IMG/VR virus record: IMGVR_UViG_2778261540_000003 | Length of the DNA stretch: 64,000 bases | Direction: 5' to 3' (one strand) | Source of the DNA: a virus | Taxonomy: Duplodnaviria; Heunggongvirae; Uroviricota; Caudoviricetes | Shown here: one piece after another, positions 1-64,000 of the stretch | Layout of the letters: the number at the start of each line of letters is the position of its first letter | How positions within the stretch are numbered: position 1 is the first letter of the stretch | Notes under the pieces: model-generated | Databases searched by the model: none | Told to the model about the DNA's origin: nothing | Seen by the model: the letters and a program-made list of their open reading frames with translations, nothing else | Made by a program: the position numbers and the translations under genes

Positions 1-42573: not shown

Positions 42574-43152
42574 ATGTTGCGCTTTACTGAGGAAGAGTTT
42601 CAGGCTTTTAGTGAGCGTCGAAATAAGGGGCGGTCCAGGCCAAAAACCAAAAAGGATCCATTCTTATCGCTTGCGCCGGTAAAAGAAGTTTCTCCACATG
42701 CGAAGGCACTTGCAGCACTTGCAAAGAACCCAGACCTGCGCGACGGAAATTGCGAGCACTTCGAGCAGGTTTTCATTTTTGATTACTTCGAACGCAAGCA
42801 CCCTGACATCTATGAGCTGTTGCATGCAACGCCTAACGGAGGGAAACGTTCAAAAGCAACCGCCGGGAAAATGAAGGCTGAAGGGCAGAAAAAAGGTTAT
42901 CCGGACATGAGTCTCGATAAAGCATGCGGTATTTATCACGGCATGCGAATTGAGCTTAAAGAACCAAATGGTAAAGCCCCGACGAAAGAGCAGATCGCCT
43001 GGATGCGCAGGCTTAGAGAGGAAGGCTACTACGTTGTTCTTGCGTATGGTGCAGAACAAGCGATTACCGCCATCCTGGAATACATAAGTCTTAAAAAGGG
43101 TGAGGCTATTGAGCATGTATTGAACGGCGATAAGTGGTTGCATGCTGCTTAA
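42574..43152 (+). CDS. VRR-NUC-like nuclease
   Basis: 192-aa ORF; C-terminal block IELKEPNGKAPTKEQIAWMRRLREEGYYVVLAYGAEQA fits the VRR-NUC/PD-(D/E)xK pattern. Confidence 0.45.
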   Translation: MLRFTEEEFQAFSERRNKGRSRPKTKKDPFLSLAPVKEVSPHAKALAALAKNPDLRDGNCEHFEQVFIFDYFERKHPDIYELLHATPNGGKRSKATAGKMKAEGQKKGYPDMSLDKACGIYHGMRIELKEPNGKAPTKEQIAWMRRLREEGYYVVLAYGAEQAITAILEYISLKKGEAIEHVLNGDKWLHAA

Positions 43153-43315
43153 AATAATAAATTAATTAGTGCATGTACGCTCTTTGTGGTAGTGCACTTT
43201 AACATCGGGAGAATAATCGTGTCATCCAAGGTTAATTATGAGTCGCTGGCATCGGTCATGCCGCGTAATGAACAGGAAACAGATGCTGTAGTGGACCCTG
43301 TAATCGCTGAAATGA

Positions 43316-43978
43316 ATGCTCGCCTGGAGGCTGAATTTGCAGCTGAGAATGAACATACCACCCAGGGCGACTAGGACTGTTTTTTGTGTCGGTAGCGGTC
43401 CGTCACTCACTCGTGAGGACTGTGCTGCTATAGAAAAAACTGGCTGTTCAATCATCGCGGTTAACAATTCCTGGCAGATGTTCGATGACATTTATGCTTT
43501 ATACGCCGGTGATTTGTCATGGTGGAAGCAATACGGATCCACCATACCGGGAGGGAGATTCCGCAAAGTGACAGCCAACCTGGCGGCGGCGAAATCATTT
43601 TCGTTGGAGTACAGGCGATATTGTGGACCGGCGGAAGGGGTAAATAGCGGCGCGCAGGCTATCAGTCTGGCTGCTGAATCAGGGGCTGAAGTAGTGGTAT
43701 TAGTCGGCTATGACTGTTCTCTGCAAAACGGCCTTCATTGGCATGGCGCGCACCCTCAAGCACTACGGAATCCAACGCAGGTGTCTATTTCAAAATGGCA
43801 ACAGCAGTTCCTGGATACCCGCAAAAAACACGCAGATTTACATATTTTGAATGCAAGTAGGAGCAGTGCAATTCAATGTTTCCCAAGAATAAATTTAGAG
43901 GCAGTGATCGCGTTATTATCGTCGGCAGTGGCCCAAGCGCCGCAAACTTTGTTGCGCCGCGCGGAGTGCCGATTATAG
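43316..43978 (+). CDS. Rossmann-like glycosyltransferase-type protein (GT42/DUF115-like), paralog A
   Basis: VFCVGSGPSLT ... IIAVNNS ... VVLVGYDCS; paralogous to the next ORF, which it overlaps by about 100 nt. Confidence 0.4.
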   Translation: MLAWRLNLQLRMNIPPRATRTVFCVGSGPSLTREDCAAIEKTGCSIIAVNNSWQMFDDIYALYAGDLSWWKQYGSTIPGGRFRKVTANLAAAKSFSLEYRRYCGPAEGVNSGAQAISLAAESGAEVVVLVGYDCSLQNGLHWHGAHPQALRNPTQVSISKWQQQFLDTRKKHADLHILNASRSSAIQCFPRINLEAVIALLSSAVAQAPQTLLRRAECRL

Positions 43979-44502
43979 CGGTCAATGGGGCCATCGACTG
44001 GCTTAACCGCGCTTCTTATTTTTTCACCCTTGATCCATCCCCAGACAATATGCGGCGCGTTGGTCGTGGCCGCCGTCGCCGTGGTGTTTGTTATTGCATG
44101 GCACTACCCGATGTTAAAGAACGTGAAGTCAGAGATGGCGTTCTGTGCTTCCGTCGTGTGGCTGAACGCGGCATGGAGCCAAAAAATACGAATTCTCCCG
44201 AGTGGTGGGCGTGGCGCTGGTCCGCACATTTCGGCCTTTGCGAAGATGAGAATGAAATTGCCAGCGGCAATAGTGCATATGGTGCTCTGAACCTGGCTTT
44301 CCATATCGGATTCAAACATGTAGCTCTGGTGGGCGTTGACGCTACGCAAGAACTACGCGTTCACTCCGGCGGCACGCCAAAAAATCTAAGTCACCTGCCT
44401 TTGTTATTCCAGTCTGCGCGTGAACAGATTGACGTTGTTTCATGCGGGAAAATGGGAGGTATTCCGCAGATGACTCTTAAAGAATGGCTGAAGAATACAT
44501 GA
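43876..44502 (+). CDS. Rossmann-like glycosyltransferase-type protein (GT42/DUF115-like), paralog B
   Basis: [11 protein letters not shown] ... IIAVNGA ... ALVGVDAT; same motif order as paralog A. Confidence 0.4.
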
Positions 44503-45176
44503 TGGCACCCACAATTTATCACCGTATCGACGGTACCAAATACAGGAATGTCTGGGTTGTTGGTGATCTGCATGGTTGCTACACCAGACTGATGTCCGAA
44601 CTCCATCGTGTGGATTTTGACCCGGCGCAGGATTTACTGATATCGGTCGGCGACCTTATCGATCGCGGTACTGAAAATGTCGAATGTCTGGAACTATTGC
44701 AGATGCCCTGGTTCAGGGCAGTGATGGGGAACCATGAGCGGCTGATGATTGATGCGTTAAGTCCAGATGGCAACGTGAATAACTGGCTAATGAATGGCGG
44801 ACAATGGTTCTTCATGCTGGACACTGATCAGGAAATATTAGCCTGGGCGCTGGTGGAGCTGGTAAAGCGTCTGCCCTATATCATTGAGTTGAACACGGGG
44901 CAAGAAACTATCGTTATAGCCCATGCCGACTATCCGGATAATGAATACCAATTCGGTAAGGAGGTGCCGCTTTTCAACGTTGTCTGGGCGCGCGAGCGTA
45001 TCAGTGATTCGATGGATGATATTGGTGGCGAAATTTCGGGCGCAGATCGTTTTATCTTTGGTCACACTCCGGTGAAAAGCCCGAAGACATTCTGGAATCA
45101 GCAGTATATCGACACTGGTGCCGTATTTTGCGGAAACCTGACATTGATGAAAGTGAAAGGTGATGGTGCAGCATGA
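44484..45176 (+). CDS. Ser/Thr protein phosphatase (lambda PP/PrpA-type metallophosphoesterase)
   Basis: Calcineurin-like motifs GDLHGC, GDLIDRG, GNHE. Confidence 0.8.
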
Positions 45177-45874
45177 AGATTGCTTTAGTTTTTCGCTCTG
45201 GTGGTGACTATAACGCTTCCGATGTGCAGTGGCTGGTTAATCAACTGCCAAAAGGCTATGAAATTATTTGCCTGACAGACCTGAAGCGTTTACATGTACC
45301 TGGCGTCAAAGTTGTCCCATTGATCAACCAGTGGCAAAAGTGCCGTGGCTGGTGGGCGAAAATCGAGTTGTTCCGACCGGATATAACCGATGATCTGTTC
45401 TATCTGGATTTGGACACGGTTATTGCCGGTGATATACGCCCAATCCTAGAGCATCCACCAACCAGCTTCACCATGCTTAGGGATTTTTACCATCCACAAT
45501 ATCGTGGCAGCGGTGCCCTGTGGATACCAAATAGTGTTAAAGCGCATATCTGGAGTTCATTCTGGCAAGATCCGGAAGGTTGGATTTCTCGTTGTGTCAC
45601 TACTGAGTGCTGGGGTGACCAGGGGTTCTTACGAAAGGTTATGGGCGATGATACACCAGCATTTCAGGATCTGTATCCAGGATGGTTTGTAAGTTACAAG
45701 GCCGATGTTGTGGAACCTGGTTCAAAATATGCGAGCGCGCGTTACTCCAGGGGGAATGGGGCATTACCAAAAGACTGCCGAATAATCTTTTTCCACGGCA
45801 AACCGCGACCTCGCGAAGTGTCAGAGGATTGGCTTCCCCTTATCAGCTCATTTTTTGAGCGAGAATCAGAATAA
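45173..45874 (+). CDS. Putative nucleotide-sugar transferase-like protein (DxD motif)
   Basis: 233-aa ORF coupled to the phosphatase gene (ATGA overlap); [11 protein letters not shown]xD-like motif. Confidence 0.35.
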
Positions 45875-45875
45875 T

Positions 45876-45892
45876 ATTGCTCTAATAATTCC
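45876..45892 (+). promoter_or_regulatory. C1-operator-like site
   Basis: ATTGCTCTAATAATTCC, 14/17 match, 2 bp after the preceding stop codon. Confidence 0.55.
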
Positions 45893-45900
45893 ATATTTTT

Positions 45901-45930
45901 AAAACGTGATGTACACTCATCACGTTTTTT
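45901..45930. terminator. Hairpin terminator between two inverted operator copies
   Basis: AAAACGTGATG-TACACT-CATCACGTTTT perfect stem flanked by an A-run and a T-run. Confidence 0.5.
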
Positions 45931-45941
45931 ATTAGAGCAAT
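45925..45941 (-). promoter_or_regulatory. C1-operator-like site (inverted orientation)
   Basis: Reverse complement reads ATTGCTCTAATAAAAAA, 14/17 match. Confidence 0.5.
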
Positions 45942-45955
45942 CTACAAGGTGCACT

Positions 45956-46174
45956 ATGTGGCCATTCCGACGGAAATATCACTACTGGCTGATCGCCTTT
46001 GTTACGCCGACCGGCGGTATCAGGCATGTCATCACCAGGTATCGCAACAAGAGACTCACCTTAGCCAGAATTTTACAGGCTGCCATAGGTGAGGGACTGG
46101 ATACAAATTGCGTAGTCCTTCCTCCTTCATACTTAGGAAAAATGACCGAAGCACAAGCTAATACGGAACTTTGA
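45956..46174 (+). CDS. Hypothetical small protein
   Basis: 72-aa ORF directly upstream of and coupled to the 420-aa ORF. Confidence 0.3.
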   Translation: MWPFRRKYHYWLIAFVTPTGGIRHVITRYRNKRLTLARILQAAIGEGLDTNCVVLPPSYLGKMTEAQANTEL

Positions 46175-46175
46175 A

Positions 46176-47438
46176 ATGAGCACTTCAGCACAAAACCAAT
46201 CAATCGAAAATGTATCTATCCCTGATGTCCTGAATGCCGGTATCCCGGCCATTATCCAGAACATCCGGGCCGCGCAACGCCGCGTTAGTTGTGATGACCT
46301 CACAGCACGTTTTTTTGATAATGCGGTTCAGTCAGCGGAGATGCTTCACGCACAGCTTATTGATGTTTATAACGCAGAAGCTGATAGCCATAACTCCCTG
46401 GTAGATGCAGCTGAAAATATGCAGTTGGATCTCGGTCTGAAGGGTAAAGAAATTGAAGAGCTTCAGCTGCAAATTGAACATTTGAAACGCCAGCAACAGG
46501 ACGCGATCGACGATGCGACGCATGACGCCAACCAGCGTGCTGATAATGCCGAACGTATAAGCATTGAGCTGGAAACAAAACTCAATGAAATGACCGCGAT
46601 GGTTGAACTGCGGAACTCACAGATTTCAACGCTAAAATCTCAATATAAAGAGATCATGAAACTTGATCCTTTTAACCTTGAGAAACGCTATAACAAAGCT
46701 AAAAGCGAGCGACAGGAACTGCGTAAGCAGGTCGCCGACCTTAACCAACAGCTCAAAAAAACTATTAAAGATGCAAGCGAAGCGCGCGTGGCATTTGCTA
46801 ATAAAAAAGCAGAGGTTACCGCGCTGGTTAATGAGAATGCCAAATTTGCGACGCTCAAGAAGGAAATGTATGGCATTACTGAGCGCCGTTTCCCTGCAAG
46901 CAAACTTCATCCGACGTTAGGGCAAATCTCCTTCTTCCCGCGCCTCCTGGCTTATGGGATCTCATCGCCTAAAGAGTTCAATAACGAGCGTCCTTATATC
47001 GTTTCTAAGCTGGACTTTGCTTATCAGTTCTGCTGCGACATGGGCTATGCCATTGATATCCGAATCAACGAATGGTTGATGCCAAACTTCCAGCCGCTGG
47101 CCATTTTCCGCGAGTTCCAGCCGGAAGGTTGGGTAGAGTTCTTCCATGAATTGATCTGTAAAGAGATGGAAAGCCGCCGCCCGGAACTGGTCCGCCGTGT
47201 CGAGTGGGCGCAAGAGGTTATGTTGGCAGATGCAGAGCTGCCGTTCGAACCGGAATTTATTGATGATCTGGCAACTAAAGGGCTGCATACCCTGTTTGAT
47301 GTGGTTACCCGCCGTCATGAGCAGTTGGTTGTCGAATTGGGTTTAGAGGAAACAGCGGCAAGAAGACTTCTCGATGTTTGCTATGCACGTAGCGATGCAT
47401 GGGAAAAAGAGAACGGCGGCACTATTTACGTTCGCTGA
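46176..47438 (+). CDS. Hypothetical coiled-coil protein
   Basis: 420-aa ORF; N-terminal half is a long predicted coiled coil, C-terminal half globular. Confidence 0.45.
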   Translation: MSTSAQNQSIENVSIPDVLNAGIPAIIQNIRAAQRRVSCDDLTARFFDNAVQSAEMLHAQLIDVYNAEADSHNSLVDAAENMQLDLGLKGKEIEELQLQIEHLKRQQQDAIDDATHDANQRADNAERISIELETKLNEMTAMVELRNSQISTLKSQYKEIMKLDPFNLEKRYNKAKSERQELRKQVADLNQQLKKTIKDASEARVAFANKKAEVTALVNENAKFATLKKEMYGITERRFPASKLHPTLGQISFFPRLLAYGISSPKEFNNERPYIVSKLDFAYQFCCDMGYAIDIRINEWLMPNFQPLAIFREFQPEGWVEFFHELICKEMESRRPELVRRVEWAQEVMLADAELPFEPEFIDDLATKGLHTLFDVVTRRHEQLVVELGLEETAARRLLDVCYARSDAWEKENGGTIYVR

Positions 47439-47457
47439 CAGTTACAGTGTCACTTTT

Positions 47458-47493
47458 AATGCTGGTGGAGTGCGCCCACCAGCATTTTTTTCG
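47458..47493 (+). terminator. Rho-independent terminator
   Basis: AATGCTGGTGG-AGTGCGC-CCACCAGCATT hairpin followed by seven Ts. Confidence 0.6.
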
Positions 47494-47510
47494 TCCAATG
47501 AGGAGGGCAT

Positions 47511-48017
47511 TTGAGTATTTTCAATAAACACGCACACCAGGAACGTCCGTATATCGTCATAGTTGATATTGATGGAACAATATCAGAGGCAACTGAAGAC
47601 AGACTGCATTTGCTTCCGCCACCAGGTAAAGGTGCATTAACAAAGGACTGGAACGAGTTTAATCTCGCCTGTGACACCGATACTCCCATCACTCCAGTTA
47701 TTGATATGGTGCGCCAGTTATTTAACGTTTACACGGTCTGGTTTGTAACCGGGCGCTGTGAGATCGCAAGGGATAAAACACTAGCCTGGCTGCGGAAGTA
47801 CGTAACAAACGGGGCTGAGCCTTTGCTATCTATGCGTCCTGCCACCGATGACAGAAATGACGGCCCAGCAAAGATTGATCTCCTTAAGAAAATTGGTCTA
47901 AGTAAAATCGCGTTCGCGCTGGAAGATAAGATTGAAGTGGCGCGTGTTTTCAGGAGGCACGGCGTGCTTACGTTAATGGTCAGGGAGTATGAAAACGCGC
48001 TTCTCCATCAACAATGA
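47511..48017 (+). CDS. HAD-superfamily phosphatase-like protein
   Basis: N-terminal VIVDIDGTI (DxDGT) motif typical of HAD hydrolases. Confidence 0.5.
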   Translation: MSIFNKHAHQERPYIVIVDIDGTISEATEDRLHLLPPPGKGALTKDWNEFNLACDTDTPITPVIDMVRQLFNVYTVWFVTGRCEIARDKTLAWLRKYVTNGAEPLLSMRPATDDRNDGPAKIDLLKKIGLSKIAFALEDKIEVARVFRRHGVLTLMVREYENALLHQQ

Positions 48018-48033
48018 TTGCTCTAATAAATAT
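48017..48033 (+). promoter_or_regulatory. C1-operator-like site
   Basis: ATTGCTCTAATAAATAT, 16/17 match, overlapping the preceding stop codon. Confidence 0.7.
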
Positions 48034-48211
48034 TGATTTTTAAAACAGAGAAAGTGAAAATAAAAACATGCCGCAAGGCGCGGCATGTATCCAATCAATC
48101 ACAGGAGCTGAAAATATGAACACGGCATTCAAAATCATTATGGCCGCGATCTATTTCTGGCTGTTCTCTATCACTTTTGGCGGCATCGTCGCACATGGGT
48201 AAGGGGGATGC

Positions 48212-48793
48212 ATGAAAGGCGAAGTGAAAGAGCGCGGCATGATTTTTAACGATGAGATGGTCCGGGCAATTCTTGGCGGGAATAAAACACAGACTCGCAG
48301 GATTGTTGAAGAAAAATTCTATGGACGGGCAGTGGCCGCAGAGTTGCTTGCCAAGCATTGTCCATATGGTCAACCGGGCGATCGTATTTGGGTTCGCGAA
48401 ACCTACCGGGTACATGGCAAAGCGACGGACGTCGCAACGCTGGTTTATCGCGCAAGCGTGCGTAACTCCTGGACAGAACAAACGCACCGGGTTCCGGTCG
48501 AGGTTTGTAATAAACCAGTATCAGAAAAGTGGACGCCATCAATTCACATGCCGCGCTGGGCATCGCGCATTCTTCTGGAAATTACCAACGTGCGCGTTGA
48601 GCGGTTGAACGATATCAGCGAATGCGATGCAAGGGCTGAGGGCGCACCAACAGAATCGACCCTCATTGGCGATAAGCATTACCCAGGTTTCCGTAGCCTA
48701 TGGAAATCAATTTATGGCGAAGATAGTTGGAACGCTAATCCTTGGGTGTGGGTAATAGAGTTTGAGCGTATTCAGGGGGCAACCAGTGAGTGA
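48212..48793 (+). CDS. Hypothetical protein
   Basis: 193-aa ORF, first in an operator-controlled operon. Confidence 0.4.
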   Translation: MKGEVKERGMIFNDEMVRAILGGNKTQTRRIVEEKFYGRAVAAELLAKHCPYGQPGDRIWVRETYRVHGKATDVATLVYRASVRNSWTEQTHRVPVEVCNKPVSEKWTPSIHMPRWASRILLEITNVRVERLNDISECDARAEGAPTESTLIGDKHYPGFRSLWKSIYGEDSWNANPWVWVIEFERIQGATSE

Positions 48794-49046
48794 GTCAAAA
48801 TGCCAAATTAATGGCAACAAGATAGAACCGTGCGCGGCGTTGGCACAATCCCTGGAGCATGACGCTGAATACACGACGCGAAAAGGTCTGCTGAAATACA
48901 AAATCTATAACCATGAATTAATTCATTCACAAGACCTGATCATGCTGCGGTCTGGTGAATTTTCTAAATCGCCTATTCGAGTTTCATTTTGCCCGTTCTG
49001 TGGTGAAAGTCTGAAAACGTGGGAAGCGGAGGCAACCAGTGAATAA
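48762..49046 (+). CDS. Hypothetical small Cys-containing protein
   Basis: 94-aa ORF overlapping both neighbours; FCPFCGESL motif. Confidence 0.35.
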   Translation: MSVFRGQPVSESKCQINGNKIEPCAALAQSLEHDAEYTTRKGLLKYKIYNHELIHSQDLIMLRSGEFSKSPIRVSFCPFCGESLKTWEAEATSE

Positions 49047-49683
49047 CCGCTTTTACATGATGTGCTTGCGTGAAACTGTGGGTAATAACGCCTCATTCCA
49101 TTGCCATAACGGCAATGGTTACAGTTCTGATATCGATCGCGCTCATGTTTACACGCTGGAAGAAGCCCAAAAAGCCTGGAATTGTGGACGAGATATCGAT
49201 CAGCCTGTTTGCGCTGATAGCGTGGATGCAATGGCTGTGTGGCACGTTGATTGCCAGTACATCCCCACAGAAAGCCTGATTGAGTCAGATTGCACTGCGT
49301 ATGTGGCCTACAAAAAAGGTAGCTGGAACGGCAACGATGTTTACTGGCTTCAACACGGTGGATTGCCAACAGATGACTTCAGTAAAGCGACCATCTTTAG
49401 CGTCGCCAACAAAAACGAACCAGGAATAGTTTGGTTGCCATTTTCCATTGCTGATGCAGCAAAGCGTCGGACGTTCAATATCAATAACTTTAACCGCAGA
49501 ACAATGGTTCAGGGCGCAGGTTTGGTCATGCCTGACTGGTTGAAAGAGCAGAACAGAAGAAAGAAGTCGCGAAGCGGGAAGGTGCGTTGGAATTGTCCGC
49601 ATTGCGGAAAAATAACCTGGCAGTACAGCCCATATGATTTTGAAGGCTGTAGTGATTACAACTGTGAAGGATGGCGAGAATGA
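49039..49683 (+). CDS. Hypothetical protein with C-terminal Cys cluster
   Basis: 214-aa ORF; NCPHCGKITWQYSPYDFEGCSDYNCEGW. Confidence 0.4.
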   Translation: MNNRFYMMCLRETVGNNASFHCHNGNGYSSDIDRAHVYTLEEAQKAWNCGRDIDQPVCADSVDAMAVWHVDCQYIPTESLIESDCTAYVAYKKGSWNGNDVYWLQHGGLPTDDFSKATIFSVANKNEPGIVWLPFSIADAAKRRTFNINNFNRRTMVQGAGLVMPDWLKEQNRRKKSRSGKVRWNCPHCGKITWQYSPYDFEGCSDYNCEGWRE

Positions 49684-50429
49684 CAATTGACTATCAGGCA
49701 CTGCGTGAGGCGGCAGAGCGTGCAATTCCGGCAATGGAACACCTGTTAATGTTGCCAGTTGATGATGATTTGTTAACTGAACAGGAACTTAAGGATTACG
49801 GTGTGGATATTGATGCGCTCAACGCCTTCAAATTTCTGACCGGACCAGAAACCGTGCTGGCACTACTGGATGAACGGGAAAGAAACCAGCAATACATAAA
49901 ATGCCGCGACCAGGAGAACGAGGATATTGCGCTAACGGTAGGGAAGCTGAGAGTTGAGCTTGAGGAAGTAAAACAACACGCTGAAGAATTATCCGAAACC
50001 AAGGCTGTTCGTAACCAATGGCGGCCAGATATTTGCCCAATAACCGGACGTGCATTTTTCATGTGGATTGAGCATCCAACATTGGGAAATGTGCCGACAT
50101 ATGGTGGCCCATTAGATAGTTACACCATTCCAACAAAGGACGGTGACGGTGAGTTTTCATGTGAGCGTTACGATCATGATTTTGGCGGTTGGGTAGAAAG
50201 CGAATGTCTTGGGTTATATCTGATTGATGATAGAGAACAATGCAGGGTCTACGAACTGGAGGAACGCGTTAAGGAACTGGATGCTCGGGAAATATCGCTC
50301 CCGGAACGTAGCAGCATGCTTCATCGAACAGATTTTCACGATGATTACCAAACGGTAATGGCATACAAAGTTTCTGAAGTCATCGATGCAATCCGCGCCG
50401 CAGGCATTCGCATCAAAGGAGGTGAGTAA
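49671..50429 (+). CDS. Hypothetical protein
   Basis: 252-aa ORF coupled to the upstream gene. Confidence 0.4.
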   Translation: MARMTIDYQALREAAERAIPAMEHLLMLPVDDDLLTEQELKDYGVDIDALNAFKFLTGPETVLALLDERERNQQYIKCRDQENEDIALTVGKLRVELEEVKQHAEELSETKAVRNQWRPDICPITGRAFFMWIEHPTLGNVPTYGGPLDSYTIPTKDGDGEFSCERYDHDFGGWVESECLGLYLIDDREQCRVYELEERVKELDAREISLPERSSMLHRTDFHDDYQTVMAYKVSEVIDAIRAAGIRIKGGE

Positions 50430-50601
50430 TGCGTGTGGCATGTATCGGCTTGTTACCGTACCCGACTCGTTTTTGGGCTTCTGCGCTAATTGCAAAGCCG
50501 TATGTCCTGATGGCTGACAACATCATCCCGGCACCAAAGCGCCGCCATACCGGTATTGCAGCGGCACGACGAGCAGCAAAGAGACGCAGGAGAGCAAAGC
50601 G

Positions 50602-50778
50602 ATGAAAAACCGTAAGGCAAAACGACTTTTTTTACAGCGACCTGTGCGTGTGGTGGAGCTGGTTATTAGCAACCATAAGATAGCGGTACTCCATCCATTT
50701 GGTCAGGTGGCTTTTGCCGCAAAGCGTAAGCCTACTGCGTCACAGAACAGGCGGAAGAAAGGGTACGCTGTAAGATGA
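50602..50778 (+). CDS. Small basic protein, tandem paralog 1 (MKNRKAK...)
   Basis: 58-codon ORF below the track size cutoff; GGAG RBS; ATGA overlap with paralog 2. Confidence 0.4.
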   Translation: MKNRKAKRLFLQRPVRVVELVISNHKIAVLHPFGQVAFAAKRKPTASQNRRKKGYAVR

Positions 50779-50963
50779 AAAACCGTAAAGCAAAGATTCT
50801 GTTAGTTCGTAGAAACGCTCCTGGCGTCTGGCAGTGGGTGAGACTCAGCAACCGACGGATGGGGTTGATGAAATATTACGGGATGATGGATTGTGGTTTT
50901 TGCAAAAAGCCCAGCGCGGCGCAAAACCGCTGGAAAAACCACTTGCGCACTAAAGGAGAGTGA
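50775..50963 (+). CDS. Small basic protein, tandem paralog 2 (MKNRKAK...)
   Basis: 62-aa ORF with the same MKNRKAK N-terminus as the upstream micro-ORF; contains CGFC. Confidence 0.4.
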   Translation: MKNRKAKILLVRRNAPGVWQWVRLSNRRMGLMKYYGMMDCGFCKKPSAAQNRWKNHLRTKGE

Positions 50964-50964
50964 T

Positions 50965-51174
50965 ATGGCTATCGCTGCAAGTTACACCATGCATCTCTAT
51001 TGTGATTGCCTCCAGTGTACAGATGGCAAATATAAGTCGCCAGACTTCGGTGAGTATATAGGTACGTCATGGGCTGGCTGTGCAAAAGAGGCGCGCAAGG
51101 ATGGCTGGCGAATAAGCAAAGACAAAACGCGTGCTTTTGCGCCCGGGCATAAAGTTTTGAGGATTAACAAATGA
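50965..51174 (+). CDS. Hypothetical small Cys-rich protein
   Basis: Internal ATG preceded by AAGGAGAG gives MAIAASYTMHLYCDCLQCTDGKYK... Confidence 0.4.
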   Translation: MAIAASYTMHLYCDCLQCTDGKYKSPDFGEYIGTSWAGCAKEARKDGWRISKDKTRAFAPGHKVLRINK

Positions 51175-52367
51175 CCACTATAACCAAAGAGCGACTGCTG
51201 ACAATCAAGCAGTGGCGCGAAACATACGGACCGGGTAGCAACGTTGTACTGCCAGCAGAAGAAGCGGAAGAACTGGCACGGATTGCTCTGGCATCGCTGG
51301 AAGCAAAACCAATAGGTGCATTCCACATTGCAGAACAGCAAGTTGACGGCACAAGTGACTACCTCAAGGATGGAGAATGGCCTATTGATAATGGAATTAT
51401 TGAGGTCTACGCCGCTCCCCCCGTTCCAGTAGTACCGGAAGAAAAACCAATGCCTAATCCTCTTAGCATGTACGCGGTTGATGCTGTTGCCGCTATTGCA
51501 GAGGTGAGAGGCTGGAACGCCTGCCGCGCCGCCATGCTTCAGTCCGGAAACTTTCGGGAAAATAAGAATTCGTCAACCAATAATTTTCGGGAAATCGCGG
51601 AAACGTCAACCAACTATCCGGTAATTCCTAGTGAAGTGTTGTCCGCAATCCTGAAGGTTGCCAAGATTCGTGCCGATTTCGATGATTTTGACGGTGACAG
51701 GCGAGGTATCGGTGATTGTCTGGATGAGGCTGAGCAAGAGCTTATCGTTACCATTAACAAATATGCCAGTCAGTTGGCAGCAGAACCGATAGCGACTAAT
51801 GACGTTCGAGAGCAAACAGCCGTTCCGCCAGTTCCTGTAATACAGGCTGATGTCGCGCAGGCAATTGAAAAACTCAAACGGAAATTAGTGGAATGCAATC
51901 GCTATAACTACTGCGCAGATGCAGTTAAGGGCGTTGAGTATGCCTGCCACGCTGCCATGCTTCAGGGTAGCCAACCTGTAAGCCAAACTTACAAGTTTCC
52001 AGTTAATACACCTTGCCAGGATGCGCCAGCCCATATCTGGCTGCAAACAGCTGGAGTATGGCCAGAAGATGGCGAGTTAAGCGAATTAACGTGGTGCAGC
52101 CACAATCAGCACCATGATGACACGCTATATGTTCGAGCTGACTTGGTAAATGGCAATTCTCAGGTAACTCCGGATGGTTGGATAAGCTGTAGTGAGCGAA
52201 TGCCCGCTCAAGATGATTGGATTTTAATTTATTCAAAGCACGGTGAGTATATGGCAGGACAGGTGCAAGGGGAATACGTGGAGTTGAGCGACGGCACTTT
52301 ATCCTGGTTAGGGAACGCCTTGTTCTGGATGCTGCTACCAGAACCTCCCCAGGAGGCAGGTCAATGA
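51171..52367 (+). CDS. Hypothetical protein
   Basis: 398-aa ORF with ATGA coupling to the upstream gene. Confidence 0.45.
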   Translation: MTTITKERLLTIKQWRETYGPGSNVVLPAEEAEELARIALASLEAKPIGAFHIAEQQVDGTSDYLKDGEWPIDNGIIEVYAAPPVPVVPEEKPMPNPLSMYAVDAVAAIAEVRGWNACRAAMLQSGNFRENKNSSTNNFREIAETSTNYPVIPSEVLSAILKVAKIRADFDDFDGDRRGIGDCLDEAEQELIVTINKYASQLAAEPIATNDVREQTAVPPVPVIQADVAQAIEKLKRKLVECNRYNYCADAVKGVEYACHAAMLQGSQPVSQTYKFPVNTPCQDAPAHIWLQTAGVWPEDGELSELTWCSHNQHHDDTLYVRADLVNGNSQVTPDGWISCSERMPAQDDWILIYSKHGEYMAGQVQGEYVELSDGTLSWLGNALFWMLLPEPPQEAGQ

Positions 52368-52431
52368 GCTGGCCTGAAGCATTCGCAACGGTAGGAATTG
52401 TGATGGCGGCAGCACTGGGTTTGTATTCAAT

Positions 52432-52683
52432 TTGTCGCTGGTGGTAACGATGGGGAAATTAACTTTTGTAGTCGAATTTGAGGATGGTAAAGAGCCACCT
52501 GTTAGCGCCAATCTTGATGTTGCTGGTGGAAGGATTGTTTCGGTTCTATTTGGTGACTACCGAGATGACTTCTTCCAACCAGAAGAAGTTGATGTGGTGC
52601 GAGAGGCATTAAACGAGTTAAGTGTTGACAACGATGATGCTCATGCGGAAATCATCCAAAAAATGGAACTGCTAACTCACTAA
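52432..52683 (+). CDS. Hypothetical small protein
   Basis: 83-aa ORF in operon context. Confidence 0.3.
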   Translation: MSLVVTMGKLTFVVEFEDGKEPPVSANLDVAGGRIVSVLFGDYRDDFFQPEEVDVVREALNELSVDNDDAHAEIIQKMELLTH

Positions 52684-52765
52684 ATTATCAATTATGGTGC
52701 TATAACCTACGACACCGAGAGAAAATTTATAATGTCAAAAGTAAATGTTTTGATTTTTTCAGCAA

Positions 52766-53155
52766 TTGTTGGCTTTGGTTTTACTGCCGGAGTGCAGATT
52801 TATATTACGTGGGAAAAAATCATCAACTACGCATGGAGTTGTTTTATTAAGTGAGGTAAGTATGTGGAGAGGTAATAATCATGGCAAAAGCCAGATGATA
52901 CTTACCGAATATAAGCTAGACCACAAAACCAATAAATCACGCTCAGTATATTTGCTCCGGCACAATAGTCGCGTAAGAAATACCGTGCTGGAACAAAATC
53001 TGACAGTTGAAATGGATAATTACGGGGGATTCAAGCCAACAATTTCACTTGATGATTTTCCTCGTGGTTTAAGCGAAAGAGAAGCAATGCTGAAATTAGC
53101 AGAATGGCTACAAAGATTAAGCATTGCTATTGAAGATAACTGGTCTGAACCTTAA
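52766..53155 (+). CDS. Hypothetical protein
   Basis: 129-aa ORF in operon context. Confidence 0.3.
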   Translation: MLALVLLPECRFILRGKKSSTTHGVVLLSEVSMWRGNNHGKSQMILTEYKLDHKTNKSRSVYLLRHNSRVRNTVLEQNLTVEMDNYGGFKPTISLDDFPRGLSEREAMLKLAEWLQRLSIAIEDNWSEP

Positions 53156-53161
53156 ATTTAT

Positions 53162-53536
53162 ATGATGACACTAAAACATTTTCTTGACCGCCCATTATGG
53201 GCGGCAGCCGCAGGCTATGACTTTAATTATATGGATTGCATGTCTTATACTGCCAATGCATACGACCATTCGTTCAGCCTGCTGTTTAATTCTTTAAGAA
53301 TATTGCCGGAAACAGAAGTTGGAGAGCTTCATTTATGGCTATTGGGCTTTATCGCGGCTGTCGTTGGTATTGCTGTATGGCCTTTTATTTTCTGGCTGGT
53401 GGCTGTTGTAGTGTGGTTTAAGTGCAAGGCATACCGGAAAAAGTATTTCTTAGGTGATGGAATGACTGATATTGCCAAAATGAACATTGAAAAATGGACT
53501 AAGGAATGTGAAAAGAAATGGCGCAAAAAGAAATGA
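53162..53536 (+). CDS. Hypothetical membrane protein
   Basis: 124-aa ORF; central hydrophobic helices (LWLLGFIAAVVGIAVWPFIFWLVAVVVWF). Confidence 0.4.
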   Translation: MMTLKHFLDRPLWAAAAGYDFNYMDCMSYTANAYDHSFSLLFNSLRILPETEVGELHLWLLGFIAAVVGIAVWPFIFWLVAVVVWFKCKAYRKKYFLGDGMTDIAKMNIEKWTKECEKKWRKKK

Positions 53537-54291
53537 CAAGAATCACTAAAGAACGCATATCAGAGATTATCGCCCGTATCGAAATGTATGGTCACGGTGC
53601 TGGATATACGGCAGATGAAGTATTGGCACTTGCCCAAATGGCTTTGGCGGCTTGCAAAGATGATAAAAAAATGAAGCTTATCGACTTGTTAGTGAAGGAG
53701 CTGCCCAAGTGCGGCGGGTGGCCTGATGGTATGATCGATTGTCGCCTGCTCAGTGCCAATTTAATGGCGCCATGCGCGACTTTTGCTTTTGGCTCGGACC
53801 ACAAAAAAGACACTTTCTTTGGGCGCAATTTTTGTTGTGAGATTGAGCTTCCAATCGGTGACCTTGATAGCGATGAATACCAGTCAGTTGTCACTCGCGA
53901 ACAATACGAAGCTGCTCTCATAGCGTCGCAGAAAGTCGAGTTCAATGGTGATGAACCTGAAAGTAAGGCTTACAAGTTAGATTTTGAGCAATGGCTGGAA
54001 CAGCAACGCGGGAAAATCGATGTGGACTGCGGTTGTGTGTCTGCGGAAACATTCATGCACTGGTTGCGGGTAGCTTATGTGGCTGGCAACCATCCGGATT
54101 TTCCGGATAGTTCCCAACAATCGCCCAAGAAAAGCGTAAAAACCACTCTGGAAAGAGGCTATCTTGAGGCCGCATTAAAGATTAAGCCGGGCCATACGCT
54201 AGGCGTCATTGATGCCATGTTGGTTCATGAAATGGCGAAGGCTTTATTGCCGCTGGTGGCTGATAAAATTCCGAATAAGGCCGATATCTGA
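53518..54291 (+). CDS. Hypothetical protein
   Basis: 257-aa ORF overlapping the upstream gene end, followed by a terminator. Confidence 0.45.
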   Translation: MAQKEMTRITKERISEIIARIEMYGHGAGYTADEVLALAQMALAACKDDKKMKLIDLLVKELPKCGGWPDGMIDCRLLSANLMAPCATFAFGSDHKKDTFFGRNFCCEIELPIGDLDSDEYQSVVTREQYEAALIASQKVEFNGDEPESKAYKLDFEQWLEQQRGKIDVDCGCVSAETFMHWLRVAYVAGNHPDFPDSSQQSPKKSVKTTLERGYLEAALKIKPGHTLGVIDAMLVHEMAKALLPLVADKIPNKADI

Positions 54292-54302
54292 TCACCATGC
54301 TA

Positions 54303-54334
54303 AAATCCCCTCAATTCACAGAGGGGATTTTTGT
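54303..54334 (+). terminator. Rho-independent terminator
   Basis: AAATCCCCTC-AATTCACA-GAGGGGATTT hairpin followed by a T-run. Confidence 0.6.
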
Positions 54335-54336
54335 AT

Positions 54337-54603
54337 ATGTTGCATAGAGTTTTATGGAAAAGCGTTATTGTCGGCGCGATACTGGCTATATCTGGGTGTG
54401 CAATGGTGCAATACAACGACGGTGAAAAGGTAAGCATACAGTCAGATGGTTGGTATGGCCTGGATAGCCTGCAAAAAACCGCAGATAAAGCCTGTCAGCA
54501 ATATGGGAAGTCTAAAGCAGTATATCAGCATAGCGCGAACGCTAACCCTAATCTTGCGCCCGGTTCGGGTGTTCAGAATACCATCTGGAAATGTGAGCCT
54601 TAA
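54337..54603 (+). CDS. Small lipoprotein
   Basis: [21 protein letters not shown]: signal peptide with lipobox ISGC. Confidence 0.5.
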
Positions 54604-54605
54604 AT

Positions 54606-54845
54606 ATGAGCGACTGGAATATTGCAGCTAAAAGTCAGGAAGAACGGGATAAGGTTAACGTTGATCTGGCTGCCAGCGGTGTGGCGTACAAAGAGCGATT
54701 GAACATACCTGTCATAGCTGAACAGGTAGCCCGCGAGCAACCAGAGAATCTGCGCACCTATTTCATGGAACGGTTACGGCACTATCGGCAGTTAAGCCTC
54801 CAGTTGCCAAAAGGGAACGATCCGGCATATCAGAAAACAGAATAG
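54606..54845 (+). CDS. hot: Homolog of DNA polymerase III theta subunit (HolE)
   Basis: [43 protein letters not shown] aligns closely with E. coli HolE. Confidence 0.85.
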
Positions 54846-54856
54846 TTGTTAGGCTA

Positions 54857-55219
54857 TTACGCAATGCCCGCGCCATTCTTAGCGGGTTTTAAGCCATATT
54901 CACCGTTGTAGAAATTACTCATGTTCCATTCATTGGGAAGCTCTTTTCTGTCCAATGTATAGTGGCGCACGATATAACGATCTTCATCTTCTTCGATGGA
55001 CAGGCGGACATAGCCAATGTGAATTACCGATACGGGCGGTGTTCGTATTGCATAGATGTCGCGAAGATATACCGGTAGCTCGACAAATGCATCAGGTGCA
55101 TCTGTGATGCTCGTTTTTTCACAGTATTCATATAACGCATCGTTGATATCGTTAAGAGATTCATGATCGTATATTTCCAGGTAATTACCGCGATCGCGAT
55201 GGTACTCGATTTTAGCCAT
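54857..55219 (-). CDS. Hypothetical protein (second gene of SOS-box-proximal module)
   Basis: 120-aa ORF abutting the upstream 194-aa ORF with no gap. Confidence 0.4.
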   Translation of the reverse strand: MAKIEYHRDRGNYLEIYDHESLNDINDALYEYCEKTSITDAPDAFVELPVYLRDIYAIRTPPVSVIHIGYVRLSIEEDEDRYIVRHYTLDRKELPNEWNMSNFYNGEYGLKPAKNGAGIA

Positions 55220-55804
55220 TCAAAATCCCCTGTTATCGTTTTGCATTTCTCTAATCCGGTTCAGAACTACTTCATGCTGGACTTGGATAGCGGCTTTTTC
55301 GTTTTCAAGCCGGGCAATAGACATCTCTAATTCTTTGCTGTACCAGGCGAGCTGGGCCAGGTTCATCCGGTTGTGGTCGAGAGTTGGAGACACTTCGACG
55401 CGATCCCTTTCTTCCTGCTTTAATGAGAAGAGATTTATCTCATCCCTTGAGGAAAATTCAGCAACAATTTCTTGTTGATGATCCGGTCGCTGCGGCATCC
55501 TCGCCAGTATAAATGGCGGTTCTTTTGAAAACATGAATGTCGGTTCAGACCGTGTTTTTACCCAGCTTGCCTGCTGTCTTTCGGCAAGTTCACAGGCTTC
55601 ATCATAGTTATCTGCCAAACAAAGCACGGATGGACGGTCCCACGCCCCACCATTCAGACAATAAACTACAATTTTCCCGTCAGGTTGTGTAACCCCATAT
55701 GGATGGTCCCACCAGGCGTCCAGCTGAGCTTTAGAGCGTTTCTCGTTAGGAGTGCAGTCAAAATTTTTGGGCAATACAGGATCGAGAGGAATGCGGGCAG
55801 GCAT
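55220..55804 (-). CDS. Hypothetical protein transcribed divergently from humD
   Basis: 194-aa ORF; its upstream region contains the LexA box shared with humD; C-terminal coiled coil. Confidence 0.45.
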   Translation of the reverse strand: MPARIPLDPVLPKNFDCTPNEKRSKAQLDAWWDHPYGVTQPDGKIVVYCLNGGAWDRPSVLCLADNYDEACELAERQQASWVKTRSEPTFMFSKEPPFILARMPQRPDHQQEIVAEFSSRDEINLFSLKQEERDRVEVSPTLDHNRMNLAQLAWYSKELEMSIARLENEKAAIQVQHEVVLNRIREMQNDNRGF

Positions 55805-55941
55805 AGCTAATTCCTTATTAACTGATTGGCAACGAGGTTACGCTGATCCGTTGGTGATGAATAGTAGCAAAGAGCACAAAATCATCAGCGGTGGTTGATG
55901 TACGTAACGCGTTTGCACCAAAGGTGTCTCTTTAATGTATA

Positions 55942-55957
55942 CTGTATAAATGAACAG
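55942..55957. promoter_or_regulatory. LexA box (SOS operator)
   Basis: CTGTATAAATGAACAG fits CTGT-N8-ACAG inside the palindrome TACTGTATAAATGAACAGTA, 21 bp upstream of humD. Confidence 0.85.
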
Positions 55958-55978
55958 TATTATTGAGGTGAAAACGCT

Positions 55979-56368
55979 ATGGGCTTCCCTTCTCCTGCGG
56001 CGGATTATGTTGAAAGCCGAATTTCTCTTGATCAGCAACTAATCAGGCATCCATCAGCAACCTACTTCATGCGGGCAGCTGATAGCCATCACCGTGAGGG
56101 AATATTGCAGGGTGCTTTGCTGGTGGTTGATTCCTCGCTTACTCCGGTTGATGGTTCTCTGCTTGTGTGCGCTATGGAGGGTGAATATCGCATAAAGAGA
56201 TACAGGAAGTATCCGCGCCAGCACCTGGAGGATTTAAGCACCGGGAAGAAAGAGGCGTTACCAGTAGATGACGATGGATACACGGGCAGTAATGCTGTTT
56301 TTGGTGTGATCACTCATGTCATCAATGATGCCAGAAGTGGGGAGTTTGATGATTGTCCGGTTATTTAA
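55979..56368 (+). CDS. humD: UmuD-like SOS mutagenesis protein HumD
   Basis: 129-aa ORF with UmuD/LexA C-terminal-domain-like sequence, preceded by a LexA box. Confidence 0.8.
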   Translation: MGFPSPAADYVESRISLDQQLIRHPSATYFMRAADSHHREGILQGALLVVDSSLTPVDGSLLVCAMEGEYRIKRYRKYPRQHLEDLSTGKKEALPVDDDGYTGSNAVFGVITHVINDARSGEFDDCPVI

Positions 56369-56395
56369 GCTGCAAAGGGCTGGTGCTTTATGCCT

Positions 56396-56434
56396 GTGAA
56401 GTTTATAATTGTGTACACATAACGAGTACACGAG
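56396..56434 (+). promoter_or_regulatory. phd-doc promoter/operator
   Basis: TATAAT hexamer followed by palindromic elements TGTGTACACA and GAGTACACGAG directly upstream of phd. Confidence 0.6.
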
Positions 56435-56440
56435 GTGTTT

Positions 56441-56662
56441 ATGCAATCCATTAACTTCCGTACCGCGCGTGGCAACCTTTCTGAAGTGCTCAACAATGTT
56501 GAAGCCGGGGAAGAGGTTGAAATCACCCGCAGAGGCCGTGAGCCAGCAGTAATTGTCAGCAAGGCTACTTTCGAAGCCTACAAAAAAGCGGCGCTGGATG
56601 CTGAATTTGCATCCCTGTTTGACACCCTGGACTCCACCAACAAGGAACTGGTTAACCGATAA
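56441..56662 (+). CDS. phd: Antitoxin Phd
   Basis: 73-aa product [73 protein letters not shown] recognised as P1 Phd. Confidence 0.95.
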
Positions 56663-57042
56663 TGAGGCATATATCACCGGAAGAACTTATTGCGCTTCAT
56701 GATGCGAATATAAGCCGCTACGGCGGCCTGCCGGGAATGTCTGATCCGGGTAGGGCAGAGGCCATTATCGGGAGAGTTCAGGCCAGAGTTGCCTACGAAG
56801 AGATCACCGACCTTTTCGAAGTCTCTGCCACCTACCTGGTGGCTACAGCGAGAGGGCATATATTCAATGATGCCAATAAGCGTACCGCGCTAAACAGTGC
56901 GCTGCTATTTCTACGCCGTAACGGGGTGCAGGTATTTGATTCACCTGAACTGGCAGACCTTACCGTAGGCGCTGCGACTGGCGAGATATCTGTATCTTCT
57001 GTCGCCGACACGTTACGTAGATTGTATGGTTCTGCGGAGTAG
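56662..57042 (+). CDS. doc: Toxin Doc (Fic-fold kinase)
   Basis: 126-aa product [40 protein letters not shown]... recognised as P1 Doc; ATAATG coupling to phd. Confidence 0.95.
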
Positions 57043-57046
57043 ATTA

Positions 57047-57226
57047 ATGGCACGCAAATACAACAAGTTGTCCCGTGAAGCGTTAAAGATGCTTCTTGAT
57101 GGCGTGAGTCGCCGCAAGGTAAAGCAATACCTGGTTGGTAAGCAAATTGGTGCCAGGACAGCTATTGCTGTGTTATGCCGTCAGGAAATGGTTGTGCTTA
57201 AACAGAGAATGCCGGGCAGCAGATAA
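57047..57226 (+). CDS. pdcA: Small basic protein downstream of doc
   Basis: ATG 5 bp after the doc stop; name by position. Confidence 0.45.
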   Translation: MARKYNKLSREALKMLLDGVSRRKVKQYLVGKQIGARTAIAVLCRQEMVVLKQRMPGSR

Positions 57227-57253
57227 AGCCCAATCAGTGATTAAAGGTGTGAT

Positions 57254-58297
57254 GTGAAAGCCGTAATTACTCCATTTGTACAGAAAGAGCTTGGCCTCGC
57301 CACGTTCAAAGTGGATCAGGAGGTCAGAAAGCTGGTGGAGGCTGGCCGTAAATTTATTATGGAGCCGGTGCCGCGTGAGTTAATCGAGCACATGGAAGAC
57401 GGCCTCGTTGTTACCGAGCAAACCATGGCAACAAATGAGGCGTTGCAGCCGTTTTTTAACAGCGATGAACTGTTTCGCCGTATTGGTGGAATTGACGCGC
57501 TGGTGGCGTGGTTGCGTAGGAAAGAGGGTCAATGCCAGGCCGCAGATCGTAGTTGGTGTGACAACCATATTGTCCACGCTGAACGAGACAATAGCGCGGT
57601 GTTGTTGTGCTGGCATCACGATAACCATTACCGGATGCGTGGTTTTAATGAGCTGAAAGAAACGCTGCACAATAATCGCGTTAACTGGATACTGGATGTC
57701 GCCCGTCAGGAAATGGGCCTTTCAAATAGCCATGATTTAAGTATTCAGGAGCTGTGCTGGTGGGCTTTCATGCGCAACATGATGCACCTGATGCCGGAAG
57801 AAGTCTGCCGCATATCAATAAATAAGATGAAGGCTACTCCGCAGGATAGCGGACCTCTGAAAGAGGCGGATATTCGCCCGTATGACGATCGCGCTACAGC
57901 ATATGTTCAGATGATGGAAGAACGCGCCGCGCCGATGCGTGCAAAAGTATGCCCTGTGGATGTTGACTCCGACCCTGGCATGGCGCATTTCAAAATACCA
58001 AAACTGCAATCGCTAAAATTACCTGAGTACATGGACTTTGTTGCTTCCCGTCCATGCTGTGGGTGTGGAGCTGCGGGAGCTGGCGCTCACATTACGCCTT
58101 ATATCGTTCGTCATAGTCGATTATGCGCGCATGACATTTACGCAATTCCTCTGTGCCAGTCATGCCAGCGTGATATTGAGCGTGACCGCGATAATTGGGA
58201 GAAGACGCACGGTAGGTTGGCGATGCATCAACGATTGTTCTTTGATTACGCGCTTGGAGTGGGCGTTATCACAAGTCATTCGTCGAGTGTTAGATAA
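57254..58297 (+). CDS. pdcB: Post-doc protein B-like
   Basis: 347-aa ORF; Cys-rich C-terminus ([13 protein letters not shown]...LCQSCQRD); name by position. Confidence 0.5.
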
Positions 58298-58298
58298 A

Positions 58299-58315
58299 AT
58301 TGCTCTAATGTATTG
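58299..58315 (+). promoter_or_regulatory. C1-operator-like site upstream of lpa
   Basis: ATTGCTCTAATGTATTG, 13/17 match, followed by a second ATTGCTATTT half-site. Confidence 0.55.
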
Positions 58316-58385
58316 CTATTTCTTTAATCGAGGGTATTATATTCCACGTTGATTAGTTGACATGGGCTAATCAGTAGGTGACAGG

Positions 58386-58838
58386 ATGTTACTTAACTGG
58401 CAGGGACGCCACTTCATGGAAATAAATCACTCACGAATAACATCGTACGAGATTGCGGATTACATGATCCGCACTAAATCTCTTCTATCAGCGAAAGAAC
58501 TCGCAGCAATTCTTGAAAAGGAATACCCGCATCTGGATGTCGATAAGCGCGATGTTTATCTGCGCTTAAAGGCTATCGCTGTGTCTAAGTATTCGTCTGT
58601 TTTGATAGATGACAGTACACGCCCACGTAGATTTCAGATCCACTCTCTGAATCCTGAATTCTTTCGCCGTAGCCGCGCTCCGCGCCGGTTTGATGAAAAA
58701 CTCCAGAACGAACTCTATATGACGCAGGACGAAAAGGAACGCCGGGAGCACCAGCCTTGGGTAATGGCGCGTCAACTTTTCAATAAGGTGGCCCGTCAGC
58801 ACCGTCATTACGGTAATGCCACATCCGCACGTATCTGA
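58386..58838 (+). CDS. lpa: Late promoter activator Lpa-like
   Basis: 150-aa ORF under an operator-like site, immediately upstream of pacA; assigned by position. Confidence 0.6.
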   Translation: MLLNWQGRHFMEINHSRITSYEIADYMIRTKSLLSAKELAAILEKEYPHLDVDKRDVYLRLKAIAVSKYSSVLIDDSTRPRRFQIHSLNPEFFRRSRAPRRFDEKLQNELYMTQDEKERREHQPWVMARQLFNKVARQHRHYGNATSARI

Positions 58839-58923
58839 TTGATTGCTTGCCCGTTCCGGGCCTTTTGACATGTGACTTTCGTTACCCTCGCGTCAAAAAG
58901 AGTTTTTACGAAAGGAAGCATAA

Positions 58924-60117
58924 GTGACCTGGGACGATCACAAGAAGAATTTTGCTCGCCTGGCGCGAGATGGTGGTTACACCATCGCACAGTATGCCGC
59001 CGAGTTTAATCTTAACCCTAATACCGCACGTCGTTATCTCCGTGCCTTCAAAGAAGACACCAGGACTACGGACAGCCGCAAGCCAAATAAGCCAGTCAGG
59101 AAGCCACTAAAAAGCATGATCATTGATCACTCTAATGATCAACATGCAGGTGATCACATTTCGGCTGAAATAGCGGAAAAACAAAGAGTTAATGCCGTTG
59201 TCAGTGCCGCAGTCGAGAATGCGAAGCGCCAAAATAAGCGCATAAATGATCGTTCAGATGATCATGACGTGATCACCCGCGCCCACCGGACCTTACGTGA
59301 TCGCCTGGAACGCGACACCCTGGATGATGATGGTGAACGCTTTGAATTCGAAGCTGGCGATTACCTGATAGATAACGTTGAAGCGCGGAAGGCCGCGCGC
59401 GCTATGTTGCGTCGGTCCGGGGCCGATGTTCTGGAAACCACTCTTCTGGAAAAGTCTCTTTCTCATCTCCTTATGCTGGAGAACGCCAGGGATACGTGTA
59501 TTCGCCTAGTGCAGGAAATGCGCGATCAGCAAAAAGACGATGATGAAGGTACTCCGCCTGAATACCGTATCGCGAGCATGCTAAACAGCTGTTCCGCGCA
59601 GATAAGCAGCCTGATCAACACCATTTACAGCATCCGGAATAACTATCGAAAAGAAAGCCGGGAGGCGGAAAAGCACGCTTTATCTATGGGGCAAGCTGGC
59701 ATTGTTAAGCTGGCATACGAACGAAAGCGTGAAAATAACTGGTCAGTGCTGGAAGCGGCTGAATTCATCGAGGCGCATGGAGGAAAAGTGCCTCCCCTGA
59801 TGCTGGAGCAAATCAAAGCCGATCTGCGTGCTCCTAAGACCAATACCGATGATGAGGAAAACCAAACAGCATCTGGCGCTCCATCACTTGAAGATCTGGA
59901 TAAAATCGCGCGAGAACGGGCCGCCAGCCGCCGCGCTGATGCCGCATTGTGGATTGAGCATCGTAGAGAAGAAATTGCCGATATCGTCGATACAGGTGGT
60001 TATGGTGATGTCGATGCGGAAGGCATATCAAACGAAGCATGGCTTGAACAGGATCTGGACGAAGACGAGGAGGAAGACGAAGAAGTTACCCGCAAACTGT
60101 ACGGGGATGATGATTAA
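58924..60117 (+). CDS. pacA: Terminase (pacase) subunit PacA
   Basis: 397-aa ORF with GTG start containing the pac site; acidic C-terminus. Confidence 0.85.
59117..59275. other. pac: pac packaging site
   Basis: Seven GATC-containing TGATCA/G hexamers in two clusters (four at 59117-59156, three at 59247-59275) separated by an AT-rich spacer, inside pacA. Confidence 0.85.
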
Positions 60118-61601
60118 TGGCCAGAAGTTGCGTAACGGACCCACGTTGGCGCGAGCTTGTGGCGCTATATCGTTATGACTGGATTGCGGCCGCTGATGTG
60201 TTGTTTGGGAAGACACCAACCTGGCAGCAGGATGAGATCATTGAGTCCACGCAGCAGGACGGCAGTTGGACAAGTGTGACCTCCGGCCATGGTACTGGTA
60301 AATCGGATATGACGAGTATCATTGCAATACTCTTCATCATGTTTTTCCCCGGCGCTCGCGTCATTCTGGTCGCTAACAAAAGACAGCAAGTCCTTGATGG
60401 TATTTTCAAATACATAAAGAGCAATTGGGCTACTGCTGTTAGCAGATTCCCGTGGTTGTCAAAGTATTTCATTCTTACAGAAACGTCTTTTTTTGAGGTG
60501 ACTGGCAAGGGTGTTTGGACAATATTGATAAAGTCCTGTCGCCCCGGGAATGAGGAGGCGTTGGCTGGTGAACACGCCGATCATCTCTTGTATATCATCG
60601 ACGAAGCGTCGGGTGTGAGTGATAAAGCATTCAGTGTGATAACAGGTGCGCTGACCGGTAAGGATAACCGTATTCTGCTTCTTTCCCAGCCTACGCGACC
60701 TTCAGGCTATTTCTACGATTCACACCACAGACTAGCTATTCGCCCGGGAAATCCTGATGGATTGTTTACTGCGATAATACTGAATAGTGAAGAATCTCCG
60801 CTTGTAGATGCAAAATTTATACGAGCAAAACTTGCGGAGTATGGCGGTCGTGATAACCCCATGTACATGATCAAAGTACGTGGTGAATTTCCCAAATCTC
60901 AAGATGGCTTTCTTCTTGGTCGTGATGAGGTTGAGCGGGCGACGCGGCGAAAGGTCAAGATTGCCAAAGGATGGGGCTGGGTTGCATGTGTTGACGTTGC
61001 TGGTGGCACAGGACGAGATAAGTCCGTTATTAATATCATGATGGTGTCCGGCCAGCGAAATAAACGCCGTGTAATCAACTATCGTATGCTGGAATACACA
61101 GACGTTACAGAAACGCAGTTAGCCGCCAAGATTTTCGCAGAATGTAACCCAGAACGGTTCCCGAACATAACCATAGCTATTGATGGCGATGGCTTGGGGA
61201 AATCGACGGCTGATCTAATGTACGAACGCTATGGCATTACCGTCCAGCGTATCCGCTGGGGTAAAAAGATGCACAGCCGTGAAGATAAAAGCCTTTATTT
61301 CGATATGCGCGCTTTCGCGAATATTCAGGCGGCAGAAGCTGTAAAATCAGGGCGTATGAGGCTTGATAAGGGGGCTGCGACTATAGAGGAAGCATCAAAG
61401 ATACCGGTAGGGATAAATTCCGCAGGTCAATGGAAGGTGATGTCAAAGGAAGATATGAAGAAAAAACTCAACCTGCACTCACCGGACCATTGGGATACAT
61501 ATTGTTTCGCTATGTTGGCGAACTATGTTCCCCAGGATGAAGTGCTTAGCGTCGAAGACGAAGCGCAGGTTGATGAAGCTCTGGCATGGCTTAATGAATA
61601 A
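60117..61601 (+). CDS. pacB: Terminase (pacase) large subunit PacB
   Basis: 494-aa ORF coupled to pacA (ATGA overlap). Confidence 0.85.
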
Positions 61602-61625
61602 CTCATTAACCATGCCGGATAGAAA

Positions 61626-62477
61626 CTATTGCGCGCTTTCGGGGTTGTCGTTTACTGGCTGCCCCTTCTTAGTTTTACGGCTGCGCGTAACTGATGCGGC
61701 TGATTTGACCTTTTTCTCTTCGCGAGTGATGGCAATTTGTTTTTTTACATTTTCAATATCTGCCAGGCGATATATTTTTGCCTGCGGCCAGCGGTCGCAG
61801 ATGATCGGTTCTATAGAGTCATAAAGGCTAAATTTTGCTTTCTCGAATTCACCGTTGATGATGATTCCATCACGGAGAGTTTCATCGCAGATAAACACAC
61901 CACACAGCGGCACATGGTAACTAACTGATTTACCATCATTGTAGTTAGGGCTACTGGAAATGTAATGGACGCGCAGCATTGTTTCGCTAAAGCCGTGTAC
62001 ACGCATACGGAATTTTTCATCCTCCGGGTACTGCTTCATTAGCTCTTTTGTTGCTTCCAGGTTCTCTATGTATTTCGCACTGTGCTCATTGATCCCCGCG
62101 CTTTTCTGGATGCGAATGTCCTTATCAATCAGATGAATAATGCGGCCAGCGGTCATGTTGACGCTGTTCACAGCTTCTGTCTGATAAGTTGTAACCTTAC
62201 GCACACCGCGAAGGATGTTAGGCACTGGATATAAAATAGTCTTTGGGATATTGAGGTCTGGGTACTGTTCCAGTTCTCGCGCCATTAAAGTCCATTTATC
62301 AATTTCAGCCTGAATGCTGTCCGTTTCTTTGAACGGCAGAACGACAACCGGGCGTACAGGACGACCGTCGCTGGCGGCATCAACGTGTTGGGCGCGTGCA
62401 ACAGCTTTTTTTAGAAAGAGATCCCTGAAGCTGACGAACTCCTGGTACAGTTGTTCGCCGTAGACATAATTTATCAT
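61626..62477 (-). CDS. c1: C1 repressor of lysis
   Basis: 283-aa product starting MINYVYGEQLYQEFVSFRDLF recognised as P1 C1; its 17-bp operator motif recurs across the window. Confidence 0.9.
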   Translation of the reverse strand: MINYVYGEQLYQEFVSFRDLFLKKAVARAQHVDAASDGRPVRPVVVLPFKETDSIQAEIDKWTLMARELEQYPDLNIPKTILYPVPNILRGVRKVTTYQTEAVNSVNMTAGRIIHLIDKDIRIQKSAGINEHSAKYIENLEATKELMKQYPEDEKFRMRVHGFSETMLRVHYISSSPNYNDGKSVSYHVPLCGVFICDETLRDGIIINGEFEKAKFSLYDSIEPIICDRWPQAKIYRLADIENVKKQIAITREEKKVKSAASVTRSRKTKKGQPVNDNPESAQ

Positions 62478-62568
62478 TGATCCTCCTCCAGAATTGACAT
62501 GGCCAACAACTCACAGCGGATTACACTGGGAGTTGTTGGCCACCATTATAGAAGGATCCAACGAAAAT

Positions 62569-62586
62569 AATAGATTTATTAGTGCA
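62569..62586 (-). promoter_or_regulatory. C1-operator-like site between coi and c1
   Basis: Reverse complement reads ATGCACTAATAAATCTA, 12/17 match; approximate bounds. Confidence 0.4.
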
Positions 62587-62587
62587 T

Positions 62588-62797
62588 TTATTGTGAGTCT
62601 GGCTGGTTAGTGGCCATGAGATATTCGATTGTGTCAGTGAGATCATCCAGGTCGTCTTGGGTGATGCGGTACTCCTGATTGGATATCTTTGAGTAGTGTT
62701 CAGCAATGGCGCGGGCAGCGTCGGTTTCGGCAGGGTCTACAGATAAAGCGTTAGAGCAATGTCTAACGTCGTCGATGGTTGGTGGAATGAAAGCCAT
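62588..62797 (-). CDS. coi: C1 inactivator Coi
   Basis: 69-aa ORF immediately upstream of c1 on the same strand. Confidence 0.75.
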   Translation of the reverse strand: MAFIPPTIDDVRHCSNALSVDPAETDAARAIAEHYSKISNQEYRITQDDLDDLTDTIEYLMATNQPDSQ

Positions 62798-63035
62798 AAT
62801 TATGCCTCACTGTATTGACAACACAGAGCCTGAAGCTCTGACCTACTGTTTCACCCATGATCCATGCTGGGGTAATCTAACAACATTGCGCTGTGTGTAA
62901 GATGAGCAATGCATAGCTGTAATGCCGTTGTATAAGGTTTCCCTGTTTGCTCATTTCCTTCTGAGCCGCTCTACAACGCTGAAGACACATTAAATAGTGA
63001 ATCCAAAGTCGTATTACGAAACGGCGGCAAAACTA

Positions 63036-63052
63036 TAATTTATTAGAGCAAT
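63036..63052 (-). promoter_or_regulatory. C1-operator-like site (inverted)
   Basis: Reverse complement reads ATTGCTCTAATAAATTA, 16/17 match. Confidence 0.7.
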
Positions 63053-63118
63053 TGTCAAACAACAATGAAAAACAATCCAGTTTTTGGCTGGTGGAGTGGG
63101 ATTTTTCTCTCAAAATTT

Positions 63119-63135
63119 ATTGCTCTAATAATTCT
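63119..63135 (+). promoter_or_regulatory. C1-operator-like site
   Basis: ATTGCTCTAATAATTCT, 14/17 match, about 80 bp from the inverted copy at 63036. Confidence 0.6.
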
Positions 63136-63178
63136 TGATTTTTATGCGCAGCTGGACGTAAACTCCTCTTCGGACCTA

Positions 63179-63212
63179 ATAACTTCGTATAGCATACATT
63201 ATACGAAGTTAT
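63179..63212. other. loxP: loxP recombination site
   Basis: ATAACTTCGTATA-GCATACAT-TATACGAAGTTAT: exact canonical 34-bp loxP. Confidence 0.98.
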
Positions 63213-63401
63213 CTTAAGGGTTATTGAACATGATCAATTTACCTGTAAATCCATACAGTTCAATACCTTATCAGGTTAAATAGTGATCACTTGATCATTT
63301 GATCAAGGTTGCGCTACGTAAAATCTGCGAAATGTTGGCAGTGTTAGTGCTCCAGATTTCGCGTAGCGCACTTAGCACCACCAATCAATCAGAGGTGAAA
63401 A

Positions 63402-63623
63402 ATGGGATATTCAGCTGCTAAAGTGTCCACTCATCTTGAGCTTGAGAAAAACCGTGGTTACTGGCGGGCAAAAGGGTTTGATCGTGATAGTTGCCAACTG
63501 TCATTATCGCGCGGTGAAGAGAAAATAGAACGCACGCGCGGTCGCTGGCGTTTCTATGACGAGAACCATAAACAGGTAAAGGCAGAGCCAATCCTGTACA
63601 CTTTACTTAAAACTATTATCTGA
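63402..63623 (+). CDS. Small ORF between loxP and cre (cra-like)
   Basis: 73-aa ORF with RBS AGAGGTGAAAAATG ending 8 bp before cre. Confidence 0.4.
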   Translation: MGYSAAKVSTHLELEKNRGYWRAKGFDRDSCQLSLSRGEEKIERTRGRWRFYDENHKQVKAEPILYTLLKTII

Positions 63624-63630
63624 GTGTTAA

Positions 63631-64000
63631 ATGTCCAATTTACTGACCGTACACCAAAATTTGCCTGCATTACCGGTCGATGCAACGAGTGATGAGGTTC
63701 GCAAGAACCTGATGGACATGTTCAGGGATCGCCAGGCGTTTTCTGAGCATACCTGGAAAATGCTTCTGTCCGTTTGCCGGTCGTGGGCGGCATGGTGCAA
63801 GTTGAATAACCGGAAATGGTTTCCCGCAGAACCTGAAGATGTTCGCGATTATCTTCTATATCTTCAGGCGCGCGGTCTGGCAGTAAAAACTATCCAGCAA
63901 CATTTGGGCCAGCTAAACATGCTTCATCGTCGGTCCGGGCTGCCACGACCAAGTGACAGCAATGCTGTTTCACTGGTTATGCGGCGGATCCGAAAAGAAA
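63631..64000 (+). CDS. cre: Cre site-specific recombinase (5' part; continues past window end)
   Basis: N-terminus MSNLLTVHQNLPALPVDATSDEVRKNLMDMFRDRQAFSEHTWKMLLSVCRSWAAWCKLNNRKWFPAEPEDVRDYLLYLQARGLAVKTIQQHLGQLNMLHRR recognised as Cre; loxP about 420 bp upstream. Confidence 0.97.
   Translation, partial: MSNLLTVHQNLPALPVDATSDEVRKNLMDMFRDRQAFSEHTWKMLLSVCRSWAAWCKLNNRKWFPAEPEDVRDYLLYLQARGLAVKTIQQHLGQLNMLHRRSGLPRPSDSNAVSLVMRRIRKE

Follow-up and report, generated by a model that had tools for sequence, protein, structure and literature searches.

A three-gene putative glycosyltransferase cassette in a C1-controlled operon of phage P1 and its recurrence in phages and bacterial chromosomes

Results

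The window, that is, the whole stretch of 64,000 nucleotides analyzed here, showed 99.5% identity to NC_005856 in a nucleotide comparison and thus represents phage P1. The genes described below are the annotated P1 unit pmgN-pmgO-pmgP-ppp-pmgQ, with pmgL and pmgM ahead of it. Over 4201 nt compared with NC_005856/AF234172, the locus showed 22 substitutions, point differences only, with unchanged gene order. The PmgN, PmgO, and PmgP protein sequences are those of reference P1, Ppp differs in 3 residues and PmgQ in 5, and the annotated operators do not differ. RefSeq labels PmgO as alpha-2,3-sialyltransferase, PmgQ as glycosyltransferase, and Ppp as metallophosphoesterase. Locus and genes are already known from the annotation of P1 by Lobocka et al. 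(2004), and laboratory growth of P1 does not need them; single-gene knockouts are unimpaired in plaquing and anti-restriction (PMC9024508; per-gene list in PMC10695390), and the reported P1 virion proteins do not include PmgO, PmgP, or PmgQ (PMC9024508, PMC10695390). A previous, sequence-only reading of this stretch had named identity to characterized P1 genes of unrelated function as an argument against its proposal. The operon is indeed P1's own, but no functional study of pmgO, pmgP, or pmgQ was found in the literature, including that on DUF115 in phages and Maf in prophages.

A search of the whole window with the 17-bp asymmetric C1-operator consensus ATTGCTCTAATAAATTT, allowing up to 3 mismatches, returned 14 matches versus 0.28 expected. 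Among them are the sites at 42252 (minus strand), 45876 (plus), and 45925 (minus), so that the operator-like sequences noticed earlier at these positions are matches to the consensus as well as annotated P1 operators. The first, O26/Op82 (42252..42268, minus strand, 2 mismatches), overlaps the predicted sigma-70 promoters P1pmgL and P2pmgL. Just upstream lies the Lpa-dependent late promoter LPpmgL (42219..42237, plus strand), annotated in NC_005856 and identical in the window. The designation of the genes as an early operon, which had overlooked LPpmgL, is therefore incomplete. Between pmgM and pmgN, the P1 annotation places the predicted sigma-70 promoter PpmgN (43120..43146, plus strand), the -10 element of which reads CATGCT instead of TATGCT in the window owing to a T-to-C substitution at 43141, and the C1 operator Oppp/Op83 (43159..43175, minus strand), which with 4 mismatches fell below our search threshold. 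This internal operator had been missed, and together with PpmgN it divides the stretch into two C1-controlled units rather than one operator-bounded operon. Downstream of pmgQ, the operator OpmgRa (45876..45892, plus strand) overlaps PpmgR, the promoter of the next unit, and is followed by OpmgRb (45925..45941, minus strand); both are annotated and match the consensus. A hairpin at 45901..45928, not assigned to a strand and consisting of an 11-bp stem between A and T runs, had a predicted RNA folding energy of -13.4 kcal/mol (z = -4.86; 0 of 200 shuffled sequences equally stable). It is terminator-like and closes the pmgN-pmgQ unit. Within the operon, a consensus scan picked up neither a convincing internal terminator nor a strong sigma-70 promoter.

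The proximal genes encode a DksA/TraR-like zinc finger protein (pmgL, 42326..42571, plus strand; phrog_54, E = 1.6e-12), as had been noticed from the sequence, and a protein whose likeness to VRR-NUC nucleases, noticed likewise, is weak (pmgM, 42574..43152, plus strand; Pfam VRR_NUC, 21.3 bits against a cutoff of 23.8). PmgM also matched the Holliday junction resolvase family phrog_5702 (E = 4.8e-27). The 51-amino-acid acidic protein encoded by pmgN (43219..43374, plus strand; phrog_2350) was found in P1-like loci only.

PmgO (43316..43978, plus strand; 220 amino acids) and PmgP (43876..44502, plus strand; 208 amino acids) are distant paralogs. Their kinship, proposed by the sequence-only reading, was not evident from BLASTP, which aligned 36 amino acids only (E = 0.003), but emerged from profile comparison (hhalign, 98%, E = 1.5e-13, 162 columns). 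The motif order is VGSGPS (residues 25 to 30), AVN (48 to 50), and VGYD (130 to 133) in PmgO and VGSGPS (16 to 21), AVN (35 to 37), and VGVD (152 to 155) in PmgP. Among relatives of PmgO, S27-G28-P29-S30, N110-S111-G112, and G131-Y132-D133 vary little or not at all. The nucleotide-binding motif series of GT42, an N-terminal GxGPS followed by (T/N)SG and GxD, is present in this order in PmgO, aligned with the motifs of CstII, and has equivalents in PmgP. Histidines 141, 143, and 146 of PmgO, located in a low-confidence loop, and the invariant His173 of PmgP are conserved as well and are candidates for the catalytic histidine that GT42 enzymes carry in the lid region after GxD (His188 of CstII). 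Against Pfam PF01973 (MptE-like/DUF115), PmgO scored 23.4 and PmgP 20.9 bits, both below the gathering threshold of 34.6; 34 of 39 PmgP relatives matched the MptE-like family at E < 0.01, and several relatives of either protein carry a precomputed PF01973 match. A fold search of BFVD returned uncharacterized DUF115-like phage proteins only. Motif order and fold comparison agree with the earlier GT42/DUF115-like Rossmann assignment of both paralogs, which have a Rossmann-like fold shared with DUF115/MptE-like proteins, Maf, and GT42 enzymes. Since the PmgO fold is also common to the pyrophosphokinases MptE, thiamine pyrophosphokinase, and SteA, it does not prove transferase chemistry. That PmgO and PmgP act as kinases of this kind, pyrophosphorylating a small molecule or sugar with PmgQ serving a separate role, nevertheless seems quite improbable to us. 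The true start of PmgO is probably ATG 43349, and the annotated one too far upstream, because homologs begin near residues 12 to 18.

Relative to pmgO, pmgP is read in the -1 frame, and the two genes share 103 nt (43876..43978, plus strand), in agreement with the overlap of about 100 nt remarked upon before. Three features had suggested a programmed -1 frameshift yielding a PmgO-PmgP fusion: the frame of pmgP, the heptamer A_AAT_TTA found at 43891-43897, and P0051, a protein in which O and P are naturally fused. We rejected this candidate on three grounds. The nearest relatives, L087 and L088, lack the heptamer; the overlap in other lineages measures anywhere between about 4 and 130 nt; and by chance, 33 codons contain one such slippery heptamer in about 13% of cases. 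The overlap stems from a nonconserved, lineage-specific C-terminal tail of PmgO plus translational coupling.

PmgQ (45173..45874, plus strand) contains the DLDTVI motif at residues 79 to 84, which had marked it as a DxD transferase-like protein. All 27 relatives retain D79, L80, D81, and H208, two motifs of PmgQ (DxD and HG..P) line up with those of 6mw5 and WaaO, and a PmgQ profile reached a GT8 enzyme in the PDB at E = 1.6e-6. P1 PmgQ had no match to Pfam PF01501 (GT8), and 2 of the 27 relatives matched it at E = 0.026. The PmgQ family, comprising compact proteins of 200 to 240 amino acids, is distinct and very large (5,690 clusters). Fold and motifs support the prediction of a GT8-type, retaining DxD glycosyltransferase with a GT-A fold, in which the DxD motif and a C-terminal histidine would coordinate Mn2+.

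Loci in other genomes were collected by searching genome contigs with the PmgP alignment; the PmgO alignment against viral contigs retrieved P1-identical loci only (n = 80). Homologs of PmgO, PmgP, and PmgQ (hereafter O, P, and Q) occurred together in nearly every fetched locus of sufficient length, from the gamma-, beta-, and alphaproteobacteria and Bacteroidota. O-P, Q-O, Q-P, and P-Q fusions were found, and a sugar O-methyltransferase, a sulfotransferase, or an extra glycosyltransferase accompanied the cassette as accessory. No fourth universal gene of the cassette emerged: an all-against-all comparison returned mostly shadows of O, P, and Q in alternative frames, and comparison of called neighbors identified only an optional glycosyltransferase-like family, present in three phage loci. 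Most phage cassettes lie within late or structural regions, whereas those on chromosomes are interleaved with genes for Big_1/invasin (inverse-autotransporter) adhesins, an association observed in two bacterial lineages only. Recurrence as a unit, fusions, tailoring accessories, and the late-region and adhesin-gene settings are new observations of this work. We also considered a (TEP)x7 repeat protein beside the cassette of L109 as a mucin-like acceptor and dropped it because the repeat sits inside a PmgO-like frame without a start codon. A pseudogene or an assembly frameshift may be present at the L109 locus.

Phage L110 is an exception in that it carries P and Q in an early region beside nucleotide-metabolism genes. 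Phage DNA-modifying glycosyltransferases are well known, as exemplified by the T4 alpha- and beta-glucosyltransferases, and the L110 arrangement would fit glycosylation or hypermodification of DNA bases shielding P1 DNA from restriction. DNA modification, one of the roles envisaged in the sequence-only reading, is nonetheless very unlikely, given that bacterial chromosomes carry this trio amid adhesin genes.

Ppp (44484..45176, plus strand) is a lambda-type Ser/Thr metallophosphatase, as previously surmised, with close similarity to PphA, PphB, and the lambda enzyme (PF00149 Metallophos, 59.3 bits versus a cutoff of 21.5; NCBIfam PRK11439, a full-length match of 272.5 bits, yet below the equivalog cutoff of 326; NinI-like phrog_246, E = 5e-113). 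Its gene overlaps pmgP at 44484-44502 and pmgQ at 45173-45176. This position between two transferase genes, with overlapping stop and start codons, and its retention in the Pantoea P1-like element L087 could speak for a joint anti-defense or host-takeover module, in which Ppp might, for example, dephosphorylate Ser/Thr or sugar phosphates before glycosylation. We consider such a module improbable: Ppp is missing from every non-P1 cassette examined (L003, L004, and L089-L110), lambda has a Ppp homolog without such transferases (P1 annotation note), and ppp and pmg knockouts lack a plaquing or anti-restriction phenotype (PMC9024508, PMC10695390), which also leaves the broader anti-defense or takeover role proposed earlier unsupported. 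Ppp is rather an independent phosphatase, its gene a P1-lineage addition that separates pmgQ from pmgP. Since Ppp, PmgL, PmgM, and PmgN accompany O, P, and Q solely in P1-like replicons, the earlier idea of a seven-gene sugar-modifying module holds for the three putative transferases only, and PmgL, PmgM, and PmgN are P1-lineage neighbors outside the cassette.

Discussion

Our survey suggests, as a roughly even call, that PmgO, PmgP, and PmgQ constitute a conserved, horizontally mobile cassette building glycans in the cytoplasm and probably acting on proteins. We base this proposal on the folds, catalytic-type motifs, co-occurrence, fusions, accessory enzymes, and genomic positions observed here. 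PmgO and PmgP would be two diverged transferases of the Maf/GT42/MptE fold, and PmgQ a retaining, metal-dependent (DxD plus His) hexosyltransferase of GT8-like type. All three are predicted to be soluble and cytoplasmic, and their nucleotide sugars would necessarily come from the host. By family precedent, PmgQ may use a UDP-hexose and PmgO and PmgP a CMP-activated ulosonic acid. To our knowledge, CMP-Kdo is the only CMP-ulosonic donor in E. coli K-12. The three enzymes probably cooperate, possibly as a complex, in building a short glycan onto a macromolecular acceptor. We deem a protein the most likely acceptor, which would be a virion or assembly protein in phages and a Big_1/invasin-type adhesin in chromosomal islands. 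It is tempting to go further and envisage an undescribed, widespread machinery for cytoplasmic protein O-glycosylation in Gram-negative bacteria as well as in their phages, using host CMP-Kdo and a UDP-hexose to place a short glycan with Kdo, sometimes methylated or sulfated, on virion proteins, including those of P1, and on Big_1 adhesins; we regard this more specific version as possible but on balance doubtful. Against a protein-glycosylation role stand the lack of a plaque or anti-restriction phenotype, the subcutoff Pfam scores, the absence of PmgO, PmgP, and PmgQ from the reported virion proteins, the early-region P and Q genes of phage L110, the limitation of the adhesin association to two bacterial lineages, and the result that no Big_1-like or credible Ser/Thr/Pro-rich acceptor protein was found encoded in the P1 window. 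In addition, cargo genes in general are commonly inserted beside capsid genes.

The P1 receptor is the LPS core (terminal core glucose). As an alternative, the cassette might remodel the LPS core or another cell-surface glycan, in which case PmgO and PmgP would be counterparts of the Kdo-III transferase WaaZ, and PmgQ a counterpart of the outer-core GT8 transferases WaaO and WaaJ. Nascent LPS might be altered during lytic growth, for instance so that the receptor is masked on infected cells as well as on cell debris. In favor of this, E. coli builds its LPS core with enzymes of these types, WaaO and WaaJ (GT8) and WaaZ (a Kdo transferase), which are encoded in the waa cluster, and the named hosts are all Gram-negative. 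Faint matches point in the same direction, one of the PmgP N terminus to TIGR04437 WaaZ_KDO_III (E = 0.1, 11.9 bits versus a cutoff of 200) and one of the O-P fusion P0051 to Pfam WaaZ_KDO_III (PF27901). However, hhalign comparison with E. coli WaaZ gave a probability of only 19% for PmgP and 14% for PmgO, and that of PmgQ with WaaO only 6%; with signals this faint, we dropped a specific WaaZ/Kdo-transferase kinship. Moreover, C1 repression keeps the P1 genes silent in lysogens, the state in which changing the cell surface is normally of benefit; other prophages carry the cassette in late operons; the neighbors of the chromosomal copies are adhesin genes and not LPS or O-antigen genes; and associated membrane or flippase components are absent. 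Taken together, LPS remodeling appears rather unlikely to us.

The proposed protein-directed cassette differs from each of the systems that it resembles. Maf flagellin glycosyltransferases (PF01973, e.g., PDB 5mu5) have three domains with a central DUF115 domain and about 600 amino acids, whereas PmgO and PmgP are single domains of about 200 amino acids, and their alignment to the 632-residue 5mu5 chain covered 165 residues. Unlike Maf loci, the cassette lacks nonulosonic acid biosynthesis genes and a link to flagellin, and with both P1 proteins the Pfam cutoff is missed. Profile matches to the GT42 enzymes CstI and CstII of Campylobacter jejuni in the PDB were not significant (E = 0.2 to 0.7), and in our reading of the alignment the position of the CstII arginine binding the sialate carboxylate is not Arg in the P1 proteins. 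We know of no production of CMP-Neu5Ac (CMP-sialic acid) by E. coli K-12. Compared with the GT8 enzymes glycogenin, LgtC, the Skp1 alpha-galactosyltransferase AgtA, and Streptococcus pneumoniae GlyE, PmgQ of P1 is more compact, has no Pfam GT8 match, and belongs to a distinct family.

Freeman et al. are said to have described, in 2023, virion glycosylation by mycobacteriophage-encoded glycosyltransferases. The cassette shares with that system phage-encoded, cytoplasmic glycosyltransferase genes beside late-operon capsid genes and dispensability for plaque formation. The mycobacteriophage system, which operates in hosts of the Gram-positive type, employs other enzyme families, and the P1 cassette comes without a reported glycosylated virion protein. 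The chromosomal cassettes amid Big_1 genes, in turn, recall the heptosyltransferase systems Aah/AIDA-I and TibC/TibA of autotransporter adhesins, and GtfA/B and GlyE of serine-rich-repeat adhesins, in all of which soluble glycosyltransferases are encoded beside the adhesin that they modify. Unlike the cassette, those systems use GT9-like heptosyltransferases or GT4 enzymes, and Big_1/invasin proteins are candidate targets only.

For twenty years, the pmg genes have borne the placeholder name "putative morphogenetic function" in a phage heavily used in genetics. Our analysis adds a testable unit of three enzymes that travel together, fuse, recruit sugar-tailoring enzymes, and turn up in late regions of many unrelated phages as well as next to adhesin genes. 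If neither virion proteins nor adhesins are its targets, the cassette would be cargo that could be deleted to free space in P1 vectors, as essentiality screens suggest. If Big_1 adhesins are glycosylated by it, this would constitute a new bacterial protein-glycosylation route. If virion proteins are glycosylated, a feature of the P1 virion would have gone unnoticed, phage virion glycosylation would extend from actinobacteriophages to phages of Gram-negative bacteria, and the finding would bear on immune recognition of therapeutic phages and P1-based delivery vectors.

Identity and transcriptional organization of the locus

By megablast, window positions 42000-46200 matched phage P1 and P1-like phage-plasmids, with 99.5% identity to NC_005856/AF234172 across the full 4201 nt (22 substitutions). 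The P1 reference annotation transfers one-to-one onto the window (coordinate in the fetched locus L001 + 39499), and this known locus already carries an annotation, with RefSeq labels including sialyltransferase and glycosyltransferase. In P1 terms, it comprises pmgL (42326-42571), pmgM (42574-43152), pmgN (43219-43374), pmgO (43316-43978), pmgP (43876-44502), ppp (44484-45176), and pmgQ (45173-45874), with pmgR and pmgS beyond. PmgL, PmgN, PmgO, and PmgP have the same sequences as in P1, and PmgM, Ppp, and PmgQ differ by one, three, and five residues, respectively. The late promoter LPpmgL (42219-42237) and every annotated operator are unchanged.

With ≤3 mismatches allowed, the C1 repressor operator consensus had 14 matches in the window, where chance would give 0.28. 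The sites at 42252 (O26/Op82, 42252-42268), 45876 (OpmgRa, 45876-45892), and 45925 (OpmgRb, 45925-45941), which the sequence-only reading took as the bounds of a single early operon, are real and among these matches. However, the internal operator Oppp/Op83 (43159-43175; four mismatches to the consensus) and the predicted promoter PpmgN (43120-43146) were overlooked, and they divide the region into two C1-controlled units, pmgL-pmgM and pmgN-pmgQ. The late promoter LPpmgL was overlooked as well, so the region is not purely early. The other 11 consensus matches lie at 12869, 14538, 28740, 32016/32027 (a divergent overlapping pair), 48017, 58299, 60813, 62572, and 63036/63119 (a close pair).

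The unit is closed off by a strong terminator-like hairpin (45901-45928; -13.4 kcal/mol, z -4.9) located between the two pmgR operators; a consensus scan found no convincing terminator within the operon. The hairpin, whose 11-bp stem has an A-run on one side and a T-run on the other, is placed exactly between OpmgRa and OpmgRb within the pmgR promoter/operator region, and could terminate transcription in both directions. One substitution relative to reference P1, 43141 T->C, affects the first base of the predicted PpmgN -10 hexamer (TATGCT to CATGCT) and replaces Tyr190 of PmgM with His. As a result, sigma-70 transcription of pmgN-pmgQ could be weaker in this isolate. pmgN scored as essential under CRISPRi, with an efficiency of plating of 1.4e-2, and as nonessential by deletion (PMC10695390), a discrepancy not explained by simple polarity, as all genes downstream of it in the unit are nonessential.

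PmgO and PmgP are distant paralogs

All sequence features described from the sequence alone, including motifs, overlap, and operators, were recovered in the window. The GSGPS ... AVN ... VG(Y/V)D motif order is found in both PmgO and PmgP, and D-L-D-T-V-I in PmgQ. For PmgL, the match is to a DksA-like zinc-finger PHROG (E 1.6e-12), and Ppp is, over its full length, a metallophosphatase of the lambda type (Pfam, 59.3 bits; PRK11439, 272.5 bits), in agreement with the proposed zinc finger and Ser/Thr phosphatase. The VRR-NUC-like assignment of PmgM is weak (Pfam, 21.3 bits, slightly below cutoff); this protein matches a resolvase PHROG at E 4.8e-27.

PmgO and PmgP match the Pfam MptE-like family (formerly DUF115) below threshold, with 23.4 and 20.9 bits versus 34.6 required. 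BLASTP aligned only their N-terminal 36 residues (E 0.003), whereas a profile-profile alignment, with 34 and 39 relatives in the respective profiles, spanned 162 columns (98% probability, E 1.5e-13), which bears out the proposed paralogy and indicates, at the level of sequence profiles, that the two are genuine, though old, paralogs. In fold comparisons of the PmgO AlphaFold model (pLDDT 85.6), matches to sialyltransferases of other families rank behind the leading ones.

The annotated start of the 220-aa PmgO (43316) is probably too early, and ATG 43349 (Met12) is likelier, because relatives begin about 2 to 8 residues ahead of the conserved TxxCxASGPS core and model residues 1 to 14 have a pLDDT of <50. 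With the later start, pmgN and pmgO would overlap by 26 nt rather than 59 nt. The overlap of pmgO and pmgP, noted as about 100 nt in different frames, measures 103 nt, pmgP being in the -1 frame, but it is not special: relatives overlap by roughly 49, 40, 13, 11, and 7 nt, and in one case by about 130 nt. The conserved core of PmgO stops at about residue 202, leaving the final 18 residues unconserved. Translational coupling offers the simple explanation for the overlap. A programmed -1 frameshift yielding a PmgO-PmgP fusion was considered, as slippage at an A_AAT_TTA heptamer in the pmgO frame (43891-43897) would read straight into PmgP; this heptamer is missing in the nearest non-P1 relatives and thus probably fortuitous.

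PmgO, PmgP, and PmgQ form a conserved cassette

PmgQ had no match in Pfam. An exhaustive profile search retrieved 5,690 clusters of its family at E≤1e-3 and 1,695 at E≤1e-30; this GT8-related family (clusters at 50% identity) is detected by no Pfam model. Diverse fetched loci were scanned with HMMs of the PmgO, PmgP, and PmgQ families and of neighboring P1 proteins. Loci carrying all three families came from P1-like elements of Escherichia and Pantoea, five Pseudescherichia genomes, Serratia plymuthica, Zhongshania, Brevundimonas, Sinomicrobium (Bacteroidota), Pseudomonas and Alloalcanivorax prophages, and several metagenomic phages. Loci without one member were mostly short or incomplete contigs; three longer loci (L097, L099, and L110) carry PmgP and PmgQ only. 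Ppp, PmgL, PmgM, PmgN, PmgR, and PmgS were seen in the P1-like loci only. Thus, the proposed sugar-modifying module holds for the trio but not for the phosphatase and the upstream genes, which are lineage-specific neighbors.

Fusion proteins join all three families. P0051, from a phage with an SU10/P22-type portal, is a single PmgO-PmgP chain with a PmgQ gene directly after it, and Q-O, Q-P, P-Q, and Q-Q fusions occur among the best 150 of the 5,690 PmgQ-family members. The recurrence of such fusions shows the importance of a close stoichiometric pairing of these enzymes. Fused or neighboring tailoring enzymes include methyltransferases of the TylF and rhamnosyl-O-methyltransferase/CmcI types, class I SAM methyltransferases, one member of Sulfotransfer_2, a methyltransferase fusion whose similarity to heptosyltransferases (GT9) is weak and falls below the cutoff, and a fourth family weakly resembling nucleotide-diphospho-sugar transferases; four of 10 unidentified fusion partners had no Pfam match. 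Co-occurrence, fusion, and tailoring enzymes together are the pattern of a glycan-assembly cassette, and this pattern counts against reading the PmgO/PmgP fold as a pyrophosphokinase.

The fourth family (about 190 aa, DxD-like motif, weak Pfam Nucleotid_trans match) is absent from P1 and lies beside the trio in three unrelated phages (L103:11254-11835, L106:5795-6367, and L004:11757-12335). In the PmgQ-like family (proteins P0213-P0357), multidomain members include tandem Q-Q proteins and P0279 (760 aa), which combines methyltransferase, GT9-like, and PmgQ parts.

Genomic settings vary. In two unrelated HK97-type prophages (L103 and L109), the cassette directly follows the major capsid gene, ahead of head-tail connector genes; in three phages (L004, L104, and L106), it separates the lysis cassette from terminase or tail genes; and in one lytic phage (L110), PmgP and PmgQ are near ribonucleotide reductase genes. 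In P1, baseplate/tail genes lie on one side of the cassette and the head-completion genes pmgR/pmgS on the other, and a late promoter serves it in addition to C1-controlled promoters. In Pseudescherichia and Serratia chromosomes, the genes of the trio are interspersed among those for inverse-autotransporter, Big_1, and Invasin_D3 proteins, with ordinary chromosomal genes on either side.

These islands (L102:2236-18532 in Pseudescherichia and L003:10001-17785 in Serratia) appear to be undescribed. In both, several Big_1-domain proteins adjoin the inverse autotransporter, some without an obvious signal peptide (two N termini read), and the Serratia island also carries a lipoxygenase, a lipase, and two PmgO-like genes. 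The PmgO-like prophage gene L109:8166-9013 has no start codon ahead of its GSGPS motif and contains a roughly 45-codon insertion built from 9-nt repeats. Read in a different frame, these repeats give (TEP)x7 within a called 129-aa ORF just 3' of the capsid gene. The PmgO-like gene might be a pseudogene or reflect a frameshift introduced by assembly, or there may be a true overlapping gene.

Possible donors and acceptors

Based on family chemistry, PmgO and PmgP would use a CMP-ulosonic acid, hence CMP-Kdo in K-12, and PmgQ a UDP-hexose. This proposal also draws on the Gram-negative nature of every named source organism and the lack of sugar-nucleotide biosynthesis genes alongside the cassette. 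Comparisons aimed at a specific link to the Kdo transferase WaaZ gave only a faint signal.

Soluble glycosyltransferases are encoded beside the secreted structural proteins they modify in the Maf/flagellin, Aah/AIDA-I, and GtfA/B-GlyE/serine-rich adhesin systems, and phage glycosyltransferase genes adjoining capsid genes glycosylate mycobacteriophage virions. On the genomic settings and these precedents, we rank a protein first as the putative acceptor. The literature shows the concept of virion glycosylation by phage glycosyltransferases in use; our search of it found no paper assigning a function to these pmg genes. The P1 window held no Big_1-like or Ser/Thr/Pro-rich candidate acceptor.

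Single-gene knockouts left plaquing and anti-restriction unaffected, and PmgO, PmgP, and PmgQ are not listed among the virion proteins reported (PMC9024508). CRISPRi knockdown concurs that pmgO, pmgP, ppp, and pmgQ are dispensable (PMC10695390, citing the knockout paper as reference 73). Of the earlier interpretation, sugar transfer by the trio persists, whereas nothing supports DNA modification or, given the knockouts without an anti-restriction defect (PMC9024508), an anti-defense role, and the phosphatase and upstream genes drop out.

The trio might represent a new protein-glycosylation system decorating Gram-negative phage virions and Big_1 adhesins, a possibility that we regard as rather unlikely. 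Beyond the known P1 annotation, our analysis defines a conserved cassette of three enzymes linked by fusions and puts forward a concrete hypothesis of its acceptor that can be tested.

Follow-up and report, generated by a model that had tools for sequence, protein, structure and literature searches.

The two inverted 17-mers that bracket a hairpin between pmgQ and pmgR in this P1/P7-type phage are, judged by sequence identity, C1 repressor sites already catalogued in P1 and P7 (Op86a and Op86b), and the region is an ordinary, known control region. The hairpin between them emerges from the comparison of relatives as a real plus-strand RNA structure. Our preferred reading, which we consider rather probable, is that this known pmgR-pmgS region packs into 66 bp a terminator, an early C1-repressed promoter with its core in the hairpin-encoding DNA (the loop being the most likely -10), and the operators.

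Table 1. Coordinates of the operator/hairpin module, its promoter candidates and the associated genes
Feature	Position	Strand	Basis	Remarks
pmgQ (hdmD in P7)	45173-45874	+	ORF list; P1 and P7 annotation mapped onto the window	
C1 operator Op86a (OpmgRa of P1, Op(sht a) of P7)	45876-45892	+	protein_bind 82152-82168 in AF234172; 84533-84549 in AF503408	ATTGCTCTAATAATTCC
PpmgR as deposited ('predicted sigma 70 promoter')	45877-45905	+	AF234172	-35 TTGCTC 45877-45882, 17 nt, -10 TAAAAC 45900-45905; implied start ~45912
Weak candidate -35 for the loop -10	45889-45895	+	hexamer scan	TTCCAT with 17-nt spacer or TCCATA with 16; overlaps 3' end of Op86a
RNA hairpin	45901-45928	+	inverted-repeat search	arms 45901-45911 AAAACGTGATG and 45918-45928 CATCACGTTTT, loop 45912-45917 TACACT; proposed intrinsic terminator stem-loop
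Candidate -10, loop hexamer TACACT	45912-45917	+	authors' proposal	TAnnnT invariant; implied start ~45923-45925
U-run of the proposed terminator	45925-45933	+	sequence reading	TTTTTTATT; common to 3' part of Op86b
C1 operator Op86b (OpmgRb of P1, Op(sht b) of P7)	45925-45941	-	protein_bind 82201-82217 in AF234172; 84582-84598 in AF503408	ATTGCTCTAATAAAAAA
Shine-Dalgarno-like AAGG	45946-45949	+	sequence reading	6 nt 5' of the pmgR start codon
pmgR (shtA in P7), 72 aa	45956-46174	+	ORF list; P1/P7 annotation	first gene under the region's control
pmgS (shtB in P7), 420 aa	46176-47438	+	ORF list; P1/P7 annotation	second gene of the pmgR-pmgS unit
c1, repressor gene	61626-62477	-	283-aa ORF	282/283 residues identical to C1.100 of AF234172

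The C1 operators at the pmgQ-pmgR junction

The window, the whole 64,000-nt stretch of viral DNA that was analysed, comes from a P1/P7-type phage with 99.5-99.9% identity to P1, P7 and SJ46 (99.5-99.8% over 1.2 kb against the P1 AF234172 and P7 AF503408 records). The spacer between pmgQ, with which the upstream pmgL-pmgQ unit ends, and pmgR measures 81 bp and contains the operator/hairpin module of 66 bp, with Op86a starting 1 nt past the pmgQ stop codon. At the Shine-Dalgarno-like site of pmgR, relatives keep AAGG or AAAG.

Both 17-mers match base for base the annotated C1 operators OpmgRa and OpmgRb of P1 (listed as the former Op86a and Op86b, which shows only an earlier naming of the sites) and Op(sht a/b) of P7, and have stood in the public records of both phages since the genome papers. 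The P1 record notes that the pair 'controls expression of pmgR and pmgS' and labels each site 'monovalent'. The first-pass annotation had described operator-like copies in opposite orientation around a hairpin; direct reading of the sequence returned the same coordinates for both sites and for the hairpin, and the comparison with catalogued P1 operator arrangements that it had proposed as a check finds both sites in the catalogue.

Each site agrees with the consensus ATTGCTCTAATAAATTT at 14/17 positions and at 13/13 in the 13-nt core. The window as a whole holds 14 matches to ATTGCTCTAATAAATTT at ≤3 mismatches, where 0.28 are expected and 0 of 100 shuffles reach 14, and 9 matches to the core ATTGCTCTAATAA at ≤1 mismatch, where 0.11 are expected. 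The three mismatches per site, raised earlier as a ground for doubting repressor binding, are of little concern: they are confined to operator positions 14-17, the most variable ones (positions 14, 15, 16 and 17 agree with the consensus in 9, 12, 7 and 8 of 13 annotated P1 operators, respectively), and Olpa/Op94, at the non-predicted lpa promoter, also carries three, while Op99c carries five. The cognate repressor gene c1 is present on the same element, and each site is presumably occupied by C1.

The operator cores form a perfect inverted repeat with 13-nt arms (45876-45888 and 45929-45941; inverted-repeat search). The centres of the two sites are separated by 49 bp and their inner edges by 32 bp, and positions 14-17 of Op86b coincide with the four T that close the 3' arm of the hairpin. 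Literature searches on Op86, on other operator names and on C1 looping returned nothing usable.

Conservation of the hairpin and its fit to a terminator

Relatives were scanned at ~230 loci, which fall into four lineages, with JK004, L089, Newport and L093 as divergent representatives. Scans of viral contigs yielded about 125-140 loci and still only four lineages; a profile search of genome contigs with a PmgS alignment yielded only 2 near-identical loci, and a pattern scan of metagenomes picked up a single JK004-like contig, plus a plant-metagenome palindrome that is unrelated and matched by chance.

The module keeps a length of 66 bp in all variants but one across the four lineages and their ~230 loci; pmgR identity between lineages is ~70-75%. 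In the divergent lineages the operator cores equal those of P1 at 25-26 of 26 positions, whereas operator tails, spacer and loop have diverged. The Op86a core is identical across the four lineages save one C>T in L089, and the Op86b core is kept at 12-13 of 13 positions in every lineage. Similarly, the U-run (alignment columns 50-58) matches P1 at 9/9 positions in JK004, L089, Newport and L093; its exceptions fall inside the P1 lineage, where L022 has T>C at column 58 and L020 one extra T.

The hairpin, a perfect 11-bp inverted repeat with a 6-nt loop, is nested inside the operator-core repeat. Its length and pairing are kept in the four lineages, with 97.3% of cells paired among 20 distinct sequences, and compensatory changes convert pair 31:48 from G-C to A-U and pair 34:45 from A-U to G-C. 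The covariation score of the hairpin was reached by 0 of 500 shuffles; few independent events stand behind this conservation of pairing. In plus-strand RNA 214 of 220 cells are paired (15 of them as G·U) versus 202 of 220 on the minus strand, and by our own count 10 types of stem variant fit the plus strand and 3 the minus strand. The strand excess of stem variants alone is not significant once the four U-run columns, which are otherwise constrained, are set aside; we take the moderately significant strand asymmetry of stem substitutions as supporting evidence only.

The sequence TTTTT precedes the hairpin and TTATT follows it; the latter, joined to four T at the end of the 3' arm, makes up the run given in Table 1. 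Folding of the entire operator-hairpin stretch gives -26.9 kcal/mol (z = -8.4 versus shuffles); the 11-bp hairpin alone folds at -13.0 kcal/mol, and a 7-bp core with 4 G-C pairs, which A-U pairs extend to 11 bp, at -8.5 kcal/mol. In all four lineages the hairpin starts 27 nt past the pmgQ stop codon, at the end of a transcription unit. Hairpin and U-run fit an intrinsic terminator for the pmgL-pmgQ unit, and transcription would presumably terminate there. The bracketed 11-bp perfect stem with terminator anatomy thus stands as first described, now with its conservation as plus-strand RNA structure, and the earlier phrase 'combined terminator/operator' comes close to what the evidence supports.

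We note that the stem is short and of moderate stability. A terminator scan called the hairpin neither in the window nor in three relatives; only 4 T stand in the 8 bases after the full 11-bp stem, and in our reading the hairpin conforms to the scan's stated criteria only with the 7-bp core taken as its stem. The sole Rfam match was a meaningless miRNA (19.6 bits; gathering score 211). Published P1 maps with Rho-independent terminators drawn are mentioned in PMC8201110.

Transcription and promoter candidates for pmgR

Two independent P1vir RNA-seq studies contain a step-up of ~2 log2 at the pmgQ|pmgR junction at 10 min. For wild type at 10 min, the log fold changes are 6.9-7.4 for pmgO-pmgQ, 9.0 for pmgR and 10.0 for pmgS in the one study, and for dksA 6.1-6.6, 9.0 and 9.1 (PMC8201110, Table S1); in the other, wild-type pmgQ, pmgR and pmgS reach 5.94, 7.96 and 8.21 at 10 min and 8.08, 9.36 and 10.04 at 20 min (bioRxiv 10.64898/2025.12.28.696737). 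The early step-up therefore points to an early promoter inside the 81-bp spacer and gives indirect support to early transcription starting there. At 30 min the three genes have similar values (pmgQ 11.66, pmgR 10.81, pmgS 11.70; PMC8201110), so that strong termination is not demonstrated by these data; being gene-level fold changes versus time 0 without length normalisation, these values allow only rough comparison between genes.

The RNA-seq behaviour of pmgR-pmgS is early and that of the upstream unit intermediate or late; for the latter the P1 record lists a Lpa-dependent late promoter, LPpmgL, and C1-controlled predicted promoters. Of the 'two early operons' between which the first-pass annotation had placed the hairpin, the downstream one behaves as early, as claimed, and the upstream one does not.

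Within the spacer, the loop hexamer appears from sequence comparison to be a better -10 candidate than the deposited TAAAAC. Columns 1 (T), 2 (A) and 6 (T) of the loop never change, columns 3-5 vary (TACACT, TACGCT, TATCAT, TATTAT), and the middle positions drift toward TATAAT in other lineages. In JK004 our promoter scan calls the loop candidate, TTTACT-16-TATCAT, at 9/12; no site in the window reaches this 9/12 cut-off, and in P1 itself the loop promoter (TCCATA-16-TACACT) scores 7/12, no better than the deposited PpmgR. The candidate -35 lies where it does in Plpa, Pdmt and P4cre, P1 promoters annotated without 'predicted', whose -35 begins at operator position 15-17. The loop types number three or four and represent few evolutionary events. 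Taken together, the hairpin region probably also holds the core of a repressible promoter for pmgR-pmgS. The loop-promoter reading is a small refinement and a candidate, from which we infer the exact pmgR start site; a literature search for P1 transcription start-site mapping found none.

Further promoter candidates were tried and rejected or, in the case of the leftward one, judged unsupported. A P1 late (Lpa-dependent) promoter was sought as a 9-bp -22 element (e.g. ATGTGACTT), ~4 nt and a -10, with LPpmgL, LP26, LPhot and LPpac of AF234172 as references; ATGTACACT (45909-45917) matches the -22 element at 5/9, with no TAnnnT at the right distance. A leftward promoter, ATGATA-18-TAAAAT on the minus strand of JK004 and Newport, reads AGTGTA / TGGAAT in P1, is inconsistent across lineages and is followed by no leftward gene; the alternative leftward TGTACA-16-TGGAAT of P1 is without A at -10 position 2. 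With Op86b as the -35 of a minus-strand promoter, the hexamer at 17 nt is AGTGTA.

Two other placements of the promoter have to be weighed against the loop. The deposited PpmgR, annotated in AF234172 as a predicted sigma 70 promoter, would take its -35 from Op86a and its -10 from the hairpin 5' arm and start in the loop, and its transcripts, without the 5' arm, would escape the terminator. The RNA-seq step-up is compatible with it, as with any promoter in the spacer, and the same hexamers at the same spacing (TTGCTC-17-TAAAAC) are predicted again at Op88 as P2pmgT. However, it matches at only 7/12 positions and is without T at the last -10 position, at a level where the hexamer scan finds ~39 matches per kb-strand in the window; TTGCTC serves as -35 in none of the inspected P1 promoters annotated without 'predicted'; and A at -10 position 2 is replaced by G in JK004 (TGAAGC) and, within the P1 lineage, in loci such as L017 and L038 (TGAAAC), changes that keep the hairpin through G·U and would disable the -10. 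We regard this promoter as unlikely. Highly improbable, in our estimate, is a promoter formed by an extended -10-like element in the operator (TGCTCTAAT, 45878-45886) with a start near 45893, which would make the region a promoter-proximal attenuator or the source of a ~40-nt RNA. It has a parallel in PkilA (former P53, not 'predicted') of AF234172, whose -10 TCTAAT lies at operator positions 6-11, and both Op86a and Op86b contain TGn plus a 5/6 hexamer; the conservation of this element is non-discriminating because it is the operator core, which is invariant anyway. There is no usable -35 (best 2-3/6), and a terminator sitting immediately 3' of the start would be difficult to reconcile with the 4- to 8-fold early increase in pmgR and pmgS. 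P1 is not known to have an antiterminator.

The two remaining alternatives concern the operators and the palindrome themselves. The first-pass annotation had suggested repressor-mediated looping, and the operators might indeed cooperate via repressor-repressor contact in a loop or wrapped complex, possibly with the corepressor Lxc, the 49-bp spacing being a phasing requirement. The conserved 66-bp span would suit this idea, and C1-mediated looping between Op99 operators was reportedly described by Heinzel et al. in 1994. Yet 49 bp amounts to ~4.7 turns, a non-integral number, and would make a very short loop, and the P1 record treats both sites as monovalent. Looping is unneeded, since the fixed span is already explained by three local constraints, namely operator-promoter spacing, the hairpin and the overlap of U-run and Op86b; nothing requires it, and we consider it improbable. 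As for the inner palindrome, we give next to no credence to the view that it is a DNA-level site, for binding of a dimeric protein or as a cruciform, instead of an RNA terminator. It is a perfect 11-bp inverted repeat, and the compensatory changes preserve the DNA palindrome too, but variants in JK004, L089, E. albertii and several members of the P1 lineage give G·U in plus-strand RNA and an A·C mismatch in the other strand or a cruciform. In addition, the invariant U-run lies 3' of the stem on the plus strand only (the minus-strand tail is TTTTAAAAA), and terminators typically lie, as this stem does, right behind a stop codon.

Proposed mechanism and comparison with known systems

In the arrangement we favour, the hairpin and U-run in plus-strand RNA would end transcripts arriving from pmgL-pmgQ, and an early sigma-70 promoter for pmgR-pmgS would have its core inside the hairpin-encoding DNA. 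With the loop hexamer as the most likely -10, the start would fall near 45924; transcripts from the loop promoter would be without the hairpin 5' arm and would therefore escape termination. Op86a would overlap the -35 side (about -48 to -32) and Op86b would cover about +1 to +18. In a lysogen, one C1 monomer per operator would clamp the core promoter from both sides, and contact between the two bound repressors would be unnecessary. C1 bound at Op86b, the operator that has the U-run in common with the terminator, might in addition form a roadblock that strengthens termination in lysogens. We advance only tentatively, as a possibility, the full three-in-one form of this 66-bp element, in which a single 28-bp segment would both halt arriving transcripts and start hairpin-less ones with the loop as -10, and C1 would clamp from the -35 side and from +1. 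If it is true, the deposited P1 promoter is misplaced by ~12 bp.

These results have little import beyond P1 biology. They describe a case of regulatory compaction, with terminator, promoter core and two operators overlapping in 66 bp whose length is kept despite ~25-30% divergence of pmgR, and they offer a possible correction to the annotated PpmgR. pmgR is listed as a known essential gene with a role in morphogenesis (PMC10695390), and the most conserved genes of P1-like phage-plasmids include pmgR and pmgS; the true start site is for these reasons relevant to the engineering of P1 or P1-based vectors. The CRISPRi essentiality data are silent on a separate promoter for pmgR, since no phenotype followed when pmgR itself was knocked down (PMC10695390).

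Compared with their named counterparts, OpmgRa/b of P1 and Op(sht a/b) of P7, the operators are without difference: sequence, orientations and place between pmgQ/hdmD and pmgR/shtA are the same. The P1 and P7 records annotate no terminator here, and the predicted promoter of the P1 record (TTGCTC / TAAAAC) is disfavoured by the comparison of relatives. The bivalent C1 operators of P1 (for instance Oc1ab, i.e. Op99a,b, and the window pair at 32016-32043, probably Op72a,b) are likewise convergent 17-mers with their A+T-rich 3' ends facing. Their sites, however, have 6 bp in common and together cover 28 bp, whereas Op86a and Op86b stand 32 bp apart and span 66 bp, with the hairpin and the putative promoter core between them.

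At Plpa (Op94), Pdmt (Op68) and P4cre (Op99e) the operator lies directly 5' of the -35 and overlaps it, as Op86a would if the loop is the -10. Each of these three has only one operator, with a TTGnTT -35 beginning at operator position 17; Op86a, in contrast, has C at position 17 and a weak -35, and a second operator, Op86b, would lie over the start region. Enterobacterial and phage intrinsic terminators likewise place a stem-loop directly after a stop codon, flanked by an A-run on the 5' side and a U-run on the 3' side, and keep its pairing by compensatory or G·U changes on the transcribed strand. The hairpin described here differs from typical ones in its short 7-bp core with 4 G-C pairs, which a generic scan leaves uncalled, and in its overlaps with other elements: the DNA of loop and arms apparently also serves as a promoter core, and the U-run belongs to an operator as well.

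The operator pair in the pmgQ-pmgR spacer

The two inverted 17-mers bracketing a perfect 11-bp-stem hairpin, as described in the first-pass annotation, are exact in every coordinate, by both sequence inspection and repeat search. Op86a and Op86b, the C1 repressor 17-mers of this 81-bp spacer, each contain a perfect 13-nt core and depart at three positions from the P1 C1 operator consensus (ATTGCTCTAATAAATTT; 22 operators scattered over the P1 genome, PMC8546580). With up to three mismatches, the consensus has 14 matches in the window versus 0.28 in shuffles; the core with at most one mismatch has 9 versus 0.11. In fact, P1, P7, SJ46 and other punaviruses share 99.5-99.9% identity with the 1.2 kb around the site, and comparison with catalogued P1 operators identifies both 17-mers. 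AF234172 (P1) annotates Op86a as "monovalent C1-controlled operator OpmgRa" (former Op86a), controlling pmgR and pmgS expression, and Op86b as OpmgRb (former Op86b), while the P7 record lists the same 17-mers as Op(sht[a]) and Op(sht[b]). The pair is therefore a rediscovery of a known, catalogued feature, Op86a/b. Added here are comparative support for a plus-strand terminator hairpin, RNA-seq data in favour of an early promoter within the spacer, and a proposed, testable shift of that promoter's -10 element to the hairpin loop.

Features of the spacer and of other window regions, with identity of divergent lineages to P1
Feature	Window position	Strand	Sequence or remark	Identity to P1
Op86a	45876-45892	+	ATTGCTCTAATAATTCC	
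Op86b	45925-45941	-	ATTGCTCTAATAAAAAA as read on the - strand	
Operator cores	45876-45888 / 45929-45941		perfect inverted repeat enclosing the hairpin repeat (repeat search)	25-26/26
Op86a tail				2-3/4
Spacer segment				5-6/8
Stem arms	45901-45911 / 45918-45928		perfect 11-bp inverted repeat (repeat search)	7-9/11 each
Hairpin loop	45912-45917		6 nt, TACACT	3/6
U-run	45925-45933			9/9
pmgR coding sequence				70-75%
Leftward promoter-like site	45888-45917 (equivalent)	-	related loci L003 1739-1768, L005 1714-1743	
Oppp/Op83	43159-43175 (expected)		CATGCACTAATTAATTT	
Op88-equivalent operator	48017-48033	+		
Terminator-like hairpin	48066-48088	-	10 pairs, 6 G-C, then TTTTATTTTC	
lpa operator equivalent	58299		ATTGCTCTAATGTATTG, identical to Olpa/Op94	
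c1, repressor gene	61626-62477	-	282/283 residues identical to P1 C1.100	

The three mismatches, initially regarded as a concern, all fall at positions 14-17. Across the 13 operators annotated in AF234172, the consensus base occurs in 12-13 at positions 3-5 and 7-11 and in 9-11 at the other positions within the first 13, against just 9/13, 7/13 and 8/13 at positions 14, 16 and 17. Three mismatches are also found in Olpa/Op94, at the non-predicted lpa promoter, and in Op99a; Op99c has five. The AAAA tail of Op86b arises because it is complementary to the last four T of the hairpin 3' arm, so that operator and hairpin have sequence in common. We note that motif scans at three mismatches undercount catalogued P1 operators: Oppp/Op83, with four, is therefore missed.

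We compared P1/P7-type loci from IMG/VR, plasmids and phage records with three divergent lineages, namely Cronobacter phage JK004 with L089 and L225, Salmonella Newport pCVMN1543 with L090-L092, and L093. Measured across both operators, outer end to outer end, the module is 66 bp long in about 230 loci, with one exception carrying an additional T in the T-run. Judged from the alignments, constraint on the operators and U-run exceeds that on the adjacent gene pmgR.

The earlier interpretation, repressor looping or a terminator/operator switch between two early operons, holds in part: both the operators and the terminator-like hairpin are genuine, but looping and the two early operons find no support. 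Centre to centre, the operators are separated by 49 bp, or about 4.7 turns. Heinzel et al. reportedly described, in 1994, C1-mediated looping involving Op99 operators, much farther apart than Op86a and Op86b. AF234172 labels each site "monovalent", and gives the upstream pmgL-pmgQ unit an Lpa-dependent late promoter, LPpmgL, together with C1-controlled predicted promoters. The fixed 66-bp length is explained by local constraints: operator-promoter spacing, the hairpin, and the overlap of U-run and Op86b. Cooperative C1 binding at the pair, with or without Lxc, is compatible with everything computable here.

A plus-strand hairpin downstream of pmgQ

The region of the operators and hairpin has a folding energy of -26.9 kcal/mol (z = -8.4), and RNAalifold recovers the same 11-bp stem. 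Standard pairs fill 97.3% of stem cells in a set of 20 distinct sequences, a share that falls to 39-72% in slid registers. Compensatory change occurs at two pairs, G-C to A-U (columns 31:48) and A-U to G-C (34:45), and none of 500 shuffles reached the observed covariation score. All four divergent representatives retain 11/11 plus-strand pairs, in part through G·U (three in JK004, two each in L089 and an E. albertii variant), which would be A·C mismatches on the minus strand or in a cruciform. In total, 214/220 stem cells pair on the plus strand versus 202/220 on the minus; by hand count, ten stem variant types fit plus-strand pairing and three only minus-strand pairing, an excess that is modest without the U-run columns. 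The pairing kept across these sequences marks the hairpin as a plus-strand RNA structure. A DNA-level site for a dimeric protein, which the inner palindrome might otherwise suggest, is disfavoured by the same G·U pattern and by a U-run on one side only.

The 7-bp core of the stem, four of its pairs being G-C, gives -8.5 kcal/mol, and extension by four A-U pairs brings this to -13.0 kcal/mol; TTTTTTATT follows on the plus strand and TTTTAAAAA on the minus. Each lineage places the beginning of the hairpin 27 nt beyond the stop codon of pmgQ. These features support an intrinsic terminator anatomy, putatively serving transcripts coming out of pmgQ. A generic terminator scan called the hairpin neither in the window nor in any of three relatives. 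If all 11 bp are taken as the stem, T occupies only 4/8 of the next bases; on manual reading, taking just the 7-bp core would bring the hairpin within the scan's stated limits. No Rfam family matches it.

Other operators and regions of the window

Six plus-strand operators (12869, 14538, 28740, 45876, 48017, 63119) are alike beyond the 17-mer, 17-30 nt past the operator start, in a T-run followed by TAA or TAT (e.g., gtaTTTTTAAGTc, cgTTTTCTAAGTg, tgTTTTTTATGTc, ataTTTTTAAAAc, tgaTTTTTAAAAc, tgaTTTTTATGCg). At Pdmt and P4cre, annotated without "predicted", the extension start is the -35 (TTGTTT and TTGATT), and the operator module seems to span about 30 bp instead of 17. Every C1 operator core of the window also contains TGCTCTAAT (e.g., 45878-45886, +; 45939-45931, -), resembling an extended -10: TGn plus 5/6 of TATAAT. 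Each operator could be a latent, -35-independent promoter directly occluded by C1.

The strong minus-strand hairpin between pap and pmgT lies just downstream of the Op88 equivalent, where annotated genes are all on the plus strand; it would halt antisense transcription coming in from pmgT. According to the P1 record, this stretch is similar to the E. coli sequence that follows hsd loci. The window, which resembles P7 and SJ46 marginally more than P1, is offset from P1 by 36,276 at the Op86 sites and by 31,605 at the lpa operator, and is therefore about 4.7 kb longer than P1 between pmgS and lpa (about 48100-58300).

An early promoter in the spacer and the place of its -10 element

P1vir RNA-seq, log fold change versus time 0, without length normalisation
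Strain, time	Upstream genes	pmgR	pmgS	Source
Wild type, 10 min	pmgO-pmgQ 6.9-7.4	9.0	10.0	PMC8201110 Table S1
dksA, 10 min	pmgO-pmgQ 6.1-6.6	9.0	9.1	PMC8201110 Table S1
Wild type, 10 min	pmgQ 5.94	7.96	8.21	bioRxiv 10.64898/2025.12.28.696737
Wild type, 20 min	pmgQ 8.08	9.36	10.04	bioRxiv 10.64898/2025.12.28.696737

In PMC8201110 Table S1, the C1-controlled early genes cre, ant1, kilA, hrdC and dmt have values of 8.5-10.4, compared with 3-5 for late genes. A gene-length correction would steepen the rise at pmgR, a short gene, and leave pmgS with one of about four-fold. Since the spacer is the sole non-coding DNA separating pmgQ from pmgR, this early step-up in the transcriptome tables supports an early promoter within it. 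At 30 min the genes are alike (pmgQ 11.66, pmgR 10.81, pmgS 11.70), which neither proves nor excludes partial termination. An Lpa-dependent late promoter was looked for in the spacer and is absent. A leftward promoter-like call (ATGATA-18-TAAAAT, 9/12) in JK004 and the Salmonella Newport plasmid is not retained in P1; its -35 is the reverse complement of the hairpin loop, and it would run antisense into the pmgQ end.

AF234172 predicts a promoter with -35 TTGCTC in Op86a, -10 TAAAAC in the hairpin 5' arm and a start at about 45912. This placement is possible and somewhat the less probable: it matches at 7/12, a score found about 39 times per kb-strand in the window, its -10 lacks the T at the last position, and JK004 and some P1-lineage loci (L017 and L038, for example) carry G at the second, substitutions under which G·U pairing keeps the hairpin. 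The operator's own TGCTCTAAT could instead supply an extended -10-like element, much as PkilA/P53, annotated without "predicted", uses operator TCTAAT as its -10. That option fits poorly; Op86a has no -35 for it, and its transcript would meet the terminator at once, at odds with the early increase in pmgR and pmgS.

We propose that the hairpin-loop hexamer is the likelier -10 element, a preference drawn from few evolutionary events. Alignment columns 37, 38 and 42 of the loop (T, A, T) are invariant and columns 39-41 variable, giving TACACT and TACGCT in the P1 lineage, TATCAT in three lineages and TATTAT in L089. By its alignment, the loop conforms to TAnnnT, the signature of a -10 element, and outside P1 it comes nearer to TATAAT. 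A promoter scan calls TTTACT-16-TATCAT (9/12) in JK004, whereas the P1 match is TCCATA-16-TACACT (7/12). Transcription from the loop -10 would start at about 45924, with Op86b at about +1 to +18. Like those from the annotated promoter, such transcripts would lack the hairpin 5' arm and therefore would not be terminated by the hairpin. The proposed -35 would overlap the 3' end of Op86a, the same operator/-35 arrangement as in P1 Plpa, Pdmt and P4cre, all annotated without "predicted".

Follow-up and report, generated by a model that had tools for sequence, protein, structure and literature searches.

A covarying stem-loop and a predicted small membrane-protein gene behind the C1 operator Op88 of P1-like phage-plasmids

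Directly downstream of a C1 repressor operator in a P1/P7-like phage-plasmid lie a stem-loop and a 28-codon open reading frame (ORF). Our comparison with relatives indicates that both are real, namely a small gene, predicted to encode a membrane protein, with a stem-loop in its 5′ UTR. This reading rests on the conservation of hairpin and ORF in diverged relatives and not on their statistics within the window, by which we mean the whole stretch of 64,000 nucleotides that was analysed (IMG/VR record IMGVR_UViG_2778261540_000003). We consider it probable that the locus is the head of a C1-repressed early operon (pmgT in P1, hea in P7) that begins with the stem-loop, followed by the membrane-protein gene. 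The operator was already known, and what is new here, compared with the P1 and P7 annotations that we retrieved, are the hairpin and the small gene. The features of the locus are as follows.

48017–48033, + strand: C1 repressor operator (P1 Op88 = OpmgT; P7 Op(hea)), ATTGCTCTAATAAATAT, overlapping the pap stop codon
48033–48061, + strand: predicted sigma-70 promoter (P1pmgT of the P1 record), −35 TTGATT at 48033–48038 and −10 GAAAAT at 48056–48061
48066–48088, + strand: stem-loop in the predicted 5′ UTR of the operon, 9-bp stem and 5-nt loop
48068–48115, + strand: in-frame upstream extension giving the 44-aa database form, from ATG 48068
48091–48108, + strand: conserved 5′-UTR core CCAATCAATCACAGGAGC, containing the Shine-Dalgarno (SD) GGAG at 48104–48107
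48116–48202, + strand: small-protein gene, first cistron, 28 codons plus TAA, MNTAFKIIMAAIYFWLFSITFGGIVAHG, predicted single hydrophobic helix
48203–48214, + strand: junction GGGGGATGC followed by ATG 48212, with the SD of the next gene directly 3′ of the small-ORF stop
48212–48793, + strand: second cistron, P7 Upf86.8 ('ASCH domain-containing protein' in RefSeq), start of the variable cargo region

The C1 operator and its setting in P1-like elements

On sequence identity, we assign the window to the P1/P7-like phage-plasmids: the ~1.5 kb around the feature is 99.4–99.7% identical to P7 and SJ46, and ~97% identical to P1 where the two can be aligned. The gene order in the P7 record is shtB, pap, Op(hea), upf86.8, and that in the P1 record is pmgS, pap, OpmgT (formerly Op88), pmgT. 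Operators were defined here as 17-bp asymmetric sites fitting ATTGCTCTAATAAATTT. The site at 48017–48033 agrees with the consensus ATTGCTCTAATAAATWT without a single mismatch, and the operator consensus has 10 matches in the window where 0.04 are expected by chance. The operator that the first-pass annotation had placed at these positions is thus borne out by an exact consensus match and by the P1 and P7 records, in both of which the homologous position is annotated as a C1 protein_bind site. Operator sequence, position at the pap stop and downstream operon are all shared with P1 Op88/OpmgT and P7 Op(hea) (NC_005856, AF503408). By these sequence features we identify the site as the same locus, that is, as the already known operator Op88, which the P1 record annotates as a monovalent C1-controlled operator. 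The hairpin and the small ORF, however, are absent from the P1 and P7 records that we retrieved, where the first gene is placed at pmgT or upf86.8.

Close relatives of the locus, 93–100% identical to it, were found at 80 IMG/VR loci, in 868 PLSDB plasmids and in 885 complete E. coli genomes, and conservation among them can say little. Within this P1 type, insertions and deletions fall in the hairpin loop, in the CAAT repeat and just past the stop, and never in the ORF. Three loci have recombined within the ORF, past codon 19. The copies on IncF plasmids are an 84-nt remnant of the 3′ part of the ORF, cut by IS1 and adjoining hsdR.

Diverged relatives were reached by other routes. A tblastn search with Pap against phages led to Cronobacter phage JK004, whose Pap is 72.5% identical. 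Further lineages, labelled here with an L and a number, came from protein searches seeded with the JK004 ORF, from an exhaustive HMM search and from a DNA pattern of the SD core; their hosts are Salmonella, Enterobacter hormaechei and Citrobacter braakii. All diverged lineages carry the locus in P1-like synteny (ppp, pmgQ, pmgR, pmgS, with or without pap), and in L173–L175, which have no pap, the module directly follows pmgS. Several large collections yielded little more. Pap scans of IMG/VR recovered only relatives with a Pap at least 93% identical, the GTDB species representatives contained two loci, both of the P1 type, and a tblastn search of PLSDB for the JK004 Pap brought up no JK004-like plasmids. 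When the alignment of the small proteins was back-translated for scanning, IMG/VR gave nothing, and one JK004-like metagenome contig was returned.

The order of elements is the same in every lineage: operator, TTGATT-like hexamer, xAxAAT hexamer, hairpin, CAATCA[CT][AC]GGAGC core and ATG. The operator itself is kept as ATTG[CT]TCTAATAAATAT in every diverged lineage.

The stem-loop and the predicted transcript start

The hairpin consists of a 5′ arm ACATGCCGC (48066–48074), a loop AAGGC (48075–48079) and a 3′ arm GCGGCATGT (48080–48088). The first-pass annotation had reported a hairpin with a 9-bp stem at this place. The stem is indeed present, but the loop is AAGGC, and the reading AAGG-CGCGGCATGT moves one loop base into the arm. 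The hairpin is also predicted by RNAfold, for both strands. Judged within the window alone, the hairpin is not remarkable, as the window contains ~11 separate perfect hairpins of at least 9 bp (23 register hits, compared with 2.1 in Markov simulations).

Across lineages, the picture is different. JK004, L170–L176 and L179 have a hairpin in the same place that is built from other arm sequences, each lineage folds one independently, and the distance between hairpin and operator is the same in all lineages. The arms compare as follows.

P1 type: 5′ ACATGCCGC, 3′ GCGGCATGT
JK004: 5′ GGCCGC, 3′ GCGGCC
L176: 5′ GGTCGC, 3′ GCGGCC
L173: 5′ AAGGCCAC, 3′ GTGGCCTT
L179: 5′ AGGCCAC, 3′ GTGGCCT
L170: 5′ TTGGCAGTCAC, 3′ GTGACTGCCAA
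L171: 5′ TTGGCGGTCGC, 3′ GTGACCGCCGA

In a nine-pair alignment of 13 distinct hairpins, standard pairs occupy 91.5% of cells, against 72% when columns are shuffled and 22–44% when partners are slid, and six of the nine stem pairs show double-sided changes. When an 11-pair version of the alignment is considered as well, ~91% of cells are paired, six to eight pairs show double changes and the slid controls give 22–45%. Both sets of pair figures lean towards structure, as the alignment was anchored by hand on the stems. The differences between the L170 and L171 hairpins include a double change from A-U to G-C. In the P1 type, indels of the hairpin lie in the loop (+GG) and not in the stem.

The stem substitutions also carry information on the strand. 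Seven of them (three in the P1 type, two in L171, and one each in L174 and L176) result in a G·U pair on the + strand, and none pairs on the minus strand only; by our own count and calculation, the two-sided P is ~0.016 under strand symmetry. The three P1-type substitutions are all C to T on the + strand, which produces G·U in the + RNA and A·C in the minus RNA.

On the + strand, a U-tract after the stem is missing in every lineage (the window has ATCCAATC there), so that the stem-loop is not expected to act as a terminator. The terminator scan agrees with this, as it made no + strand call at the hairpins of the window, JK004, L173 and L170. On the minus strand, the hairpin runs from 48088 to 48066 and is followed by the T-run TTTTTATTTT, and the scan made a terminator-like call there in the window (10 pairs plus the T-run). 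No minus-strand call was made at the hairpin in JK004, L173 or L170. The T-run is confined to the P1 lineage, in which it is complementary to the predicted −10 hexamer and discriminator (GAAAATAAAAA). The terminator look of the minus-strand hairpin and T-run had gone unnoticed in the first-pass annotation, and it is not kept in relatives.

Could the hairpin instead mark a boundary for upstream or opposing transcription? It might then be a minus-strand or bidirectional terminator, or the 3′ stem of the pap/pmgS mRNA. GC-rich stems can protect RNA 3′ ends, a capacity that would suit a hairpin located 49 nt past the pap stop, and the minus-strand terminator-like call would also fit. A boundary role agrees poorly, however, with the lack of a + strand U-tract in every lineage and with a minus-strand T-run specific to the P1 lineage. 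There is also no minus-strand gene annotated in the flanks, up to ~2.5–3 kb downstream, that an opposing terminator could serve. Moreover, in lineages without pap the hairpin is found at an unchanged distance from operator and promoter, which suggests that it is tied to the downstream unit and not to pap. We therefore regard a boundary role as very unlikely. The + strand wobbles, the missing + strand U-tract and the restriction of the T-run to the P1 lineage argue that the conserved element is a + strand RNA stem-loop of the operon 5′ UTR, rather than a terminator or a palindromic protein-binding site.

Where this stem-loop lies in the transcript depends on the promoter. The P1 record predicts two sigma-70 promoters over the operator, P1pmgT and P2pmgT. 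In the window, the hexamers of the former are separated by a 17-nt spacer, with a predicted +1 near 48068; their consensus fit of 8/12 is below the threshold of our promoter scan, so that the promoter was not called. Read from the sequences, a TTGATT-like hexamer overlaps the operator end in every lineage and is followed 16–17 nt later by an xAxAAT hexamer (GAAAAT, AATAAT, CAGAAT, AAGAAT or CAAAAT), while the spacers differ. The stem starts 2–7 nt after the xAxAAT hexamer in every lineage, and the conserved hexamers predict a +1 that is 0–1 nt before the stem or 1–3 nt inside it. From this we infer the transcription start site (TSS), and the hairpin probably lies at the mRNA 5′ end or only a few nucleotides from it. 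L170 and L173 have other promoter-like sites across or upstream of the operator, and if these were used, the hairpin would lie ~40 nt inside the leader and not at its 5′ end. A literature search found no mapped TSS for Op88, and no P1 Ribo-seq dataset or proteomics.

The 5′-terminal stem geometry is known to protect E. coli mRNAs from 5′-end-dependent decay, as RppH and RNase E need a single-stranded 5′ end. Emory, Bouvet and Belasco reportedly described in 1992 that 5′-terminal stem-loops, such as the ompA 5′ UTR hairpin, stabilise E. coli mRNAs. The hairpin at the P1 locus resembles these stem-loops in that it is GC-rich, lacks a U-tract, covaries and follows the predicted −10 by 2–7 nt, and with this geometry no more than about one nucleotide at the 5′ end would be unpaired. 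Unlike for the ompA type, the TSS here is a prediction, and the alternative upstream promoters would put the hairpin inside the leader.

The small ORF and its conservation

The ORF that the first-pass annotation had noted, with 28 codons and a Shine-Dalgarno-like AGGAG, is present as described: it runs from ATG 48116 to TAA 48200–48202, with AGGAG at 48103–48107 and 8 nt between GGAG (48104–48107) and the ATG. It also precedes the first annotated gene, as had been noted, since the ATG of the next gene is at 48212. Within the window alone the ORF is not remarkable either, as there are 10 SD-preceded ATG ORFs of 25–35 codons.

In five lineages, the ATG codons that start the ORF align with each other and follow a common SD core. 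The sequence CAATCA[CT][AC]GGAGC is common to all lineages while the surrounding leader has diverged, the arrangement GGAGC(C)-N-ATG is found in the five lineages, and one P1-type variant lacks one CAAT unit (−4 nt) in the core. RNAalifold proposed a second structure, in which the SD (CCGGA) pairs with UCUGG of codons 14–15. We rejected it, as its pairs do not covary and the codon for W15 is under constraint in any case. We also rejected regulation of the leader by the C4 antisense RNA, since the duplex energy of −32.3 kcal/mol was matched or bettered by 208 of 300 shuffles.

In SJ46 and many NCBI records, the product is annotated in a 44-aa form ('membrane protein') that begins at ATG 48068. 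This codon lies inside the hairpin stem, has no SD and coincides with the predicted +1 or is no more than one base away from it, and an extension of the 44-aa type has no counterpart in any other lineage compared. For these reasons, ATG 48116 is the likely true start, and the 44-aa extension is probably not translated. More generally, the ORF product is entered in many GenBank and RefSeq records under the name of hypothetical protein or membrane protein, and the start given is usually that of the 44-aa form.

The length of the product differs between lineages, as listed here.

P1 type: 28 aa
L173/L177: 48 aa
L179/L180/L182: 46 aa
JK004/L176 (L176 is JK004-like): 53 aa
L170–L175: 53 aa

The first 24 residues align without gaps across the five lineages, with M1, K6, A11 and W15 invariant and the remainder hydrophobic; four lineages are in the protein alignment, and for L179 these four residues were read from its sequence. 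The coding frame is the only one that is open in all lineages, and in every non-P1 lineage the other frames are interrupted by stops. Over the first 24 codons, the variable columns at codon positions 1, 2 and 3 number 19, 8 and 20 of 24, and the summed pairwise differences are 151, 54 and 145, respectively. This pattern indicates that second positions, which set hydrophobicity, have been held while first and third positions drifted. Among the 53-aa lineages, dN/dS is 0.22–0.39. The P1-type ORF has nine synonymous and 11 nonsynonymous distinct changes, and no frameshift, indel or nonsense change was found in it among 163 P1-type locus fetches.

Conservation of the reading frame in relatives was the test on which the first-pass annotation had let its proposal of a small membrane peptide stand or fall. 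The frame is kept in five lineages together with the hydrophobic helix, which favours the proposal, with membrane insertion being a prediction. The Kyte-Doolittle mean is 1.8–2.1 over residues 7–24 in six lineages, and AlphaFold places a helix over residues 2–23 of a 53-aa relative, with a block pLDDT of 84–89. The amino-acid identity of the P1 type to the 53-aa types is ~21–25%, so that the conservation is mainly one of hydrophobicity. The longer forms end in a polar, net-acidic tail, which is missing from the 28-aa P1 form, and the tail of the 53-aa forms is itself conserved (KPDANM...SYDCDQQ).

A profile of the 53-aa forms and the 28-aa P1 peptide recovered eight representatives from 1.84 billion cluster representatives, and all eight belong to this family. 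The P1 type and the longer forms thus appear to be one family, confined on these searches to P1-like elements. Searches of Pfam, NCBIfam and PHROG with the 28- or 44-aa peptide returned nothing beyond a PHROG match at E = 0.16, and a literature search found neither the sequence nor a mention of the small peptide. Enterobacteria and their phages have other small single-pass membrane proteins, such as AcrZ, KdpF and MgtS. The family described here is similar to these in its 28–53 residues, single hydrophobic helix and short polar tail. Unlike them, it is a P1-locus family without sequence relation to Pfam, NCBIfam or PHROG families.

These data bear on the possibility that both features arose by chance and are conserved only through the close kinship of the elements. 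With P1-type copies 93–100% identical, and with 9-bp hairpins and SD-preceded ORFs of 25–35 codons not rare in the window, the P1 type by itself would allow such an explanation. Yet heavily diverged lineages keep the hairpin via compensatory changes and keep the ORF in frame with three-base periodic substitutions. The comparative data appear to contradict chance already, and we regard it as extremely improbable.

Another explanation would make the locus a type I toxin-antitoxin system, with a membrane toxin and an antisense RNA that starts within the ORF, runs over the SD and start codon and ends at the minus-strand hairpin and T-run. Ibs, ShoB and TisB are peptides of similarly small size and hydrophobicity. 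The likeness to Hok, Ibs, ShoB and TisB lies in the short hydrophobic peptide and, in the P1 lineage, in the minus-strand hairpin and T-run upstream of the SD, which received the terminator-like call of 10 pairs plus T-run. There are also sub-threshold minus-strand Rfam matches, to GcvB (20.3 bits, gathering score 42) and to isrK. However, nothing at the small-ORF locus reaches an Rfam gathering score, and there is no Pfam or NCBIfam family match. In the P1 type, no promoter-like site was found on the minus strand even at 8/12, and none is common to the lineages. In addition, the stem wobbles favour the + strand. In contrast to the known systems, there is no conserved antisense promoter or terminator, and the ORF is not free-standing, as it lies in a repressor-controlled operon and is probably coupled to downstream genes. 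As the T-run is confined to the P1 lineage and a conserved antisense promoter is missing, a type I system is unlikely, and we would put its probability very low indeed.

In a different part of the window, at 16608–16782, there is a true sok match.

The downstream junction and possible roles of the module

In the window, the small-ORF stop TAA is 9 nt from the next ATG (48212), which is preceded by GGGGGA. The stop and the next start are still closer in relatives: they overlap as ATGA in JK004 and L170–L175 and as TGATG in L173/L177, and are separated as TAA plus 4 nt in L179. With the stop 9 nt from the next ATG or overlapping it, translational coupling is probable. The product of the second cistron and P1 PmgT have a common N-terminus. 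Other elements carry a different gene at this place, and homology often breaks within a few bases of the small-ORF stop. The next genes of JK004, L173 and L171 encode proteins with winged-helix (HTH) Pfam matches, and only the L171 protein clears the curated cut-off (MarR_2, 28.5 bits versus 27); the JK004 match is marginal (E = 0.041). In ~18 loci, a convergent type I hsdR replaces the gene for MKGEVKE..., and the small ORF is intact. The neighbouring genes of the pmgT operon are non-essential for lytic growth according to CRISPRi and earlier mutant data.

From the arrangement of these elements, we propose the following course of events. When C1 leaves Op88, transcription would start from the weak sigma-70 promoter that overlaps the operator end, and the transcript would begin at or within a few nucleotides of the + strand stem-loop. 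The most likely role of the stem-loop would be to shield the mRNA 5′ end from 5′-end-dependent decay. The conserved SD would then direct translation of a 28-residue hydrophobic protein with a single helix, which may insert into the inner membrane. As the stop lies 9 nt before the next ATG, its translation is probably coupled to that of the downstream cargo genes. The operator is identified by its match, the hairpin covaries and the hydrophobic-helix frame is constrained; in comparison, we infer the mRNA-stabilising role, the membrane insertion and the translational coupling.

The tight junction also raises the question of whether the peptide matters at all. The ORF could be a regulatory leader (uORF) only, whose translation feeds the next gene or shields the leader from Rho, with a functionless product. 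The stop that abuts or overlaps the next start in every lineage would be expected of such a device, and so would the low identity between lineages (21% to the first aligned sequence), the varying C-terminal length (28, 46, 48 or 53 aa) and the 11 nonsynonymous versus nine synonymous changes in the P1 type. On the other hand, a pure coupling device needs no hydrophobicity, whereas here the second codon positions are constrained and the helix is in register with K6, A11 and W15. The dN/dS below 0.4 and the conserved 53-aa tail are equally hard to reconcile with a functionless product, as is the intact ORF where a convergent hsdR has replaced its downstream partner. We consider a mere uORF unlikely. 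The first-pass annotation had offered a leader as its second option, and that option holds in part: the ORF is the first cistron in a tightly coupled layout, but its selected hydrophobicity argues that the peptide itself matters.

If the head of the C1-repressed operon does encode a functional membrane protein, a more specific role may be considered, to which we attach a low probability. The peptide might be an early effector of the P1 family that is silenced by C1 in the lysogen, is made first upon induction or infection and resides in the inner membrane, with the stem-loop and core controlling the cargo operon. Such an effector could, for example, act in host takeover, in superinfection exclusion or in modulating a membrane-bound defence or transport protein. 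The stem-loop and the invariant CAATCAC[AC]GGAGC core would then represent dedicated post-transcriptional control of an operon with variable cargo.

P1 ranks among the phages with the widest use and the best annotation. The small gene is missing from the P1 and P7 records that we retrieved, and the 44-aa start common to most other records is probably wrong. The correction adds a conserved first cistron and a 5′-UTR structure to the operon under the control of Op88. Small membrane proteins and 5′ stem-loops are ordinary kinds of elements, so that the gain is one of annotation, with no new type of system and no surprise. The small gene nevertheless becomes a defined target for experiments, and the full module is present in 564 of 5426 complete E. 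coli genomes (~10%). Within P1-like elements, the module marks the fixed left edge of a hypervariable cargo region, which is useful for studying and engineering the exchange of cargo in phage-plasmids.

The module without pap and the forms of the small gene

In the diverged P1-like lineages L173, L174 and L175 (positions 2835-3000), pap is wholly absent and pmgS is followed directly by the operator, the hairpin and the small ORF. As the module stands directly after pmgS where pap is missing, it is independent of pap. In the window, a strong intrinsic-terminator-like site lies between shtB/pmgS and pap (47458-47486, +), with an 11-bp stem (AATGCTGGTGG...CCACCAGCATT) followed by TTTTT. This sequence suggests that pap may not be simply co-transcribed with pmgR-pmgS. 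Most public records list the small gene in a 44-aa form (window 48068-48202, +) that starts at an ATG within the hairpin stem, and in rare variants it is fused to downstream ORFs, as exemplified by P0013, a fusion with a DUF551 protein.

RNA elements at the module and elsewhere

RNAalifold paired the SD region (48101-48107, CCGGA in relatives) with UCUGG at about 48156-48162 (codons 14-15), a partner that spans the invariant Trp15 codon. Such pairing could sequester the SD. As the proposed helix consists of five pairs with zero covariation, it is indistinguishable from protein constraint. On the opposite strand (48060-48147, -), Rfam matches fell below threshold for both GcvB (20.3 bits, E = 0.023; gathering score 42) and isrK, and these were probably driven by the hairpin and T-run. 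The window also contains the following RNA elements:

16608-16782 (+), sok antitoxin (Rfam RF01794, 114.9 bits)
12946-12998 and 13066-13151 (+), C4 antisense RNA and a1/b1 targets of the immI region
32699-32771, 32777-32849 and 34657-34729 (+), three tRNA genes

The sok match indicates that a predicted hok/sok-type type I toxin-antitoxin is carried elsewhere on the P1-like element. The immI C4/a1/b1 elements and the tRNA genes are as expected for P1/P7.

The variable region downstream of the small ORF

In P1 and P7, the gene coupled to the small ORF encodes an ASCH-like protein, whereas in all three non-P1 lineages checked the product of the coupled gene is about 104 aa long and gave winged-helix (HTH) Pfam matches:

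L087 (JK004), 3245-3556, coupled cistron with HTH matches
L171, 3159-3470, coupled cistron with HTH matches
L173, 3147-3461, coupled cistron with HTH matches

Only the L171 protein cleared a curated cut-off (MarR_2, 28.5 bits versus 27); the matches of L173 and JK004 were below it.

In about 18 P1-like IMG/VR locus fetches, some of which retrieved the same contig twice, a convergent type I hsdR replaced the MKGEVKE... gene directly 3' of the micro-ORF stop. IncF plasmids showed the same junction, where hsdR adjoins an 84-nt remnant of the micro-ORF, the 5' part of the ORF having been removed by IS1.

L021, L088, L015, L054 and L099, hsdR junction just after the micro-ORF stop (window equivalent 48203 onward)
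L004 (3001-3160) and L005, further loci of the junction

As 885 complete E. coli genomes contained any match but only 564 matched at least 80% of the query, up to about 320 contain partial copies only, such as the 84-nt remnant. The micro-ORF stop is a recurrent recombination boundary of a variable cargo region.

Follow-up and report, generated by a model that had tools for sequence, protein, structure and literature searches.

The question raised by this locus is whether two small genes transcribed away from humD, with a LexA (SOS) box in the spacer between them and humD, form an SOS-induced module, and what the two encoded proteins may do. A preliminary description of the window (the whole 64,000-nucleotide stretch of DNA that was analysed) had considered the pair to be of no recognisable family and to share the box with humD, and had placed it beside the toxin-antitoxin locus phd-doc in a setting said to be frequent for defence or anti-defence cargo. 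The two abutting minus-strand reading frames that it reported opposite humD, of 194 aa (55220-55804) and 120 aa (54857-55219), were found as described, in the following arrangement:

54606 to 54845, plus strand: hot, a homologue of DNA polymerase III theta, convergent with upf93.6
54857 to 55219, minus strand: upf93.6 coding sequence, 120 aa, pI 4.8, with its ATG directly after the lxr TGA
55220 to 55804, minus strand: lxr coding sequence, 194 aa, homologue of P1 Lxr and P7 Upf94.2, labelled 'DNA-binding protein' at NCBI
55979 to 56368, plus strand: humD, UmuD'-like, Peptidase_S24, the divergent neighbour of lxr

The divergent genes lxr and humD are separated by a 174-bp spacer, and at the other end of the pair the stop codons of hot and upf93.6 are 11 nt apart, in a gap without a terminator-like site; an Rfam search of positions 53000 to 58000 returned no match. 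A Shine-Dalgarno sequence for upf93.6 (AGGGGA) is located at 55226-55231, and since the ATG of this gene comes directly after the TGA of lxr, the two genes look translationally coupled. Compared with homologues of 54-68% identity, they have pN values of 0.15-0.27 and pS values of 0.70-0.95 (for upf93.6, pN of 0.25-0.27 against pS of 0.76-0.95), and because pN is far below pS both are, by this measure, real genes under strong purifying selection. The pair is retained in the 63-68% identical lineages designated L014, L128, L129 and L131.

Regarding the identity of the two proteins, both proved to belong to catalogued families: profile matches identify the 194-aa protein (phrog_6164, E 6.6e-135, residues 1-194) as Lxr ("LexA regulated function") of phage P1, which corresponds to Upf94.2 of P7, and the 120-aa protein (phrog_5797, E 1e-76) as Upf93.6 of P7. 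The preliminary description had suggested an alignment with the P1 interval and had named colinearity of the pair with the P1 lxr region, together with a lack of LexA-dependent expression from the divergent promoter, as refuting its reading; in this alignment the 194-aa gene is colinear with the reference P1 lxr, which is half of that condition, and the 120-aa gene is absent from reference P1. At the nucleotide level, the module is 97-99.5% identical to the P1, P7 and SJ46 records in which lxr/upf94.2, upf93.6 and the LexA site are annotated (97% for lxr against that of AF234172), and 100% identical in the public E. coli plasmid pLH85-a-A. Window Lxr is colinear with P1 Lxr (AAQ14072; P1_gp102) and P7 Upf94.2 (AAQ07574) at 90-98% amino-acid identity (90-92% for the 190-aa alleles), and in these phages the gene has the same place opposite humD, with the same LexA box and intergenic region. 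The window carries the 194-aa P7-type allele, the last ~15 codons of which differ from the 190-aa P1 allele, and this difference is located where upf93.6 is either present or missing. Similarly, window Upf93.6 shares 97-98% amino-acid identity with the P7 and SJ46 proteins and occupies the same place as the 118-aa P7 protein (AAQ07573), directly after lxr; it is followed by hot in the window, but by an IS903-containing region in P7, which has no hot. The window interval is a mosaic, with hot as in P1, and lxr and upf93.6 as in P7.

As reference P1 lacks it, upf93.6 is optional; about half of the carrier plasmids likewise have lxr only, and in Salmonella plasmids a upf93.6 homologue follows an unrelated 320-aa gene, without lxr. 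The module is present in 125 PLSDB plasmids and the exact lxr sequence on at least 1000 public contigs. In P1-like phage-plasmids, this interval has been described as a region of variable cargo, under the names 'region 8' (PMC9603915) and 'RD-5' (PMC6906374). By these comparisons, the window pair is an accessory operon, lxr-upf93.6, carried in the variable hot-humD interval by a phage-plasmid of the P1/P7 type. Both genes and the LexA site are already known and have been in the P1/P7 records since about 2004, and the observation is thus real but ordinary, concerning genes that are catalogued and uncharacterised; it adds little, identical copies being already available in public plasmids.

The elements bearing on regulation in the lxr-humD spacer are:

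55940 to 55959, no strand assigned: LexA (SOS) box TACTGTATAAATGAACAGTA, for which the P1 and P7 records carry a LexA annotation
55913 to 55943, plus strand: candidate humD promoter, TTGCAC - 19 nt - TATACT, as read from the sequence
55861 to 55869, minus strand: TGCTACTAT, a putative extended -10 element facing lxr and unchanged throughout the intergenic variants

The perfect SOS box reported between humD and the pair is indeed present, and it is the only perfect one in the window, the pattern TACTGT-N8-ACAGTA having a single match in 64 kb, even with one mismatch allowed, where 0.06 would be expected by chance. Across 22 distinct intergenic variants, the CTGT and ACAG arms of the box are invariant and the spacer between the arms varies. 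The claim that the box is shared by both transcription units fared less well. The start codon of humD (55979) lies 20 nt downstream of the box and that of lxr (55804) 136 nt from it, and the box overlaps both the humD TATACT (55938-55943; five of six positions of a -10 hexamer) and the expected humD transcription start. The only conserved promoter-like element facing lxr is TGCTACTAT, which lies ~74 nt past the box, on the side of lxr. Neither reading of the sequence nor a promoter scan revealed an lxr-facing -10/-35 pair overlapping the box, and a sigma-70 promoter scan of the spacer on both strands, which covered spacers of 16-18 nt only, returned no site. Canonical divergent SOS operators likewise have a perfect LexA box between divergent genes; however, the box in the window is asymmetric, being placed on the humD -10 and more than 70 nt from a plausible lxr element.

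In the diverged relatives, the position of the box is tied to the adjacent SOS gene and not to lxr. In L014, an unrelated gene of 84 aa, divergent from lxr, has a perfect LexA box 27 nt upstream, and in L128 and L129 a box is found at a neighbouring gene (given as the 84-aa gene of L014, and also as one of 92 aa) downstream of the lxr-upf pair. No LexA box was detected within 400 nt upstream of lxr in L127, L128, L129, L130 or L131, nor anywhere within 400 nt of lxr in L127, L130 and L131. The box is most likely primarily the operator of humD, and lxr probably has a promoter of its own ~50 nt upstream of its ATG that is not directly repressed by LexA. Because the box is near the humD -10, at 136 nt from the lxr start, and follows the neighbouring gene, LexA control of lxr is unproven; in the searchable literature no report of LexA-dependent lxr expression was found, the gene being named only. 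The space between lxr and the gene divergent from it holds a box in L014 too, so that some influence of LexA on lxr is possible, an observation that runs against a box belonging to the neighbour.

Regarding the proteins themselves, two segments of Lxr can be told apart:

55430 to 55804, minus strand: N-terminal domain of Lxr (aa 1-125), conserved and also encoded on its own in plasmids and phage-plasmids
55229 to 55360, minus strand: C-terminal long helix or coiled coil of Lxr (aa 149-192), restricted to homologues from P1-type phage-plasmids

The C-terminal coiled coil mentioned in the preliminary description agrees with the AF2 model of Lxr (pLDDT 87 overall), in which a long helix is predicted for aa 149-192 (pLDDT 83-91), and with a 3/4 hydrophobic repeat that can be read from the sequence over aa 159-187. 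The fold in the model is beta-beta-beta-alpha-beta-beta-alpha followed by the coiled coil, and the residues T18, N20, R23, L28, D29, W31, W32, D33, P35, C49, L50, G52, G53, D56 and R57 are invariant in the alignment. Lxr has a pI of 5.2 (4.97 for the N-domain); the predicted model of Upf93.6 is of low confidence (pLDDT 65.6). The HMM searches and structure predictions that had been proposed for both proteins were run: scans of Pfam, NCBIfam and PADLOC returned sub-threshold matches only (DUF7588, E 0.013, and DUF7491, E 0.054, the latter a weak coiled-coil match on the C-terminal helix of Lxr), PADLOC-DB 2.0 contained no family matching either protein at E<=1, sequence-profile searches of the PDB gave none below E 0.04, and a fold search of the PDB with the predicted structures was without a convincing match. 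The Lxr model has no helix-turn-helix or other DNA-binding fold and did not match DNA-binding structures, and the NCBI name 'DNA-binding protein' has no NCBIfam or Pfam model behind it. The names 'LexA-regulated' and 'DNA-binding protein' are unsupported for lxr and should not be propagated as evidence. A candidate beta-clamp motif in Lxr ('QLDAWW') was rejected, since its Q varies across the alignment and the stretch belongs to a core helix.

The N-domain of Lxr is a conserved acidic alpha/beta domain of 125 residues that circulates as a stand-alone gene, being a lone gene in hundreds of elements. It is represented by 478 clusters at 50% identity and is present in 890 PLSDB plasmids, its carriers being conjugative plasmids, integrative elements and phage-plasmids of alpha-, beta- and gamma-proteobacteria; by this distribution it constitutes a broad and highly conserved mobile-element family without a Pfam model. 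Its genes are located near genes for a coupling protein, ArdC, UmuDC or a resolvase, in regions that may be of the establishment type. In a sample of 52 genome loci, each from a different species, the gene block traA-traCDG-SNase-[LxrN]-WGR-DUF4326-DUF736-(ParE/RelB)-ArdC was found, in full or in part, at 23, and at 21 of these a traG or ArdC gene could be identified. In Rhizobiales elements the homologues lie between traG/SNase and ArdC, on PromA-like plasmids they form an operon of a 67-aa gene, LxrN and a resolvase gene near Fic/VbhA and ArdC, on MOBH plasmids the gene is 4 kb from umuDC, and in SSU5-like phage-plasmids it is found between gp32/exonuclease/RecA genes and a HEPN/Toprim gene. 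Among 150 distant representatives, a ~55-residue N-terminal helical extension recurs (with a weak match to the Glyoxalase_8 N-terminal domain), and one PaaA2-like segment and unannotated C-terminal extensions were also detected, none of these domain fusions indicating a function. The LexA-boxed 84-aa neighbour in L014 and a 98-aa gene downstream of Burkholderia homologues share only a 17-residue 'LGGGY[WH]L' match (pairwise E 0.002), which is a lead and not homology.

As to function, our best guess, held with low confidence, is that Lxr is a dispensable, protein-binding accessory for establishment or anti-defence. Its dispensability is supported by the CRISPRi knock-down of lxr, which left P1 plaque formation unaffected (PMC10695390), together with premature-stop alleles of lxr, which are common among P1-like contigs. 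The conserved N-domain would bind and modulate a conserved component of DNA metabolism or defence, in the host or a rival element, rather than DNA; the coiled coil would dimerise the protein, and Upf93.6 may be its lineage-specific partner. A protein binder is favoured over a DNA binder by the acidic pI and by the high-confidence model, in which a DNA-binding fold is lacking. An establishment or anti-defence role is made plausible by the context of the homologues, and islands of anti-defence genes with oriT and umuCD homologues at their borders have been described (Samuel et al. 2024, PMC11541004). Similar to the leading-region genes encoding PsiB, ArdA/ArdC and KlcA, lxr encodes a small, acidic and dispensable protein and occurs in many kinds of mobile element; the likeness is one of context (an N-domain gene near a coupling protein gene, ArdC or umuDC) and composition, and the N-domain has neither sequence nor fold likeness to known anti-defence or establishment proteins (ArdA, ArdC, KlcA, PsiB, Acr). 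P1 is not conjugative, unlike the conjugative plasmids with leading-region genes. The functional class of both proteins is assigned by guilt by association and composition only. Taken as a whole, the explanation of an accessory operon with a box that is primarily that of humD and a dispensable establishment or anti-defence accessory has, in our estimate, about an even chance of being correct. A bolder version would see in the N-domain the founding member of an unnamed, widespread anti-defence or establishment family neutralising a conserved host DNA-metabolism or immunity factor, the P1/P7 types having acquired the coiled coil for dimerisation and Upf93.6 as a partner of their own; this version we regard as improbable. 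The N-domain can be entered at little cost into screens for anti-defence or host modulation.

Three other explanations have to be weighed against this accessory-operon reading. A single LexA operator may co-repress humD and the divergent lxr-upf93.6 pair, with the products of the pair working alongside HumD and Hot once DNA is damaged, for instance as modulators of Pol V, the replisome or RecA. The P1 annotation, 'LexA binding site in the regulatory region of lxr and humD', is in line with this (the annotators of P1 and P7 assigned the site to lxr too, against the accessory-operon reading), as are the high quality and selective maintenance of the box, the position of lxr between two replisome/translesion modulators, hot and humD, and the occurrence of homologues near umuDC, HumD-like genes (L127, L131) or another LexA-boxed gene (L014, L128). 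However, the distance of the box from the lxr ATG, the absence of an overlapping lxr-facing promoter and the conserved extended -10-like element ~74 nt further downstream argue against joint control; moreover, lxr persists in L127 to L131, in three of them alongside upf, with no box upstream of it, and most N-domain homologues in other elements have no LexA-type box within 400 nt. Joint SOS control, and equally the example of a role in modulating Pol V, the replisome or RecA, appears rather unlikely.

Less probable still is a role of Lxr in regulation through DNA binding, or as an accessory factor in plasmid resolution or site-specific recombination, with the coiled coil serving for dimerisation. 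The NCBI name used throughout the family would suit such a function, and so would the 4-nt overlap of the gene with the resolvase gene on PromA-like plasmids, the SNase-type nuclease gene that adjoins it in alpha-proteobacterial elements (an adjacency that presumably resembles the layout of the RK2 parCBA operon), its frequent position ahead of variable downstream genes and the additional N-terminal helical module of many homologues; against this, the whole protein is acidic, the name is without a model, and the P1 lineage has no adjacent resolvase. The reading of the pair as a two-gene toxin-antitoxin, abortive-infection or other anti-phage defence cargo beside phd-doc comes last and is very improbable, although a variable region adjoining a toxin-antitoxin locus and holding two small genes that abut and look translationally coupled would be in line with it, and an N-domain homologue adjoins the HEPN/Toprim gene in SSU5-like phage-plasmids. 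Neither protein has a match in PADLOC, Pfam or NCBIfam, both are acidic and without a recognisable nuclease, kinase or NTase fold, and neither contains a recognisable toxin or antitoxin domain of type II systems. The two genes do not co-occur obligately: reference P1 and roughly every second carrier plasmid have lxr but no upf93.6, upf93.6 homologues stand without lxr in Salmonella plasmids, nonsense alleles of lxr are found alongside intact upf93.6, and the N-domain is elsewhere a lone gene. Of the cargo site proposed at the outset, the variable cargo region of P1-like phage-plasmids has stood, while defence, with no PADLOC family and two genes that occur separately, has not.

A side observation concerns lxr as a target of host immunity, through one further feature:

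55531 to 55562, minus strand: protospacer in lxr with a CTG PAM, matched by a type I-E CRISPR spacer that is widespread in E. coli

The spacer was detected in 1,018 of 5,426 complete E. coli genomes (~19%) and, being fixed in one-fifth of these, offers a natural system for type I-E targeting and escape by phage-plasmids. If the N-domain were the founding member of an anti-defence family, the prevalence of the spacer and the PAM and seed variants of the protospacer among P1-like elements would mark lxr as a locus of ongoing conflict between host and element. The window has the CTG PAM with a perfect match, whereas reference P1 has an ATG PAM and a mismatch at position 4.

The arrangement put forward in the preliminary description, a perfect SOS box between humD and a divergent pair of abutting genes, was confirmed, as both open reading frames are present and the box is unique in the 64 kb: the pattern TACTGT-N8-ACAGTA has a single match even with one mismatch tolerated, against 0.06 expected from shuffled sequences. 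The features concerned are:

54857-55219, minus strand: upf93.6, ORF of 120 aa
55220-55804, minus strand: lxr, ORF of 194 aa
55861-55869, facing lxr: extended -10-like element TGCTACTAT, the sole invariant lxr-facing promoter-like element
55938-55943: candidate -10 hexamer of humD, TATACT (5/6), with TTGCAC 19 nt upstream, overlapped by the LexA box
55940-55959: LexA box TACTGTATAAATGAACAGTA, in the 174-bp spacer between lxr and humD
55979-56368: humD, with a match to Peptidase_S24

The TGA of the 194-aa ORF directly abuts the ATG of the 120-aa ORF, which is preceded by an AGGGGA Shine-Dalgarno sequence 7 nt upstream, and the gene pair therefore looks translationally coupled. At its other end, upf93.6 converges with the plus-strand gene hot, the DNA polymerase III theta homologue; because the stop codons are 11 nt apart (junction at 54843-54859) and no terminator-like hairpin was found between them, the convergent transcripts must overlap. 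In P1 it is hot and lxr that converge, with 6 nt between them.

Although the pair had been described as belonging to no recognisable family, the module has been described and annotated before. The reference P1 record (AF234172) names the larger gene lxr, 'LexA regulated function', and labels the box 'LexA binding site in the regulatory region of lxr and humD', while the annotation of P7 (AF503408) names the pair upf94.2 and upf93.6 and the box a LexA site. P1, P7, and SJ46 match the window at 97-99.5% identity (megablast against phage records), and three-way alignment indicates that the window is a mosaic of P1-type and P7-type parts: hot is as in P1 and is missing from P7, whereas lxr and upf93.6 are as in P7. 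In reference P1, by contrast, hot directly adjoins a 190-aa lxr allele of which the last ~15 codons are divergent. Upstream of hot (53518-54603), the window has ORFs of 257 aa (53518-54291) and 90 aa (54331-54603) at the place taken in reference P1 by upfM/N/O and the late promoter LPhot. The region to about 54113 is common to SJ46 and other P1-like phages, whose annotations list nothing there beyond hypothetical proteins. The N-terminus of the 90-aa ORF is lipoprotein-like, and a search of the phage collection gave no match to this ORF. As hot begins 3 nt past the stop of this ORF, the two are probably co-transcribed.

Upf93.6 was detected by tblastn in only seven phage records, reference P1 not among them. 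The module is carried at 100% identity by the E. coli plasmid pLH85-a-A, at ≥80% coverage by 125 of the 242 matching plasmids in PLSDB and by 101 of 5,426 complete E. coli genomes, and the exact sequences of both proteins occur in at least 1,000 public contigs. In published comparisons of P1-like phage-plasmids, the interval is already recorded as variable (PMC9603915; PMC6906374).

In comparisons with homologs of 54-68% identity, lxr and upf93.6 both gave pN values (0.15-0.27) far below pS (0.70-0.95), a sign of strong purifying selection. The pair is retained in diverged phage-plasmid lineages (L014, L128, L129, and L131), yet the two genes are separable: lxr stands without upf93.6 in reference P1 and in about half of the carrier plasmids, and in Salmonella plasmids a Upf93.6 homolog follows an unrelated 320-aa gene. 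Roughly one in four P1-like IMG/VR contigs has a premature-stop allele of lxr, often beside an intact upf93.6; the stops are due to substitutions, the lxr part being free of indels, and the alleles comprise 111-aa forms (L104, L107, L109-L113) and N-terminally truncated forms (L093, L095, L097, L099, L102). PHROGs holds distinct families for N-terminal (phrog_17145) and C-terminal (phrog_10721) Lxr fragments. Plaque formation by P1 is unchanged under CRISPRi knock-down of lxr (PMC10695390).

Regarding the LexA box, the CTGT/ACAG arms are constant across 22 distinct intergenic variants while the central bases vary, which argues for a functional LexA site. The box, 20 nt away from the ATG of humD, overlaps the candidate humD -10 hexamer; no comparable lxr-facing element overlapping it was found in the spacer, and the promoter scan, which allowed 16-18 nt spacers only, reported no sigma-70 sites on either strand. 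The TGCTACTAT element is ~74 nt past the box and 56 nt 5' of the lxr ATG. Among relatives, L014 has a perfect LexA box 27 nt 5' of an unrelated 84-aa gene divergent from lxr, and in L128 and L129 a homologous 92-aa gene, LexA box included, is located downstream of the lxr-upf pair. No LexA box was detected within 400 nt of lxr in L127, L130, and L131, nor a gamma-type or alpha-type box upstream of N-domain homologs in other elements. From the promoter overlap on the humD side and this comparative placement, we conclude that the box is most likely the operator of humD, and direct LexA control of lxr appears rather unlikely. In the proposal of a shared box, the site in the spacer is confirmed, whereas its sharing by lxr is doubtful: in relatives the box goes with the neighboring gene.

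That neighbor in diverged phage-plasmids, of 84-94 aa (MGKDRNYDIIYRGD...LGGGYWLG...; L014:4018-4312, L128:5296-5597, L129:5314-5615), is preceded by a perfect LexA box, 4-27 nt 5' of its start, and probably represents an SOS gene of these elements that has not been named. A 98-aa gene (L150:5409-5705) directly downstream of Lxr N-domain homologs in Burkholderia plasmids has a 17-residue 'LGGGY[WH]L' match to it.

The main points of interest of the locus are the unnamed, very widespread N-domain family and a CRISPR spacer against lxr. Neither Lxr nor Upf93.6 has a meaningful match in Pfam, NCBIfam, or PADLOC, and both are acidic (pI 5.2 and 4.8). No examined model, fold, or charge property supported the NCBI label 'DNA-binding protein'. 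Residues 1-125 of Lxr are strikingly conserved, with invariant residues including T18, N20, R23, D29, W31, W32, D33, P35, C49, G52, G53, D56, and R57. This domain mostly occurs as a stand-alone protein of ~130 aa, the coiled-coil extension being restricted to P1-type elements. A full HMMER search gave 478 cluster representatives of the domain at 50% identity, and tblastn detected it in 890 PLSDB plasmids, of which 564 are conjugative. Many homologs from GC-rich bacteria have a conserved N-terminal helical extension of ~55 residues (..AKxxARxxxxxxxxALExxARxxGYxSWxxL..; representatives P0123, P0126, P0128, P0132, P0160) with a weak match to the N-terminus of Pfam Glyoxalase_8, and one representative, P0133, has an additional PaaA2 'stability determinant' segment.

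In alpha-proteobacterial conjugative elements the domain (LxrN) is part of a recurrent block, traA-traC-traD-traG-SNase-[LxrN]-WGR-DUF4326-DUF736-(ParE/RelB)-ArdC, present whole or in part in 23 of 52 genome loci (one per species), with identifiable traG or ArdC in 21. PromA-like broad-host-range plasmids have a 67aa-LxrN-resolvase operon with Fic/VbhA and ArdC nearby, MOBH plasmids have umuDC and a Tus-like gene ~4 kb from LxrN, and IncHI1B/FIB plasmids have it amid HNH, DnaC, methyltransferase, and restriction genes. SSU5-like Klebsiella phage-plasmids have it flanked by gp32/exonuclease/RecA genes on one side and a HEPN/Toprim gene on the other. These contexts fit the 'establishment and anti-defence' islands with oriT and umuCD homologs at their borders (Samuel et al., 2024, PMC11541004), and P1 lxr itself adjoins a umuD' homolog. 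In the SSU5-like elements (L004-L009:6498-7763; L132, L133) the following gene encodes a 421-aa HEPN_Toprim_N + RiboL-PSP HEPN protein, forming with LxrN a defence-like set within a replication/recombination module. The 67-aa protein (MKIEDLKGDERTLVVVALQALH...; L015-L019:4787-6040, L142:8671-8871, L143:12921-13100, L025:7243-7443), encoded 5' of LxrN and the resolvase gene on PromA-like plasmids, had no Pfam match; on IncHI-type and MOBH plasmids it is also found 1-6 kb from LxrN, which suggests linkage at the level of the island.

Taking together an N-domain that is acidic, strongly conserved, widely mobile, devoid of any DNA-binding or enzymatic signature, located in establishment-type regions, and lytically dispensable, the best-supported guess is that Lxr is a protein-binding accessory of establishment or maintenance. 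The N-domain would modulate a conserved host component of DNA metabolism or defence during either phase; Lxr of the P1 lineage would dimerise through its coiled coil, with Upf93.6 as an optional partner. Less probably, lxr-upf93.6 may be a genuine SOS module that works together with HumD and Hot, a reading that the assignment of the box to humD counts against, or Lxr may be an accessory of DNA binding or resolution, as the resolvase operon may suggest. A toxin-antitoxin or defence pair is the least likely, because lxr and upf93.6 are found separately and neither matches a component of a known system.

A 32-nt E. coli type I-E CRISPR spacer (crRNA sense GGTAAAAACACGGTCTGAACCGACATTCATGT) is identical to window positions 55531-55562, inside lxr. 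It accounts for most E. coli genome matches to the module (1,018 chromosomal places) and is present with flanking repeats in 1,018 of 5,426 complete E. coli genomes (example array, L155:1470-1560). Among the P1-like loci compared, all 37 perfect protospacers, that of the window included, have the non-canonical PAM CTG, whereas close P1-like alleles with an ATG PAM, reference P1 included, are all mismatched at position 4 of the seed. Three loci of diverged lineages (L128 type, L130) that also have an ATG PAM keep the seed intact but show 4-5 mismatches further in. This pattern may be an escape signature or simply two linked haplotypes.

Follow-up and report, generated by a model that had tools for sequence, protein, structure and literature searches.

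The loxP-cre interval of a P1-type phage: a known Dam-site region and a probable orphan copy of a 61-bp DNA element

The loxP-cre interval

The 64,000-nucleotide stretch analysed here (the window) comes from a P1-type phage genome and ends inside the cre gene. Over positions 62900-64000, P1 records MH422554 and MH445380 match it at 99.9% identity and the curated reference AF234172 at 98.3%. Window positions are AF234172 coordinates plus 63195, which puts P1 coordinate 1 at window 63196. Sequence identity of this order identifies the interval under study as the well-studied regulatory region of phage P1 between loxP and cre. The genes and promoters that frame it are as follows.

63179-63212: loxP, with 13-bp arms around an 8-bp spacer (a perfect 13-nt inverted repeat; annotated in AF234172 and X03453)
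63291-63296 and 63299-63304, plus strand: alternative -35 hexamers, both TTGATC, of promoter pR1 (P3cre); 'pR1 put. -35' and 'altern. -35' in X03453, P3cre in AF234172
63319-63324, plus strand: -10 hexamer TAAAAT of pR1, inside the left arm of an inverted repeat (X03453, AF234172)
63381-63397, plus strand: conserved leader CCAATCAATCA, then the cra Shine-Dalgarno sequence GAGGTG (read from the sequence)
63402-63623, plus strand: cra ('cre-associated'), a 73-aa ORF (ORF list; AF234172, X03453)
63478-63507: promoter pR2 (P2cre) within cra; its -35, TTGATC (63478-63483), has a fifth GATC at 63480
63595-63619: promoter pR3 (P1cre) within cra (AF234172, X03453)
63631-64000, plus strand: 5' part of cre, with its ATG at 63631; the end of the window falls inside the gene
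30007-32025, plus strand: dmt, a fused C5-cytosine and D12-class N6-adenine (Dam-type) DNA methyltransferase

An earlier note on this DNA had placed the interval between loxP and a 73-aa ORF followed by cre, and the coordinates bear this out. It had also credited the element with its own Dam-like methyltransferase. That enzyme is the product of the dmt ORF, in which Pfam finds both a D12 N6-adenine domain (PF02086, E=7e-57) and a C5 domain (PF00145, E=2.5e-36). The cra product matches no family in Pfam or NCBIfam, and the gene was non-essential in a CRISPRi screen (PMC10695390).

Dam methylation and promoter pR1

The cluster of four GATC sites that was reported for the interval is present, spans 73 bp, and consists entirely of TGATCA hexamers (4/4). 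Conservation of the sites was scored in a sample of 90 P1-type lox-cra intervals from viral contigs, with GATC counts given out of 82.

63232-63235: Dam site 1, TGATCA, adjoining the -10 of the antisense promoter P2coi; in 71/82 intervals
63285-63288: Dam site 2, TGATCA, present in P7 too, where reference P1 has TGACCA; in 79/82 intervals
63293-63296 and 63301-63304: Dam sites 3 and 4, inside the pR1 -35 alternatives; each in 82/82 intervals

By number alone such a cluster is not rare, as at least four GATCs fall within 80 bp somewhere in 136 of 300 dinucleotide shuffles of the window. The total count is also ordinary (261, against 247±14 expected). The only other comparable GATC clusters in the window are at oriR (26427-26478) and at the known Dam-dependent pac site (59118-59299). 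In AF234172 three of the four sites carry the label 'Dam methylation site n within the regulatory region of cre'; in P7 all four are marked as Dam sites of that region, and X03453 likewise has Dam sites there. At the place of these sites Cronobacter phage JK004 has GATCATTGATC, and the corresponding interval of phage D6 (Dre, 44%) is free of GATC.

The pR1 hexamers of the window are identical to those in X03453, the cre sequence of 1986, and in AF234172. More broadly, hexamers, GATCs, loxP, cra and cre correspond one-to-one to the P1 cre regulatory region of these two records at 98-100% identity. The present isolate differs from reference P1 in having an extra fourth GATC (63285), common to P7, and a different haplotype in the loop of the inverted repeat. 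Each of the -35 alternatives contains a GATC, so that methylation sites lie within promoter hexamers. The annotated spacing of pR1 is poor (14 or 22 bp, both non-canonical), and a scan of 62900-64000 with a strict promoter consensus returned no match, annotated pR1 included.

A Dam effect on pR1 transcription, which we infer or take from the literature, would work as follows. The two proximal GATCs lie inside the -35 alternatives of pR1, a weak sigma-70 promoter directed rightward, towards cra and cre. Once both strands were methylated at N6 of adenine, whether by host Dam or by P1 Dmt, transcription from pR1 would fall. Unmethylated DNA would be transcribed better and so, we infer, would the transiently hemimethylated DNA that follows replication. 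A several-fold reduction of pR1 activity by methylation would agree with the title of the primary paper and with the annotation. That title (Sternberg, Sauer, Hoess & Abremski 1986, J Mol Biol 187:197) names regulation by DNA methylation. Methylation-sensitive control of cre, as the earlier note proposed, is supported by the Dam-site annotation, by the GATCs in the pR1 -35 hexamers and their conservation in 82/82 intervals, and by dmt. This reading of the cluster is right but already known: it was published in 1986, and the curated P1 record includes it.

There are close parallels elsewhere. The IS10 transposase promoter pIN is repressed by Dam and has a GATC in a hexamer. The same is true of the E. 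coli promoters trpR and sulA (PMC4921776). As in all three, the GATC of pR1 lies inside a -35 or -10 and the methylation state would set promoter strength. In mobile elements a GATC in a hexamer couples expression to replication in this way. Unlike these promoters, pR1 has two overlapping GATC-bearing -35s, and the phage brings its own Dam-type enzyme.

The cluster might instead serve mainly as an array of binding sites for a protein, either SeqA (on hemimethylated DNA) or pacase, and not as a promoter feature. The uniform TGATCA context recalls the hexamers of pac (TGATCA/G), which pacase recognises. Moreover, four TGATCA within 80 bp occurred in 0/300 dinucleotide shuffles, and the equivalent interval of Cronobacter phage JK004 also holds four TGATCA. 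However, TTGATC is a -35-like hexamer that recurs as the -35 of pR2 (63478-63483), and this in itself favours a T before GATC. The 8-bp spacing sets neighbouring sites on different faces of the helix, and no pac-like IHF site or cleavage site is annotated here. We therefore consider a binding array extremely unlikely and retain the promoter reading of the cluster.

The inverted repeat and the RNA question

Downstream of the GATC cluster lies the long imperfect inverted repeat that had been described together with it.

63310-63370, plus strand: 61-bp palindrome-ended element, with left arm TGCGCTACGTAAAATCTG (63310-63327), interior (63328-63352) and right arm CAGATTTCGCGTAGCGCA (63353-63370)

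The repeat is real and consists of 18-nt arms, complementary at 16/18 positions, around a 25-nt loop. The left arm had been quoted at 23 nt, but pairing is confined to its first 17-18 nt. Four places in the window hold inverted repeats this good, where 0.18 would be expected by comparison with shuffles. The predicted hairpin is stable on both strands, at -28.4 kcal/mol (z=-4.1) on one and -25.7 kcal/mol (z=-5.3) on the other. No P1 record annotates the 61-bp element.

Stability of the repeat does not carry over to the pR1 transcript. The -10 of pR1 (63319-63324) lies inside the left arm, so RNA made from this promoter begins within the loop and is unable to fold into the hairpin. A pR1-type RNA (63331-63430) is no more stably folded than its shuffles (z=0.17). 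A scan of 62900-64000 found no terminator-like U-tract after the stem, and an Rfam search at a permissive threshold gave sub-threshold noise only, with no family match. Among 24 distinct copies of the family to which the repeat is assigned below, covariation in the stem was 0.060 against a shuffled mean of 0.065, and 349/500 shuffles reached the observed value. The inner pairs are broken in ~40% of copies: pairs 14-18 are unpaired in 6-10 of the 24, except for pair 17, unpaired in 2. The lack of covariation and the broken inner pairs point to a DNA site that is recognised by its sequence rather than to a selected fold. The inverted repeat is not supported as an RNA switch for pR1. Nor, then, is the earlier proposal of structure-dependent control of cre through the repeat supported.

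The repeat might still act as a hairpin in another molecule, either RNA or single-stranded DNA, that attenuates or otherwise controls cra-cre together with methylation. Its high stability on both strands would suit such a role, as would its position, ending 31 nt before the cra start codon, and the conservation of its arms in the P1 lineage. Read-through transcripts from the left of loxP would carry both arms. Against this stand the pR1 mRNA, which is without the left arm and unstructured, and the negative results for a U-tract, an Rfam family, covariation and intact inner pairs. In addition, phage D6 retains the right arm only, and the element is asymmetric, with 18 conserved nucleotides on the right and 13 on the left. 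A hairpin mechanism is thus quite improbable, and the repeat is treated below as a double-stranded DNA element.

A family of 61-bp elements

Searches with the repeat extended it well beyond P1. BLAST with the repeat alone gave hits at 74-79% identity, with both arms kept and a different loop, on large plasmids of Klebsiella, more than 1,000 in number. Pattern scans added ~50 metagenome copies and copies from Citrobacter, Buttiauxella and Xenorhabdus, all of them 60-62 nt long. The pattern used on the genome collection had 18 fixed bases, for which ~300 chance matches are expected in 596 Gb; from that scan only the Citrobacter, Buttiauxella and Xenorhabdus copies were usable, among the matches listed.

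The family consensus reads TGCGCTACGTGAA, an A/T-rich stretch, an AGGGG box and then CAGAWTTYACGTAGCGCA, and is asymmetric. Columns 1-10 and 52-61 were fixed by the search pattern, so the invariance of the arms is partly a matter of ascertainment. Columns 11-51 are unbiased; conservation within them covers A12, A13 and T17, a run of G near column 32, and CAGA-TT in columns 44-50. Copies found by synteny agree with the pattern-found ones in these columns and in length (60-62 nt), and those in JK004 and at loci L303 and L006 have diverged outer arms.

The P1 repeat fits this family in several respects. It is 61 bp overall, its terminal 13-mers (TGCGCTACGTAAA and TTCGCGTAGCGCA) each differ by one mismatch from those of the family (TGCGCTACGTGAA and TTCACGTAGCGCA), and the inner right motif CAGAW is present as CAGAT at 63353-63357. 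At the position of the AGGGG box P1 has GGCAGTG, and the corresponding stretches of its closest relatives, AAGGGGTGAGTGCG at locus L004 and GAGGGGGTAGTGCG at L005, align with GCAGTGTTAGTGCT of P1. By its length, terminal 13-mers and inner right motif, the P1 repeat belongs to a family of 60-62-bp elements that carries no annotation. We found no description of this family in records or in the searchable literature, and a search of papers for the arm sequences matched only an unrelated PCR primer.

Several other identities were tried and rejected. A MITE-like mobile repeat does not fit, as there are no direct repeats or target duplication at the edges, and the element is single-copy in the window and found at one place per plasmid record. 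Cra is a poor candidate for a repeat-binding protein, because it is without a recognisable domain and the element is widespread without it. The consensus arms resemble the ParB boxA (ATTTCAC), but P1's own arms break the heptamer. A portable promoter, suggested by the TAAAAT in one arm, was set aside because the A/G arm flips between L004 and L005 while the loop keeps its orientation. A single-strand promoter of the Frpo type would need a longer stem to hold both a -35 and a -10, and the stem does not covary; this last idea had arisen because the Klebsiella copies lie near psiA.

The element in P1 and its relatives

Within the P1 lineage the arms are strongly conserved. Among 37 distinct haplotypes, just one of the 36 arm positions is variable, against ~15% of columns in the rest of the interval, and the loop is the most variable stretch of all. 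The window holds no second pair of the 13-mers.

The surroundings of the element are partly shared with more distant phages. In JK004, whose Cre is 77% identical, the order is loxP, two GATCs, LexA box, GATCATTGATC and repeat; a conserved segment, GATCATTGATCAGAT, stands between the LexA box and the element, and the leader follows the element. Orthologous copies of the element occur in JK004 and at locus L230; their loops are unrelated, and the left arm of the JK004 copy is degraded by an insertion. JK004 and L230 also keep the element, the leader CCAATCAATCA and the ribosome-binding site before a different first gene. In D6 the right arm alone is left, 26 nt before the dre start codon. Across P1, L230, JK004 and D6 the right arm keeps a fixed distance of 20-31 nt from the ribosome-binding region of the first gene. 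Homology among the P1-like phages breaks after the leader and not at the element.

These comparisons bear on the possibility that the P1 repeat is a decaying relic of the region upstream of an ancestral recombinase gene, now of use only as the pR1 -10. Such decay would explain the hypervariable loop, the loss of the left arm in D6 and its degradation in JK004, and the absence from P1 of the GGGG box typical of the family. Decay is hard to reconcile, however, with arms that vary at 1/36 columns while ~15% of columns vary elsewhere in the interval, and with a right arm that persists at its fixed distance in all four phages and loci. We regard a mere relic as fairly unlikely.

Instead, P1 probably holds an orphan copy that has found a use. 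P1 relies on Cre/loxP, and the window encodes no small recombinase of the kind described below, which leaves the element an orphan. It has probably been taken over as part of the cra-cre promoter and leader, a G-to-A change in the left arm having created the TAAAAT that serves as the -10 of pR1.

Recombinase genes beside the element

The element usually lies upstream of a small recombinase gene. Neighbouring ORFs at element loci were clustered without prior assumption, and at 30 of ~52 loci one family of tyrosine recombinases, 246-275 aa long, is encoded 19-300 nt downstream on the same strand. Its members match PF00589 (E=5e-19), are Xer-like by NCBIfam and PDB comparison, and do not reach full integron-integrase scores. 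In P1 the slot of this gene is occupied by cra-cre, with the cra ATG ~31-32 nt and the cre ATG 261 nt downstream of the element. Cre is not one of these small recombinases (BLASTP gives E=0.029 over 17 aa) and is not detectably closer to them than any tyrosine recombinase is. No homolog of the small recombinase is encoded in the window.

One subgroup is especially abundant, with at least 5,000 plasmid records matched, at least 1,080 of them with the element. Its gene order is a ParDE toxin-antitoxin system, the element, ~290 nt, a 246-aa integrase and the gene for a 325-aa replication initiator. IncFIB is the only replicon type common to three sampled plasmids, and the module is therefore taken as the IncFIB replicon (repA). 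An IncFIB example of the element lies at 2286-2346 of CP056358. In this subgroup a second, degenerate copy of the element overlaps the integrase start codon. In a Klebsiella IncFIB ortholog the arms have diverged yet are still inverted. Mainstream IncF/IncI integrases, ~53% identical and of the same family, are more common and lack the element; an analogous long-spaced repeat upstream of their operons was looked for and not found. P1 is also not alone in having an orphan: the copies in a Klebsiella psiA region and on a Citrobacter chromosome have no recombinase within 4 kb.

Module junctions and a putative recombinase site

The element frequently lies at the boundary between shared and unrelated DNA. 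In 22 pairs of loci the element and only one flank are in common. Loci L245 and L276 agree exactly until 3 nt beyond the element on its right side and are unrelated from there on. L245 and L286 share the right flank and diverge ~18 nt out on the left. L250 and L276 have identical elements (61/61) between flanks that are unrelated on both sides, with no target duplication. L302 and L304 differ from this pattern in that their homology breaks ~60 nt away from the element.

The element is also conserved beyond its neighbours. Recombinase genes beside 61/61-identical elements are only 72-74% identical in DNA, a level at which ~44 of 61 nt would be expected to match. When recombinase subgroups are compared with one another the interior of the element is essentially random, and within subgroups it is strongly conserved. 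For identities at the protein level, the well-aligned recombinase pairs were used. Conserved arms with a subgroup-specific, conserved interior fit the cognate site of the adjacent recombinase. We suggest that the element is probably recognised as double-stranded DNA by a protein, for which the adjacent recombinase is the best candidate, and that the recombinase would use it as an operator and/or as a recombination or accessory site. Protein binding is a deduction from these patterns of conservation.

The geometry of the element sets it apart from ordinary crossover sites. To our knowledge, known tyrosine recombinases have crossover regions of 6-8 bp. The 13-mers of the element are 35 bp apart (the 18-nt arms 25 bp), which is unlike any canonical tyrosine-recombinase core site, and a lox- or dif-type core was rejected for this reason.

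The same spacing weighs on the proposal that the P1 copy is a functional, if orphan, recombination target, at which small Xer-like integrases of co-resident plasmids (IncFIB type and relatives) join P1 to plasmids or swap modules by lox-cre. Several observations would suit such a target. The element marks mosaic junctions (to within 3 nt in L245/L276, and with 61/61 identity in L250/L276), its interior is subgroup-specific and conserved with the cognate recombinase, and arms of 13 nt have the usual size of a recombinase-binding element. The P1 arms also stay conserved though the window encodes no such enzyme. Nevertheless, 35 bp between the arms is incompatible with crossover regions of 6-8 bp, each P1 arm departs from the consensus, and drift in the loop would abolish spacer identity with any partner. 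The homology of P1-like phages, as noted above, breaks after the leader and not at the element. An active target in P1 is accordingly doubtful.

We put the probability at roughly 0.8 that the interval is the known Dam-site region of cre, and that its repeat is P1's orphan copy of a DNA element and no RNA switch for pR1. A more specific form of this reading is tentative and falls well short of even odds: the repeat may be the orphan of a widespread, previously undescribed 61-bp cis-element that a large family of small Xer-like plasmid recombinases, the IncFIB-repA-linked integrase among them, uses as its cognate site, be it an operator, a resolution or accessory site, or both. Its place beside lox-cre would then record that the dimer-resolution module of P1 and the resolution modules of plasmids share ancestry or have exchanged DNA, and binding in trans by integrases of co-resident plasmids could affect cre or join P1 to plasmids.

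Known recombinase sites offer precedents for this arrangement. In Tn4430, TnpI acts with an internal resolution site, and in F, ResD acts with rfsF; in each case the site lies directly upstream of the recombinase gene. The D protein of F (ResD) is both repressor and resolvase. Like these sites, the element presents conserved 13-nt motifs of recombinase-binding size immediately upstream of the gene. It departs from them in that its inverted 13-mers are 35 bp apart without a 6-8-bp core, that it also occurs as orphans, and that its role is putative. The IncFIB type further has the second, degenerate copy over the start codon, and the site is far better conserved than the gene. A second parallel is the integron attC. 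It too is an imperfect palindrome, ~60 nt long, whose ends are conserved while the interior varies, and it too goes with tyrosine recombinases and module junctions. Unlike attC, the element has ends unrelated to R''/R' (GTTRRRY), a length fixed at 60-62 nt, no cassette array and no covariation in favour of folding.

Nothing new comes from the GATC cluster; that the repeat belongs to a wider family is a modestly novel side-result, of moderate interest to plasmid and phage-plasmid biology. The loxP-cre stretch is among the most widely used DNA in genetics and contains an unannotated element, and the same element is found on at least 1,000 sequenced plasmids, before a 'site-specific integrase' next to an IncFIB-typed repA. 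If it is the recognition site of that integrase, a very common plasmid maintenance module would gain a candidate site for multimer resolution or for regulation, and conserved non-coding DNA in P1-like phage-plasmids would be explained.

A LexA-controlled promoter in the same interval

The interval also holds a second promoter system, which the earlier note had missed although it lies inside the positions given there.

63236-63263, minus strand: sigma-70 promoter P2coi, with -10 TAAATT (63236-63241) and -35 TTGAAC (63258-63263); annotated in AF234172
63241-63260: LexA (SOS) box TACCTGTAAATCCATACAGT, of the form CTGT-N8-ACAG, overlapping P2coi; annotated in AF234172 and P7 and seen in the sequence

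P2coi is the LexA-controlled promoter of the P1 immunity region. According to the AF234172 annotation it reads leftward across loxP towards coi and c1. It stands outside the control of cre; Dam site 1 is the only one of the sites to touch it. Overlap of a LexA site with the coi promoter of P1 has been reported (PMC4713147, citing Lobocka et al. 2004). The LexA box is kept in JK004 as ACTGTATATCCATACAGT.

Dam sites and the TGATCA hexamer

All four GATC sites clustered between loxP and cra-cre lie within the hexamer TGATCA (63231-63306), and the identical hexamer is repeated at the pac site (59117-59275). Cronobacter phage JK004 also carries four TGATCA sites in the corresponding interval (L301 2020-2110). 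A further GATC, the fifth, which does not count among those annotated as Dam sites in the cre regulatory region, is found in the second cre promoter:

63478-63483, TTGATC, -35 hexamer of pR2/P2cre, inside cra, holding the GATC at 63480

With this fifth site placed in the -35 of pR2/P2cre, TTGATC serves as a -35 hexamer three times in the cre region. The sharing of TGATCA by the cre cluster and pac may simply follow from the role of TTGATC as a -35; alternatively, the two could have a binding protein in common.

Repeats around the LexA box and left of loxP

The LexA box sits within a mirror-image pair of sequences, TTGAAC-N16-TAAATC on the plus strand (63224-63251) versus the annotated P2coi, TTGAAC-N16-TAAATT, on the minus strand. 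The whole arrangement (63224-63263) was detected in the inverted-repeat search as inverted repeat I1. Three further 18-nt inverted repeats with at most two mismatches were found in the window, at 11443, 22497 and 62499; the last (∼62499-62540) was placed between c1 and coi. Just left of loxP lie two copies of another motif:

63043-63057, minus strand, ATTGCTCTAATAA
63120-63133, plus strand, ATTGCTCTAATAA

Judged by the operator consensus, these copies resemble C1-repressor operators. JK004 carries a matching pair (L301 1840-1935).

Additional genes in divergent P1-like phages

In divergent P1-like phages, an extra gene of 356 aa sits between the element with its leader and cra (L230 588-1904; L301 2211-3281). 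L230 additionally has a 68-aa ORF in this interval, and neither product had a match in Pfam or NCBIfam.

Element copies on plasmids

The integrase gene linked to IncFIB repA has a second, degenerate copy of the 60-62-bp palindrome-ended element that spans its own start codon:

L302 (CP056358.1) 3429-3490, degenerate copy at the integrase start codon, TGTGCTACGTGAA aaataactcATG ... CCCCTGCAGAATTCAC

The same copy occurs in two further loci of this type (L303 and L304), and it is found even in plasmids without the upstream palindromic copy. The nearest relatives of the P1 element are orphan copies at 4005-4065 of a Klebsiella plasmid locus (L004, NZ_LR890313.1) and in over 1,000 Klebsiella plasmids resembling it. 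These lie within the conjugative leading region, in a ∼950-nt non-coding gap that has a DUF1173 gene on one side and, on the other, a 201-aa ORF lying upstream of psiA. Because a hairpin resembling an intrinsic terminator follows ∼80 nt downstream of the orphan element, the gap possibly holds a small RNA gene.

lox sequences in other records

The annotated portal protein gene of Lactococcus phage Q33 (JX564242.1, NC_049809.1) contains 36 nt (17548-17583) with 100% identity to loxP, which have the look of a scar left by engineering or of contamination in the deposited sequence. A 399-nt contig assigned to 'Acinetobacter idrijaensis' (JQCU01000025.1) consists of P1 lox-cra DNA throughout, probably because that assembly is contaminated or includes a fragment of a P1-derived vector; Cra is 98% identical across the 45 aa that the contig encodes.
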